Shown piece by piece: positions 1 through 64,000 of a DNA stretch of 64,000 nt. Numbering within the stretch: position 1 is the first letter of the stretch; every line of letters begins with the position of its first letter. Location of the stretch: positions 10,292,001 through 10,356,000 of the forward strand of contig OX597835.1 of the NCBI GenBank assembly GCA_951406725.2, written 5' to 3'. The stretch is from Octopus vulgaris (taxonomy: Eukaryota). The translations under genes were made by a program, and so were the position numbers. The notes under the pieces are model-generated. The model worked only from the letters and a program-made list of their open reading frames with translations. It was not told the origin of the DNA and did not search any database.

Positions 1-156
1 CAAAGAGATGATGTACCTATACATGGTCACAGACAGCATAGCACATGGTAAGAAGATGTGTCATTGCTCGTCTTCTTAACCATCAGAAACGGTTACAGCA
101 ATGTGAGGAATGTAGAACGAAAACAAAAGAAAACAAACATTACAAACAAATTCTAC

Positions 157-223
157 CTTGGAACTGCATGTTGCGCATCTCTTGCTCTTTCCGTTGCAAT
201 TCTGCTGCTTTTCTTTCCAGTTC
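157..223 (-). CDS. SCAMP: SCAMP internal coding exon: ELERKAAELQRKEQEMRNMQFQ(+1 nt)
   Basis: ttttaacag|GAA...CAAG|gtagaa. 67 nt, phase 0/1. Continues RRQE-ELERKAAEL, the conserved SCAMP coiled coil that precedes the NNWPP motif. The gene continues beyond position 1. Confidence 0.95.
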
Positions 224-1255
224 CTGTTAAAAATAAGAGAGAACTGTGAATGAGTGAGTCTTAAAAAACAATGTCTGAAAAAAAAAGACATCCTGACATT
301 AGTGACATTAGAAGTGAGAAGATTAGAGAAGAGGAATCTGAGAGACAAAGACAAATCTAATTTATGGCGGTGAAGGGGTTTACCCAGCTTGCCTTTATTA
401 CAGTTGGTAAGGAGCTGCATTATTTACTGCCAAAATGATTCCCTCGTTTCTTAATTAGGTAACACCTGATTTTCCCACGTAAAACATCACTAAACCACAA
501 TATACTTGTCTGAAGGTAATTCAAATAACAATGAAAAAAAAACACAAACAGACTGTTGCAGTAAGCAGTGTCAAAAATGGTGAGGTTACTACGCCTCATC
601 TCAACTTACATTCTGTGAGGCGGTGGAGGGGTTAACACTAATGAATCATCGTCATCATCATTTAATGTCCACTAGCACTATGACCCTGCGTTACCGGGTC
701 ATAATGCTAGTGCATGCATATACAGCTGCGTACGTGCACACATACATGCGAGTACTGTCCAAATCTTCAACCAATTACTTACAGCTAGCTGGCATTCAAT
801 TGGCGTATCAAGTTTCGGGCATTTCGATTGGGTTTTGGATAGAAAATTCACAAAAAAGTCACTTCTATTGATTTTTTAATGGCTTTGAGGGATGACTGGG
901 GAAATGTAAAGATGTGCATGACCACACTTGGACGGTTTTGAATGACCATAGAAAGTGCGAGCCCTCTAACTGAAAAATTGTGGATTTGTAAAAAGGACAT
1001 GCATAAACAGACATTTTGCCGTTTATACATATAGAGACTTTTGCACAGGTCAGATGGGATCTGTAGAAATGGATGTTCTAGGGCCGGATGCCCTTCCTGG
1101 TCACCAAACCTCACCTGTTTCCAGGTAAGGTAATATTTTCCCATGGCCAGACATGAATGCAGAGAATAAACAGATTGAGATTGTATTAAGAAGAGAAGAA
1201 ATAGGATTAGAGAGGTAAAATCATCATCATCAATATATATATATATATATATATA

Positions 1256-1378
1256 TTAATATTTAGCAGAAGTAATAGAGTGACTCAAGGTCTGAAAGTT
1301 TCGTGGGTTGGCACTTATCAAATTAGTTTGATAGATGCCAATACATGGAGTCATTCGGTTGCTTCTGCTATATATTAA
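1256..1378 (-). mobile_element. Short foldback with degenerate hammerhead-like core, probably Penelope-like element (PLE) derived
   Basis: Arms tagcagaagtaatagagtgactc (1264-1286) and gagtcattcggttgcttctgcta (1348-1370) are imperfect inverted repeats. The minus strand between them reads TTGATAA-GTG-ccaacc-CAC-GAAAC. Confidence 0.45.
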
Positions 1379-1439
1379 CAAAAATATACATATACTCGCA
1401 TTTCAAGTTATTTTTCCTGTTTGCACCAATATACTTATA

Positions 1440-1855
1440 TATTTTCTGTCATTTGACTGTGGCCATGCTGGAGCACCACCTTTAATCAAACAAATCGACT
1501 CCAGGACTTATTCTTCATAAGCCTAGTACTTATTCTATTGGTCTTTTGCCAGACCACTAAGTTATGGGGATGTAACAGGAGTGGCTGTGTGGTAAGTAGC
1601 TTGCTTACCAACCACATGGTTCTGGGTTCATTCCCACTGCGTGGCACCTAGGGCAAGTGTCTTCTACAATAGCCTCGGGCCGACCAAAGCCTTGTGAGTG
1701 GATTTGGTAGATGGAAACTGAAAGAAGCCCGTCGTGTATATATATATATATGTGTGTGTATGCTTGTGTATCTGTGTTTGTCCCCCAACATCGCTTGACA
1801 ACCGATAGTGATGTGATTACATCCCCGTAACTTAGCAGTTCGGCAAAAAGAGACC
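1440..1855. mobile_element. tRNA-derived SINE family A, rearranged: 3' part on minus (1440-1575) fused to head on plus (1576-1855)
   Basis: Head aggagtggctgtgtggtaag...gggttcattcccactg (A/B-box-like). The tail matches other family A copies. Confidence 0.85.
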
Positions 1856-1972
1856 GTGAAAGGTTGTGCATGCCTGAGGTGTCAGGTAATGCTGAGTAAG
1901 TGCTATGGACAGACCATAGATAAGCTCCAGGTTCGGTGATTATGCGAATAAGGAGTCCAACGTCTATATATA

Positions 1973-2126
1973 GACGGAGTGGTTGGCGTTAGGAAGGGCA
2001 TCCAGCTGTAGAAACACTGCCAGATCAGACTGGAGCCTGGAGCAGCCCCTAGCTCCCCAGACCCCGGTCGAACCGTCCAACCCGTGCTAGCGCGGAAAAC
2101 GGACGTTAAACGATGATGATGATGAT
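1973..2126 (+). mobile_element. Retroposon family D, 3' fragment with (GAT)n tail
   Basis: ggttggcgttaggaagggcatccagctgtagaaac...gaaaacggacgttaaacgatgatgat. Same sequence at 6947, 11560, 20895, 30124, 59985 and 61473. Confidence 0.85.
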
Positions 2127-2312
2127 ATATATATATAAATTTATAAACAAGGATAATATCGATATTTAAATATTGATATCATCAAGTGGCCAGCATGGGA
2201 AAAAATACCGTACAAAGGTAATTTTTTTTTACAACTAAAAATAAGGGTGTCTGAGAGACACCACCATGCCGAAATAGCAGTCAAAACCCTGACTTTATAT
2301 ATATATACATAT

Positions 2313-2543
2313 GTTTCTTTATTGCCCACAAGGGGCTAAACACAGAGGGGACAAACAAGGACAGACAAACAGATTAAGTCGATTACATCGACCCCAGTGC
2401 GTAACTGGTGCTTAATTTATCGACCCCGAAAGGATGAAAGGCAAAGTCGACCTCGGCGGAATTTGAACTCAGAACGTAAAGACAGACGCAATACCGCTAA
2501 GCATTTCGCCCGGTGTGCTAACGTTTCTACCAGCTCGCCGCCT
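2313..2543 (-). mobile_element. tRNA-like SINE family B, full length
   Basis: Head ggcggcgagctggtagaaacgttagc, B-box gagttcaaattcc, central gtcgactttgcctttcatcctttcggggtcgataaattaag, tail ...cccttgtgggcaataaagaaa. Confidence 0.9.
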
Positions 2544-2544
2544 T

Positions 2545-2591
<47 letters not shown>

Positions 2592-2593
2592 TT

Positions 2594-2628
<35 letters not shown>

Positions 2629-4151
2629 TTGAGGTAAGGTAATGAAACAGTTGTTTTACAGCTGGTTTATTGCTCCTTCTATGAATCACTACCAAGTGAC
2701 AGTAGCATTTTTTTTTCTTTTTCTTCTTTTCTTCTTTTTATTTATTTATTTTTTTTATTTTTTTTTTTTTTTTTTTTTGCAATAAGCCAGACAAGTCTAA
2801 CAAACAACATAGAAGATTTAATACTGATCTTGCAGGAGGTCACTTCCCAGATAGGCCTGGGCTGCTGGAACAATTCCCAGTAAGGAAGAGAGAAAGGAAA
2901 AACAATGGGGGGGGAAAAAAATAAAGGTGAGAGAGAGGGAGAGAGAGAGAGGAGGAGGGGGTAAAAACAAGAGTGCCTTGATCAAAGAGCAGAGACTCTA
3001 TGAGGCTAGGCTATGAAATTGAGTGACCACTCATGAAGCCACTGTCCTGCGTATGAGGTATGAGCGGCAAGAGGTGACAGTCATATTTTAATAAACGCAC
3101 ACAAAAGGTGAATACACCGTTGTACCTGATACAGTGAACAGGTGAGATTGGAGGGTGGTGGGAGGGTGGAGATAACATCAGTAGTAGTAGTAGTAGTAGT
3201 AATAATGGTATTAACTACAATACCGTCAAATAATGCTTAATCAATAAATAAATAAAATAAATAAATAAATAAAAAGGGGGGAATCCATCCGGAAGGAGGC
3301 AGAACTATTGATCTTCCGAGCAATGATACAGCAACATTGTTGACCGACATTTGCAAATGGACAAGAGGTAAGTAGGTTGGTAGATTGGTTGGTCAGATAG
3401 CCAGAGTCTAGTTTGTTGAGAGAGAGAGATAGAGAGAGAGAGACTGTAACTAGTATTGACTGCTGGCTAATGAAGTACTATCAGTAGAGAGTGGTGGGGT
3501 GAGGTAATTAGAGATTAGAGGAACAGATGACAAGAGAAAACAGTAGCAGATTAAAAACTGAAGCTAAAAACGGGAGCAACTATTTTTGTTTGTGTGTAAG
3601 GTTACACCACAGTGGCACTGGCCAGGCTAGATTGTCCCTTTGTCATGCATGTGTGTGTGTGTGTGGGTGGAGGGGGTAAGGGTACTCTTTATGCATTAGT
3701 TGAAATAAATTATTGTTATTATCAGCCTCTGGTCAGCTCCTAACACGGCAGACCTGTAATCAAAAGGGTTGCAGCCTTCACCATCCAGCTCCCCCCACCC
3801 CAACGCACTGCAGGCAAAGTCTATCTTAGACAATGTTATCTAATTCCATTTTGTTTTAGGGAGATTTAGCTGCTATTTCTACGAGGCTGAGCAACTATAT
3901 AGATCAATCATGAACAAACTATGGACTATGACAACTTTTTAAATAACACACCTCATGAAAAATTACCTTCTATCTTTCTTAGCGGTGCGGCCCACCTCAT
4001 GATGAGCCATGTCACATTTGGCCCACATTTCTCATGTGGCCCATTTCTTGTGAAAGGTTGTGCATGCCTGATATAGAAACTTCTTCAATAACCAAACTAA
4101 ATATATAAGTAACAAGTAGAAGAGGTCTAATTAAATGGTGCCATTACATGT

Positions 4152-4359
4152 TTAACCCTTTCGCTGCTGTATTTATTTTAAGATGCTCGGTGTTTCTTTC
4201 AATTAATTTTAAATATAACAAATAATTTAGTTATCATTCAGCTAGTGTTAGGAACATAAATTGTAACTAAAGTTTGGTGGAAGATTTTAATTATGAAAAC
4301 GAGACATTTGTACTCAGGGCCAGAGCCAGTTTCAGCCGGGTTGGTAACGAAAGGGTTAA
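4152..4359. mobile_element. TTAA-flanked MITE (piggyBac-like ends)
   Basis: TTAA-CCCTTTCG ... CGAAAGGG-TTAA terminal inverted repeats. Confidence 0.8.
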
Positions 4360-4399
4360 TCAATTTCACTTCAGCTGCCTTTCAAAGAAGAAACCCTTC

Positions 4400-4630
4400 A
4401 CTCTTTAGCATTTAAACTGGCCATCTCCAGCCCAAACATTTTATTTGTTTTATGTTCAAACAAGCCAGATCCGATCTCTCACACCTACCCTACAATGTCA
4501 TTCTAAAAATGCAACAATCACACTGGTTATTGAACTCACAAAGCTGTGAGATAAAGCATGATAGATCCAAAGCAATGTGAATGAAGAAGCATTACATTTG
4601 ACAGAGTAATCTGAAATGCTGAAGGGTTAA
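4400..4630. mobile_element. Second TTAA MITE family, slightly decayed left end
   Basis: ctctttagcatttaaactggcc...gctgaagggttaa. Homologous to 7690, 33130, 38509, 51575 and 55853. Confidence 0.7.
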
Positions 4631-4694
4631 AAGTAGAAACCCGATTGCTCTGTCAGGAACTAGTTACAACAATCAGACTTGTAATAGGTCTAAG

Positions 4695-5079
4695 TGGAGG
4701 CGTAATGGCCCAGTGGTTAGGGCAGCGGACTCGCGGTAATAGGATTGCGGTTTCGATTCTCAGATCGGGCGTTGTGAGTGTTTATTGAGCGAAAACACCT
4801 AAAAGCTCCACGAGGCTCCGGCAGGGGACGGTGGTGATCCCTGCTGTACTCTTTCACTACAACTTTCTCTCACTCTTACTTCCTGTTTCTGTTGTACCTG
4901 TATTTCAAAGGGCCAGCCTTGTCACTCTGTGTCACGCTGAATATCCCCGAGAACTACGTTAAGGGTGCACGTGTCTGCGAAGTGCTCAGACACTTACACG
5001 TTAATTTCACGAGCAGGCCGTTCCGTTGATTCAGATCAACCGGAACCCTCATCGTCGTAACCGACGGAGTGCTTCCATC
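4695..5079 (+). mobile_element. tRNA(Arg)-like SINE family C, tail type 1
   Basis: Head ggaggcgtaatggcccagtggttagggcagcggactcgcgg...gtttcgattc. Perfect 12-bp TSD aataggtctaag at 4683-4694 and 5080-5091. Confidence 0.9.
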
Positions 5080-5394
5080 AATAGGTCTAAGATGTTAATA
5101 TCATTATGTCTCTGTTTCTTTGGGAAGAAACTAAACAAAGCAGGGCCAATTCCTCTAGGTCTGATCTGAATGTACTTTTAATGAAAGCAGGTCTAAGCTG
5201 ATTCATTAGAATCCAGATGACAGTAATGGTTTATTTCCCATAGAAATTATCGTTATGTGGCCAGTGGTTGTGACACTAGACTGATGAACCATGGTTTACA
5301 GGTTCAAAACCATATACTTTTTGATATACATATCCCTTTACATGACACATAACTGTTTACCTACAGACAATATTTAGTCTATTTGGGTGTGCAC

Positions 5395-5900
5395 CTCTAA
5401 ACTCTGAGTTCAAATCCTATCAGAGCCAATTTCACCATTTGTTTCTTGGGGACTGATAAACTAATAAGCACAAATTGGACTGGACTGTATTGACTCTACT
5501 ACTACAAATATCTTCTTTCCTACTCTAGGTACAAGGTCAGAAATTTTGGGGGAGGGAGCCAGTCTATTAGATCGACTCCAGTACATAACTAGTACTTAAT
5601 TTATTGACCCCGAAAGGAAGAAAGGCAATGTAATCGACTTAATCCCTTCCTCCAAATTTGAGGCCTTGTGCTTCCAGGAGCAAGGATTATTATTATTATT
5701 ATTATTATTATTAAGTCAGTGAATGGCAAGGTTGCAAAATTATTAGCACAGTTGAGAAAATGTATTTCTTGCAATTCATTACATTCTAAGTTCAAATCCC
5801 ACTGGGGTTGAATTTGTCTTTCATCCTTTCAGGGACATTAAATTAAGTACCAGTTGAGCATTGAGGTCAATGTAATCCACTAATCCCTTCCCCTCAAAAA
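5395..5900. mobile_element. Cluster of decayed family B SINE fragments in both orientations
   Basis: Repeated ctgagttcaaat, ctttcatcctttc and aggccttgtgc motifs with (att)n tails. Confidence 0.65.
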
Positions 5901-6119
5901 TGCCCACTTATCTACAAAGTGGTGGCTTTGTTTTCTATGAACTGTTCCACGTCTCACCCAGGGGCCTCAAGTAACAGCAAGTTGGATGTTTTACTATGGG
6001 TGTTACTCATGGTTAGCAGCAATATGCCGTGTGGAAAGAATATCAGAATCTGACAAGATTCTGTTAAATTTGTGAATTTTTCAGTTTTGATAGAGTTTTA
6101 TGAGAATCAGGTGTTTTTA

Positions 6120-6320
6120 AGTTAACTTTTTAAGGATGTAGGCAATATCCATGAGAAAAATTTCTTTGTTTAGTTCTGGTGCCTTGGTATTTCTTGATAT
6201 TTGACCATAGTGTTTAAGAGTACCTTTTGGTATTGTCCCCAAAGCTCTGATGATTACAGGTAGAGTTGTTCTTACATAACACATTTTTGAGATTTCTATT
6301 TCAAGGTCTTTATATTTAAT
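6120..6320 (-). pseudogene. Non-LTR retrotransposon remnant, restriction-like endonuclease C-terminus (R4/Dong-like)
   Basis: KYKDLEIEISKM...LPVIIRALGTIPK...IAYILKKL resembles the KYxDLxxEI...PVVIGALG...TAxILRK pattern of RLE-bearing LINEs. Confidence 0.6.
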
Positions 6321-6376
6321 TACAGAGGTGTACTTGCATAGCAAGTGATTTGATCTGAGATCGTGTGCTGAAATGA

Positions 6377-6598
6377 AAACAATTCCAGCGTGGAAGGTGT
6401 TTGTAAGCCATTTAAGCAACACACAAAAAACCGTTCAATTCACTTCAACATTTAAGTTTAATTTGTCAAAATATTTTCGGCGCTTTAAGACCGCGACCTG
6501 TTCACTGACAAAAATTAAACTTAAATGTTGAAGTGAATCGAACGGCTTTTGTGTGTTTCTTAAATGGCTTACAAACACCTTCCACGCTGCAATTGTTT
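6377..6598. repeat. Long foldback: ~92-bp inverted arms, 37-nt loop
   Basis: 6377-6468 is the near-perfect reverse complement of 6506-6598. Confidence 0.95.
6463..6511 (-). ncRNA. Candidate minimal type I hammerhead ribozyme (G3-C8 core variant)
   Basis: Minus strand: UUGUCA-GUGAACA-GGUCGC-ggucuuaaa-GCGCC-GAA-AAUAUU-U-UGACAA. This gives helix I, core, helix II, GAAA, palindromic helix III and an NUH triplet. Confidence 0.6.
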
Positions 6599-6946
6599 AT
6601 ATTTAATTTTTCAAATACTTTTACAGAAGTGTTGTACTCTACATGGACTGATACATCTGTCAGCAGAAATGCTTTTGTCAACGTGAGTTTTTACCACAAT
6701 ATCTGGTCAATTGGCTTGTGTAGTGTGACCAGCTGTGGTTGTTAATAATAACAACAATAGTAATCCTTTCTATTATAGGCACAACACCTGAAGTTTTTTT
6801 TTTTGGGGGGGGGATAGTCAATTACATTGACCCCGAAAGGATGAAAGGCAAACCTCAGCGGAATTTGAACTCAGAACATGAAGATGGATAAAAAGCCCCT
6901 AAGCACTTTGCCAAGTGTGATAATGATGCTGCCAGCTTGCCACCTC

Positions 6947-7205
6947 ATCATCATCATTTAACGTCCGCTTTCCATGCTGGCATGGGTTGGACGGTTCAAC
7001 TGGGGTCTGGGAAGCCAGAAGGCTGCACCAGGTCCAGTCTGATCTGGCAGTGTTTCTACAGCTGGATGCTTCCTAACACCAACCACTCCGTGAGTGTAGT
7101 GGGTGCTTTTTATGTGCCACCCGCACAGGTGCCTGAAGAGGCTGGCAGACGGCCACGATCGAATGGTGCCAGCCTCATCTGGCACCTGTGCCGGTGGCAC
7201 ATAAA
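6947..7205 (-). mobile_element. Retroposon family D
   Basis: catcatcatcatttaacgtccgctttccatgctggcatgggttggacgg... homologous to the other D copies. Confidence 0.85.
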
Positions 7206-7360
7206 AATAATAATAATAATAATGTTGTGGGACTTTAACATTCCGACTGACAGAGTAATAGAAGCTAGAAGGCCTGATTTAGTAGTAGTAGTAGTAGATA
7301 AAGAGAATACAGTGTCAAATAATGAGAGAATCAATATGAGGTGTATAGATAAAAAAAAGG
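7205..7360 (+). pseudogene. RLE-type non-LTR retrotransposon remnant
   Basis: MLWDFNIPTDRVIEARRPDLVVV..DKEN matches the LWDFxIxTD...RPDxVxxDK (PD..D) nuclease motif. Confidence 0.65.
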
Positions 7361-7689
7361 TAAGTGCCAGGAGTTACCTGTTGAATTACTGAGACTATGA
7401 AAAGTGCAGGTAAAAACGTATCCCAAATAAATTGTGTGTAAATGTAGGCTTTTGGAAATGAACTATAAACAAAGAGAATGTGTACGAACTTGGTGACAGC
7501 TGACTGTTGATATTCAGAAACATTTAGACCAAAGATACTAAACAATTTTCGTTAAATTATACTAATTAGTTTAATGAGTTAATGAACTGAAAGCTACAAA
7601 AGAAAATTTGCACAAGAACAAGCTTTTTGCTAACATGACAAGCAAGGGTTTTTTCTCAACTTCATACGGTTGCCAGGCAGTTGTTTTGA

Positions 7690-8615
7690 TTAACCCTTTA
7701 GCGTTTAGACTGGCCACATCCAGCCCCAAATATTCCACCGGTTTTATGTTCAAACCAGCCAGATCTGGCCTCTCTCACCTACCCTACAATGTCACTGAAA
7801 TCTCAAAGATGCAAGATGATGCAGGATTAAATTCAAAACAACGTGAATAATAATAATAATAATAATAATAATGAAATTATTGTATACAGTTCTCAGGTGC
7901 ACCACAACTTGTCAGAGTATATGCAGTAATGTACAAATGTCTGGAAAGCGAACGATGCAGGAGTCAGATACATGCTTGCGTGTGTATGGAGGGGAGAAAA
8001 TCAGGTGTAGTGTTGGCGAATCTCAGAAAGCATGGAAGTTTTGAAGGATGCAGTGCTCCGACAACTAACAACTGATGCCGGCAGTTTGTTCCATGCTTCA
8101 GCAACTCTCAGCATGAAAAAATGTTTCCTGAAGTCATGGGAGCTGTGCTGTTTTCTGACTTTGTAAATATGTCCATGGGTGTTAGATGGGTGGAGTTTGA
8201 AAAGGTGCTCAGAGTTATTGTTTGATAATTTTATGGGTGTCTGCCAAGTCAGCTGCCAGACGTCGGAGTTTCAATGTGTCCATGCCCAGGGAAGTAAGGC
8301 GTTCAGGATATGGCAAATGCCTGATGGAGAGTATTCTTTTGGTTGCACGTCGCTGAACGGCTTCCAGACAATTGATATCCTGGGTAAGATAGGGGTTCCA
8401 GACCGGTGATGCAAATTCCAGGTGAGGTCTTACCATAGCTATATAAAGCCGCAGATAGATAATCAGAGAGCAGCTCACAAAGGATTTAGTGAGTGATGCC
8501 AAGACACCCTCAGCCTTTTTGACAATTTTAGCGATGTGTTTTGTCCAACGCAAATCACTGTCGACAATAACAACCAGGTCACGTTACAGAGTAACCTAAA
8601 TGCTTAAAGGGTTGA
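7690..8615. mobile_element. TTAA MITE split by a LINE insertion
   Basis: Left part ttaaccctttagcg... at 7690-7847 and right end acagagtaacctaaatgcttaaagggttga at ~8585-8615 together match the intact copy at 4400-4630. Confidence 0.75.
7848..8585 (-). mobile_element. CR1-clade LINE, 5'-truncated 3' end (ORF2 C-terminus, 3' UTR, (TTA)n tail)
   Basis: ORF 8215-8553 contains MVRPHLEFASPVWNPYL..DINCLEAVQRRATK...YPERL..LG..TLKLRR, a CR1-group motif. Tail at 7848-7872. Confidence 0.88.
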
Positions 8616-9233
8616 AGGATAGTTTACTGAGAGATCTAAGGGTTAAAACAAAATGACTTCAACACTATCCCTTCAAATATACTCCCACACTTACAACTTT
8701 CAACCTCAACAGTTGGAATTGTTACTCCTGGCTACCCTACCCTCATAGCATTCAAGTTCTTTACGTGAATATACAGCAAACAAATCTGAACATAATCTCT
8801 AGATATTTTAATCTTAGCAGATGTTCCAAATGGAGAAATCTCAGGATCTATAATCTACTCTGGTTATAATTTGTTTTGTGATTATAAAGACCAGTTTAAT
8901 ACTATTAGACTTTCAAAATACTAGCTATAACTAACAGCCGTTAGTAAAAAAGAACAATAAATCATATTTCTAAAACTGAAATTCTGTATGTTATTGCACC
9001 ATGTTCTTCATTGCACACTAAAATTTTATTGATAACCTTGCTAAACAGAAAAGGTGAGTAAAAACCCTAACACTTGCAGCACCAAAGCTGATGTAGGAAG
9101 TTAAACTATTTCTATGATAAATTTTCAGTTTCAAAGCAAAATCTTTGTATATTTAAAAGCAAATAATGATGTCCAATATTGGCACAAGACAATGGCAGGA
9201 ACTGGTGATTGTATTTATCTCAGTTCATATATA

Positions 9234-9615
9234 CTTTTTTACTTGTTTCAGTCATTTGACTGTGGCCATGCTGGAGCACCACCTTTTTAGTCGAGCAAAT
9301 CAACCCCAGGACTTATTCTTTGTAAGCCTAGTACTTATTCTATCGGTCTCTTTTGCCGAACCGCTAAGTGACGGAGACGTAAGCACACCAGCATCGGTTG
9401 TCAAGCGATGTTGGTGGGGACAAACACAGACACACAAACATATACACATACATATATACGACGAGCTTCTTTCAGTTTCCATCTACCAAATCCACTCACA
9501 AGGCTTTGGTCGGCCCGAGGCTATAGCAGAAGACACTTGCCCAAGGTGCCACGCAGTGGGACTGAACCCGGAACCATGTGGTTCGTAAGCAAGCTACTTA
9601 CCACACAGCCACTCA
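9234..9615 (-). mobile_element. SINE family A
   Basis: Near full-length match to 15133 and 43964. Confidence 0.9.
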
Positions 9616-10596
9616 TATGGGTAATTAATTTTGTTCACTCTCAAAGGATTGAAAGTAAAGTTGGCTCTAGCAGAATTTGATTTTAGAACACAAAAAAGCC
9701 ATCTAAATACTACAAGTAATCCAGTCCTACACCACCACAACAATAATACCTGGCTTCTCACCAGGTATTTTAGATAATCTTTCCTAATTTACAATGAGCA
9801 ATTGACTGGCTCTAATCTAATCCATTAATTATTTTCTTTGTGTTTCTCTATATTGCTAATGGAAAAAAAATAAATAAATAAATAAACAACTATAATTGGT
9901 ATACGAGAACTCATGTTACACTGAATTGCCATCACAGTTGTTAGCTTGGGACTAAGTTTATTGGCCTGACAAGTCATAACCTGGACTACAGACACCCCCA
10001 AATCTGTTGCTGTTCAAACTTTGAATACAAGAACATGTATTGAAATAGCAAACAACAACAACAACAACAATTATATTGAAACAACAAAAACAAAGGAAAT
10101 TATATTTTTGAAAATTATAAATATAACAAAACAGTGAATTTTTTGCGGCTGAATAGACCAATAACAATCCCTACCCCATCCCCACACACACATGGGAAAT
10201 ACAAAGGATATGTAGCATTTATCAAGCAACAGGGTAATCATTAAAGTTTCTACTTCCTTCAGTGTCATAAAAGACCAGGTGAGTCCATTGCATTTCTTAC
10301 TTCAGGCAATTGACACCTGGCTAAATGTACAGGTAACTCTTTTGGTTAACAACCCATATGAAACCACCCCTGGTTTTATGATGCAAACTTCTTTCTTTGA
10401 AGTGGCTTAAATTAAAACCTTCCATAAAAATCTCTCACGTCAATTTGTTTCAAACACCTGTTTTAATCACGACAAGTATTTTATTTCCATTCTTTGTCGT
10501 TTCCTAAATTAAGTGAAACTAGGGCAGTGTATTTCAGCGGAAAAACTGTAACGAACAGGATTAGGGGATTCAACTATAAATCAAAACTGAATCACA

Positions 10597-10795
10597 GACT
10601 CAACTTACTCGGAGGCTCGACTTGCTCAGAAGCTCGACTTGCTCAGAAGCTCGACTTGCTCAGAAGCTCGACTTGCTCAGAAGCTCGACTTGCTCAGAAG
10701 CTCGACTTGCTCAGAGGCTCGACCTACTCAGAGGCTCGACCTACTCAGAGGCTCGACCTACTCAGAGGCTCAACTCACTCAGAGGCTCAACTCAG
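10597..10795. repeat. 17-bp minisatellite, ~11-12 units
   Basis: gctcgacttgctcagaa/g x6, then gctcgacctactcagag x3, with degenerate units at both ends. Confidence 0.95.
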
Positions 10796-11523
10796 TGACA
10801 ACTTACCACCATTCCATAGTGGTCACTCCCATATATTTCATTAATTTTTTTAATTATTTAGTCCGAGAAGAAAGAGCAGCACTCTTACTCCTTGCAGTGA
10901 GGTGCAGCTTGACGCCATTGTGAAGAAATGTACCTAGACTGCAGCAGTCCTGGGTACAAAGAATAGAGCTAACAAATGCGATTAAGGCCCAGCAGCAGGA
11001 AAAACAAGGAAGTAAATTAAGTTTTCATTGGTGAAGGTGATACAGAGTTCTCGGAAACTGTTGTAGTAGCAGTAGACAAGAAAGAAGGAGTGTACATTAT
11101 GTTGGTGACCATGTGGCTGCACATAAATGGCTCTGGTGTCAGGCTTGACGATGAGCATTCCAGTGTCCAGTCAACAAAATAATTTGCCATTTCAAAAACA
11201 ATGTAATTCTCACACGGAATCAGCATTCGTCAAGGTTTGTAACAAAAATGGCCATCACAATTACAGTTACACTCCATCCAACAGATTTCCACACAATTTC
11301 TATTCAATTTCGGGTCAACCCAACAAAATCATAAGAGACAACCAAGCCTGCACCTACTGGTCATACTATTTCTTAGAACAGGGGTCCTCAGCCACTGAAC
11401 TGGACATGACTGGATATCAAACCAGATGGAAACAAGAGATTTTTAAAATTTCATTTCTATTCTACAGACTATTGCAGTCTGTTGGGTGTTTTTGCATTAT
11501 ATATGAATTATGTATGTTATATA

Positions 11524-11563
<40 letters not shown>

Positions 11564-12006
11564 AGTGTCCAATTTCCATGCATGCTGGCATGGGTTACAC
11601 AGTTTGACTGGAACTGGTAAGCCAGAGAGCTGCACCAGGCTCCAGTCTGATTTTCGTTTGGTTTCTACGGCTGGATGCCCTTCATAACACCAACTACTCC
11701 AAGAGTGTAGTGGGTGCTTTTTATGTGTCACCAGCATGGGTCTCATTTACTGTCACCAGCACAGGTGCCTTTTATGTGCATGATCTCCCTGCCTGTGGAG
11801 AAACTGTCTTGCATGAAGCTGGTCGGTGGTACAAAAACGTTGAGAACTGCTAGGTCAGAAGAAGACAATTTAAGTAAAACCAATATCAATTCTTAATTTG
11901 ACAAAAAAAACACCAAGCTTCTTGTTAGAGTATCATATATAAACATTTGAATTAATGATCTTAATCAATTAAGTGTAAAGACACAAATTATTAATCTATC
12001 ACTCAC

Positions 12007-12159
12007 CTCTTGTCTACGCTGTAGGTCACTAGTATCAATTTTCTGTGCCCCAACAGCTGAGTATGGCGGGGCTTCCTCAGATGGGGTCATAATGGCCGGC
12101 TGTGATGCTGGTGGCTGTGAGGGTTGAGGAGCAGGAATGGTTGGCCGGGTAGCTGGAAC
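12007..12159 (-). CDS. SCAMP: SCAMP internal coding exon: VPATRPTIPAPQPSQPPASQPAIMTPSEEAPPYSAVGAQKIDTSDLQRRQE
   Basis: cctttcag|GTT...GAG|gtgagt. 153 nt, phase 0/0. The QPAIMxPxEExPxY and LxRRQE motifs are typical of SCAMP1-3. Confidence 0.95.
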
Positions 12160-12470
12160 CTGAAAGGAATTTTAGAAGAGAAACGAAATCTTAAGACATT
12201 CCTAAGATACACATGTGGAGAGCAGAGCATAAATGATATTACTTGATAAAAAACATCTACTGCAGTTATATCCTTTCTGCTGTGGAAATCAGATAAAGCC
12301 ACTCAAAATGTCATTAGCCTCAACGGCAGAAAGCAGTTTTAAATACCAATCCATCTTTTTCTGTGGACTGCCATGTTGGAAGTCATTTTTTTGTTGAGTT
12401 ATGTCAATGCTGAGGCAAGATGACTTGCAGAAAATACCAATTCTATTTTTTGGTAGATATTTAACATTAT

Positions 12471-12782
12471 ATGGAGGCGCAATGGCCCAGTGGTTAGGGC
12501 AGAGGACTCGCGATCGTAGGATCGCGGTTTCGATTCCCAGACCGGGCGTTGTGAGTGTTTTGTGAGCGAAAACACCTAAAGCTCCACGAGGCTCCGGCAG
12601 GGGGTGGTGGCGAACCCTGCTGTACTCTTTCGCCACAACTTTCTCTCACTCTTTCTTCTGTTGGCTTGCTCGCTTAGCCAGCGGGGTGGTGTCATTTGAA
12701 GGCTAAAAACAATGTGAAGCGCATTGTGACCAGCGATGTGTAGCAACATCTGATAGCCTGGTCGGTCACGGTGATCACAGTG
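12471..12782 (+). mobile_element. tRNA(Arg)-like SINE family C, tail type 2
   Basis: Same ~175-bp head and body as 4695 with a different 3' half. 12-bp TSD atttaacattat at 12459-12470 and 12783-12794. Confidence 0.9.
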
Positions 12783-13300
12783 ATTTAACATTATTCCTGG
12801 AATAACCATGGAATTTAATTTTGCAGTTAAAGGAATGTACAATGAAGAGGATAAAATTCTTTTCTAGAAAGAAAAACGAAACAATGTTACACAAGGTAAC
12901 ATCAATTTGTTTCTGAATTCATACCACCATATTGGAATTTCCAAACACAACAATTGGTCCGAAAATATTACTGGAACATTATTGCGACATAAACTTTGTT
13001 TTCAAGAAGAAACAACTTATGGTTGATTCATAAAAAAATAATCTGTTCCTATATACAATGTCATATGATATCTTCTTTCATCTTTTCAGAGTCAATAAAA
13101 ATAAATACCAGTTGAATACTAGGGTCAATGTAACTGACTTACACTCCTCAATGAAATTGTTGGCCTTGTGCCAGAATTTGAAATCAATATTTCCTGCAAG
13201 GTTTCTTGGCTATTTGTTTCCATCGTATCTTTATATTCCTCCATTAATTATTGCTAAATGGAAAAAGAGTGATTCTGATGGCCAGAGTCATGCTCTAAAG

Positions 13301-13519
13301 CAGTGGTTTTCAACCAGGGTTCCGTAGAACCTTAGGGTTCCGCCAGTACAGTCCAGGGGTTCCGCAAGAAGTTACAAAACTGCTAAAATCGGCAGTAATC
13401 TTTAATTCTCCTGTGCAGATATGTGTGCATAAGACTATTAAATTATTGCACAGGGGTTCCTCGAGCCAGTGGAATGTTTCCTTGGGGTTCCGCTCCAGCA
13501 AAAAGTTTGTAAAGCACTG
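13301..13519. mobile_element. hAT (Charlie-like) MITE
   Basis: Ends cagtggttttcaa ... ttgtaaagcactg. 8-bp TSD ctctaaag/ctctaatg. Confidence 0.8.
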
Positions 13520-15132
13520 CTCTAATGTCAAATGGGCCATGAAGTGAGAGGGGGAGCCTCAGATAACTGTTCAAGAACCATGAATAGCATAATCAGACGC
13601 TCAGCCAAAAGGTAGAGAAATTGTAGGTCAGCAGTAGCTTAGCTTAACTCTTGTATGGTACCTGTCGGTGGACAGGTATCATACAAGCAAATGACTTACT
13701 TGATTAAACTAAGGCAACACTAAAATTAGATGGCAACATTCGATCAGAACACAGTACATCATCATCATTTAATGTCTGTTGACCTTTGATTAAACTGATT
13801 TTATTAATAAAATCATTTCAGATCAGAAACAATACAATGTCAACAAGGGAGATTCCATGCAGCTGCATAATCTGCTAGAGATAGCAGCCAAATCACACCC
13901 TTCTGTCTTAAAAAGTGAAGAGTAAACTGAATAATGTTATTCTAGAGGAACAGTGATTGGGAGGGGAGGGGGGGATTACTACTGGAATGTTTTTGATCGT
14001 AGGTTCTGCTCAATCAGGTTTGACCTGGTGTTAAACAATGAAACCTAATCAATTTCATAACTATAGCAGTGTAATACATACACCACTGTAAACAGCAGGA
14101 GTACTGTAAAACTGACGAGTGATCCAGTGACTAAGGTGACCAGTCCCAGGAGAGATTTTTCCATTTGCTACGGAAACGCCAATAACGAGAAGAAGATGAA
14201 TGTCTATGCAAAGAGAGAGAGAGAGAGCACAATGATTTTTCATATTCATACAAAATCAGATATTTGAGGTACAGGAGTATAATGTCTTAACTGACCACAC
14301 AATACGTGATGGTCCAGATGGTGGCAGAGTCAATGGAGTATCAGAACAACAAAACTAAGAGGACAGTTCTGTTCTGTGTCTATGCCAATGGCTAATTCCA
14401 CCTCCGCAAGCAGAAGCTGCATCAAAGAATCGGCAAGTAATGTTTACAATGTTATCCTATCCCTGGTTAGGTTAATCTCGCATCCATTCGAATTTCAACT
14501 TAAAACACTGATCTCCTGGTACCCTTGTGATTCAGCAAAAGATTAGCTTCAACATGATGGTCCCGGGGGCAGATTGGAACCAAAGGAAGAGAGTAGATTA
14601 GAGCCAAGAATCTTACATTCTGGCCATTCCATTCCTGTCAGTCTCCCATCTTCAAACAAATAATGAATTTCTTCGACTTCACTCAAACTGTTAGAAATTG
14701 CAACCAAATTTAAACTAAAAATACATGGTGCTGTCTTGAGAAAGACACATTGACTAATGTTGTCCTAGGTACATTATATCAGAGCATAAGATGAAGTTGT
14801 CATTCCTAGAATACCTTGGATCAAATGTCGCCTGGATCAGGTTTCACTTAAGAGAAGGAAACAGGAGACATACACTCATAAGGCTTGACCTTGTGCTAGG
14901 CAACAACTTGCGTCTCCTGAATCAAGCCTGAGCTGAGGCTAAACAACAACAACAACAACAACAAATAAATATTGATGATGTTGAATAATTGTTGTTGAAA
15001 ATGTAGATTAAGAAAGAAATACTGAGAGTTCAAATCCAGATGAAGGTTACACATGACTGTACACGACAGCAGAGGATTGCCAGAAGATAGTGACCAAAAT
15101 GCAGTGTTGCATAAATAGATACTCTCATTTCT

Positions 15133-15337
15133 CTCTCTTTTACTCTTTTACTTGTTTCAGTCATTTGACTGCGGCCATGCTGAAGCACCGCCTTTAGTCG
15201 AGCAAATCAACCCCGGGACTTATTCTTTGTAAGCCCAGTACTTATTCTATCGGTCTCTTTTGCCGAACCGCTAAGTGACTGGGACGTAAACACACCAGCA
15301 TCGGTTGTCAAGCAATGCTAGGGGGACAAACACAGAA

Positions 15338-15390
<53 letters not shown>

Positions 15391-15557
15391 TACGACAGGC
15401 TTCTTTCAGTTTCCGTCTACCAAATCCACTCACAAGGCATTGGTCGACCCGGGGCTATAGCAGAAGACACTTGCCCAAGATGCCACGCAGTGGGACTGCA
15501 CCCGGAACCATGTGGTTGGTAAGCAAGCTACTTACCACACAGCCACTCCTGCGCCTA
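15133..15557 (-). mobile_element. SINE family A, full length with internal (CA)n(TA)n
   Basis: Head aggcgcaggagtggctgtgtgg; tail gactgaaacaagtaaaagagtaaaagag. Confidence 0.92.
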
Positions 15558-16367
15558 TGATGAATAAAAATGAATTAAAAAAAATTTTTTTTAATCATTA
15601 TCTTTGCATTTAAGACAAGATAATCTCCTGTGTCTTAATGTCATCGCACATTAAATCAGGAAAGAACAATATCATTTGTTTGTAACTAAACAACAAAGAA
15701 ATTTATTGAAAGCATAAACTGGTTCTGGCAGGAAATGAGGGTGCACAGGCTAATCGAGGAAAACTTTTAGATTCACAGACAGGCTTATTCACCATGACAA
15801 CTAATTATATGATATCACCAATGATATCATACTAGAGAAGTGTCAAATGATGATGGAGGGTGACCTAGATTTTATTAAATTAGAATAGAGAAACTATACT
15901 TCAGTCTCTCTCAAGTATTTGTCCAACTAAGAACTAATTAGAATTAATATCACTTCAAGACACTTTCTTGGTAATATTATTAGATTAAATAAGTCTTGCA
16001 TCAGGAAGAACAAACCGATATCAAAATAGCGTTCTTTGAAGAAGGACAATTCTAGTAAGGAACACAGAAGATGCCATTCACTTTATTAATTGATCAATTT
16101 AATTAAGGTATCAAAGACTTTCATCCCATGATTTTCATCTTTCCAATGGTCCCCCTGCATCTGTCTTTCCAACCTTTTAATGTCTAGTACTTATATATAT
16201 ATTTAGGTTGTACCCCTCTGTGTATGTGTCTATATGCACACACACACACACACACACACATTTACACATGGATATACAAACACACATATATAAAATAACT
16301 GACTAAAAAAAAACAACTTAAGCCTTGTTACCAACTGACTTGACAAAGCAATATACGATAACATAAT

Positions 16368-16627
16368 CTGTGTGCGTGTGTGTGAGTGTGTGTGTGTGTG
16401 AGTGAGTGTGTGAGTGAGTGTGTGAGTGAGTGTGTGAGTGAGTGAGTGTGTGAGTGTGTGTGAGTGTGTGAGTGTGTGTGAGTGTGTGTGTGTGTGTGTG
16501 TGAGTGTGAATGAGTGTGTATGAGTGTGTGTGAGTGTGTGTGTGTGTGTGTGTGAGTGTGTGTGTGAGTGAGTGTGTGTGTGAGTGAGTGTGTGAGTGAG
16601 TGTGTGTGTGAGTGAGTGTGTGAGTGA

Positions 16628-16674
<47 letters not shown>

Positions 16675-16930
16675 TGTGTGTGAGTGTGTGTAAGTGTAAG
16701 AGTGAGTGTGTGTGTGAGTGAGTGTGTGTGAGTGAGTGTGTGTGAGTGAGTGTGTGTGTGAGTGTGTGTGAGTGAGAGTGAGTGTGTGTGTGAGAGTGAG
16801 TGTGTGTGTGAGAGTGAGTGTGTGTGTGAGAGTGTGAGTGTGTGTGAGAGAGTGTGTGAGTGAGTGAGTGTGTGAGTGAGAGTGAGTGAGTGTGTGTAAG
16901 AGTGTGTGTGTGTGTGTGAGTGTGTGTGTA
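16368..16930. repeat. Compound (GT)n/(GAGT)n microsatellite
   Basis: Directly visible. Source of the His/Thr-rich ORFs. Confidence 0.97.
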
Positions 16931-17235
16931 AAGTGAATGCAAACAAAAAACACACACACACACACAGATGCTCTGTAATACGTGGCCAACATTATAAACA
17001 CAGCAGCAGCAACACCCTAATTACAATTATATGCACTCACATGCAGAGAAATGTAATACTAAGACGCTTGAATAAATATAAATGATAGACAGCAAAGATT
17101 GTCGGGAGGGCTCTAAGCACTTGAAACACTGCTGAAAACTTGTGGATACCTAAGGTTACAAGTAGTAACCTGCTACCCACATAAAACCTACCAGGAATAA
17201 GACCGAACCGGGGTCAAACCAAATAATAATAAAAA

Positions 17236-17566
17236 GAACACTCAGAGAGCGCAAACCTCTGCCAAGGCAACACCAATGTCCTCTCAATAATTGACTGGAG
17301 ATGATTTTTAAGGTGAGAATATCCGAGATAAACTCGACTGCTCTCAAATATTAAGTAAAAAACAGGAAAAATAATCCAGAATCCTTGTCCAGTACCGGAT
17401 TGATCCCAAAATCTAATCAGTTCATGTCTGTCATGAGGCCAAACATCCCTGAAAGTTTCATCTGAATCCATCCAGCGGTGCCTGAGGCATCTTGTCCATG
17501 GACAAACAAGCAAACAAACACAACTGAAAATAATACCCCTGTTTTTGCTAAGGTGGAGGTAGTAAT
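17236..17566 (-). mobile_element. Non-autonomous Helentron-like (HINE/DINE-type) element
   Basis: 5' acctccacc subterminal repeat, gtttgtttg microsatellite, 3' ggcagaggt followed by gcgctctctgagtgt stem-loop. Second copy at 61206. Confidence 0.6.
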
Positions 17567-18369
17567 CCTTTTTACTAAAGGTACAAGGTCTGAAATTTCA
17601 GTGGAAGAGGCAAGCTGATGACATCAACCCAGTGCTCACCTGTTGCTTATTTCATCAACCCTGAAAGTATGAAAAGCAAAGGTAGCCTCAGCAGGATTTG
17701 AAACTTAGCACTAAACATTTTGTCCAATATGCTAATGATTTTGCCAGCCCACTACACTGAATCATCCAGCTCATTGCTTTAATAATAATAATAATCCTTT
17801 CTTCTAAAGGCACAAGGCCTGAAAATTTGGGGGAAGGGACTGGTCGATGTAATCATCCCCAGTACTCAAATGGTACTTAGTTTATCAACCTCGAAAGGAT
17901 GAAAGGCAAAGTTGACTGTGGCGGAAGAACAGAAGGGAAGAATTAGATTTGAAAAGAATAGCATGGTACCATAGGCTGCTGGTAACAAGCCTACTGTGTA
18001 TGCAAAGCACCAGGAGTTCAAACAAAACCTGAGTTTAAAAGAATAATAATAACAATAATTTCTAATATAGGTGCTTGGCCCCAAACTTAATGATGAGGCT
18101 GTAGCCAATTCAATCAACTCTAGTTTAACAACCACAGAAGAGATAAAGAGTGTTGAAAGGAAGTATAAGGAATTGAACTCATAATAACCATTTCTAACAT
18201 AGGCACACATCCATAAAATTTGGTAGGAGTGGTTAACCATTTATTTATACATTGACTGCAGTACTTGAGTAATACTTTATTTTATTGACTCCAGGGAGAT
18301 GACAGGCAAAGCTGACGTTGGCAGGACATGAACTCAGAAAGTAAAGAACCAGAACAAACACCACAACAA

Positions 18370-18672
18370 CGTTGAGGGGAAATCACCCCCCGGGGTGGGG
18401 GGGCAGAAAGTTCCAAGGTAGCACTGAAGGAAAGTGGGGCAATAAAAGGGTAGCAATTCATGTAAAAACTGGGGCAATAAAGGGGTGGCGATTCATGTAA
18501 AGACCACAAAATAATGGGTTCGTTAGGTTAAGGTTTATTTGTGAAATACAGTTGCTCTGACTTTACTTTGGAAAGAGGTCTATGGTTGTGATGGTTGGTT
18601 GGGATAGGGGCACTAGGAATGTGGCCTGGGTGTTAAGGGGACAGCAGCCCGAAAAAGTTTTGGGAGCCACTG
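18370..18672. mobile_element. Possible hAT-like MITE remnant
   Basis: Right end aaaaagttttgggagccactg resembles 13301-type ends and there is an internal ~36-bp duplication. The left TIR was not recognised. Confidence 0.35.
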
Positions 18673-19634
18673 GTTTACTGTACTGCAGAACTCCTCCAGC
18701 CCTTGCCAGACAGGAAATAAAGAAACTGCGACAGAAACACACTAAAGGTTAAGACAACGAAGCAAGTAAATATATTGATCTCTTTAATCAATATCATCAT
18801 CATCATGATAAAGTCTATTTAATATTAAGATAATATTAAGACTATTGATTAGAGAAAATTGCTTGATTCATCGTCATCCCTAGAGTAAAAGAAATTCAAA
18901 AAAATATTTAGAAATATTGAAATTATATAAATTTCCACCAACCCAATATCCTACCACACAACTATTAAACTTTTAATGATTTTATTTAACCTTTAGCTGC
19001 TGGCTAAGTAACATTATATAATGATTCCGTATAAGATCTGATACAAAGAAGAACGGACAGTTTAGTTTGGCTGCAGACAACGTATCTGGTGTCAGTGGCA
19101 AGATAAAATATACCCAGTCGATATTATAAGAAAGAGACAACAACAACAAAATTGGCTGGGTTTCTGTAGCTGTGTGTGTGTATGTGTGTTCCAGATCAAA
19201 TGGACCAAAACGAGACACTATGAAACTCACCCAAGCCATCCCAACTTGGAAAAACTCAGACACAAGATGATGATGAAGAGATAATCTCGTGTGCCAAAAA
19301 TACCATTTTTAAAATCTATTCTTGTAGTTTTAATTAGTGACTAGTTGAATTTGCCGGCTCATGAAAACTGCCGTCACATTAAGTCAACAATCAAGGTGAA
19401 TGACAGCGGTGTATCTAAACTTGTGTTAGTGGGCCACACTATTAACATATTCGTAATGAGATGAATAAATATGAAGTGGTTATTGGTTAAGTAATACACA
19501 TCAACAGTGTTTGGCAAGGACGGAGAGCACAGAAACAACCCATTTGCTCAACAACAACCTTCATTTTGTTGTGTGTCTATGTGTCCAAAGATATATATTA
19601 TCATCATCATCATCATTATTATTATTATTATTAA

Positions 19635-20037
19635 GGTGGCAAGCTGGCAGAAATGTTAGCACGCCGGACAAAATGCTTAGTGGTATTTCATCTGCCGCTA
19701 CGTTCTGAGTTCAAATTCTGCCAAGGTCAACTTTGCCTTTCATCGTTTCGGGGTCGATTAAATAAGTACCAGTTACGCACTGGGGTTGATATAATCGACT
19801 TAATCCGTTTATCTGTCCTTGTTTGTCCTCTCTGTGTTTAGCCCCTTGTGGATAGTAAAGAAATGGGTATTTTGTCCAGCTTTACATTCTGAGTTCAAAT
19901 TCTGCTGAGGTCGACTTTGCCTTTCATCCTTTCAGGGTTCATAAGTGAAGAACCAGTCAAATACTAGGGGGGCAATGTAATCGACTAGTCTCCTCCCCCA
20001 AAATTTCAGGCCTTATGCCTTTAGTAGAAAGGAGTAT
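19635..20037 (+). mobile_element. Family B SINE composite (two bodies, two different tails)
   Basis: The first unit ends gtaaagaaat. A second body restarts at ggtatttt (~19866) and ends in the caaaatttcaggcctt...gtagaaagg tail. Confidence 0.85.
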
Positions 20038-20249
20038 TAGTCTTATCATTGAAGTAATAAAGAATAAATAAATTGTAATAAAATCAACAAAACAAAAATT
20101 AAAAGAGTGTGTGTGTGTGTGTGTGTGTATGTGTGTAAATTAGTTTCAGTAAAGTTTAAGGCCTTATTCAAAAATGCTTAAGAATTTTGCTGGGGGGTGG
20201 GGTCTGATAAAGACTCAGTTGTGGGGAACCATTGTAATGAGAGACTCGC

Positions 20250-20850
20250 GTCTGATGGTAATAAGGCCATTTACCGGCTGGGATTAACCATTCTGTCTGT
20301 TTCCCTACTAACAAGAAATTTAGTCGTCAGCAGAGAGGAATTCCCACTGACACCCAGTTTTGAAATCCTCTATTGGAGGACTGTAATAAATAAAAGAGGG
20401 GACTGAGAACAGACCCCCCCCCAGCAAACTCCTATTTCCACACTGAATTCATTACTATACTCATAACTGACAGCACCCCTCTTCACAACTTGAACAGTTC
20501 TCAACCCCTAGCCATTCATCAACTCCTAGCTTTTACGGTGACCACCAAATCAGAGAGCAAGGAACTCTGTCAAAAATTTCCTCCAGGCTGACAAATGCCA
20601 AGAACAGTGGTTCACTTTTGGCTAAATGCTTCTCCTGCAGCTGTCTTCCTAGAAAGGGGCCATTATCAATGCATCTTCCTGGCTGGCACATAACTGAACT
20701 GCATCCCATCCAGGCTCAAATTTTTATCCTGATTAACTGAGCTGTAACTTTTTCTGTAACTTTCAAGAAATAGTCCAGCAACTTGATCTCTGAAATTGCT
20801 TCTCTCTAAGACATCTTAACCCTTGTAACAGTTTGACTAAAATGTTGCTA
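20250..20850 (-). pseudogene. RTE-clade LINE reverse transcriptase remnant
   Basis: Interrupted frames give KLLDYFLKVTEKV, LDGMQF, FVSLEEIFDRVPCSLIWW..KLGVDEWL, GSVLSPL and EFLSADD (compare DLEKAFDRVP, QGSVLSP, YADD). Confidence 0.75.
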
Positions 20851-21634
20851 CACCAGTTGTTGGGTACCACACCTTCCTGTATGACCTAACTGATCATTAT
20901 CATCATTTAACGTCCACTTTCCATTCTAGCATGGATTGGACGATCTTGACTAAGGGCTGGCAAACCAGACGGCCGCACCAGGCTCCAATCTTGATCTGGC
21001 AGAGTTTCTACAGCTGGATGCCTTTCCTAATGCCAAAGGTGTTTATTAATGATGATCTGATTAAAGCAGAAAGTTTGAACATGGATAAAATAATTAAAGT
21101 GACATTCCAATGTCATTTAGAAACACCAGCTAAATTGTATCAGGATTAATTGATAGGGAGCAGCAGTGGAGTCATCATGTAATTGATATTGCATTAATGC
21201 CTTCGTTAGAGAATGGTAAGAATTAAGAAAAAAAAATACGCAACTTATAAATATATTTTAAATATGGGGTTAGGGTTATTTTACCTGGTGGTTTTATGAG
21301 GAGAAAGTAATTACTGTAATAAAAGTTAATAACATTAATTTGTTGGGCCTTGCAAAAACCTTTGAATGAAGAAGATGAAAGCATATCCTGTAATTCTTTG
21401 TCTAATGGGAGTTGTGCGACTTCCAAGTTACAGAGATTAACTGGAGCACAAAATCAACTCCAAGACAGGAAATTAATGCCCAGGAATTGATGTGTTTAAA
21501 TGTTTACATGTAATTAACTGAACTGTATTCAATCTACCTTGGCATGTGAAAGTGAGAGGACAACAGGTAAGAAGCATATTCACAATGGACACCAATAAGC
21601 ATTCTGTTCTATCAGCAAATTCCATCCAAATTCA

Positions 21635-21991
21635 TACTCTTTTACTTGTTTCAGTCATTCACTGCGGTCATGCTGGAGCACTGCCTTTAGTTGAGCAAAT
21701 TGACTCCAGGACTTATTCTTTGCCAAACCACTAAATTACGGAGGATGTAAACATACCACCATCGGTTGTCAAGCGATGTTGGGGGGACAAACACAGACAC
21801 ACAAACACACACACACACACATATATACGATGGGCTTCTTTCAGTTTCCATCTACCAAATCCACTCACAAGGCTTTGGTCAGCCCGAAGCTATAGTAGAA
21901 GACACTTGCCCAAGGTGCCACACAGTGGGACTGAACCCGGAACCTTGTGGTTGGTAAGCGAGCTACTTACCACACAGCCACTCCAGCGCCT
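21635..21991 (-). mobile_element. SINE family A
   Basis: Matches the family, with an internal deletion near the tail. Confidence 0.9.
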
Positions 21992-22491
21992 ATTATATTT
22001 TTATGGTTTTTATACAAGACTAACTACATTTCAGTTAGTTTCTAATAAGAGTGGGAAAATTAAAAATAGAAGAAACCAGAAGACTAAGAATTAAATTAAA
22101 CAAAGTCAGTATATTTCAGACAATGGGTTAAATTCTATTTTGCAGTTATTTACAACCAAAGACATTCACAATTTGTTCAGAATACTTTTGCTATTTAATA
22201 TATATTCCACTTCATTAAATATTAATACTCCATATGTACACTAAGGACAATGAAAATGTTTGGAGATTGACCAAATTTATTTCCAGTCTCAGTGAAGAAG
22301 GACAATTCTGTGAGAACATCAATATGTCACAATAGAATTAGCCTCTGCCATCCCCAATTCTCTCTCTCTCACAATAAATATTTTGCTTCCAATATTCAAT
22401 TTCGATAGGTGGATGCCTCCTAACTTTGACCTGGAAATAAGAATGGAACAGTGGGTTTTTGGTATAAAAGGTGGGTGGTTTTTGGTATAAA

Positions 22492-22780
22492 AGGCGCAGG
22501 AGTGGCTGTATGGTAAGTAGCTTGCTAACCAACCACATGGTTCCGGGTTCAGTCCCACTGCGTGGCATCTTGGGCAAGTGTCTTCTGCTATAGCCCCGGG
22601 CTGACCAATGCCTTGTGAGTGGATTTGGTAGACGGAAACTGAAAGAAGCCTGTCGTGTATATGTATATATATATATATGAATGTGTTTGTGTGTCTATGT
22701 TTGTCCCCTTAGCATTGCTTGACAACCGATGCTGGTGTGTTTACGTCCCCGTCACTTAGCGGTTCGGCAAAAGAGAGTTA
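22492..22780 (+). mobile_element. SINE family A, 3'-truncated
   Basis: aggcgcaggagtggctgtatgg...gcggttcggcaaaagag. Confidence 0.9.
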
Positions 22781-22955
22781 AATAAGTAAGAGCTAAATAA
22801 AGCTGTCTCAATTGAGGGCACAGCAGAGTAGCACTAAGAGTACATTTCAACTAAAACGGTCGGCATTTTCAACCTTTCTCCATAACTACGGTAACCACTG
22901 TCTGCATTGATGGGAAGCCGAGATGTATTCTGTGTCATTTAATAATGAAGGAGAG

Positions 22956-22997
<42 letters not shown>

Positions 22998-23489
22998 GAA
23001 AAAGAGAGAAAGAGACCCATTTCTTTATACTGTTATCAGTCAACTAGTTAACCAATCAATTGTTTGATGAATCAATTAGTTCATCTGAGTTGTTTTGTCA
23101 CAGCTTCTGAGCTTATCTCATGATGTGACCTCATTTTCTCTGTCCTGTGCTAATGTCCATGTTAGTTTCACAAACCCGATTAATCTGTCTCTGCTTCACT
23201 ATTTATAGTTTATAATGATTAGGGAGAGAGAAAGGTGTGTGTGTGTGTGTGTGTGTGCATGCGCATGCATTAGTTCGTTATATTTTTGTGGCTAGCATTG
23301 ATGTGCATAGTTTGTGCATGTGTGTGTGTGTATTGTTCATATGATAGCTTGTTGTTTATTCCTGTATATCACTGCTTAATGGTTATCGAGTGTAAGGTGG
23401 AAGTTGGACAGTTCAACCGTTTGGCTTTACTTTCAACACAAATATTTATCTTACCAAAGTATACAAAGTCATCCACACGCTGACGAAAG

Positions 23490-23900
23490 ACGAGTCATTA
23501 CTTCGTTCACACTTTCTGCTGAGGTCGTTCTAAATCTCTAATCAATGTACTTCTTGTTTTTACTTGTCTTAATGTTGAGTTATGCAGGTACATTAATAAG
23601 ATTTTTACATCAAGATTGTTTATCGAGCTGTCATGTTTCTCTTTGCATGTTGGTACAGTACTGATGCTGGTTTTTATTTTTGCACTCATACCAGTATACC
23701 TCTATTCTTGCTACTATGTTGTGGGCCATTTCTCCATTGCAAGTTGTGGTTTCATCTTTCATGTCTCATACAGTACTGCACATTTCTAGTTTTTAAATGT
23801 ATTTTTGAATTCAGTTTTCGTTTTAATGCAATTGTTATAGGTAATTTTTTTCTAAACGGGTGTCCTACCAGTAGATCTGTCTGCTTCTACAAGTACATAA
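23490..23900 (-). pseudogene. Penelope-like element GIY-YIG endonuclease remnant
   Basis: Frameshifted pieces KTRNVQY, GEMAHNIVARIE, SVLYQHA and KEKH...DVKIL...TLRQVK...LIRDL follow the PLE N.VY / GET...R..EH / S.L..H...H / RQ..E..I pattern. Confidence 0.55.
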
Positions 23901-24407
23901 ATTTTCACCTCTAACACTTTCTCAAATATACCTGGTTTTCTTGAGGGTAGCATCATAAAGACTACACCTTGGAATTTATTTTTATACCATGAGCCTGTCT
24001 TGCCTACTTTCCTATTTTACCTGGTTTATTACATATCTTGTTCTGATACAGATGGCAGGTTCAATTAGTGACTGTATTATCAATGAAAGAAAGTATGTTA
24101 ATTGTTGGAAAGGCTGATTCAGTAAAGTGGCCAAGTTTGTGAAACTAACAAACATTGCACATTAGCATGGTGAAGAGCAGATGTGGGCACATCATAACAC
24201 CACAGGGTGTAATAAAAAAACTCTCACAAACCAATTAAATGATTAATCAAATAGTTGCTTAGTTAATTAGTTAACTGATTACAGTAAAATATACATACGT
24301 TTCTATTGGCAAAATAACTCCTCAAAGAATATATATACATAAGCAAGAAAGTATCCATCTCAACGACATGTCATCATCATCATCACTTTGGAAAATGCAT
24401 GAATCTT

Positions 24408-24507
24408 GGCACCTTGGGCAAGTGTCTTCTACTATAGCCTCGGGCCGACCAAAGCCTTGTGAGTGGATTTGGTAGATGGAAACTGAAAGAAGCCCGTCGT
24501 ATATATG

Positions 24508-24551
<44 letters not shown>

Positions 24552-24765
24552 TGTGTATGTTTGTGTGTCTATGTTTGTCCCCCTAGCATTGCTTGACAAC
24601 CGATGGTGGTGTGTTTATGTCCCCGTTACTTAGCGGTTCGGCAAAAGAGACCGATAGAATAAGTACTGGGCTTACAAAAGAATAAGTCTCGGGGACGAAT
24701 TGCTCGATTAAAGGCGGTGCTCCAGCATGGCCGCAGTCAAAATGACTGAAACAAGTAAAAAACAG
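24408..24765 (+). mobile_element. SINE family A, 5'-truncated
   Basis: Starts at ggcaccttgggcaagtg and has a full tail. Confidence 0.9.
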
Positions 24766-26516
24766 AAAAGAAAGAGAGTGGTTCTGTCATCAAAATAGGA
24801 GAGTCTAAGTTTGGGTAAGGCATTGTTCTGCCCTTATCCAACAAGTCTCTTTAATGTAATACCACTCAATGCTTCACCCTCACAACTCCATTTTAATATG
24901 AAGACAGCGAGCTGATAGAATCGTTGGCACGTCGGGAAAAATGCTTGGTGGCATTTCGTCTGTCTTAACATTCTGAGTTCAAATTCTGGCATGGTTGACT
25001 TTGCCTCTCATCCTTTCATGGTTAACAAAACAAGTACCTGTTGAGCACTAGGGTCGATGTAATTGACTTGCCCCCTTCCTAAAAATTACAGGCCTTGTGC
25101 CAAAATTTGAAATTTATATATATACATATATATACAATTTCCTCTATTTACATAATATTGAGGTCCCTTTCTTTCTTTTGTTATCTTACCGTTTTACCAA
25201 TATATTACTAGATACCTCCTTGTGTATGTATGTATGTGAAACCCTATTCGCTAACAATAACTCATTGAATACTGAATTCATATCGAATATTCAGAATGAA
25301 AACCATCATTTATCAATCTCAGGAAGCAAACAACAGTAATCCACTCGAATTCTTCCCAACAAACCTGAGTCAATTATCCTCCCTCCCTCTCTCTCTCTCT
25401 CTCCACATATGCATGGGGCTGAGGAGAGATCAATCACTTCAAATTTAACACCCACTAACTCTTTCCCTGTCCAAAGTATTTCCATGAGTTTGTCCTTAAA
25501 CATCCATGCTTGCTTTCAGATATTTCGTCAGCCTGTGCTTCTTCCGAGTGATATAAAGCTTTCCTTTCATAAATCCTAAGTTATTCAGGCGGGTGAAAAA
25601 AAAACTGGGTATATGTATCAGATATGATGCATAGAAGCCAGGGAAATATGATTTGTATATCACATGTGATATGCAGGACAGGCAAAAGTTTTGAGTGTGA
25701 AACACGTTTTTGTAAGACCTCAACCACAAGATGAATTTAATCTAATGACATCATTGTTAAAATAATTGAGCCGGAGAATAACTAAAATCAAATAACTTAA
25801 TTAAAAACAGCAGTAATTTCTCTCATGAAATGGCAAAAAAAAAAAAAAAAAAAAAAAAAGAGAATGGCATTCTTTAAAAGGATGAACAAATGTCAACTTG
25901 ATAAACAATTATTATAACAAATAAATAATAGAGTAATTTCTGGGGTAAAAACACATGCAGGAGAACATAGACGGAAAAAATAAAAGAAAGCAAACAAACC
26001 AACAAAGGTAGGCATTCTCAACAAATAACTTGAAACATTATTTGTATAATTATTATTATCAAATAACATAAAAATACAGAACAATGTGAATATACTCAAA
26101 ACAGTGCAAAAACAAAGATAAAAAAATATATAAAAGAAAAATTGTTGTAAATTAAAATAAAAATATTTCAAATCAAAATGAAATTCCCCACTGAAAGATT
26201 TTAATTTTTTTTTTTTTTTTTTTGCTTCTGTATTAAATTCTATTTTTTTTTTTATTTTTTCAAAAAAAAAAAAAAAAAAAAAAAGCTCCAGATAAAAGAG
26301 ATATTCAGTGAACTCGTTAAGCCAGATAGTTAGGCAATAGTGGTAATAATAATAATTAACTGGTGCATCAACTAAGAGCCAGTGATATTAGTTTTTAGTA
26401 GGTTGTTTGTTAGAGTAAAGAGAGCAACTGAATGACCAGCCAAACCAATGCTATTAACGAGAGTGTGTGTATGTGTGTGTGTGTGTGTAGGAGTTTTAAC
26501 GAGGAGCAAGTTTTAC

Positions 26517-26603
26517 CGGCTGGGTGTTGTTCTTATCAGCGAAAGGGTTGAAATCATCCAGAGTGCCTTGGGTGCCACTGGTTGCCTGTCTGACGGAGGG
26601 ATC
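26517..26603 (-). CDS. SCAMP: SCAMP internal coding exon (likely coding exon 2): DPSVRQATSGTQGTLDDFNPFADKNNTQP
   Basis: Minus strand reads tttatctgtttccag|GATCCC...CAGCCG|gtaaaa. 87 nt, phase 0/0. Contains DPSV...LDDFNPF, matching the SCAMP1-type DPSV...LDEYNPF NPF repeat, and joins in frame to 12159. Confidence 0.93.
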
Positions 26604-27802
26604 CTGGAAACAGATAAACAGTCGCGTCAAGTAATGGAATCACCATGCATCCTTGCATCAGTGGAGGGCAGAGATATTAGCTGAAGACGGTGGAATAGAG
26701 AGATACAGACATGTGCATGGAAGAAAAGGAGGAGAGAGAGAGAGAGAGGAACAAGTAAAGGGCAGAGTAAAAGAGAGACTGGATCTGGGAGCGGGTGAAT
26801 GAGAGAGAGAGATCAGTTGAACCAAATGTTATTGTAGGAATAAAATGTGGCGCTTGAAAACAGAAGTAAATACAACCTTCACTCTCTGTGAAGAGAGTGT
26901 GTATATATATATATATATATACATTTAAAATCTAAGATGGAGAAAGAGAGAGTGAGATGAAGTAGACCTAACTGAAATGGTTCTTTCCAACCTCAGTAAC
27001 AAAAGTTTCCATTCTAACTTCCTATTTTAACAGCGAAGTGCAGTAAGGGCAGGCAAAAAAAAAAAACTATCCATTTATGTTAACATGAAAAATAGATGTA
27101 AACAACATGTGTGTCGCAATTGTTCGATCAACAGCTCAGATTCCTTGATAATGGAAAACGGTGGAGTATTCCACAGACACAAAGCAATAGTCAAATCTTG
27201 AGGCAGGCTCAGCATGATTTTGTGGGACATGGCTGAGCCTTACTAATCCTTTTCCAAATACACTTTCATACCTGAGGTCAACGCAAGACCATGGGAAAAG
27301 AAGATACTTCTCCATTCATTATGCACTTCTGCATACTGGAAGAAAAGCAGGCACCGAAAGGCAAGCTTATTAACCAGATGCATGCCTCTCCCTCTCTCCC
27401 TACATATATCTTTATATACATATATATATATTGTGTGTGTGTGATATGATATGTAAATATCGAACAATGAAAATGAGTGCTCAACACCGCATTGGTGGAC
27501 AAAGATTCTTTATTTGTGTATTAAGGCTACCATTGGTTTCACGTTAAGGAATGCCTCAACAATTTTCAAGCGCATCACATGGAAACATTGGCATTCATCT
27601 CCATTTTGGATAAAGACATATATGATAATATATGAAGTGTATGTGTGCTTTCCAACCATTTTTCCCATACCGATATTGAGTGGACAGGTAGGGAAAACAG
27701 TAACAACACACATACCATGCTCTTCATGATATTGTGTGGGTGTTTTGCTTACAAATGAGTCTTCTTTGTATTCACATGTATGTATGTGTGTGAGAGTACT
27801 TC

Positions 27803-27833
<31 letters not shown>

Positions 27834-29042
27834 AACGTATAAAGCTTTGTTTCTGTGCCTGCATATCTTTATGTGGATATGATGTATTTACATGCTATGT
27901 TACAGTAGATATACATGTTTAACCCCAGGCCAGCCAGTACCAATGGAGCAGAACTATGATCAACGGCTTCTACCCTTGACTATCATGTATTTTTTTTTTT
28001 TTTTTTCAAAGAATAAATGTAGAATTGCATTATTCAACATGTCTTTTCTTATTTTCGAGAAGGAAGGGTGAGTAATTTGAAGAAGATTTGACTGCTATTA
28101 CTAGCATGTCAAGCAACAGCGCAGTCCCCTTCATTGCCTCGTGAATGTGTGTGTGTGTGCATATCCATGTGATGTGTTGCAATGAAGTAGGAAATGTACT
28201 AATACATAAAGTCTCATGTTACTATCGTTTATTCAATAATTATGAGTGAGAGGGGAAGAGAGAGAGAGGGAGAGAGAGAATCACAACAGAGACATACCGA
28301 TGTAAATGAAATGGAGTGGGAGGTGATGTGGTCGGGGGTAGCAGTGAGAGTTATAAAATTGTAAAAGGAAGAATGAAAAGACTTTCAAAGAAATTCCAGT
28401 TATCTCAACGGATTCGGATTCGACAAAATTAATCATTTTCCACTGAAACAAAATATTTCCGAAGAAATAGTGACAGGTTTAGAAACCCCCTACAAGAGTC
28501 TGGCATTGAAGAAATAGCAGCCAACTTCAAGATCTGACCTTGATGGTCACAAAGTCAAAATTGGAAATTATTAAATGGTCACTGTTTATAGAGGTAGCAA
28601 CTTTTAGTCTTGGCCTATTTTGGTGGAGGTGACCACCTCCGCCCCACCACCATGTAACATTACAACATTTCAAATGCTGAAACAGAATCTCTAGACTTGA
28701 AAAGAACACATAAATAAATGAGCTAAGGGGAAGTAACTGAAGTGGGACAATGGCATATAATTTAAAGCCACTACTTACTGAATAATGGAAGCAAAATGTC
28801 TCAAATCAATTAAATTTCCCTCTTAGTAGGAGAAAGAAAACAAAGAAGTGGCAGAAATAATTGATTAGGAACTGTCAAAGACATAATTTCAAGAATTTGA
28901 CTACAGCTGTGTGGTTAAGAAGTTAGCTTCAGAAACGCATTTCTCAGGTTCAGTCCAGTTGTACAGTGCCAAGAACTCAGGGGCAACCAATGCCTTATAA
29001 GCGAATTTGTAGATGAAAACTGAAAGAAGCCCACTATATATA

Positions 29043-29273
29043 TATTTCTTTATTGCCCACAAGGGGCTAAACATAGAGGGAACAAACAAGGACAGACAAA
29101 GGGATTAAGTCGATTACATCGACCCCAGTGCGTAACTGGTACTTTATTTATCGACCCCGAAAGGATGAAAGGCAAAGTCAACCTTGGCAGAATTTGAACT
29201 CAGAACGTAACGGCAGACGAAATACTGCTAAGCATTTCACCCGGCGTGCTAACGTTTCTGCCAGCTCGCCACC
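29043..29273 (-). mobile_element. Family B SINE nested in a decayed family A SINE (~28900-29480)
   Basis: Flanked on both sides by the duplicated target aagcccactatatata. Confidence 0.88.
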
Positions 29274-30123
29274 TAAAGCCCACTATATATAAGTGTTTGT
29301 CACCATTAACTGACCACTTGAAAAAAGTGTTGGCTTGTTTATGATTCTGTAACTTAGTGGTTTGGCAATAAGAAACAGACAGAATTAAGTGTCAGGTTTA
29401 GAGCAAGTACTGGGATCAATTTGATAGACGAAGCCCTACAAGGTGTTGCCACACCAAGGTTGCAGTCCCAGTAAAATGACAAAAGAATTTCTCAAAATAA
29501 ATTAACATGCTTAGAAACAAATCTGATCTTTGTCTGCCAGATTTTGAAACTCATTTACACAAACAAGTCCCATTGTCACCACATAAATTTATTTTATAAA
29601 AATTAATAATTCTTAATTTCTGAAAATCATTGCCCCCTTTTCTTTAACAGTCAATAACAATACCCACTAGATTTTTGTTTTCTTTCTCCAACAAAAAGGG
29701 AAAATTACGGTTAATTGAGAATTATTTGAGTACATCATTCAATACATAACTCTTTCAACTTCTTCAAGTTCTTGCCATCTACTTCAATTCTACAAATTTA
29801 ACTCACTTTCTAAGTGTTTATGTGTGTGGCTGTGCAGTAACTGGGTGTGCATTGTGTATAGCCTCCAGTGTCTCAAGCTAGGCACAGGGAAAACCTCAAG
29901 CCAGCTGAAATTAATACTAATTGATATACTAAACGACCACACACACTAATTTACTGTCTCATTATGATTTAAGAAATAACAGAAATTAAATTAACTAATG
30001 TTGATTGTAGAGAGCTACAGCTATTTTAATGAGGGATTAGAGCCAATGCAGTTAGGAGAAAAAAAACCGAAAAACAATGCAATTTTAGTCCAGATGTTAT
30101 CAAAGTCTATGATTTTCTGAAAA

Positions 30124-30515
30124 CATCATCATCCTCATCATCATTTAGCGTCCGCTTTCCATGCTAGCATGGGTTGGACGGTTCAACTGAGGTCCGGGAA
30201 GCCAGAAGGCTGCACCAGGCCCAGTCTGATCTGGCAGTGTTTCTACGACTGGATGCCCTTCCTAACGCCAACCACTCCGTGAGTGTAGTGGGTGCTTTTT
30301 ACATGCCACCCGCACAGGTGCCAGATGGGGCTGGCAAACGGCCACGGACGGATGGTGCTTTTTACGTGCCACCAGTACGGGGGCCAGGCAAGGCTGGCAA
30401 CAGCCACGATCGGATGGTGCTTTTTACGTGCCACCAGCACGGAGGCCAGTCGGGGCGGCACTGGCAACGGACACAGTCGTGTGGTGCTTTTTACGTGCCA
30501 CCTGGCACGGGCGTG
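30124..30515 (-). mobile_element. Retroposon family D with four internal ~60-bp units
   Basis: ggtgctttttac(a/g)tgccacc recurs at ~30292, 30355, 30416 and 30483. Confidence 0.88.
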
Positions 30516-31696
30516 CGAGGAGTATATATTTTGTAGAAAGTTCTTGGGTAATATTATTATTATTATTGCTTCAGTTGTTGGTTACAAAAAAAAAAAACTG
30601 GAAGAGTTACCAGATGAAATGTTTTGAAGTATCAAGTTCCATTCCTCTCTTGCTTCAGTTCAATCCCAACAGGTTTAACTTTCCACTCCTCCAGGGATAT
30701 CAAAATAGAAACTAGGAATCTGGTTATTTGGGGTTTCAGTCAATTGCACTGTTCCCTTTCTAAATTTTGGGGAAGTTTTTGAATGTGAGGGGGTCAATGG
30801 TAGCTTAGACACTATAATTAGGAGAAAATCATCTAAACTAAGGCAAGACAGTTCTTTTAAATGTGAAATTAAATGTCTTCAGAAGAAAACAATGGAAAAA
30901 AAATTGAAATGACCTCATGTAGTTAGGATGCATGCACACGCACATGTGTGTGTGTGTATGTATATATATATATATACACACAAACATACACAAAAATGAA
31001 TTGAAAAGTTAAAAGTAATATCCACGGTGTAATAATGCATATTGAAAAATAAAACATAAAACACAGACATGGGACAGAAATCAACAGGCGTAATACAAAT
31101 AGCTGTGATTCAACATAATAATAATAATAATAATAATACAAGCAGGACACTGAGAAACGTAAAGCAACTAAATATATTGATAAACATAGGCACCACAAAA
31201 CAGTAGGTTATAAATACACACATAACAATGCATTGCTATATATATATATATATATATATATATACGTATGCGTATTGCATATATACAGTTGAGAGAAATT
31301 AACGCTCGTTTAAATTTTGTCAGACATCAATAACGAAATATCTTTTTTTTTTTTTTTTTTCTCATTATGTGCTTATTTCATCATTTCTCGCAATCCAAGC
31401 TGAAAAAGCAATCGTAGTTTTAGAAGGCAAAAAAAAAAAAAAAAAAAAAAGGGGAAAAAAAGCTGTGGTATTTAAAAAAAATTTTAAAAAAATGCATGTG
31501 TATCACAGATAAAATGGCAAATTTGCAAAGGCAAACCATGACTGAAATATCAAAATATATAAATATTATGTTAAATGGCGGTGCCCCAGCATGGCCACAG
31601 CTCGTGAGCTGAAACTAGATAAAGACAAAGAAAACATTTATGAAAAAACCAAAGCTCCGTGAGTGCGTGTCTAAACTTTTTTTAACTTCAAAATTT

Positions 31697-32732
31697 TTAC
31701 TTGTTTCAGTCACTGGACTGCAGCCATGCTGGGGCACTGCCACAAAAGGGGGTTTAGTCAAATGAATTGACCCTAGTAGGGTTCGTTTTGATTTTCTTTA
31801 TTTTTTTTTTCTTTCCAAAAAAACCTGGCACTTTTTCAATCAGTCTCTTCTGTCAAGCTGCTAAGTTAAACAGACATAAACAAACCAGCACCGATAGCCA
31901 ACAAGTGGCAGGGGACAAACATGAAGACAGGCACACATATATAAGGGACCCCTTCAGTTTCTGTCTACCAAATCCACTTATAAGTCTATGGTCAGCCCAG
32001 AGCTACAGTAGAAGACACTTGCCCAAGTTGCCATGCAGTGGGACTGAACCTGGAACCATGTGGTTGGGAAGTAAATATCTTAGCATACAGCCATGCTTAA
32101 AACCAATTCATCCTCTTCACTCAATTAGACATTCATCTTGAACAAACGATAATGAACCATTAATGCATAAACTAGGACCATGGATCCAAGTCGCAGTAAG
32201 ACACAATCAAGTCCTTTGACATTTCACATGTGGCAGCAACATGTAGGGGACCTTAAGCTTTATTTATGCACATTATTTTAAATTAATCATGCTTTATCTC
32301 GAAGTTTCAAGATTTTCCTGATGTGACTCTTTACTCTTTTATTTGTTTCAGTCAGTTGACTGCGGCCATGCTGGAGCACCGCCTTTAGTCGAGCAAATAG
32401 ACCCCAGGACTTATTGTTTGGAAGTCTAGTACTTATTCTATCGGTCTCTTTCCGAACCGCTAAGTTACAGGGACATAAACACACCAGCATCGGTTGTCAA
32501 GCGATGTTGGGGGGACAAACATAGACACACAAACATATACACACACACACATATATATGTATATATACGACAGGCTTCTTTCAGTTTCCGTCTACCAAAT
32601 CCACTCACAAGGCTTTGGTCAGTCCAAGGCTATAGTAGAAGACACTTTGCCCAAGTTGCCACGCAGTGGGACTGAACCCGGAACCATGTGGTTGGTAAGC
32701 AAGCTTCTTACCACACAGCCACTCCTGCGCCT
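31697..32732 (-). mobile_element. Two family A SINEs (31697-32097 old; 32325-32732 younger)
   Basis: Each has the family tail and head. Confidence 0.85.
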
Positions 32733-34065
32733 ATGACTGTGTATCCTGACTGTATATATCTTTAGAATGACATAACAGGGTATGTGTAAGAGGCTGGATC
32801 TGGCTAGTCTGAACATAAAACAGGTAAGAATGGTTGGGCAAGATATGGTTGATTTAAATGCTAAAACACAAACATGGTAGATGAATGAGTGTAAGGGAAT
32901 GAGAGGGGTCGGAGAAAGAGCGAGAGAGAAAAAAAGAGAGTGAGTGGATGAGAGAGAGAAAAAAAGAGTAAGTATGTAGGAGAGGAGGATTTTAAAAAAT
33001 GTTTTAGAAAAATTATAAGTAGGTGAAAGAGGTCACATGATTAACCATTTTGACTCTTTTCTGGTAGTTTCTTCATATTGCAGGGTGGATGATATCTTAA
33101 ATGCACAACACATCGCAAATTTTAGCATTTGACCCTTTAAGCATTCAGGTTATTCTGTCAAATGCAAATCCTTCTTTATTCACATTGTTTTGGATTAATC
33201 CTGCATTGCCCTCTGGCTCCAAGATTTCAATAATGCAATTGCTTATTCTGTAGAAAGACATTGAAGTACAGACACGAGAGACCAGACTTGCCTGGCTTGA
33301 ACATAAAACAGGTGGAATATTTCGACTGGATATGGGGCAGATTAAGGGCTAAAGGTCAATACAGAGATTTTGATTTGCAGATCTTGCCATGGTTTTAAAT
33401 GTGACATTCTCAAAGGGAAATTAAAACTTCCTTCTCCAAATGTTATTGCTGATAGTCTTTTGTCTTTCACTTGGATTGTGGCCATTCTGGAGCACCACTG
33501 TAAAGGCTTTAGTCGAACAGATTGAACCGAGTACGTTTTTTTTTAAGCCTGGCATCTATTCTATCAGTCTCTTTTGCTGAACTGCAAAGATGCACAGCTA
33601 TGAACTGAAGCTGCATTATGTGCAGTGATTCCTGGACATCAAGAGGGCAAGATTTACCCACAGTTCGTCTCTTTGATGGAATTTAAAACCTTAGGTCAAA
33701 GGAAGACCAAGAATGGATACCTGGAAATTTGGCAGGTTTCCAAGTGTTTATAGTTCTCTACCTGTCAGGCAACACAGCCAGTGGTTAGTTAACTCACTGG
33801 ATGACAAAATAAGAATAAAGAAATGGGGTGGGAAGAGCAACCAGAATACTAGGAATATGGGGTGGAGAGAGACCGAAAGAGAGAAGAATGATAAGGTTTT
33901 GTACTGATGCATTTCATATTTTGGACTATATCCAAGAGATCCGTTACATAATTCAAAGTAATTCACTTGAATCGTGTTAGAAATAAAATTAATCAGGTAA
34001 GATGCCAACAATAGCTGAACTGAGCATTACTTCTTCCTCTCCTTGTTTTTCCCTCATTTATAGCA

Positions 34066-34096
<31 letters not shown>

Positions 34097-34644
34097 ACAT
34101 CACCATCGTTTGTACCAGTAAAAGTTTGTACAATGCAGTAACAATTCTGCCAGCTCACTACCTTAATAATAATAATAATTTCTTTTCTGTAGCAATAACT
34201 GCACATAACATTAAAAATAAACCAGTTAATTTCTTAAATATATTCGGTCCCAAGAGACCTACTGTGTAGTGTCGCCTCTCTTAGCAACAAGGCATTAATA
34301 TAGGTATACACATAGAAACAGCTGAAAATTAGGTCAGTAATCAGGTGATTAGAGACCGGTGACCCAAGTTACAGTGAATTAAATTATTAAGTTGACAAAT
34401 ACAGGCAACAACAACACACAATAAAATGCTACTGAAGTGTGGATATGGAAAACACTAAAAATAGAAGGAAAAAAACAACTGAATTCTCGCAATGAAATAA
34501 CTCTGTAACTTTCATACTTAAATTCCTAAAATAATATAATATAGGCATGAAGAAAAAAAAAAAGAATTGCTAAAAACAATAAACACAAACACAAAACACA
34601 CTTTGTGAGTGAAGAAGATGTGTATGTGTGTTTGTATGTGTGTA

Positions 34645-34680
<36 letters not shown>

Positions 34681-36080
34681 TGTGAACAGTTTTTGTAACT
34701 TTTAATTTTTTAATCGTATTTTTTATTTTTTATTACTCTTTTACTTGTTTCAGTCATTTGACTGCGGCCATGCTGGAGCACCGCCTTTAATCGAGCAAAT
34801 CAACTGGAATATTAAATACACTCAAACTACAACCAAACTGTCTGTTTATTAGACAAAACCATACTGAGGAGGAACAGGCACGGTGGAGTGGTCGAGAAGC
34901 TGACTTTACAACTATGTGCTTTCAAGTTCAATCCCACTTACCATGCTCTGGACAAGAGTTTTGTGTGACAGCCTAGGGTCAACCAAAACCTTGCGTGAAA
35001 TTTGGTAGAAGGAAACTGCGTGGAAACTTGCAGGAGGGACCATTCCCGTCCTTTGGTGATGGACATTTCACACACTGACCCTTGAGACCCTTTTTGGCAG
35101 AGCTCAGTCCTCTACAAGCATTTGAACCAGGACTTCAGTTCTGACTAATCCAGTTATCTTCTTCTTCTTCTACATATTCAACTGCTACAGTGTATAACCC
35201 CTGGTCCCCCAACACCTCCAGCACCCTGTCACCTTGATCCCTATTCCTCATTGACTCATATTTCTGTGTTGCCTTAACAACCACCAGAGAATATTTACAA
35301 TAATTTCAACCAAGCATCAATAACATCACCCACCACCATCACCACACACACACACGCATACACAAATACAAACACACACACCCACACACACACACACTTG
35401 CAGTCCAGAAATATTTTGAATGTAACCATTTGCTGCCTCTACTTCAAACTAAAATGTGTAAATGAAAAGCTGAAAACACTTGAACCATGAGTCACCACAG
35501 ACCAAAGCGCTCGCCCATCCCCCACCTCCCACCTCCTCCTCGCACCCTTCGCTATGGTTTATATTTGTTTAGCCATAATACCACGGGGGGGGGGGGGATT
35601 TCAATATATCTGTCAGATATACACACCACAAATCTCTGCACAATATCTGCTGCAATTTTCACAACTGAACAGTCCAGCAGACAGAGAATTTATTCACAAG
35701 GCTTTGGCCGGGCCATGAATATAGTAGGTGCTTGCGCCAACAAAGGTGCCCCACAGGGAGACTGAACTTGAAATTACATGGCTGTAAAGTGTACATCTTA
35801 ACCACATGGCCATGCTGACTAATCCAGTTATCTTCTTCTCCTATATATTCAACTGTATGTATGTATCTATCTATGTATCTATGTAAAACAATTTAGATTC
35901 AAAAGAATATGGTACTTAACCTAGATGCACCAGAATTTTTTTATGGTATTAACCATAAAATGATGTGGGGTGATTATAACCAAAAAATAAGCAACAAGAA
36001 TGGATCAGTAGTTTAGTACAATTGTTTCATACTATAAATATTTTATTAAAGCTGCAAATATTGTATCTATGTATGTATGT

Positions 36081-36430
36081 AGGCATGGCTGTGTGGTAAG
36101 AAACTTGCTTCCCAACCACATGATTCCAGGTTCAGTCCCACTGCATGGCACCTTGGGCAAGTGTTTTCTACTATAGCCCCGGGCCAACCAAAGCTTTGAG
36201 AGTGGAGCTGGTAGACAGAAATTAAAAGAAGTCCATCATATATATGTATATATGTGTTCGTCCCCCCACTACCACTTGACAACAAGTTACATTCCCATAA
36301 CTTAGTGGTTCAGCAAAAGAGACAGATGGAATAAGTACCAGGCTTATAAGACGTATTCGGGTTGATGATGTATTCAATTAAAAATCCTTCAAGGTGGTGC
36401 CCCAGCATGACCGCAGTCTAATAACTAAAA
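36081..36430 (+). mobile_element. SINE family A, diverged
   Basis: aggcatggctgtgtggtaag...ggtggtgccccagcatgaccgcagtc. Confidence 0.8.
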
Positions 36431-36611
36431 CAACACGCACATGCGCATACATGTAGTTGAGGAGGGAGAGAATCAAAATGTTCCGAAAACCTGATGCCAA
36501 AGACCATATAGACCAATAGAAAAAGAACAAGACAAGATGCTGCTGGTTCAATGGTAAACAACACAATTAAACTACTCCCTGTCTATTACATCCAGACCTA
36601 AATAAATATAA

Positions 36612-37119
36612 TCTTTATATATAAAAGAGAGGTTGTGTGCTGTCTGTCTCCTACGATTTAGATTCCTAACTACTCCCACATTTTGCGGTGCAGTTTAACC
36701 AAAAGCGGGTATCTTATATATAGTCGTGATTCATATCGAGCCCTTCTGGGTATTAGCGCGCGTCCACAATGAGTTTACGATTAAAAAAAAAAATTTACCA
36801 TAATTTTTTTCCATTTTAATGCATTTTTTCGCTATTATATAAGGGAAGTAACTCTCTAAAAATGTCTACGATGAGTCAACGATTTAAAAAAAATTTACCA
36901 TAATTTTTTTTCCATTTTTAATGCATTTTTTCACTATTATATAAGGGAAGTAACTCTCTAAAAATGTCTACGATGAGTCAACGATTTAAAAAAAAATTTA
37001 CCATAATTTTTTTTCCGTTTTTAATGCATTTTTTTGCTATTTTTTGGCTATAACTCTCTAAAAATGCTTATATAGTTATTTCGCTTACAAACCCGAGCAA
37101 CGCCAGGCGATACTGCTAG
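36612..37119 (+). mobile_element. Non-autonomous Helitron with internal ~102-bp triplication
   Basis: A|TC...CTAG|T junctions, no TSD, subterminal hairpin cccgagcaacgccagg. Confidence 0.9.
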
Positions 37120-38508
37120 TTCATAACAAAGAAATGTTGCCCACACAGAACAAGTCCATCAACTCCACACTTTCATGGCGAAAATAAATTGCTGACCATC
37201 AAAGACAATGCAAATGAAAAGCAAACAAAGAAACCGGATCATAAATGGTTTTGTAACTAGGCTGGTCTGTTGGCCAGTGTAGAACTCAACCAGCAACACC
37301 TAACGTCTCCTCGTCTGCTGCCAATGCCTGCTAACGAAGGAGTCTTGTTGCTAAATAAAGCCCGAATTTGTCACATACAAAAATGGCACATATACCAAAA
37401 AGGATTAAAAAAAAACATATCAGGCTGCTTTCCATTTATACAAGCCGTGTGGTTAAAAAAGCTTGCTTATAAAGTATGTCACTTCAAGTTTGGTTCCACA
37501 ATGTGGCATCTCTCTCACAAATGTCTATTACTGCAGTCTCAGTCTGATCAACTGCCTTTCAGTGAATTTTTCATGGATAGAAACTGTTTGTAAGCCTATC
37601 ATACATACACACACACACATATATATACAGCTGTGTCTGTGTTTACTTCCACAGGTGTTCACACTGACACCATTTAAGCAACAGTGATAATGTTTATGGT
37701 CCTCGTAAACGAAAACTCCATCAGCTCAGTGAAGTTGTGGAATAAAACATGACTTAGTTGAAAAATGAACAAGCATCAGTGTCAGAAAGGGCATCTGGCC
37801 ACAGAATATTGCCTCAACATGTCTCACCCAACTCATGCAATCGCAGAAAAAGCAGACGCAAAAATGATCATGGTCCTCATCTTCATTTAATGTCCTCCCG
37901 TCCATGATGGCACGGGTTGAATGGTTGGACAGAAGATAGCAAGCCAGAAGACTATGCCAAGCTCAACTATCAGCCAAGGTATGGTTTCTATGACCCGACT
38001 CCCCGCTTCTCAATCAATTCCTACTCTACCTGATATTTATGCATTAACTATATTACTCTCAGCGGTCCCCTAGCACCCCTTCCAGGTTTAACCCAATCCC
38101 TACTTTATAAACCAGCTATAAACAATGTTGAACTAACCTAGAGAGACAAGTGAGACAACAGACAGAATGTTAATAACCGATAGAAATTAAAGATAAGAAT
38201 ATCAGGTTTAGATTAGTAAAATAGTTAAGGGAGAATTATAACGAAGGACAGAGACACACTGTGTACAATCACATATAACACACTAGCTATATAACTGTAT
38301 AGATATAGTGGCACAAGAGAAGACAATAGAATGAATATAGTATCACAAGAGGGGAATATAGTAGGAGTGTAGTAGCCAGAAACTAAGCTATAGTATATGT
38401 GTGGTGGTATAAGAGTAAGTCATAGTATAGACCACAGTATAGATGTAAGGCCATTAAGAATGAGGTTATGAAAGATTGTTCTTATGGAAACGCTTATGTC
38501 AAGTAAGA

Positions 38509-38736
38509 TTAACCCTTTAGCATTCAGATTACTCTGTCAAATGTAAAGCCTGTTTAATTACATTGTTTTAAATTAATTGTACAACATCTTGTAACTCTGG
38601 GATATTGATGATGTCCCTGTTTATTTTTAGAATGACTTTGTAGGGTAGGTGTGAGAGGTCAGAGCTGGCTGGTTTGAGAATAAAACAGGAAGACAATTTT
38701 GGCCTGATATGGCCGGTTTGAACACTAAAGGATTAA
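38509..38736. mobile_element. TTAA MITE
   Basis: ttaaccctttag ... ctaaaggattaa. Confidence 0.8.
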
Positions 38737-39692
38737 GACTCTCAACAAGCCAAATTCACAACACGGTTCCAACTGCCAGTGAGGAATATTTTGGTTTATT
38801 TTGCTGATGTTGAAAACACACGAATCTCAACATCTCTCCTTCCTCGAAGATGCTAAGACTAAACAACTACAAATGACTTTTAGAAATATTATTTACATCA
38901 CTGAAGCTGATGGGGAATACAAGATGATAAAATAACTGCCAGTAACCACTAGTAGAGTTATAAGAGACTATTAGGTGAAAGATCAGTTTAATCTCAAAAG
39001 GTCACACCAATTAACTGTAATCAAGGTCCAATGGGTACAACACATTAATTAATTAGCAAGGGCATTAAATAAGCAACTGAAGTGTTTTGATAGATTATTA
39101 TTCCCTGAAAATCTTGTGGGTAATTTCATTAACAAAGTTGTTATTGTTTAACACCAGGTAAGACCCGATGAAACCTCATCTTTTCAGCAGACAGTGTATC
39201 AAGAATCTTGTTACGGCTTTTCATCTTTTCAAGACAGTAAGATACAATTTGAGAAGATCTGGCTGCTATTTTTAGTAGACTGAACAGCCATACAGACACT
39301 CCTCTAGTTGTTGTTGTGTAGCCATGGGTCATCCCCAATCAAACAATCCTATGACACACAAAGACAGTGCAACCCACATGCCCACCATGACCACCACCAC
39401 ATACTCCAGCATGCAGTCTCACAATCTGACCTTGTACTGTCTCCACAGTCTAATCTATTTTTTTTATACCCAAAAGTTCTATTCACGATTACAGCAGACA
39501 TGAACATGGTAGACTTAGCCAGAACTTGGTCATAGCTGATTCTTTGCAATGTCAGGGTTTTTCATGCCCGCACAACGTCTGGAGTTGGTGAAATTGTTAG
39601 CTTTTCTCTATGCATGTGTTGCTTGGAGGTTTGTCCGGGCTGAGAGGGGCAAGCAGTGCTTTAGGTGGGTGGGGGGATGCAGCCACAATAGT

Positions 39693-40160
39693 TATTTCTT
39701 TACCACCCACAAGGGGCTAAACACAGAGGGGACAAACAAGGACAGACAAACGGATTAAGTCGATTACATTGACCCCAGTGCGTAACTGGTACTTAATTTA
39801 TCGAACCCGAAAGGATGAAAGTCAAAGTCGACCTCGGCGGAATTTGAACTCAGAATGCAACGCCAGACGAAATGCGGCTATGCATGTCGCCCGGCGTGCT
39901 AACGTTTCTGCCAGCTCGCCGCCTTCGGTGTAAGTACCTATTTCTTTACTACCCACAAGGGGCTAAACACAGAGGGGACAAACAAGGACAGACAAACGGA
40001 TTAATTCGACACCAGTGTGTAACTGGTACTTATTTAATCGAACCCGAAAGGATGAAAGGCAAAGTCGACCTCGGCGGAATTTGAACTCAGAACGTAACGG
40101 CAGACGAAGTACGGCTACGCATGTCGCCCGGTGTGCTAACGTTTCTACCAGCTCACCGCC
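39693..40160 (-). mobile_element. Family B SINE tandem dimer
   Basis: Two headed copies separated by about 14 bp, sharing the variant atgtcgcccgg. Confidence 0.9.
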
Positions 40161-40639
40161 ATAATAGTAGTGACATGGAGTATTACAGGTGTCTGCAGGT
40201 GATTTTTGTTACGTAGTGGCTAGGACTGCCACCATAAACAAAATTTATTGCAGCAGTAAACCTTATTAAGAGGGTTATTAGTGGTGATCTACGACTTATG
40301 ATGATATTTTGATGAAGGACGAGAGAACTGATGGAAATAAGTGAGAGAGATTTGTGTCTACAAATATTTGCAGATATGAAATTCAGAGCCTCTTGTTCAA
40401 CAGTTCTAATCATACTTTCATTGATTTATCTGCAAATCAATAAAAGGATATATTTTATGAATAAAAAAAAAGAAAAGTGAAAGGTTACTGAAAGGGCGGG
40501 GATGGGTGATCACAGCTGTTCCAGGGTGGCAACAAGTCACTGTCTGACTGCCCCATGTGCAACAAAAGCCAAGTCTCTGACCACTTTAATGTGGAGGAAG
40601 CGGTGGCAGATTGGAATCACAAAATTGAACCAGAGAGAA

Positions 40640-40933
40640 GTGTGTGTGTGTGTGTGCATGTGTGTGTGTGTGCATGCGTGTGCATGTGCGTGTGTGTACA
40701 TGTGTGTGTGTGTGTGTGTGTGTGTGCATGCATGTGTGTGTGTGCGTGCATGTGTGTGTGCATGTGTGTGTGCATGTGTGTGTGTGCGTGCATGTGTGTG
40801 TGTGTGCGTGCATGTGTGTGTGCATGTGTGTGTGCAAGTGTGTGTGTGCATGTGTACATGTGTGTGTGTGTACATGTGTGTGTGTGTGTACATGTGTGTG
40901 TGTGTGTACATGTGCATGTGTGTGTGTGTGTGT
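40640..40933. repeat. (GT)n microsatellite interrupted by GCAT/ACAT
   Basis: Directly visible. Confidence 0.97.
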
Positions 40934-41152
40934 TTAATGTAAACAGAAAGAGAGAGAGAGAGAGAGAGAAAAACAAGTGAAGATATAATAATCTTGACTC
41001 AACAATTCCTAGCAACAGGGAAAATATATGCCAAACTCTACCGATATTATTGATTCAATGAACAACAGAATAGGCATGAAAGGAAATTATAGCATCGGGG
41101 TATATCTTCATGCATGTAGGAACATGTGTGTGTGTGTGTACATGTGTGTGTG

Positions 41153-41188
<36 letters not shown>

Positions 41189-41352
41189 ATAATTCTTCAT
41201 GACAACGCAAAGAAGAACTGGCAAATTTGGAAAGTAGAAAAAACCAAAAAACCAAGTATGAGGAGTGAAAGGCATTTGTTTGACAGCAAACGGAAACCAG
41301 ACAGTGAAACACAGCAGCAAATGGCCCTGATGAGAATGGGCTTTGGTAGATA

Positions 41353-42343
41353 GGCGGCGAGCTGGCAGAATCGTTAGCACGTCGGGCGAAATGCTTAGCG
41401 GTATTTCGGCTGCTGTTACGCTGTGAGTTCAAATTCCGCCGAGGTCGACTTTGCCTTTCGTCCTTCCGGGGTCGATAAATTAAGTACCAGTTAAGCACTG
41501 GGGTCGATGTTAAGCACTGGGGTCGATGTAATCGACTTAATACCTATGTCTGTCCTTGTTTGTCCCCTCTGTGTTTAGCCCCTTGTGGGTAATAAAGAAA
41601 TAGGTATTTCATCTGCCGTTACGTTGTGAGTTCAAATTCCGCCGAGGTCGACTTTGCCTTTCGTCCTTCCGGGGTTGATAAATTAAGTACCAGTTAAGCA
41701 CTGGGGTCGATATAATCGACTTAATACCTATGTCTGTCCTTGTTTGTCCCCTCTGTGTTTAGCCCTTGTGGGTAATAAAGAAATAGGTATTTCATCTGCC
41801 GTTACGTTGTGAGTTCAAATTCCGCCGAGGTCGACTTTGCCTTTCGTCCTTCCGGGGTCGATAAATTAAGTACCGGTTAAGCACTGGGGTCGATGTAATC
41901 GACTTAATACCTATGTCTGTCCTTGTTTGTCCCCTCTGTGTTTAGCCCCTTGTGGGTAATAAAGAAATAGGTATTTCATCTGCCGTTACGTTGTGAGTTC
42001 AAATTCCGCCGAGGTCGACTTTGCCTTTCGTCCTTTCGGGGTCGATAAATTAAGTACCAGTTAAGCACCGGGGTCGATGTAATCGACTTAATACCTATGT
42101 CTGTCCTTGTTTGTCCCCTCTGTGTTTAGCCCCTTGTGGGTAGTAAAGAAATAGGTATTTCATCTGCCGTTACGTTGTGAGTTCAAATTCCGCCGAGGTC
42201 GACTTTGCCTTTCGTCCTTCCGGGGTCGATAAATTAAGTACCGGTTAAGCACTGGGGTCGATGTAATCGACTTAATACCTATGTCTGTCCATGTTTGTCC
42301 CCTCTATGTTTAGCCCCTTGTGGGTAATAAAGAAATAGGTATT
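41353..42343 (+). mobile_element. Family B SINE pentamer: one head plus tandem 183-184-bp units
   Basis: Units restart at ggtatttc at 41603, 41786, 41970 and 42154, each after aaagaaata. Confidence 0.95.
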
Positions 42344-42514
42344 ACCCTCATTTGTTAAACACTGGGTGTATACACATGTTGTTTCCGGAAGAGAAGGCAT
42401 TAGGAGAGGACTGACAGCCAGTAAATATTCCCAATGTACAACACTTGTCCATATAATCTGTAAACCAGAATTCTATTTATACGACACCATGATCATCGCT
42501 TGAAATTACAGATA

Positions 42515-43214
42515 TCTTTATATATAAAAGAGAGGTCGTGTGCTGTCTGTCTCCTACGATTTAGATTCCTTACTCCCACATTTTGCGGTGCAGTTTAACC
42601 AAAACCGGGTATCTTATAGTCGTGATTCATATCGAGCCCTTCTGGGTATTAGCACGCGTCTACGATGAGTCTACGATTTAAAAAGAAATTTACCATCATT
42701 TTTTCCCATTTTTAATGCATTTTTTTTGCTATTATATAAGGGAAGTAACTCTCTAAAAATGCTTATATAGTTATTTCCCTTACAAACCCGAGCAACGCCG
42801 GGCGATACTGCTAGTCTTTATATATAAAAGAAAGGTTGTGTGCTGTCTGTCTCCTACGAATTAGATTCCTAACTACTCCCACATTTTGCGGTGCAGTTTA
42901 ACCAAAACCGGGTATCTTATAGTCGTGATTCATATCGAGCCCTTCTGGGTATTAGCACGCGTCTACGATGAGTCTACGATTTTAAAAAAAATTTACCATC
43001 AATTTTTCCTATTTTTATGCATTTTTGGCATATATAAGGGAAGTAACTCTCTAAAAGTTTATTATTAAATCTCAGAACGTAAAAAGCTACAGTAACACTC
43101 CCCTCCCCTTTTGTGATTAACCATATTGAGATGGCTATTATACTTTACATCTCTAAAAATGCTTATATAGTTATTTCCCTTACAAACCCGAGCAACGCCG
43201 GGCGATACTGCTAG
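42515..43214 (+). mobile_element. Head-to-tail pair of non-autonomous Helitrons (42515-42814, 42815-43214)
   Basis: A|TC...CTAG|TC...CTAG|T. Both copies carry the cccgagcaacgccggg hairpin. Confidence 0.93.
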
Positions 43215-43401
43215 TGAAGAATAAAATAAAGTCCTTTCACAAATACTAAGGACCCAAATAATCAGTGTTCAACTGAAATTTCTAAGTGAAGCATTTGGGG
43301 TCGATTAAATCAGTTATACCCTTGTCCAAAAATTATGGTCTTGCGTTAACACGATTACTACAGCAAGTGTACCTCTGATATCAAAAATAACGAGTTATAC
43401 C

Positions 43402-43632
43402 TATTTCTTTACTACCCACAAGGGGCTAAACACAGAGAGGACAAAAAAAAAGGACAGACAGACAGATTAAGTTGATTATATCGACCCCAGTGCGTAACTG
43501 GTACTTAATTTATCGACCCCGAAAGGATGAAAGGTAAAGTCAACCTCGGCGGAATTTGAACTCAGAACGTAACGGCAGACGAAACACGGCTAAGCATTTC
43601 GCCCAGCGTACTAACGATTCTGCCAGCTCGCC
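43402..43632 (-). mobile_element. Family B SINE
   Basis: 8-bp TSD gttatacc at 43394-43401 and 43633-43640. Confidence 0.92.
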
Positions 43633-43963
43633 GTTATACCATTTATAGAAAAAAGTTGCATCTGTTCAAAACAACGGATGGAGCCATTAATAAGTGTCTT
43701 ATGTAAGGACTTGACACTTTGTGTGTAATAATAAAATATTACATAATGAGCTTGGCCAAAGGACGAGGACCAATAATTCACACATGTAATGGTTTATTTC
43801 CGTAGTCCAGTCTGAAAACGGTGAGTCACAATAATATATATGTACACACAGACATTTATGCTGTCCAAAATTACAGCTTAATATTTTTCACTGGCCAACA
43901 AAATGGGACATCCACCCCAATTATTCTCTTGATATAATTAACATTGCTCGTTACTATTGCATA

Positions 43964-44366
43964 TACTCTTTTACTTGTTTCGGTCATTTGACTGCGGCCA
44001 TGCTGGAGCACCGCCTTCAGTCGAGCAAATCGACCCCGGGACTTATTCTTTGTAAGCCCAGTACTTATTCTATCGGTCTCTCTTGCCGAACCGCTAAGTG
44101 ACGGGGACGTAAACACACCAGCATCGGTTGTCAAGCAATGCTAGGAGGACAAACACAGACACACCAACACACACACATACATACATATATATACATATAT
44201 ACGACAGGCTTCTTTCAGTTTCCGTCTACCAAATCCACTCACAAGGCATTGGTCGGCCCGGGGCTATAGCAGAAGACACTTGCCCAAGGTGCCACGCAGT
44301 GGGACTGAACCCGGAACCATGTGGTTGGTTAGCAAGCTACTTACCACACAGCCACTCCTGCGCCTA
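43964..44366 (-). mobile_element. SINE family A, full length
   Basis: Near-identical to the 15133 copy. Confidence 0.92.
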
Positions 44367-45033
44367 TAAAAGTTAAGTTGCATCGCTATATCATCAGCAA
44401 TTTTGTCCAGTGGATGGCCCAGGGTAGAGAGGACATCAGTTGAAGACTTGAGACACCTGGATCGCCAGCAGAGTAGAAACAAACTGGCGATAAAAATTTT
44501 AGAAGGTCGTACTAGCTATGTGAACAGCCATAGTACTGAACACACAGTAATAAAATATAGGTTTAAAAAATAAAAAAAGGGCACTGAGTAAGTTTCGTTG
44601 AAAATAGTTCATTCTTTCAAGTTTTAGGTTAGTCATGAGCAAACTACGGTCCCCGTGACTTTCTAAATAGCACAACAGATAATTACCATGAATTTTTTTA
44701 GTGCAACAGCCCGCCTGATGATGATCCTTATCTCGTGCGACCTGTTTCTCTTAAAAGGTTATCCATGCCTGTTCTAAATATTAAAAACGAAAGATCCCCG
44801 CCCATCTCCCTCTAAACAACCCACGTTAACCGGCAATCGCAGCTATGAAGGTATGAATGGAAACCGAACCCGCCAACTGTTGTTTACCGATGGTTTATAA
44901 TCATTATCATCAGACGGTGTGTGTGAACAAGGCCGTATTACACAACACACACGTCGACTACTTATTGTGTGGGAGGGGCAAGGACGGATCAGTTTAGGTC
45001 GTACAACACACACGCACACATGAGCAAGAAACA

Positions 45034-45034
<1 letters not shown>

Positions 45035-45067
<33 letters not shown>

Positions 45068-45546
45068 CAAGTTATGTATGTGTGTGTGTGTGTGTGACAA
45101 GTTATGTATGTGTGTGTGTGTGTGTGACAAGTTATGTATGTGTGTGTGTGACAAGTTATGTATGTGTGTGTGTGTGTGTGACAAGTTATGTATGTGTGTG
45201 TGTGTGTGACAAGTTATGTATGTGTGTGTGTGTGACAAGTTATGTATGTGTGTGTGTGTGTGTGACAAGTTATGTATGTGTGTGTGTGTGTGTGACAAGT
45301 TATGTATGTGTGTGTGTGTGTGTGACAAGTTATGTATGTGTGTGTGTGTGTGTGACAAGTTATGTATGTGTGTGTGTGTGACAAGTTATGTATGTGTGTG
45401 TGTGTGACAAGTTATGTGTGTGTGTGTGTGTGTGACACAAGTTATGTATGTGTGTGTGTGTGTGTGACAAGTTATGTGTGTGTGTGTGTGTGTGACAAGT
45501 TATGTATGTGTGTGAGACAAGTTATGTGTGTGTGTGTGTGTGTGTG
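45035..45546. repeat. Minisatellite: GACAAGTTATGTAT core + variable (GT)n, ~17 units
   Basis: Directly visible. Confidence 0.95.
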
Positions 45547-46064
45547 TTCGTTCGTTCGTTCGTTAAAGACCGAAAATATAGTGAAACCGACAACGGCAGC
45601 CTTTGTGCACGAGTGATATCACATGACGTCAAGATTATAAATTCACAAGTCGAGAGCAGGAGTGGGGGGGGGGGAGAAGGAGGGACACACAGACAGACGG
45701 CTTACACATTACAAGACAGACAGACAGACAGACGGACAGACAGACGGACATACAGAGCGCGCAAGGCTGACCACAGCCGCCGCCTCCTCCTCTACTGTTA
45801 CGTTTTTCGCTCCGCAATCCATTACGGATAGTCAACAGTGTTGGGCAATCTGCAGTTTTATACACGCTTTACAAATCGATGTTAACACTGGTCTCTCAAG
45901 TTCAACATACATACATATATATACGAGTGCGTGTGTGGGTGTGCATATACGTGTGCATCCTCGCGTTGGCAGTTACAGCTAATGTCGCTGCTCTGCCGCC
46001 AGTCTGTAGACGTAATCAAATTTCTAAGAAACTAAGAAACTATATGCGTGTGAGCGCGAGTGTA

Positions 46065-46317
46065 TATACACACATACAAACATATATACATACACACACA
46101 TACATACATACATATACACACACACACACACATACATACATAGATACATACATACACACACACATACATAGATACATACACACACAGATACATACACACA
46201 CACACACAGATACAGATACATACACACACACATACATAGATACATACACACACATACACAGATACATACACACACACACACATACATAGATACATACACA
46301 CACAGATACATACACAC

Positions 46318-46348
<31 letters not shown>

Positions 46349-46462
46349 CATACATGCATACACACACACACACACATAGATACATACACACACACATACA
46401 TAGATACATACACACACACATACATAGATACATACACACACACATACACATACATACATACT
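46065..46462. repeat. Compound (CA)n/(CATA)n/AGAT microsatellite
   Basis: Directly visible. Confidence 0.95.
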
Positions 46463-47001
46463 TGTGTGTGTGTGTACAGAGTGGAGAAAGACACAAAAAT
46501 AAATTAAAAACATTTCAGTCTTGGAGACAGAGGACAAAGGTATCTTCTTGGGGGTGGGGAAAAAAATGGGTAGGAAGCGAAGACTAGAAAATTCGTTGAC
46601 ATAACTACTACAGATGATTCCCTCTCTCTCTCTCTCCCTCCCTATCTATCTATCTATTTATCTATCTATCCCTCCCTTTCTCTCTATTTATCTTTCTATC
46701 TCTCTTTCTTCCTTTCTCTGCTGACTAATCGATGACAGAGAACATGGTTACGATGCAATAGAAGGCACGATGGACGAGGTAGCGATTACATGTTAATGCC
46801 TGCCAACTTTTATCATTATTAAATACGGTGACAGTAGCTGTAAATAATAAACAACAATTCTGTGTTGGCCACACGGGCCGCAATTAACAGAGAAGTAAAT
46901 ACGAAACTAAGAAAGTGGCGGTTGTTGCTAGTAGCAGCAGTCGCCAGTGACACAATAAAACGGGAGACGGTGGTGGCGCGGGAACAGTATGACTAGGAGT
47001 A

Positions 47002-47181
47002 TTTCGTCTGGCGCTACGTTCTGAGTTCAAATTCCGCCCAGGTCCACTTTGCCTTTCATCCTTTCGGGGTCGATAAATTAAGTACCAGTTACGCACTGGG
47101 GTCGATGTAATCGACTTAATACCCATGTCTGTCCTTGTTTGTCTCCTCTATGTTTAGCCCCTTGTGGGTAATAAAGAAATA
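47002..47181 (+). mobile_element. Headless family B SINE unit
   Basis: 16-bp TSD agtatgactaggagta at 46986-47001 and 47182-47197. Begins at (gta)tttcgtctg. Confidence 0.92.
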
Positions 47182-47475
47182 AGTATGACTAGGAGTAACA
47201 TTGACCAGTTGGTGGTTTAGGATAAATACGAGAACGGTTATTTAAAAGTTTCCAGGATCGTCCGCTAATATCCGTGGCTATAATGAACGACCTGGGATAA
47301 TTATAGTGTTTAAGGGAGAGTGAAAGACAACAGGCAAACAATAGATGTATGTATATATGTATGTCGATGTCTGTTTGGCGGGCTGTCACCACACCCTCTT
47401 ACTAATTTTTTTTTTGGTTCTAGAAACCCACGTTTTTGGCCACGGAGATTCCGAATCTGTAAAAAAAAAAAAAAT

Positions 47476-47896
47476 GGGATCTTTTCGGTTTGAACGGCAG
47501 TTTTTTCTAGCGGTGTCATATGAAATTGTCACCTATAATTAGGACCCTAGTATCGATCTATTGCATTTCAATCAGTTTTAGGGTTAGGGGTGGGGGGAAA
47601 GGTATCTTTTTTGCTTCACAAATGTAAATAAACCCAATGTGTTTCTTAAACGAGGGACATATTCATACAGCACAGAATGTTTTTTTTTTTTACCGCAATG
47701 GACGTCATTGATTGGTTGAAATTGCAGAAATTGAAGAAAAAAAAAGCAACAAATATCTTACAAACTACAGAATTTTCTCAATAAAACCAAGAGAAAAAGA
47801 TGTTTTATAAACACATTCTACCAGTATACGAAGTTTAAAATTTTTTAGTTACCTAGAAATTATGTTAAAAACTGCCGTTCAAAACGAAAAGATCCC
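47476..47896. mobile_element. MITE with ~30-bp TIRs, superfamily unclear
   Basis: gggatcttttcggtttgaacggcagttttt ... aaaaactgccgttcaaaacgaaaagatccc, with aaaat on both flanks. Confidence 0.88.
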
Positions 47897-48864
47897 AAAA
47901 TTGGCATTTCAAAATTTAATTCCGCCTCCACCCCCAATTTTTTCTGATGTGTATGTATGGAGAAGATGTACACGTACATATATGAGGGTGGCCTGAAAGT
48001 TCATACGATTGTGGTTAGGGTCTATGAAGGAGTGATGCTAGGGCTGTGAAATCTTGCATGCATTAATTCCAAATCTTCTTATAAAATAAAATGCATTGTT
48101 TCTTTCCAGTTAAACTGACATCTCACTGTTCAAAGAAGACTTCAGAACTAACTGCTACCGATTCGTCTAACAAACTGACGAAATTATCTATGGTGGGATG
48201 CTCTTCTTGTTAAACAGCACCTAAGGTAATATTTCCCCCCCTAATGTTTCAAACATGAACAGTGCAAACACCAAACATGGTCCCATGGGAAATTGCAAAC
48301 AAACAACACTGGTTGCGTGAAACTGGCACTCGCTTTCAATTAGGGCACAATGTTCAGGGAAAAATAGGACGGACACACGGACACACATACGTGACTGACT
48401 CCCTTTCTGTTTTCATCTACCAAATTCAAATCCATTCGTGAGGAATTGGTCAACCCAGGGATATAGCAGGAGACACTTGTCTAAGGTGATCAACCTGAAA
48501 CAATGTGGTTATGAAGTGGAGGACTTCTTAACCACACAGCCATGTCCACAAACACACACAGACAGGAAGAAAAAGACAGACAGACAGACAGTCAGATTGA
48601 CAAACAGACAGAGAGACAGTCAGACAACAGATATCTTCTTTTAATAAACACAATATTGTTTCATGCTTGGATAGAAAAGTAATCAGACAAGTTTGTGCAG
48701 TGTGCTGTCCTGCAATTCTTCAGCAAAGGAAAAAGAGAAGATTGATGCAAACAAGCAACAGACAAAGTGCACTACTACCCTTAACAAATGAACCCCAGTA
48801 AAGGGCAATCTTGCTTTCTTCCAACTCCATTCCAGCTACATTCCTCTTAAGAATTGGCATCAAC

Positions 48865-48906
48865 TTGTGAGTGGATTTGGTTGACGGAAACTGAAAGAAG
48901 CCTGTA

Positions 48907-48993
<87 letters not shown>

Positions 48994-49215
48994 TATATGT
49001 TTGTGTGTCTGTGTTTGTCCACCCAACATCGCTTGATAACAGATGCTGGTGTGTTTACGTCCCTGTAACTTAGCGGTTCAGCAAAAGAGACCGATAGAAT
49101 AAGTACTGGGCTTACAAAAAAAGAATAAGTCCCGGGGTCGAGTTGCTCGACTAAAGGTGGTGCTCCAGCATGGCCGCAGTCAAAAGACTGAAACAAGTAA
49201 AAAGAGTAAAAGAGA
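48865..49215 (+). mobile_element. SINE family A, 5'-truncated
   Basis: ttgtgagtggatttgg...gactgaaacaagtaaaagagtaaaagag. Confidence 0.88.
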
Positions 49216-49759
49216 GTACTGTTCCTACATTGCAAATTTTCACCTATCATGGGTGGGGTTTTGGAACATAACACCTGCGATAGTCGAGGGATTTCTGTAT
49301 GCTAGAAACAGTTAGTTAAATCTCACTCAAATGACAGCCAATGGCCTTCAGAAGAACACATTCGATGATGTAGTTCTAGAAACACTGAAGACGACGACAG
49401 GACAGCAATGGTTGAAGCAACTCAACCAAACCTGACCTGTGGCTAAACAACCTCTCTCTGTTTATGTCTCTCTACCAAAAATCATGGCATTATTGTACAA
49501 GTGTATCTTGGACCCATTCCTGAAAATAGGAGAACTTGTTGACACTTCTGACTATTCTCTCTCTTTTTTTTTTTTTTTTGCACTGTTGCTTTCAAAATAC
49601 CCCTGCAGATACTCATTTGGAGTTTAAAGATCAATAACTCGGGTAAGATGAAACCAGATGTGAGCCATTGAGAAGACTGGCCTGTTTTGGTTTTTGTCCA
49701 ATCAAACAGAGCCAAGCCGAGTTATGTCACCTGCTCAAAATTACAACACAATTGCAGTA

Positions 49760-49894
49760 ATAGTAGTGGTGGTGGTGGTAGTAGTAGTAGTAGTAGTGGT
49801 GGTGATGGTGGTAGTGGTGGTAGTGGTGGTGGTGGTGGTAGTAGTAGTAGTAGTGGTGGTGGTGGTAGTGGTGGTGGTGGTGGTGGTAGTGGTG

Positions 49895-49935
<41 letters not shown>

Positions 49936-50155
49936 GGTAGTAGTAGTAGTGGTGGTGGTGGTAGTAGTAGTGGTGGTGGTGGTAGTAGTAGTAGTGGTGG
50001 TGGTGGTAGTAGTAGTGGTGGTGGTGGTAGTAGTAGTGGTGGTGGTGGTAGTAGTAGTAGTGGTGGTGGTGGTGGTGGTGGTAGTAGTAGTGGTGGTGGT
50101 GGTAGTAGTAGTAGTGGTGGTGGTGGTGGTAGTAGTAGTAGTGGTGGTGGTGGTG

Positions 50156-50211
<56 letters not shown>

Positions 50212-50221
50212 GGTGGTGGTG

Positions 50222-50253
<32 letters not shown>

Positions 50254-50306
50254 GGTGGTGGTGGGTAGTAGTAGTGGTGGTGGTAGTGGTAGTAGTAGTG
50301 GTGATG

Positions 50307-50344
<38 letters not shown>

Positions 50345-50388
50345 GGGTGGTAGTGGTGGTAGTAGTAGTAGTAGTGGTGGTGGTAGTG

Positions 50389-50444
<56 letters not shown>

Positions 50445-50466
50445 GGTGGTGGTAGTGGTAGTAGTA

Positions 50467-50510
<44 letters not shown>

Positions 50511-50535
50511 GGTAGTAGTAGTAATAGTGGTGGTA
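49760..50535. repeat. ~775-bp mixed (GGT)n/(AGT)n trinucleotide array
   Basis: Directly visible, with two phase slips near 50263 and 50345. Confidence 0.98.
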
Positions 50536-51064
50536 TTCTCTCCTGACTAAACTGCTATAATTAGAACACCAGTATCTATATACACACACTTCACAACTGT
50601 CGCTCAATATCTGATAGGAGGAACTACATAAGAGGGATTTTTTTTTAAAAAAAAAAACAAACAAACAAACACAGACAAGTTACAAGTTTCAGTTACATAG
50701 AACTACCTATTGCCACCATGTCAACGTGTGTGTGTGTGTGTGTGTGTATGTGTGTACATCATATAGTTTGCATAATTTACTTTAATCCCTTGACTGAGCA
50801 AACAAGTTTTTTTTGATCCTTCTACATTTTCAGGGCTCAATTTTTTTATATAACTGCTTTAGAGTATTTTACAATAACTTTTAAAGTTATCAAATAATGT
50901 TGGGTTCCCGCTTTAGTTGTTTTTAGCAATTATTTTTACAAGCAAGCTATCCATGTTGCCACTGAACTGAACTGAAAAGTTAGGATTCACGCTTTACAAT
51001 GCGGCAGACAAAATACCACTAAGTACTCCACCCAGCGTGCTAATGATTCTGCCAGCTCACCACC

Positions 51065-51108
<44 letters not shown>

Positions 51109-51574
51109 GTTCAGCAAGAGATACAGGTACGTTTATCTCACCTGGTTAGTTATGGTAAAAGAACTAAAATGATAGATGAAACTGCAAGGGATTAGAATAT
51201 GTCTTTTCTCCAAAGACAAAAAGCCTCAACTTTGAAATATTGCTTGACAGAACTTCTACCTGCCAATAAATGTCCTGGTGAGGTGGTTGTTACCATTTAG
51301 TTCCTGGTCACCCTTAATTTAACAAGATGAATACTTTGTGTTCTGGAACTTGATCCCTACATTCTCCGATATTCAACTTTTGAGATGGCTCAAAGCAGAG
51401 ACACTGATGTAATAATACTTCTCAGTAAATTCTATGATATCATCGCTCCAAAGTCACAAGTAGAAATAAAAATTTGGTTCAAAACGGGGGGAGGGGAAAC
51501 CCCATCAAAGCGATTTCCCTCGACCAGATTACTTAAAGCTTAGGGATGACAACAGACAAAGTAAACAATGGCTC

Positions 51575-51803
51575 TTAACCCTTTAGCATTTAAACCGGCC
51601 ATATCCGGCCAAAAGTATTCTGCTTGTTTTATGTTCAAAATGGCCAGGTCTGGTCTCTCACACCAACCCTACAATATCGTTTTAAAAATTAACAGCTACC
51701 TCGTCAAAATCTCAAAGCTACAAGATAATGCCTGATTAGTTCAAAGCAATGTGGATGAAGAAGCATTAATTTTGGTAGAATAATGCGAACAGTAAAGGGT
51801 TAA
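51575..51803. mobile_element. TTAA MITE, intact ends
   Basis: TTAA-CCCTTTA ... TAAAGGG-TTAA. Confidence 0.85.
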
Positions 51804-52366
51804 AGGAAAAGAATATGGTCACAATACTGAAGATAAATCTATTATTGAAGAATTTAATGAAAGAGTGTTTGTTTGTCCGTCCACCCCTTGTCGAAGAATT
51901 CATAGCTGCCATTAGCACTCCATACCATACATCACCACAAGAGAAAAAAAAAGTTCCAATGTAATTTATCTGCAGGGCTCTGCACCAATCAATTTTGCAT
52001 CGATGGTGCTAATATCGATCTATCAATAACGAAGATATTCTATCAAAGAACAATGATATTGAGAGAATCCCCTCGAGCAATGTTTTGGACCAATAACTCA
52101 GAAGGAATGTGTTTCAGAGAAACATCTGGATGGTGTAGAGGATGAGTCAATAATGCTTGGACAAGAAAAACTCCTGTAATCATAGCACAAAGACGGAGTT
52201 GAAGGATAAAATTGACAAGCAGCCAGTAGGGAAGATTGGCATTATATCCCCATGTGACCCACTCTACTCTACAAATACTTTCTATCTACACATACACACA
52301 AACACATATGAGGTACATGGGCATGGCTGAGTGTGTATACATAGTCATCAGTATTTTATTCATATA

Positions 52367-52758
52367 CTAGCAGTATCGCCCGGCATTGCTCGGGTTTGTA
52401 AGGGAAATAACTATATAAGCATTTTTAGAGATGTAAAGTATAATAGCCATCTCAATATGGCTAACCACAAAGAGGGGGGTGTTACTGTAGCTTTTTACGT
52501 TCTGAGATTTAATAATTTTAGAGAGTTACTTCCCTTATATATGCCAAAAATGCATTAAAAATGGGAAAAATTGATGGTAATTTTTTTTTTAAATCGTAGA
52601 CTCATCGTAGACACGCGCTAATACCCAGAAGGGCTCGATATGAATCACGACTATAAGATACCCGGTTTTGGTTAAACTGCACCGCAAAATGTGGGAGTAG
52701 TTAGGAATCTAAATCATAGGAGACAGACAGCACACAACCTCACTTTTATATATAAAGA
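52367..52758 (-). mobile_element. Non-autonomous Helitron (long variant)
   Basis: TC and CTAG ends in an A|T target; same family as 42815. Confidence 0.92.
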
Positions 52759-53004
52759 TATATACACACACACACATAGATATTGGTATCTTATACATAT
52801 GTATAGAAATGTATGTATGTATAGTTTTTCTTTTAATTTCCATTATATTTATATATAAATGTAATGTTTCTCACCAAATGTAATTAATGTTTTGTACTTG
52901 GAACAAAAAAACAAACCTTTGTTATCCCTGGAATGTGAATTAAATAACTCTACTCATTCTGCATAACCCGATGACCCTTTGATAAATTATCATTATTATT
53001 ATTA

Positions 53005-53715
53005 TAAAAGGCAGAAACGTTAACACACTGGGTCAAATGCTTAGCAGTATTTCATCTGTCTTTACATTCTGAGTTCAAATTCCGCCAAGGTCGACTTTGC
53101 CTTTCATCCTTTCGGCGTCAATAAATTAAGTACCAGTTGAGTACTGGGGTTGATCTAATCGACTGGCCCCCTCTCCAAAAATTTTGGGCCTTGTGCCTAG
53201 AGGAGCAAAGATTATTATTATTAGTATTATCATCATCATGATCATTAATAGTGAACTGGTGGAATTGTCAGAGCATCAGAAAATTGCTTTGCAGCATTTC
53301 TTCTGACTAATTATGTTCTGAATTCAAATTCTGCCAAGATCCATTTTACCTTTCATCCTTTCGGGGGTCAATAAAATAAAGACCAGTCAAGTAGTGCAGA
53401 CCAATGTAATCAAGTTACCCCCTCCCCTCAAAATTGCTGGCCTAGGGCCAAAGTTATTTTTGCAATTATTATAATTATTATTATTAGAAAGGCAGCGAGC
53501 TGGCAGAATCGTTAGCACTCTGGACGAAATGCTTAGCAGTATTTCGTCTGCTGCTATGTTCTGAGTTCAAATTCCACCGAGGTCAACTTTGCCTTTCATC
53601 TCTTCGGGGTCAATAAATTAAGTACCAGTTGCATACTGGTGGAGGGAGGGGTCGATCTAATCGACTGCCCCATTCCCTCAAAATTTCAGGCCTTGTGCCT
53701 ATTGTAGAAACAATA
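53005..53715 (+). mobile_element. Three older family B SINEs in series separated by (TTA)n
   Basis: Each has the ctgagttcaaattc body and the caaaatt..ggccttgtgcc tail type. Confidence 0.8.
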
Positions 53716-54674
53716 TTATTATTATTATTAGGGGAACAGACTAAATAACTAGGGATTTTTAGTTTCTTCTCACTTGGGCCAACTTGATATCCATTGTTAA
53801 TGAAATCATACCAGTTATATAATGAAGTCAAATCAATTTGTGAGAAATCTATTATCATTATTCCCAGAATACAAAGAAGACATTATATTGAACACATTCT
53901 TCAACACCAACTTCACAACTGAATAATAATAAGCACACCTACCATGTACAAACAATTGCTCCAACAAAAAAATACATATATATAAAAAAAAAAAACCCAT
54001 CACACACCCATTATTTACCTTGAAAACAGATATGAAATAGTAAATCATAGTTATAGAAAATATGTTCAAATTAGCAATCTATACAGCATACCTAATGTAT
54101 ATACACAGTTGATAGGCCAGTTCCCGCAGCATTTGTCCCAAAATGACATCTCTTACGGATGTACTGTGTTAAAAACAATAAATATCAAAGAGATGACAAT
54201 TTACTTCACAGTGGCCCACAAGAACACATAATGTGCTTCAGCCTTTTTAACAGTGTGTACCAACGGTCAGCCACATACTCATTCAAGAATTCATCATCTC
54301 TAAACGTTTAGAAGGACAAAGACTGGTTTTATAAGTCCATCTTAAGGTTAACTAAATCCAAAATAAGTTTAGCTGTATGGCAAACACAGGTATACAATGG
54401 AAAGAGGTTTATTTTTCCTCGCGAAAAATACAAAGGTTCTATAAAACTGAAACAGTGTCTGCTGTAACCTATTAACAGCCAATGTCCCATTTTTGGGACA
54501 GAGGTTTTAAATTGAACATCAACAATATTGCAAAAGACTTCCGTGGATCTTTCGTTACATATTTCATATTTACAGTATTTACACCATTTCCAATAAGCCA
54601 AGTAACAAGAGAAATACAATGAAAGAGTTCTTAGGAAGTAAGAAAAAGTAAAAATTTATAAATGCTATTCAGGA

Positions 54675-55252
54675 ATAGTTGTGTGTTTCAGGGTTCAGTC
54701 CCACTGCGTGGCACATTGGACAAGTGCTTTCTACTATAGCCTCAAGCCGACCAAAGCCTTGTAAGTGGATTTGGTAGATAGGAACTGAAAGAAACCCGTC
54801 ATATGTATATCTATGAGTGCCTGTGTGTGTGTGTGTGTGTGCGTTTGTCCCCCCCCCCCACCATCGCTTGACAACCAATACTGATGTGTTTAGGTCCCCG
54901 TCACACAGCGGTTCGGCAAAAGAGACAGATAAAATAAGTACTAGGCTTACAAAGATTAAGTCCCGAGGTCGATTTGTTCGACTAAAAGCAGTGCTCCAGC
55001 ATGGCCACAGTCAAATGACTGAAACAAGTGAAAGGATATTCAGAAATGGCTGTGTGATAAGATGCTTGTTTCCCAACCATATGGTTCAGGGTTCAGTCCC
55101 ACGGCATGGCACCTTGGGCAAGTGGATTTAATAGGTGGAAACTGAAAGAAGCTCATCATGTGTGTGTTGTAGTGTCTGTGTTTGCCCCAAACTAAAATTT
55201 TGTCATGGTGGTGCCCCAGTATGGCCACAGTCTAATGACTGGAGCAAGTAAA
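54675..55252 (+). mobile_element. Two consecutive diverged family A SINEs
   Basis: Two gggttcagtccc heads and two ccagcatggccacagtc-type tails. Confidence 0.8.
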
Positions 55253-57355
55253 AGTAGCCGAAGTGTGGCCTTAAACGGGTTAAATAAACAACAATCCTCA
55301 TATGATGGGGTTGGCTGGCTGTTACTGGCAATCAACAAATGAACAACACTGGATGTGAAGTTATTGATCCACTGATTATAGAATAGCAACAACAACAACA
55401 ACATCACTGCTGTAACTGCGTTGTAGTAAGTTAGACGATTCAAATTGGCTAAGTCTGAGTGAGGGTGGGAAAAAGAAAGCCCAAGGTTGAAACCCGCAAA
55501 CAGTGCCAAAAAGGGCATCGTGCAACAATTGTACCAATAAAAAATAATCAGACCCCTATCAACAAACTGGGTGGAAACAGGAAAGAAGACTCTCCCCGCC
55601 GCAGAAAAAAAAACAACAAAACCAAGATTGTAGATTGAAATTGATTTCTTGCAATGGAACAATGCCACAAACTTGTAAAGAACAAGTATAATCAGATGAT
55701 TGAATTAACCCTGTGTATATGACTGGTACCTCTATTATCACTTCCACATGAGATCTGAACTCAGAATGTAAACAGGAAGAAGACATACCCTGATGAATTT
55801 GGTAGGGGTCATTAGTTAACCACATCTACGTCTCAAGGGTTTTCGTTAAATCTAACCCTTTAACATTCAGGTAACTCTGCCCCAAATGAAATGCTTATTT
55901 ATTCACATTATTTTGAATTAATCACGCTTTATCTTAGTGGTTTGAGATTCCAATGATGTGACTGCTTATTTTTAGAATGACATTGTAGGGCAAGTGTGAG
56001 AGGCTGGATCTAGTCAGTTTGAACATAAAACAGAATATTTGGGCCCAATATGGCTGGTTTGAATACTAAAAGGTAAATGCCTTTGATCACTGATACAGGG
56101 CCACGGTTAGTTTACATTTTACTGTGGAGGGAAGGGTGCAATCCAATTGATCCCTAGTGCTTAACTGATAGCTTATTCTATTGACCCAGATTGGGCAAGA
56201 GGTGAAGATGACCTCAGCCATTACTAAATATACTCTTACAACTCTGCCAAACCCTCATCGCTGACAGTAAAGCCTTCATGGGAGTGTATATACAATATAT
56301 ATACAACAGTCCAGACCTGCTATATTATAAAAAGCAAAGAGACAGGAGGTAAACCAGACACCTACAGGTCTATTGTGAGCTCCAGCTAGTAGTAGTAGTA
56401 GGTGGTGGTTGCGGTGGTGGTAGTAGTAGGTGGTGGTGGCAGCGGTAACAACAACAAACACATTGACAGTCAAAACTTACAAAGCTAAGAAGCATTAACT
56501 TCAGAAATATCAAATATCTGGAAATGCCATTCCCTAGCAAAATATACCTTTCATTAAATAAACAGCTGGACCCCATTTTTACTGCTGAATTATCATCATC
56601 ATCAATCACAGATTTCACTTGTCTCTAAGTCTGCTGGCCTGACCTAACAACCCAACACACCCCAACTCTTGCATCTACCATTTACCATATCCTCTACAAT
56701 TCCAACACCTTTACCATTCCCTCCTGCACCTTTTGAATCCAGTCTTCAGCTCAATGACAATATCCAGCATATTCTATTCAGCTATGCATTCCACACATAT
56801 CTATCGAACTAGTTCATTGAACAAGGCTCTCCACGAACTCTGCTAACATTTACAGATACCGAAAGAAGCCCAAGATATAATTCACTTATTTCTAGTTTGA
56901 CTCATTCGCACAAACAGGTTCCACTCCTACTTCACACAGCAGGAAAAAGAAAAATCTGTCTATAACTAATCTCACAAAAAAATATTGAAAAAATGACCCA
57001 GAAAACTACAAGGAAATGAATGTTAGACACTAAACAAAATGTGTTTCAATATTAAAACAAAACAGGAGACAGGTTGGCAGAATTAGTTAGCACACATGGG
57101 AAAATGCTTAGTAGTATTTTGTCCATCTTTATGTTCCAAGTTCAAATTCCACCAAGGTAGACTTTACTTTTCATCCTTTTAGGTCAATAAAATAAGTACC
57201 AGTTGAATACTGGGGTTCAAGTAATCAACTTAGCACCTCCCCCAAAATAGCTGGCCTTGAGCCAAAATTTGAAACTGCTATAAAAAACAGAACACTAATT
57301 CTAGGGAGACATACAGCACGTGTATAACAGGAACAACAGTCAGCTTTATATTACA

Positions 57356-57751
57356 CTAGCAGTATCCTCCGGCGTTGCTCGGGTTTGTAAGGGAAATAAC
57401 TATATAAGCATTTTTAGAGATGTAAAGTATAATAGCTATCTCAATATGGCTAACCACAAAGGGGGGTGTTACTGTAGCTTTTTACGTTCTGAGATTTAAT
57501 AATACATTTTTAGAGAGTTACTTCCCTTATATAAACCGAACGAAAATGCATTAAAAATGCGGAAAAATTATGGTAAATTTTTTTTTAAATCGTAGACTCA
57601 TCATAGACGCGCGCTAGTACCCAGAAGGGCTCGATATGAATCATGACTATAAGATACTAGCTTTTGGTTAAACTGCACCGCAAAATGTGGGAGTAGTTAG
57701 GAATCTAAATCGGTGGAGACAGACACACAACTACATTTTTATATATAAAGA
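57356..57751 (-). mobile_element. Non-autonomous Helitron (long variant)
   Basis: TC and CTAG ends in an A|T target; 3' hairpin present. Confidence 0.92.
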
Positions 57752-57999
57752 TTTCTCGATACTAACCAAGAATATAGACTAATGGACAACTCATATGGCA
57801 CTAACACCAATTTTGTTTGTTTTTTGCAAGTAGAAATGGTAGATACATAACCAGAGGTGAAGATAAGAATTTTATCTAAATTAATCTAGAACTAAACAAC
57901 AGGAGTTCATTCTTATATGTTTAATGCATAGATAGCTGTGAAGAACACAGAAAATGAATGGTGTGTATGTGTGCGTGTATACACATACATACATGTGAA

Positions 58000-58280
58000 G
58001 GTGTGTGGCCGAGTGGCAAGTGAGTTGCACTCATGATTGTAAGGTCACGGGTTCAATTCGCAGGCTGGGCGTTGGAGCAAATCACTTCATGTCGTTTCAG
58101 TCTGCTCGGCTGCAAATGAGTAACCCTGCAATGGAACAGCCATCCAATCAGGATAAGTGTTGGTCTTCTCGCCTAGCCAGCAGTGTGGCATCATTCGAAA
58201 GCTAAAATGATGCAAAGCACATTGTGACCAGTGATGTATTACAACATCCGATAGTCTGGTCGATTATGAGATCGCATGAT
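58000..58280 (+). mobile_element. Old tRNA-derived SINE sharing tail type 2 with 12471
   Basis: Head gtggccgagtgg...gggttcaattc. Tail cattgtgaccagtgatgt...acatccgatagtctggtcg matches 12723-12765. Confidence 0.7.
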
Positions 58281-58398
58281 ATATACATACATACACACAC
58301 ACACACTCACACATGGGTGAACAATTGAAAGAAACTGGCATTCAACACACTTGGTAGAAGTTTCATCCATCAGCCATCAATATATACATACACACAAA

Positions 58399-58626
58399 GG
58401 CGGCGAGCTGGCAGAACCGTCAGCACGCCAGTCGAAATGCGTAGCCATAATTTGTCTGCCATTACGTTCTGAGTTCAAATTCCGCCGAGGTCGACTTTGC
58501 TTTTCATCCTTTCGGGGTCGATAAATTAAGTACCAGCTAAGCACTGGGGTCGATGTAATCGACTTAATTCGTTTGTCTGTCCTTGTTTGTCCCCTCTATG
58601 TTTAGCCCCTCATGGGTAACAAAGAC
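58399..58626 (+). mobile_element. Family B SINE, full length
   Basis: ggcggcgagctggcagaaccg...gcccctcatgggtaacaaag. Confidence 0.9.
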
Positions 58627-58648
58627 ACAAATACACATACACACACAC

Positions 58649-58870
58649 ACGAAGTGGTGCTGAAAAGTTCCTGGCCTTAAAGGGTGTAGCAAAAGGCCTG
58701 GTTGGGGGCACAACCTTCCGAGTTCATTTACAGACCCCAGAAAAACTTAAGGACCATTGCGATAAGTAGGTGAATCTGAGAGAAGGATATGTTTAATGAA
58801 ATCATAATTAACTGATCCTCGTGTATTTTCTTTTATCCAAAGCCAGGAGCTCTTCAGCACACCCTTCTGT
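58649..58870 (+). mobile_element. mariner-derived MITE
   Basis: TIRs acgaagtggtgctgaaaagttcctggc / gccaggagctcttcagcacacccttctgt. Internal LKDHCDK*VNLREGYV* resembles the mariner C-terminal L..RW.KCV...G.YVE*. Confidence 0.7.
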
Positions 58871-59042
58871 ACATACACACACACATATATTTATCTATGA
58901 CATAATGTTATAGGGTGGGGGCAATATTTTCCCAGCCAAATACTGCAGCTACTGGCTTTTTTTCTGCAATCTACATACGATATGTATGTCATGTCATATA
59001 GATAAAAGATTTCAACTAAGAGCTACTTCTCTTGCTAAATCT

Positions 59043-59078
<36 letters not shown>

Positions 59079-59148
59079 TGACACATATATATTTATACAT
59101 GTTCATACATACAAATATATTCATTATATCATATTATATAACATACCA

Positions 59149-59222
<74 letters not shown>

Positions 59223-59984
59223 TGAACAACAGTGAACATTATAAATTAAGTCAGGTGATCAGTTAGGGATTGGTGACTGAGTATCTAACAATGTATGCTA
59301 CCTACTTAACTGTCTACACACACACACACACGCACAACTCAAGGTAGCAGTAGTCAGTGACTGACATCGACCACACACACACACACACACACGCCTGCAA
59401 TAACAGACTTGTACATACACGAATTATTCGCCATTCAAAGTTGCCGTTTAACACCAAGTCAGTCACGACTGAACAGACCTATGATCAAAGGTATTCCAGC
59501 TACGACCATCCAGTCCTTTACCAACGTGCAAGACACTTAGAACCACATAATCCAACATGTTGTTTGCTAAGAAGGCAGAGTGTGATTTGAAGGAGATTTA
59601 GCTACTACTTCTAACAGGTCAAACAACCATGTACAGACTTCCTCATTGGCTCCTTCTAAAGTTTGTACTCCAGTAAGCTTCAAATACAACAATGTGGAAT
59701 GGTGAAGACTTGTTTGTCTTATAGAATGTCTGGGCCATGTGGCATCTCTCTAGAATATTCTAATGATATCCATGTATGTTTACCTAACCTGGTTTACATT
59801 TTGTACACATTATGCATCATCATCATTTTTGCATAGATCAGACAGAGTTTACAGAAGAGAGGCTTCCTATGGCTGGATGTCCTTCCTGTCACCAACCCTC
59901 AACCGAAAAGTGATATTTCTCCGTGGCCAGGCAGGTTTCCAGAGAATATTTGAAAGGGAAAATATTTGTTTACAACAGTTGTGA

Positions 59985-60300
59985 TACCTGTGCCGGTGGC
60001 ACATAAAAAGCACCGTCCGAACGTGGCCGATGCCAGCGCCGCCTTGACTGGCTTCTGTGCCGGTGGCATGTAAAAAGCACCAACCAATCGTGGCCAATGC
60101 CAGCCTCCCCTGGCACCTGTGCCAGTGGCACGTAAAAAGCATCCACTACACTCACGGAGTGGTTGGTGTTAGGAAGGGCATCCAGCTGTAGAAACACTGC
60201 CAGATCAGACTGGAGCCTGGTGTAGTCTCCTGGCTTCCCAGACCCCGGTCGAACAGTCCAACCCATGCTACCATGGAAAACGGACGTTAAACGATGATGA
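59985..60300 (+). mobile_element. Retroposon family D with three internal units
   Basis: gtggcac(a/g)taaaaagca-type unit x3, then the D core and acgatgatga tail. Confidence 0.88.
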
Positions 60301-60728
60301 ATCACATGATGTCAAGACAAAGAGACACGAACATACACACATACTGTGTGTTTGTTTGTAGATAGATACAAACAGACAGAGAGAGAGATAGACAGTCAGA
60401 GGTAGAGAGATAGAGAGAGAGACAGATAGACAGATAGACAAACAGACATCTAGATAGATATCATCATTTAACAGCCATGTTCCATGTTACTATGGGTCAG
60501 ATGGAGATTTTGAATATATACTTGTGTGTGTGCATGCGTGCACATAAATACATATACAATGGGCTTCTTCTTTCAGTTTCTGTCTACCAAATCCACTTGT
60601 AAGGTTTTGGTAAGTTCAAGGCTATAGCAGAATACACTTGCCCAAAGTGCCATGCAGTGGGACTGAACCTGAAACCATGTGTTTGGGAAGCAAATGTCCA
60701 AACCAGACAGCCACTCCTACAACATGTA

Positions 60729-61074
60729 TAGGGGTAAAGACCCCCTTCGGTCATGAATGACCATGGGATTGCACCTAGAAAGTTACCCTCCTAGACACAA
60801 GTCCGGGCAAGGTTGTTTTATGGAAGACCAGCAGTCGCCCATGCATACCAGCCTCCCTCTCCACGCCACCAGTGTTATCCAAGGGAAAAGCAAAGAGGTC
60901 GATACAGCTTGGCACCTGTGACGTCGCAACTCATTTCTACAGCTGAGTGAACTGGAGCAACGTGAAAAATAAAGTGCTTTGCTCAAGAACACAACACGCA
61001 GCCCGGACCGGGATTCGAGCTCACAACCTCACGATCGTAAGCTCGACGCTCTAACCACTAAGCCATGCTCCTTC
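60729..61074 (-). mobile_element. tRNA-derived SINE family E with CORE-like central domain
   Basis: Head gcatggcttagtggttagagcg...gagctcgaatccc, then tgttgtgttcttgagcaaagcacttt...cactcagctgtagaaatgag. 7-bp TSD acatgta. Confidence 0.8.
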
Positions 61075-61205
61075 ACATGTACTCTGTACAAATATGCATA
61101 TACAATATACACAATATGCATTATGTACATTGTGCAACTGTACAGGACTGCACCAGGATTTAAACATGACAATAGGTGCATAAAAGCTATTTTCAACAAT
61201 AACAA

Positions 61206-61460
61206 TTATTACTTCCACCTTAGCGAAGGTGGAGGTATTGTTTGCAGTGGTATTTGTTTGTCTGTCCGTGGGCAAGGTATCTCAAGAACCGCTGGATGGA
61301 TTCGGATGAAACTTTCAGGGATGTTTGGCCCCCTGACTGGCACGAACTGATTAGATTTGGGGATCAATCTGGTACCGGACAAGAATTCTGGATTATCTTC
61401 CCTGACTTTTCACTTTTGGTGTTGCCTTGGCAGAGGTTTGTGCTTTCGGAGTGCTCTCAT
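61206..61460 (+). mobile_element. Helentron-like non-autonomous element (second copy)
   Basis: ttattacttccaccttagcgaaggtggaggt...gtttgtctgtcc...ggcagaggtttgtgctttcggagtgc. Homologous to 17236. Confidence 0.6.
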
Positions 61461-61472
61461 TATTATTATTAT

Positions 61473-61722
61473 TGCACCTGCGTGGCACATAAAAAACACC
61501 ATCCGAGCGTGGCCGTTCGCCAGCCTCGTCTGGCACCTGTGTCGGTGGCACATAAAAAGCACCCACTACACTCACGGAGTGGTTGGCGTTAGGAAGGGCA
61601 TCCAGCTGTAGAAACACTGCCATATCTGACTGGGCTTGGTGCAGCTTTCAGGCTTCCCAGACCCCAGTTGAACCGTCCAACCCATCATAGCATGGAAAAC
61701 GGACATTAAACGATGATGATGA
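61473..61722 (+). mobile_element. Retroposon family D
   Basis: Two internal units, the D core and a (GAT)n tail. Confidence 0.88.
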
Positions 61723-62376
61723 TTATTATTATTACTTGGAATAAAGAGAAGTGGTGTGACACAGGCTAAATGCTTTGTAGTTCCTATGACGAGTTCAATT
61801 CACAAGCGAATCAGCTTTTCCTTAGTCACCCACCTGGGTTGATAGAAGTAGCAGAGATCCAGCAGAGTAGAGTAGATAATAAATTTTCATTTATTATAAT
61901 CATTATTATTACAGTCAACTTTAGCCTTTGCCTTTTCGGAGTCAATAAATTAAGTACCAGTCAAATACTGGGGTTGATGTGATTAATTATCCCCCTCCAC
62001 ACAAATTCCTGAATTCCTGGCCTTGTGCCTATATTAGAAAGAATTATTATTATTATTATAATTATTGAGATCAACTTTGTCTTTCTTCCCTCTGGGTTCT
62101 ATAAAATAAAGTACCAGTTATATTTAACCCACATATCTTAATCAATTGACATTGCCTTTTCTATGCTGACATGGGGCAAACAGTTTGACAGGAGTTGACG
62201 TGCCAGAGGGCTTTGGCAAGCTCCAATATCTACTACTTTGGCATGGTTTCCACAGCTTGATGCCCTTCCTAATGCCAACCACTTTACAGAGTGTACTGGG
62301 TGAACTTTTTTTGTCATTGAGTACTCACAAGACAAGACACCTTCCCTCAACTGAGCAGAGTGTAGTATTGAGGGAT

Positions 62377-62732
62377 ACTCTTTACTCTTTTACTTGTTTC
62401 CGTCATTTAACTGTGGCCATGCTAGAGCACCGCCTTTAGTCGAGCAAATCAACCCCAGGACTTATTCAATCAGTCTCTTTTGCCGAACCGCTAAGTGACG
62501 GGGATGCAAACACACCAGCATTGGTTGTCAAGCGATGTTGGGGGGGGACAAACACACATACATACATATATGACAGGCTTCTTTCAGTTTCCGTCTACCA
62601 AATCCACTCACAAGGCTTTGGTCGACCTGAGGCTATATAGAAGACACTTGCCCAATGTGCCACGCAGAGGGACTGAACCCGGAACCATGTGGTTGGTAAG
62701 CAAGCTACTTACCACACAGCCATTCCTATGCC
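62377..62732 (-). mobile_element. SINE family A
   Basis: Family head and tail present. Confidence 0.88.
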
Positions 62733-63239
62733 TGGGTATTAAAGTATTAGAGAGGGACACTCACACACAGAACACAATCCATTCATTCCTCTCCACATTA
62801 TCCAGCAAGAGAAATCTGATCAAAAACTCTATGTTGTAACATAGATTTTGGTAGAGTCATGTTTGTTGTTTTACCAGTTAAACACATGCACTGTTTGTAA
62901 CTTACCCACTTCCATACTCAGTTCTCTTCCTGTCTCATTGACACACTTTGCACTCACTCCACATTCCCATACAGAGTCAGGACATTTCTGGCCCCCTCTC
63001 ACACACACATATACAATCTCACATAAAAAGCACACGCACACACACTATATATGTCATCAAATGTATTACAGATAGATTAATCAACCAGCAATAATTAATG
63101 TAATATTATGAAATGCATTTTTGATGCAACAAATTTTATATATACACACACACACAATTATATTTGTGTGTGTATATACTATATAGAGAGGTCCTGCAGT
63201 CAGTTGTCACAACTAGGACTCTGGATGACTTTGGCATAA

Positions 63240-63630
63240 CTCAATACGCTTCCTCCATACTGGTTCGTTTCTTTCACTTGAGTTTGCCATAAAAAATTCC
63301 ATAACCACTTCATATTCCTGTTTGCAATATCTTTGTATTTCAATCTAGGTCTTCCAGGGTTTCTTTTCCCTTTGCAAAGTTGGGAGTAAAGAAATTGACT
63401 GGAGAGCCTGCTGCCTGTCCATTCTGTGTACGCGTCCCATCCCAACCGACATAAATTTCTGTCAATGAGGATTTTTATCACAGGAAGCAGACCAGCAGAC
63501 TGTAGGATCACTTCATTCCAGATCTTATCAAACAGATATTCATAATTTGTTGCAGCTGCCTCATCAAATATGCATCTTCTAACTCGTTAACTTCAGCTTT
63601 ATAGACTGTCCAGGTTTCAGCTCCATACAT
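63240..63630 (-). pseudogene. RTE-clade LINE remnant (post-RT region)
   Basis: YGAETWTVYK...MRQLQQIMNI and RLSSQFLYSQLCKGKRNPGRPRLKYKD match the RTE YG.ETW and RLPK..LY.EL..GKR..GRP..RYKD motifs. Confidence 0.8.
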
Positions 63631-63925
63631 ACATACATGTTGAGTATAGTCAAATTGTTATTAAAACTATATGCCACTCCTAGTAAATGTATTGAATGCT
63701 ACTTTCTTCTGTTTGTTCACTGACTGTGTGTGTGTGTGTATCCTTGCCTAGTTCTCATTCCCCAATCTTATCTTCACACTCATCCCTCTGTACCATTACT
63801 CTCCAGTAGCCCCTCCAGCTCTATATATATCCAGGTCTTTTGCCACTTACTCGCACCCCCTTCGCAATATCCTGTCACTTATATTATGGCATTTGAACCT
63901 CAAGGTTATGCCCTGGCACTTGCCA

Positions 63926-63960
<35 letters not shown>

Positions 63961-64000
63961 TTTACTCAACCACCTCATTTATACTCTGATCCCCATTCCT

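What the first reader, a model, noticed from the sequence alone, without database searches (positions are those of the whole stretch)
6377..6598. Intact-looking minimal hammerhead ribozyme with G3-C8 swapped core at the tip of a 90-bp hairpin, sense to the SCAMP pre-mRNA
Seen: minus 6511->6463 reads UUGUCA GUGAACA GGUCGC ggucuuaaa GCGCC GAA AAUAUU U UGACAA. Every type I hammerhead element is in register: helix I (extended to ~92 bp by the foldback arms), core, helix II with one bulge, GAAA, helix III and an NUH triplet (UUU). Established: core positions 3 and 8 form a tertiary Watson-Crick pair, so GUGAACA is the compensatory swap of CUGANGA and a standard motif search would miss it. Penelope-like elements carry minimal hammerheads whose helix III is a short palindrome thought to work through dimerisation, and AAUAUU is such a palindrome. 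Inference: a non-autonomous PLE-derived or retrozyme-like foldback unit that could cut the host intron in dimer or trans, and whose long stem is also a likely ADAR or Dicer substrate. UUU is a weak triplet and activity is unproven.
Basis: partly seen in the sequence, partly recalled or inferred. Interest (0 to 1): 0.8.

Follow-up and report, generated by a model that had tools for sequence, protein, structure and literature searches.

The report
Swapped-core hammerhead in octopus Penelope retroelement
This hairpin in an octopus gene's intron is one of thousands of short, decaying copies of a jumping gene's end, and it carries a small predicted self-cutting RNA (a hammerhead) in which two paired core letters are naturally swapped; the RNA is likely slow, and cutting has not been shown.

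Summary
The motif is there as described (minus strand, 6512-6462; predicted cut 6469/6468), sense within an 11.8-kb SCAMP intron. It is the minimal type I hammerhead of an endonuclease-bearing Penelope-like retroelement (PLE) of Octopus vulgaris. A full-length element has the same G3-C8 core in both 1118-bp pseudo-LTRs, and an 18-mer spanning the core occurs 6174 times. The swap is compensatory: related PLEs carry C3-G8 or U3-A8 at the same place, with covarying helices. The 90-bp stem is not part of the ribozyme. It is the usual inverted PLE copy, flanked by a 13-bp target duplication. In 18 of 18 sampled head-to-head insertions the two arms end at two different internal reverse-transcription start sites. 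81 of 82 arms stop within 29 nt upstream of the core, and only 4 near the cut site, so the templates were likely uncleaved. U17 is ordinary for PLE hammerheads. Cutting of the host intron is unsupported. I found no natural G3-C8 hammerhead in the papers I could read (Lunse 2017 was unavailable). This scan noted G3-C8 cores earlier in phages and in other PLEs. Verdict: new variant of a known kind; activity untested.

The parts
6462..6512 (-). Minimal type I hammerhead: helix I 6512-6506/6468-6462, core GUGAACA 6505-6499 (G3-C8), extra G 6498, helix II 6497-6479, GAAA 6478-6475, palindromic helix III 6475-6470, U17 6469; predicted cut between 6469 and 6468
   Evidence: covariation with relatives
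6320..6512 (-). Sense arm: end of the PLE pseudo-LTR (hammerhead, 5' UTR, ORF start codon at 6411, first 30 codons), about 90% identical to the full-length elements
6320..6379 (-). PLE 'tail': the 60 nt between the two insertion end points (+124 and +184 from G3), present on this arm only
   Evidence: PMC8557442, PMC11167929
6513..6598 (+). Inverted, truncated second arm ending at the +124 site; it makes the roughly 90-bp stem and joins the sense arm within the helix I sequence
6309..6321 (+). Left copy of a 13-bp AT-rich target-site duplication (overlaps the element end by 2 nt)
6596..6608 (+). Right copy of the target-site duplication (overlaps the arm end by 3 nt)
12007..12159 (-). SCAMP exon upstream of the host intron
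157..223 (-). SCAMP exon downstream of the host intron (intron 12006-224, about 11.8 kb)

Best explanation
The motif is the pseudo-LTR hammerhead of an Octopus vulgaris Penelope-like retroelement family, with a natural G3-C8 core pair, sitting in a short inverted insertion in a SCAMP intron; it is predicted to cleave slowly after U17, likely only as a dimer or with the element's protein, and this intronic copy is likely inert. Shown by sequence: the full-length element (RT plus C-terminal GIY-YIG) has this hammerhead in both pseudo-LTRs, 92 nt upstream of the start codon; short copies end at two fixed points (+124, +184), and inverted copies pair one of each. Inferred: the element's RNA begins about 22 nt upstream of the core; the protein nicks both strands of AT-rich DNA about 12 bp apart; each nick primes reverse transcription at a different internal site and runs toward the RNA 5' end; the two cDNAs are joined head to head, giving a hairpin with a target duplication. 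Inferred: selection on the ribozyme acts in source elements (RNA processing), not in scattered copies, and short copies come from uncleaved RNA.
For: Full-length element: L092 has two 1118-bp repeats 98.4% alike, each with the GUGAACA hammerhead, around the ORF; L145 has a 1025-aa open frame. The protein has YSRYVDD, CX3CxxC and VYQIKC..YIGET motifs; its atlas neighbours at 0.94-0.97 carry RVT_1, HTH_animal and GIY-YIG. Copy number: 6174 exact core 18-mers and 10,936 downstream 21-mers, reversed-pattern controls 0. Covariation: a sister family at 57% amino-acid identity has C3-G8 with compensatory changes in helices I, II and III. 4 of 19 metagenome relatives with downstream sequence have a hammerhead 103-136 nt after the ORF match, two C3-G8 and two U3-A8; null mean 0.01, 0 of 100 resamples reached 4. 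In the 9-row alignment the 3-8 pair is Watson-Crick in 9 of 9 rows (G-C 3, C-G 4, U-A 2; six lineages); covariation score 0.64 against 0.21 shuffled and at most 0.21 slid. Within the family, variants at 8% or more of 64 copies fall in loop II and flanks, plus one helix II CpG position, and none in the core. Architecture: 18 of 18 head-to-head pairs combine a +124 and a +184 end (P about 3e-6); 81 of 82 arms start at -29 or later, 35 at -29..-15, 4 at +31..+42; a TA-repeat flank in 29 of 40 and a 9-14-bp duplication in 10 of the other 11. Literature: in the anole PLE, C3G/G8C partly restores cleavage, the ribozyme needs the protein, cleavage is not needed for insertion, both strands are primed, and two internal start sites define the tail (PMC11167929).
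Against: No cleavage data. No pile-up of copy ends at the predicted cut (4 of 82), so there is no genomic trace of cleavage. A G3.G8 variant that cannot pair has 222 exact copies and was 4 of 24 ORF-linked copies in the tree, so a broken core can be propagated or arises repeatedly. 15 of 19 metagenome relatives showed no hammerhead with my descriptors, several with under 350 nt downstream. The family A and B hammerheads match by position and structure, but their DNA does not align there. The direct Pfam scan of the ORF found no RT or GIY-YIG. The AAUAUU dimer helix is very weak (-0.2 kcal/mol). The covariation shuffle ignores relatedness, and 5 of the 9 rows come from two families.
Confidence: 0.85

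Rival explanations
1. The hammerhead is homologous but vestigial in this family: after the swap it no longer cleaves usefully, and the sequence is kept as 5' UTR or protein-binding structure, or simply by descent from a few source elements.
For: Copies derive from uncleaved RNA. G3.G8 copies exist. Cleavage is dispensable for insertion in vitro (PMC11167929). The sister family has C at position 9.
Against: G3-C8 dominates in every loop II subfamily sampled, including an old one (about 87 of the first 100 listed have C8), across ORF divergence of 10-20%. All other core positions are kept while loop II changes. A double compensatory change is hard to get without selection for the pair (inference).
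Confidence: 0.25
2. One reading: an autonomous foldback or retrozyme-like unit whose ribozyme cuts the SCAMP pre-mRNA in dimer or trans, with a functional long stem.
For: The core is intact and sense to SCAMP. In this copy the core lies free in the loop and helix II is predicted at about 0.74. Thousands of potential partners exist. Head-to-tail arrays of 166-192-nt hammerhead units exist on C28.
Against: Junctions vary from copy to copy, and 16 of 24 inverted arms cover the core. Arm ends are explained by integration. The copy is single, about 5% diverged, with a mismatch in the source's helix II register. Single min-HHRs showed no cleavage in vitro (PMC4209133).
Confidence: 0.08
3. A MITE-like DNA foldback element or microRNA hairpin whose loop resembles a hammerhead by chance.
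For: Long inverted repeat, target duplication and high copy number; sub-threshold Rfam miRNA hits.
Against: The sequence is the pseudo-LTR and ORF start of an RT-GIY-YIG element. The arms are unequal and 16 of 40 copies have no inverted arm. Relatives keep the hammerhead fold with covariation. The miRNA hits lie far below gathering scores.
Confidence: 0.02

Closest known systems
Minimal type I hammerheads of metazoan Penelope-like elements (Cervera and de la Pena 2014, PMC4209133; read: parts 1-2 of 4 of the text and parts 1-2 of 3 of supplement file 2)
   Same: [quoted passage not shown]
   Different: The core pair is G3-C8. Of the 56 listed motifs 53 are C3-G8, two U3-A8, one U3.G8 and none G3-C8. 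The extra nucleotide is G, where their consensus has H.
PAc (Poseidon, Anolis carolinensis) hammerhead and tail mechanism (Frangieh et al. 2024, PMC11167929; read: parts 1-2 of 4)
   Same: Hammerhead at the pseudo-LTR/ORF junction; two internal RT start sites bounding the tail; AT-rich targets; both strands primed; uncleaved RNA as template.
   Different: C3G/G8C was an engineered rescue there and is the wild type here. The tail is 60 nt, not 30-40. The hammerhead lies wholly upstream of the start codon. The element has a CX3CxxC linker, which Poseidon lacks.
Neptune/Nematis-type EN+ PLEs (Craig et al. 2021, PMC8557442; read: passages)
   Same: RT plus C-terminal GIY-YIG, CX2-5CxxC linker, pseudo-LTRs, inverted 5' copies, one-sided tail, (TA)n targets.
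   Different: The clade was not placed by phylogeny here. The paper's octopus passage concerns Naiads, not this family.
Natural hammerhead core variants (Perreault et al. 2011, PMC3088659; read: passages)
   Same: Natural covariation of the 3-8 pair.
   Different: The passages report U3-A8 as the natural covariation; I saw no G3-C8 there (Figure 5 itself is not held).
Non-LTR retrozymes (bioRxiv 10.64898/2026.07.22.740005; read: part 1 of 5)
   Same: PLE-derived, type I hammerhead, non-coding; the C28 arrays of this family fit the tandem layout.
   Different: The window copy is a single inverted insertion, not a tandem array.

Membership tests
Type I hammerhead ribozyme | Core U4 G5 A6 A9, G12 A13 A14, A15.1-U16.1 | tested here: met
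Type I hammerhead ribozyme | Watson-Crick pair between positions 3 and 8 | tested here: met
   G3-C8 here; C-G and U-A in relatives, 9 of 9 rows paired
Type I hammerhead ribozyme | Literal CUGANGA consensus or Rfam hammerhead model | tested here: not met
   GUGAACA; no hammerhead family at E<=10
Type I hammerhead ribozyme | Helices I and II around the core, NUH triplet | tested here: met
   7-bp helix I; helix II 5 bp in the source, shifted register in this copy; UUU
Type I hammerhead ribozyme | Self-cleavage 3' of position 17 | not testable with these tools
   No assay; copy ends show no pile-up at the site (4 of 82)
PLE minimal hammerhead | Present in both pseudo-LTRs of an RT-EN element | tested here: met
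   L092
PLE minimal hammerhead | Extra nucleotide after position 9, G10.1-C11.1, palindromic helix III | tested here: met
   Source element; G10.1-C11.1 in 9 of 9 rows; the extra base is G rather than H
PLE minimal hammerhead | Activity as a dimer or with protein | not testable with these tools
   Only a duplex energy of -0.2 kcal/mol
EN+ Penelope-like element (Neptune/Nematis type) | Single ORF with RT and C-terminal GIY-YIG | tested here: met
   Motifs, atlas neighbours, homolog names; the direct Pfam scan was blank
EN+ Penelope-like element (Neptune/Nematis type) | CX2-5CxxC linker before the endonuclease | tested here: met
   CX3CxxC; definition from PMC8557442
EN+ Penelope-like element (Neptune/Nematis type) | Pseudo-LTRs, inverted truncated copy, one-sided tail, (TA)n targets | tested here: met
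EN+ Penelope-like element (Neptune/Nematis type) | Clade placement by RT phylogeny against reference elements | not tested
Non-LTR retrozyme | Head-to-tail tandem units, each with a hammerhead | tested here: not met
   Single copy in the window; arrays exist elsewhere in the genome
Non-LTR retrozyme | Circular RNA intermediate | not testable with these tools
   Only contigs were available
MITE / DNA foldback element | Fixed, equal terminal inverted repeats from a DNA transposon | tested here: not met
   Unequal arms, variable junctions, retroelement source

The most novel reading that the evidence does not exclude
The G3-C8/U17 core is a deliberately slowed, protein-gated hammerhead kept by selection in an active octopus retroelement. 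Its internal-priming mechanism has scattered more than 6000 copies through the genome, so sense copies in introns such as this SCAMP one become cleavable when the element's protein or RNA is expressed: a retroelement-switched cut in host pre-mRNAs.
Probability: 0.1. Interest if true: 0.8.

Novelty: new variant of a known kind. Interest (0 to 1): 0.5.

Why it matters
A natural G3-C8 core fixed in a young, high-copy animal retroelement shows that an engineered rescue mutant is viable in nature. Standard CUGANGA searches, and claims that some PLEs lack hammerheads, will miss such families. Close relatives use three different 3-8 pairs, a ready natural series for kinetic comparison. The copies also give in-genome support for the mechanism seen in vitro for the anole PLE. 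The 18-of-18 pairing of the two end points suggests that each target strand primes at its own internal start site, which would explain PLE inverted repeats and tails. The single intronic copy itself is probably unimportant.

Tried and rejected
Stop codon equals core UGA: an early idea from L039, rejected when full-length copies showed L039 to be an internal deletion. G3.G8 as a preserved intermediate of the swap: G8 is confined to older backgrounds (0 of 20 with the youngest loop II against 15 of 40 C8 copies, P = 0.001), but it is only 5 of the first 100 listed in an old subfamily, no C3-G8 copy appeared among the first 100 of 175 non-G3 matches, and G8 was not clustered on a 24-copy tree; not shown. 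Splicing at the acceptor-like site 20 nt upstream of the core: no shared upstream exon among 31 junctions, so a transcription start is preferred; not settled. Rfam: no hammerhead, only sub-threshold miRNA hits. Pfam and PDB searches of the ORF gave nothing significant. Expression: no RNA holder listed. Contigs of four runs guessed to be RNA covered the pseudo-LTR end, and one held the array junction, but contigs cannot show ends, strand or editing, so ADAR, Dicer and cleavage remain untested. Rows left out: 22 of 41 metagenome loci were not in the downstream test; an antisense canonical-like hit in L190 was not assigned; one row (L173) was misaligned in the covariation count. Literature on natural G3-C8: searches 'hammerhead + G3-C8', 'positions 3 and 8' (74), 'C3G G8C natural variant' (75), 'octopus + hammerhead ribozyme' (76) and 'GUGANCA/G3C8/NUGANNA' (94) found only engineered swaps. 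Lunse et al. 2017 and Hammann et al. 2012 are not held and could contain such variants; supplement file 1 of PMC4209133 was not searchable.

Full report
OBSERVATION. Parts: helix I 6512-6506 with 6468-6462, core GUGAACA 6505-6499, extra G 6498, helix II 6497-6479, GAAA 6478-6475, palindrome AAUAUU 6475-6470, U17 6469. The 236-nt region folds as one hairpin (z = -23) whose arms are 92.6% alike over 94 nt. A relaxed descriptor allowing any 3-8 pair found only this site in the window. Rfam found no hammerhead. The host gene is SCAMP on the minus strand (PF04144 hits left of the window; exons 12159-12007 and 223-157), so the motif is sense in an 11.8-kb intron.

WHAT IT IS. The hairpin is a dispersed repeat (1001 candidates, 40 scored). 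An 18-mer across the core occurs 6174 times and a downstream 21-mer 10,936 times; reversed controls gave 0. Walking outward through copies led to near full-length elements. L092 has two 1118-bp direct repeats, 98.4% alike, each ending in the same GUGAACA hammerhead, around a long ORF. L145 has a 1025-aa open frame. [quoted passage not shown] Pfam did not call it directly, but its atlas neighbours at 0.94-0.97 carry RVT_1, HTH_animal and GIY-YIG. This is an EN+ Penelope-like element of Neptune/Nematis type as defined in PMC8557442 (passages); I did not place the clade by phylogeny. A 57%-identical homolog named by its source as Octopus vulgaris is 100% identical to a place in this genome, which gives the host. 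The ORF starts 92 nt after G3. The window holds the hammerhead, the 5' UTR and the first 30 codons.

THE SWAP IS COMPENSATORY. The sister family (57% amino-acid identity, many near-identical copies, 1312-aa frame) has a hammerhead at the corresponding place with C3-G8 and changed but paired helices I, II and III. Its DNA does not align with ours there, so the match is by position and structure. Of 41 related metagenome loci, 19 were tested downstream of the ORF. Four carry a hammerhead 103-136 nt after the ORF match, two with C3-G8 and two with U3-A8; resampled sequence gave 0.01 hits on average and never 4. Fifteen had none, several being short. In a 9-row alignment (six lineages, one row misaligned) the 3-8 pair is Watson-Crick in 9 of 9 rows in three types, G10.1-C11.1 is invariant, and 9 of 13 pairs change on both sides; covariation 0.64 against 0.21 (the shuffle ignores relatedness). 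Within the family, among 64 copies found without a core-dependent query, common variants (8% or more) fall in loop II, the flanks and one helix II CpG site, not in the core. G3-C8 also dominates an old subfamily (about 87 of 100 listed have C8). Against this: a non-pairing G3.G8 form has 222 exact copies, all 20 sampled lacking the youngest loop, so an intact core is not strictly required for every copy.

In the source element helix II is a perfect 5 bp after an unpaired G, the layout typical of PLE min-HHRs (PMC4209133). U17 is common: 24 of the 56 motifs in Figure S3 of PMC4209133 (my count), and 3 of the 4 metagenome relatives. None of those 56 has G3-C8. PMC3884650 (passages) reports a G3-C8 variant less active with C17 than with G17, so a non-C base at position 17 suits a G3 core (inference).

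THE HAIRPIN IS AN INTEGRATION SCAR. In the first 40 core-pattern loci along C1, 24 have an inverted arm, with varying junctions, and 16 of those arms would pair over the core. In 82 arms collected by a downstream pattern, all 3' ends fall at about +124 (35) or +184 (47) from G3, and all 18 head-to-head pairs combine one of each (P about 3e-6). 81 of the 82 arms begin at -29 or later although the pseudo-LTR extends about 880 nt further; 35 begin at -29..-15, and only 4 near the predicted cut at +36. Of 18 junctions ending in AG, 13 have a G just before, where the source has T or C; some of these Gs can come from the opposite arm. 29 of 40 insertions touch a TA repeat, and 10 of the other 11 have a 9-14-bp duplication; the window copy has 13 bp. 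PMC11167929 showed in vitro that a PLE protein nicks and extends both strands of AT-rich DNA, starts reverse transcription at two internal sites that bound the tail, uses uncleaved RNA, and assists its hammerhead, in which C3G/G8C partly rescues cleavage. My inference: each nicked strand primes at a different site on an RNA that starts about 22 nt before the core, possibly capped, and the two cDNAs join head to head. Here they joined within the helix I sequence, which left the core in the loop and made helix I look 92 bp long.

FUNCTION. Most likely the ribozyme processes element RNA slowly, as a dimer or with the protein (established for PLE min-HHRs in PMC4209133 and PMC11167929; inferred for this family). 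The window copy is single, about 5% diverged from its nearest relatives, and its dimer helix is marginal, so cutting of SCAMP pre-mRNA is unlikely to matter. I could not test cleavage, editing or dicing.

NOVELTY. PLE hammerheads, inverted copies and tails are known. A natural G3-C8 core did not appear in my searches or in the passages of PMC3088659, which name U3-A8; two key papers were not held. Earlier notes of this scan report G3-C8 cores in phages and in PLEs of other genomes, those with an additional core nucleotide; I did not check them, and nothing was noted for this genome or sequence. What this case adds is a clean seven-letter swapped core fixed in a young animal family of thousands of copies, with relatives that show all three pair types, plus the 18-of-18 end pairing. 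Verdict: new variant of a known kind, interest 0.5.

Noticed in passing
L151:50-103 (+) and L158-L169; L170:2489-2540 (+): The sister PLE family has core CUGAUGC with C at position 9, as does one metagenome relative (UUGAAAC). Three older sister-family copies have C17 where young copies have U17.
   Followed up: partly
G000 C28 loci L039, L052-L059, L061, L062: Head-to-tail arrays of 166-192-nt units, each with the G3-C8 hammerhead and a TA spacer, retrozyme-like; most units in one array have a G.U closing pair in helix II.
   Followed up: partly
L092 about 1195-1222 and 5456-5482; L170 about 2470-2492: A branch-point-like CTAAC, pyrimidine tract and AG lie 20 nt upstream of the core, where short copies begin; a similar acceptor-like site precedes helix I in L170. 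D. virilis Penelope has an intron end at helix I (PMC4209133). Many short copies have an extra G here (possible copied cap).
   Followed up: partly
G000, 222 sites; L126, L127, L131, L134: A G3.G8 non-pairing variant on older subfamily backgrounds, with many copies on C16.
   Followed up: yes
L039:1040-1450 (-), L062: An internally deleted derivative that joins the ORF start directly to the hammerhead, a roughly 400-nt non-autonomous unit beside a tandem array.
   Followed up: partly
window 7103-7211: A second, GC-rich hairpin of about 100 nt inside another dispersed repeat, with sub-threshold Rfam miRNA hits.
   Followed up: no
window 10558-10812: A 17-bp tandem repeat in the same SCAMP intron.
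   Followed up: no
window 41327-42316 and about 15 other places: An abundant SINE-like repeat family, with a 184-bp tandem run at 41.3-42.3 kb.
   Followed up: no
L190 about 900-960: A canonical-core minimal hammerhead on the strand opposite to the ORF match in a metagenome contig.
   Followed up: no
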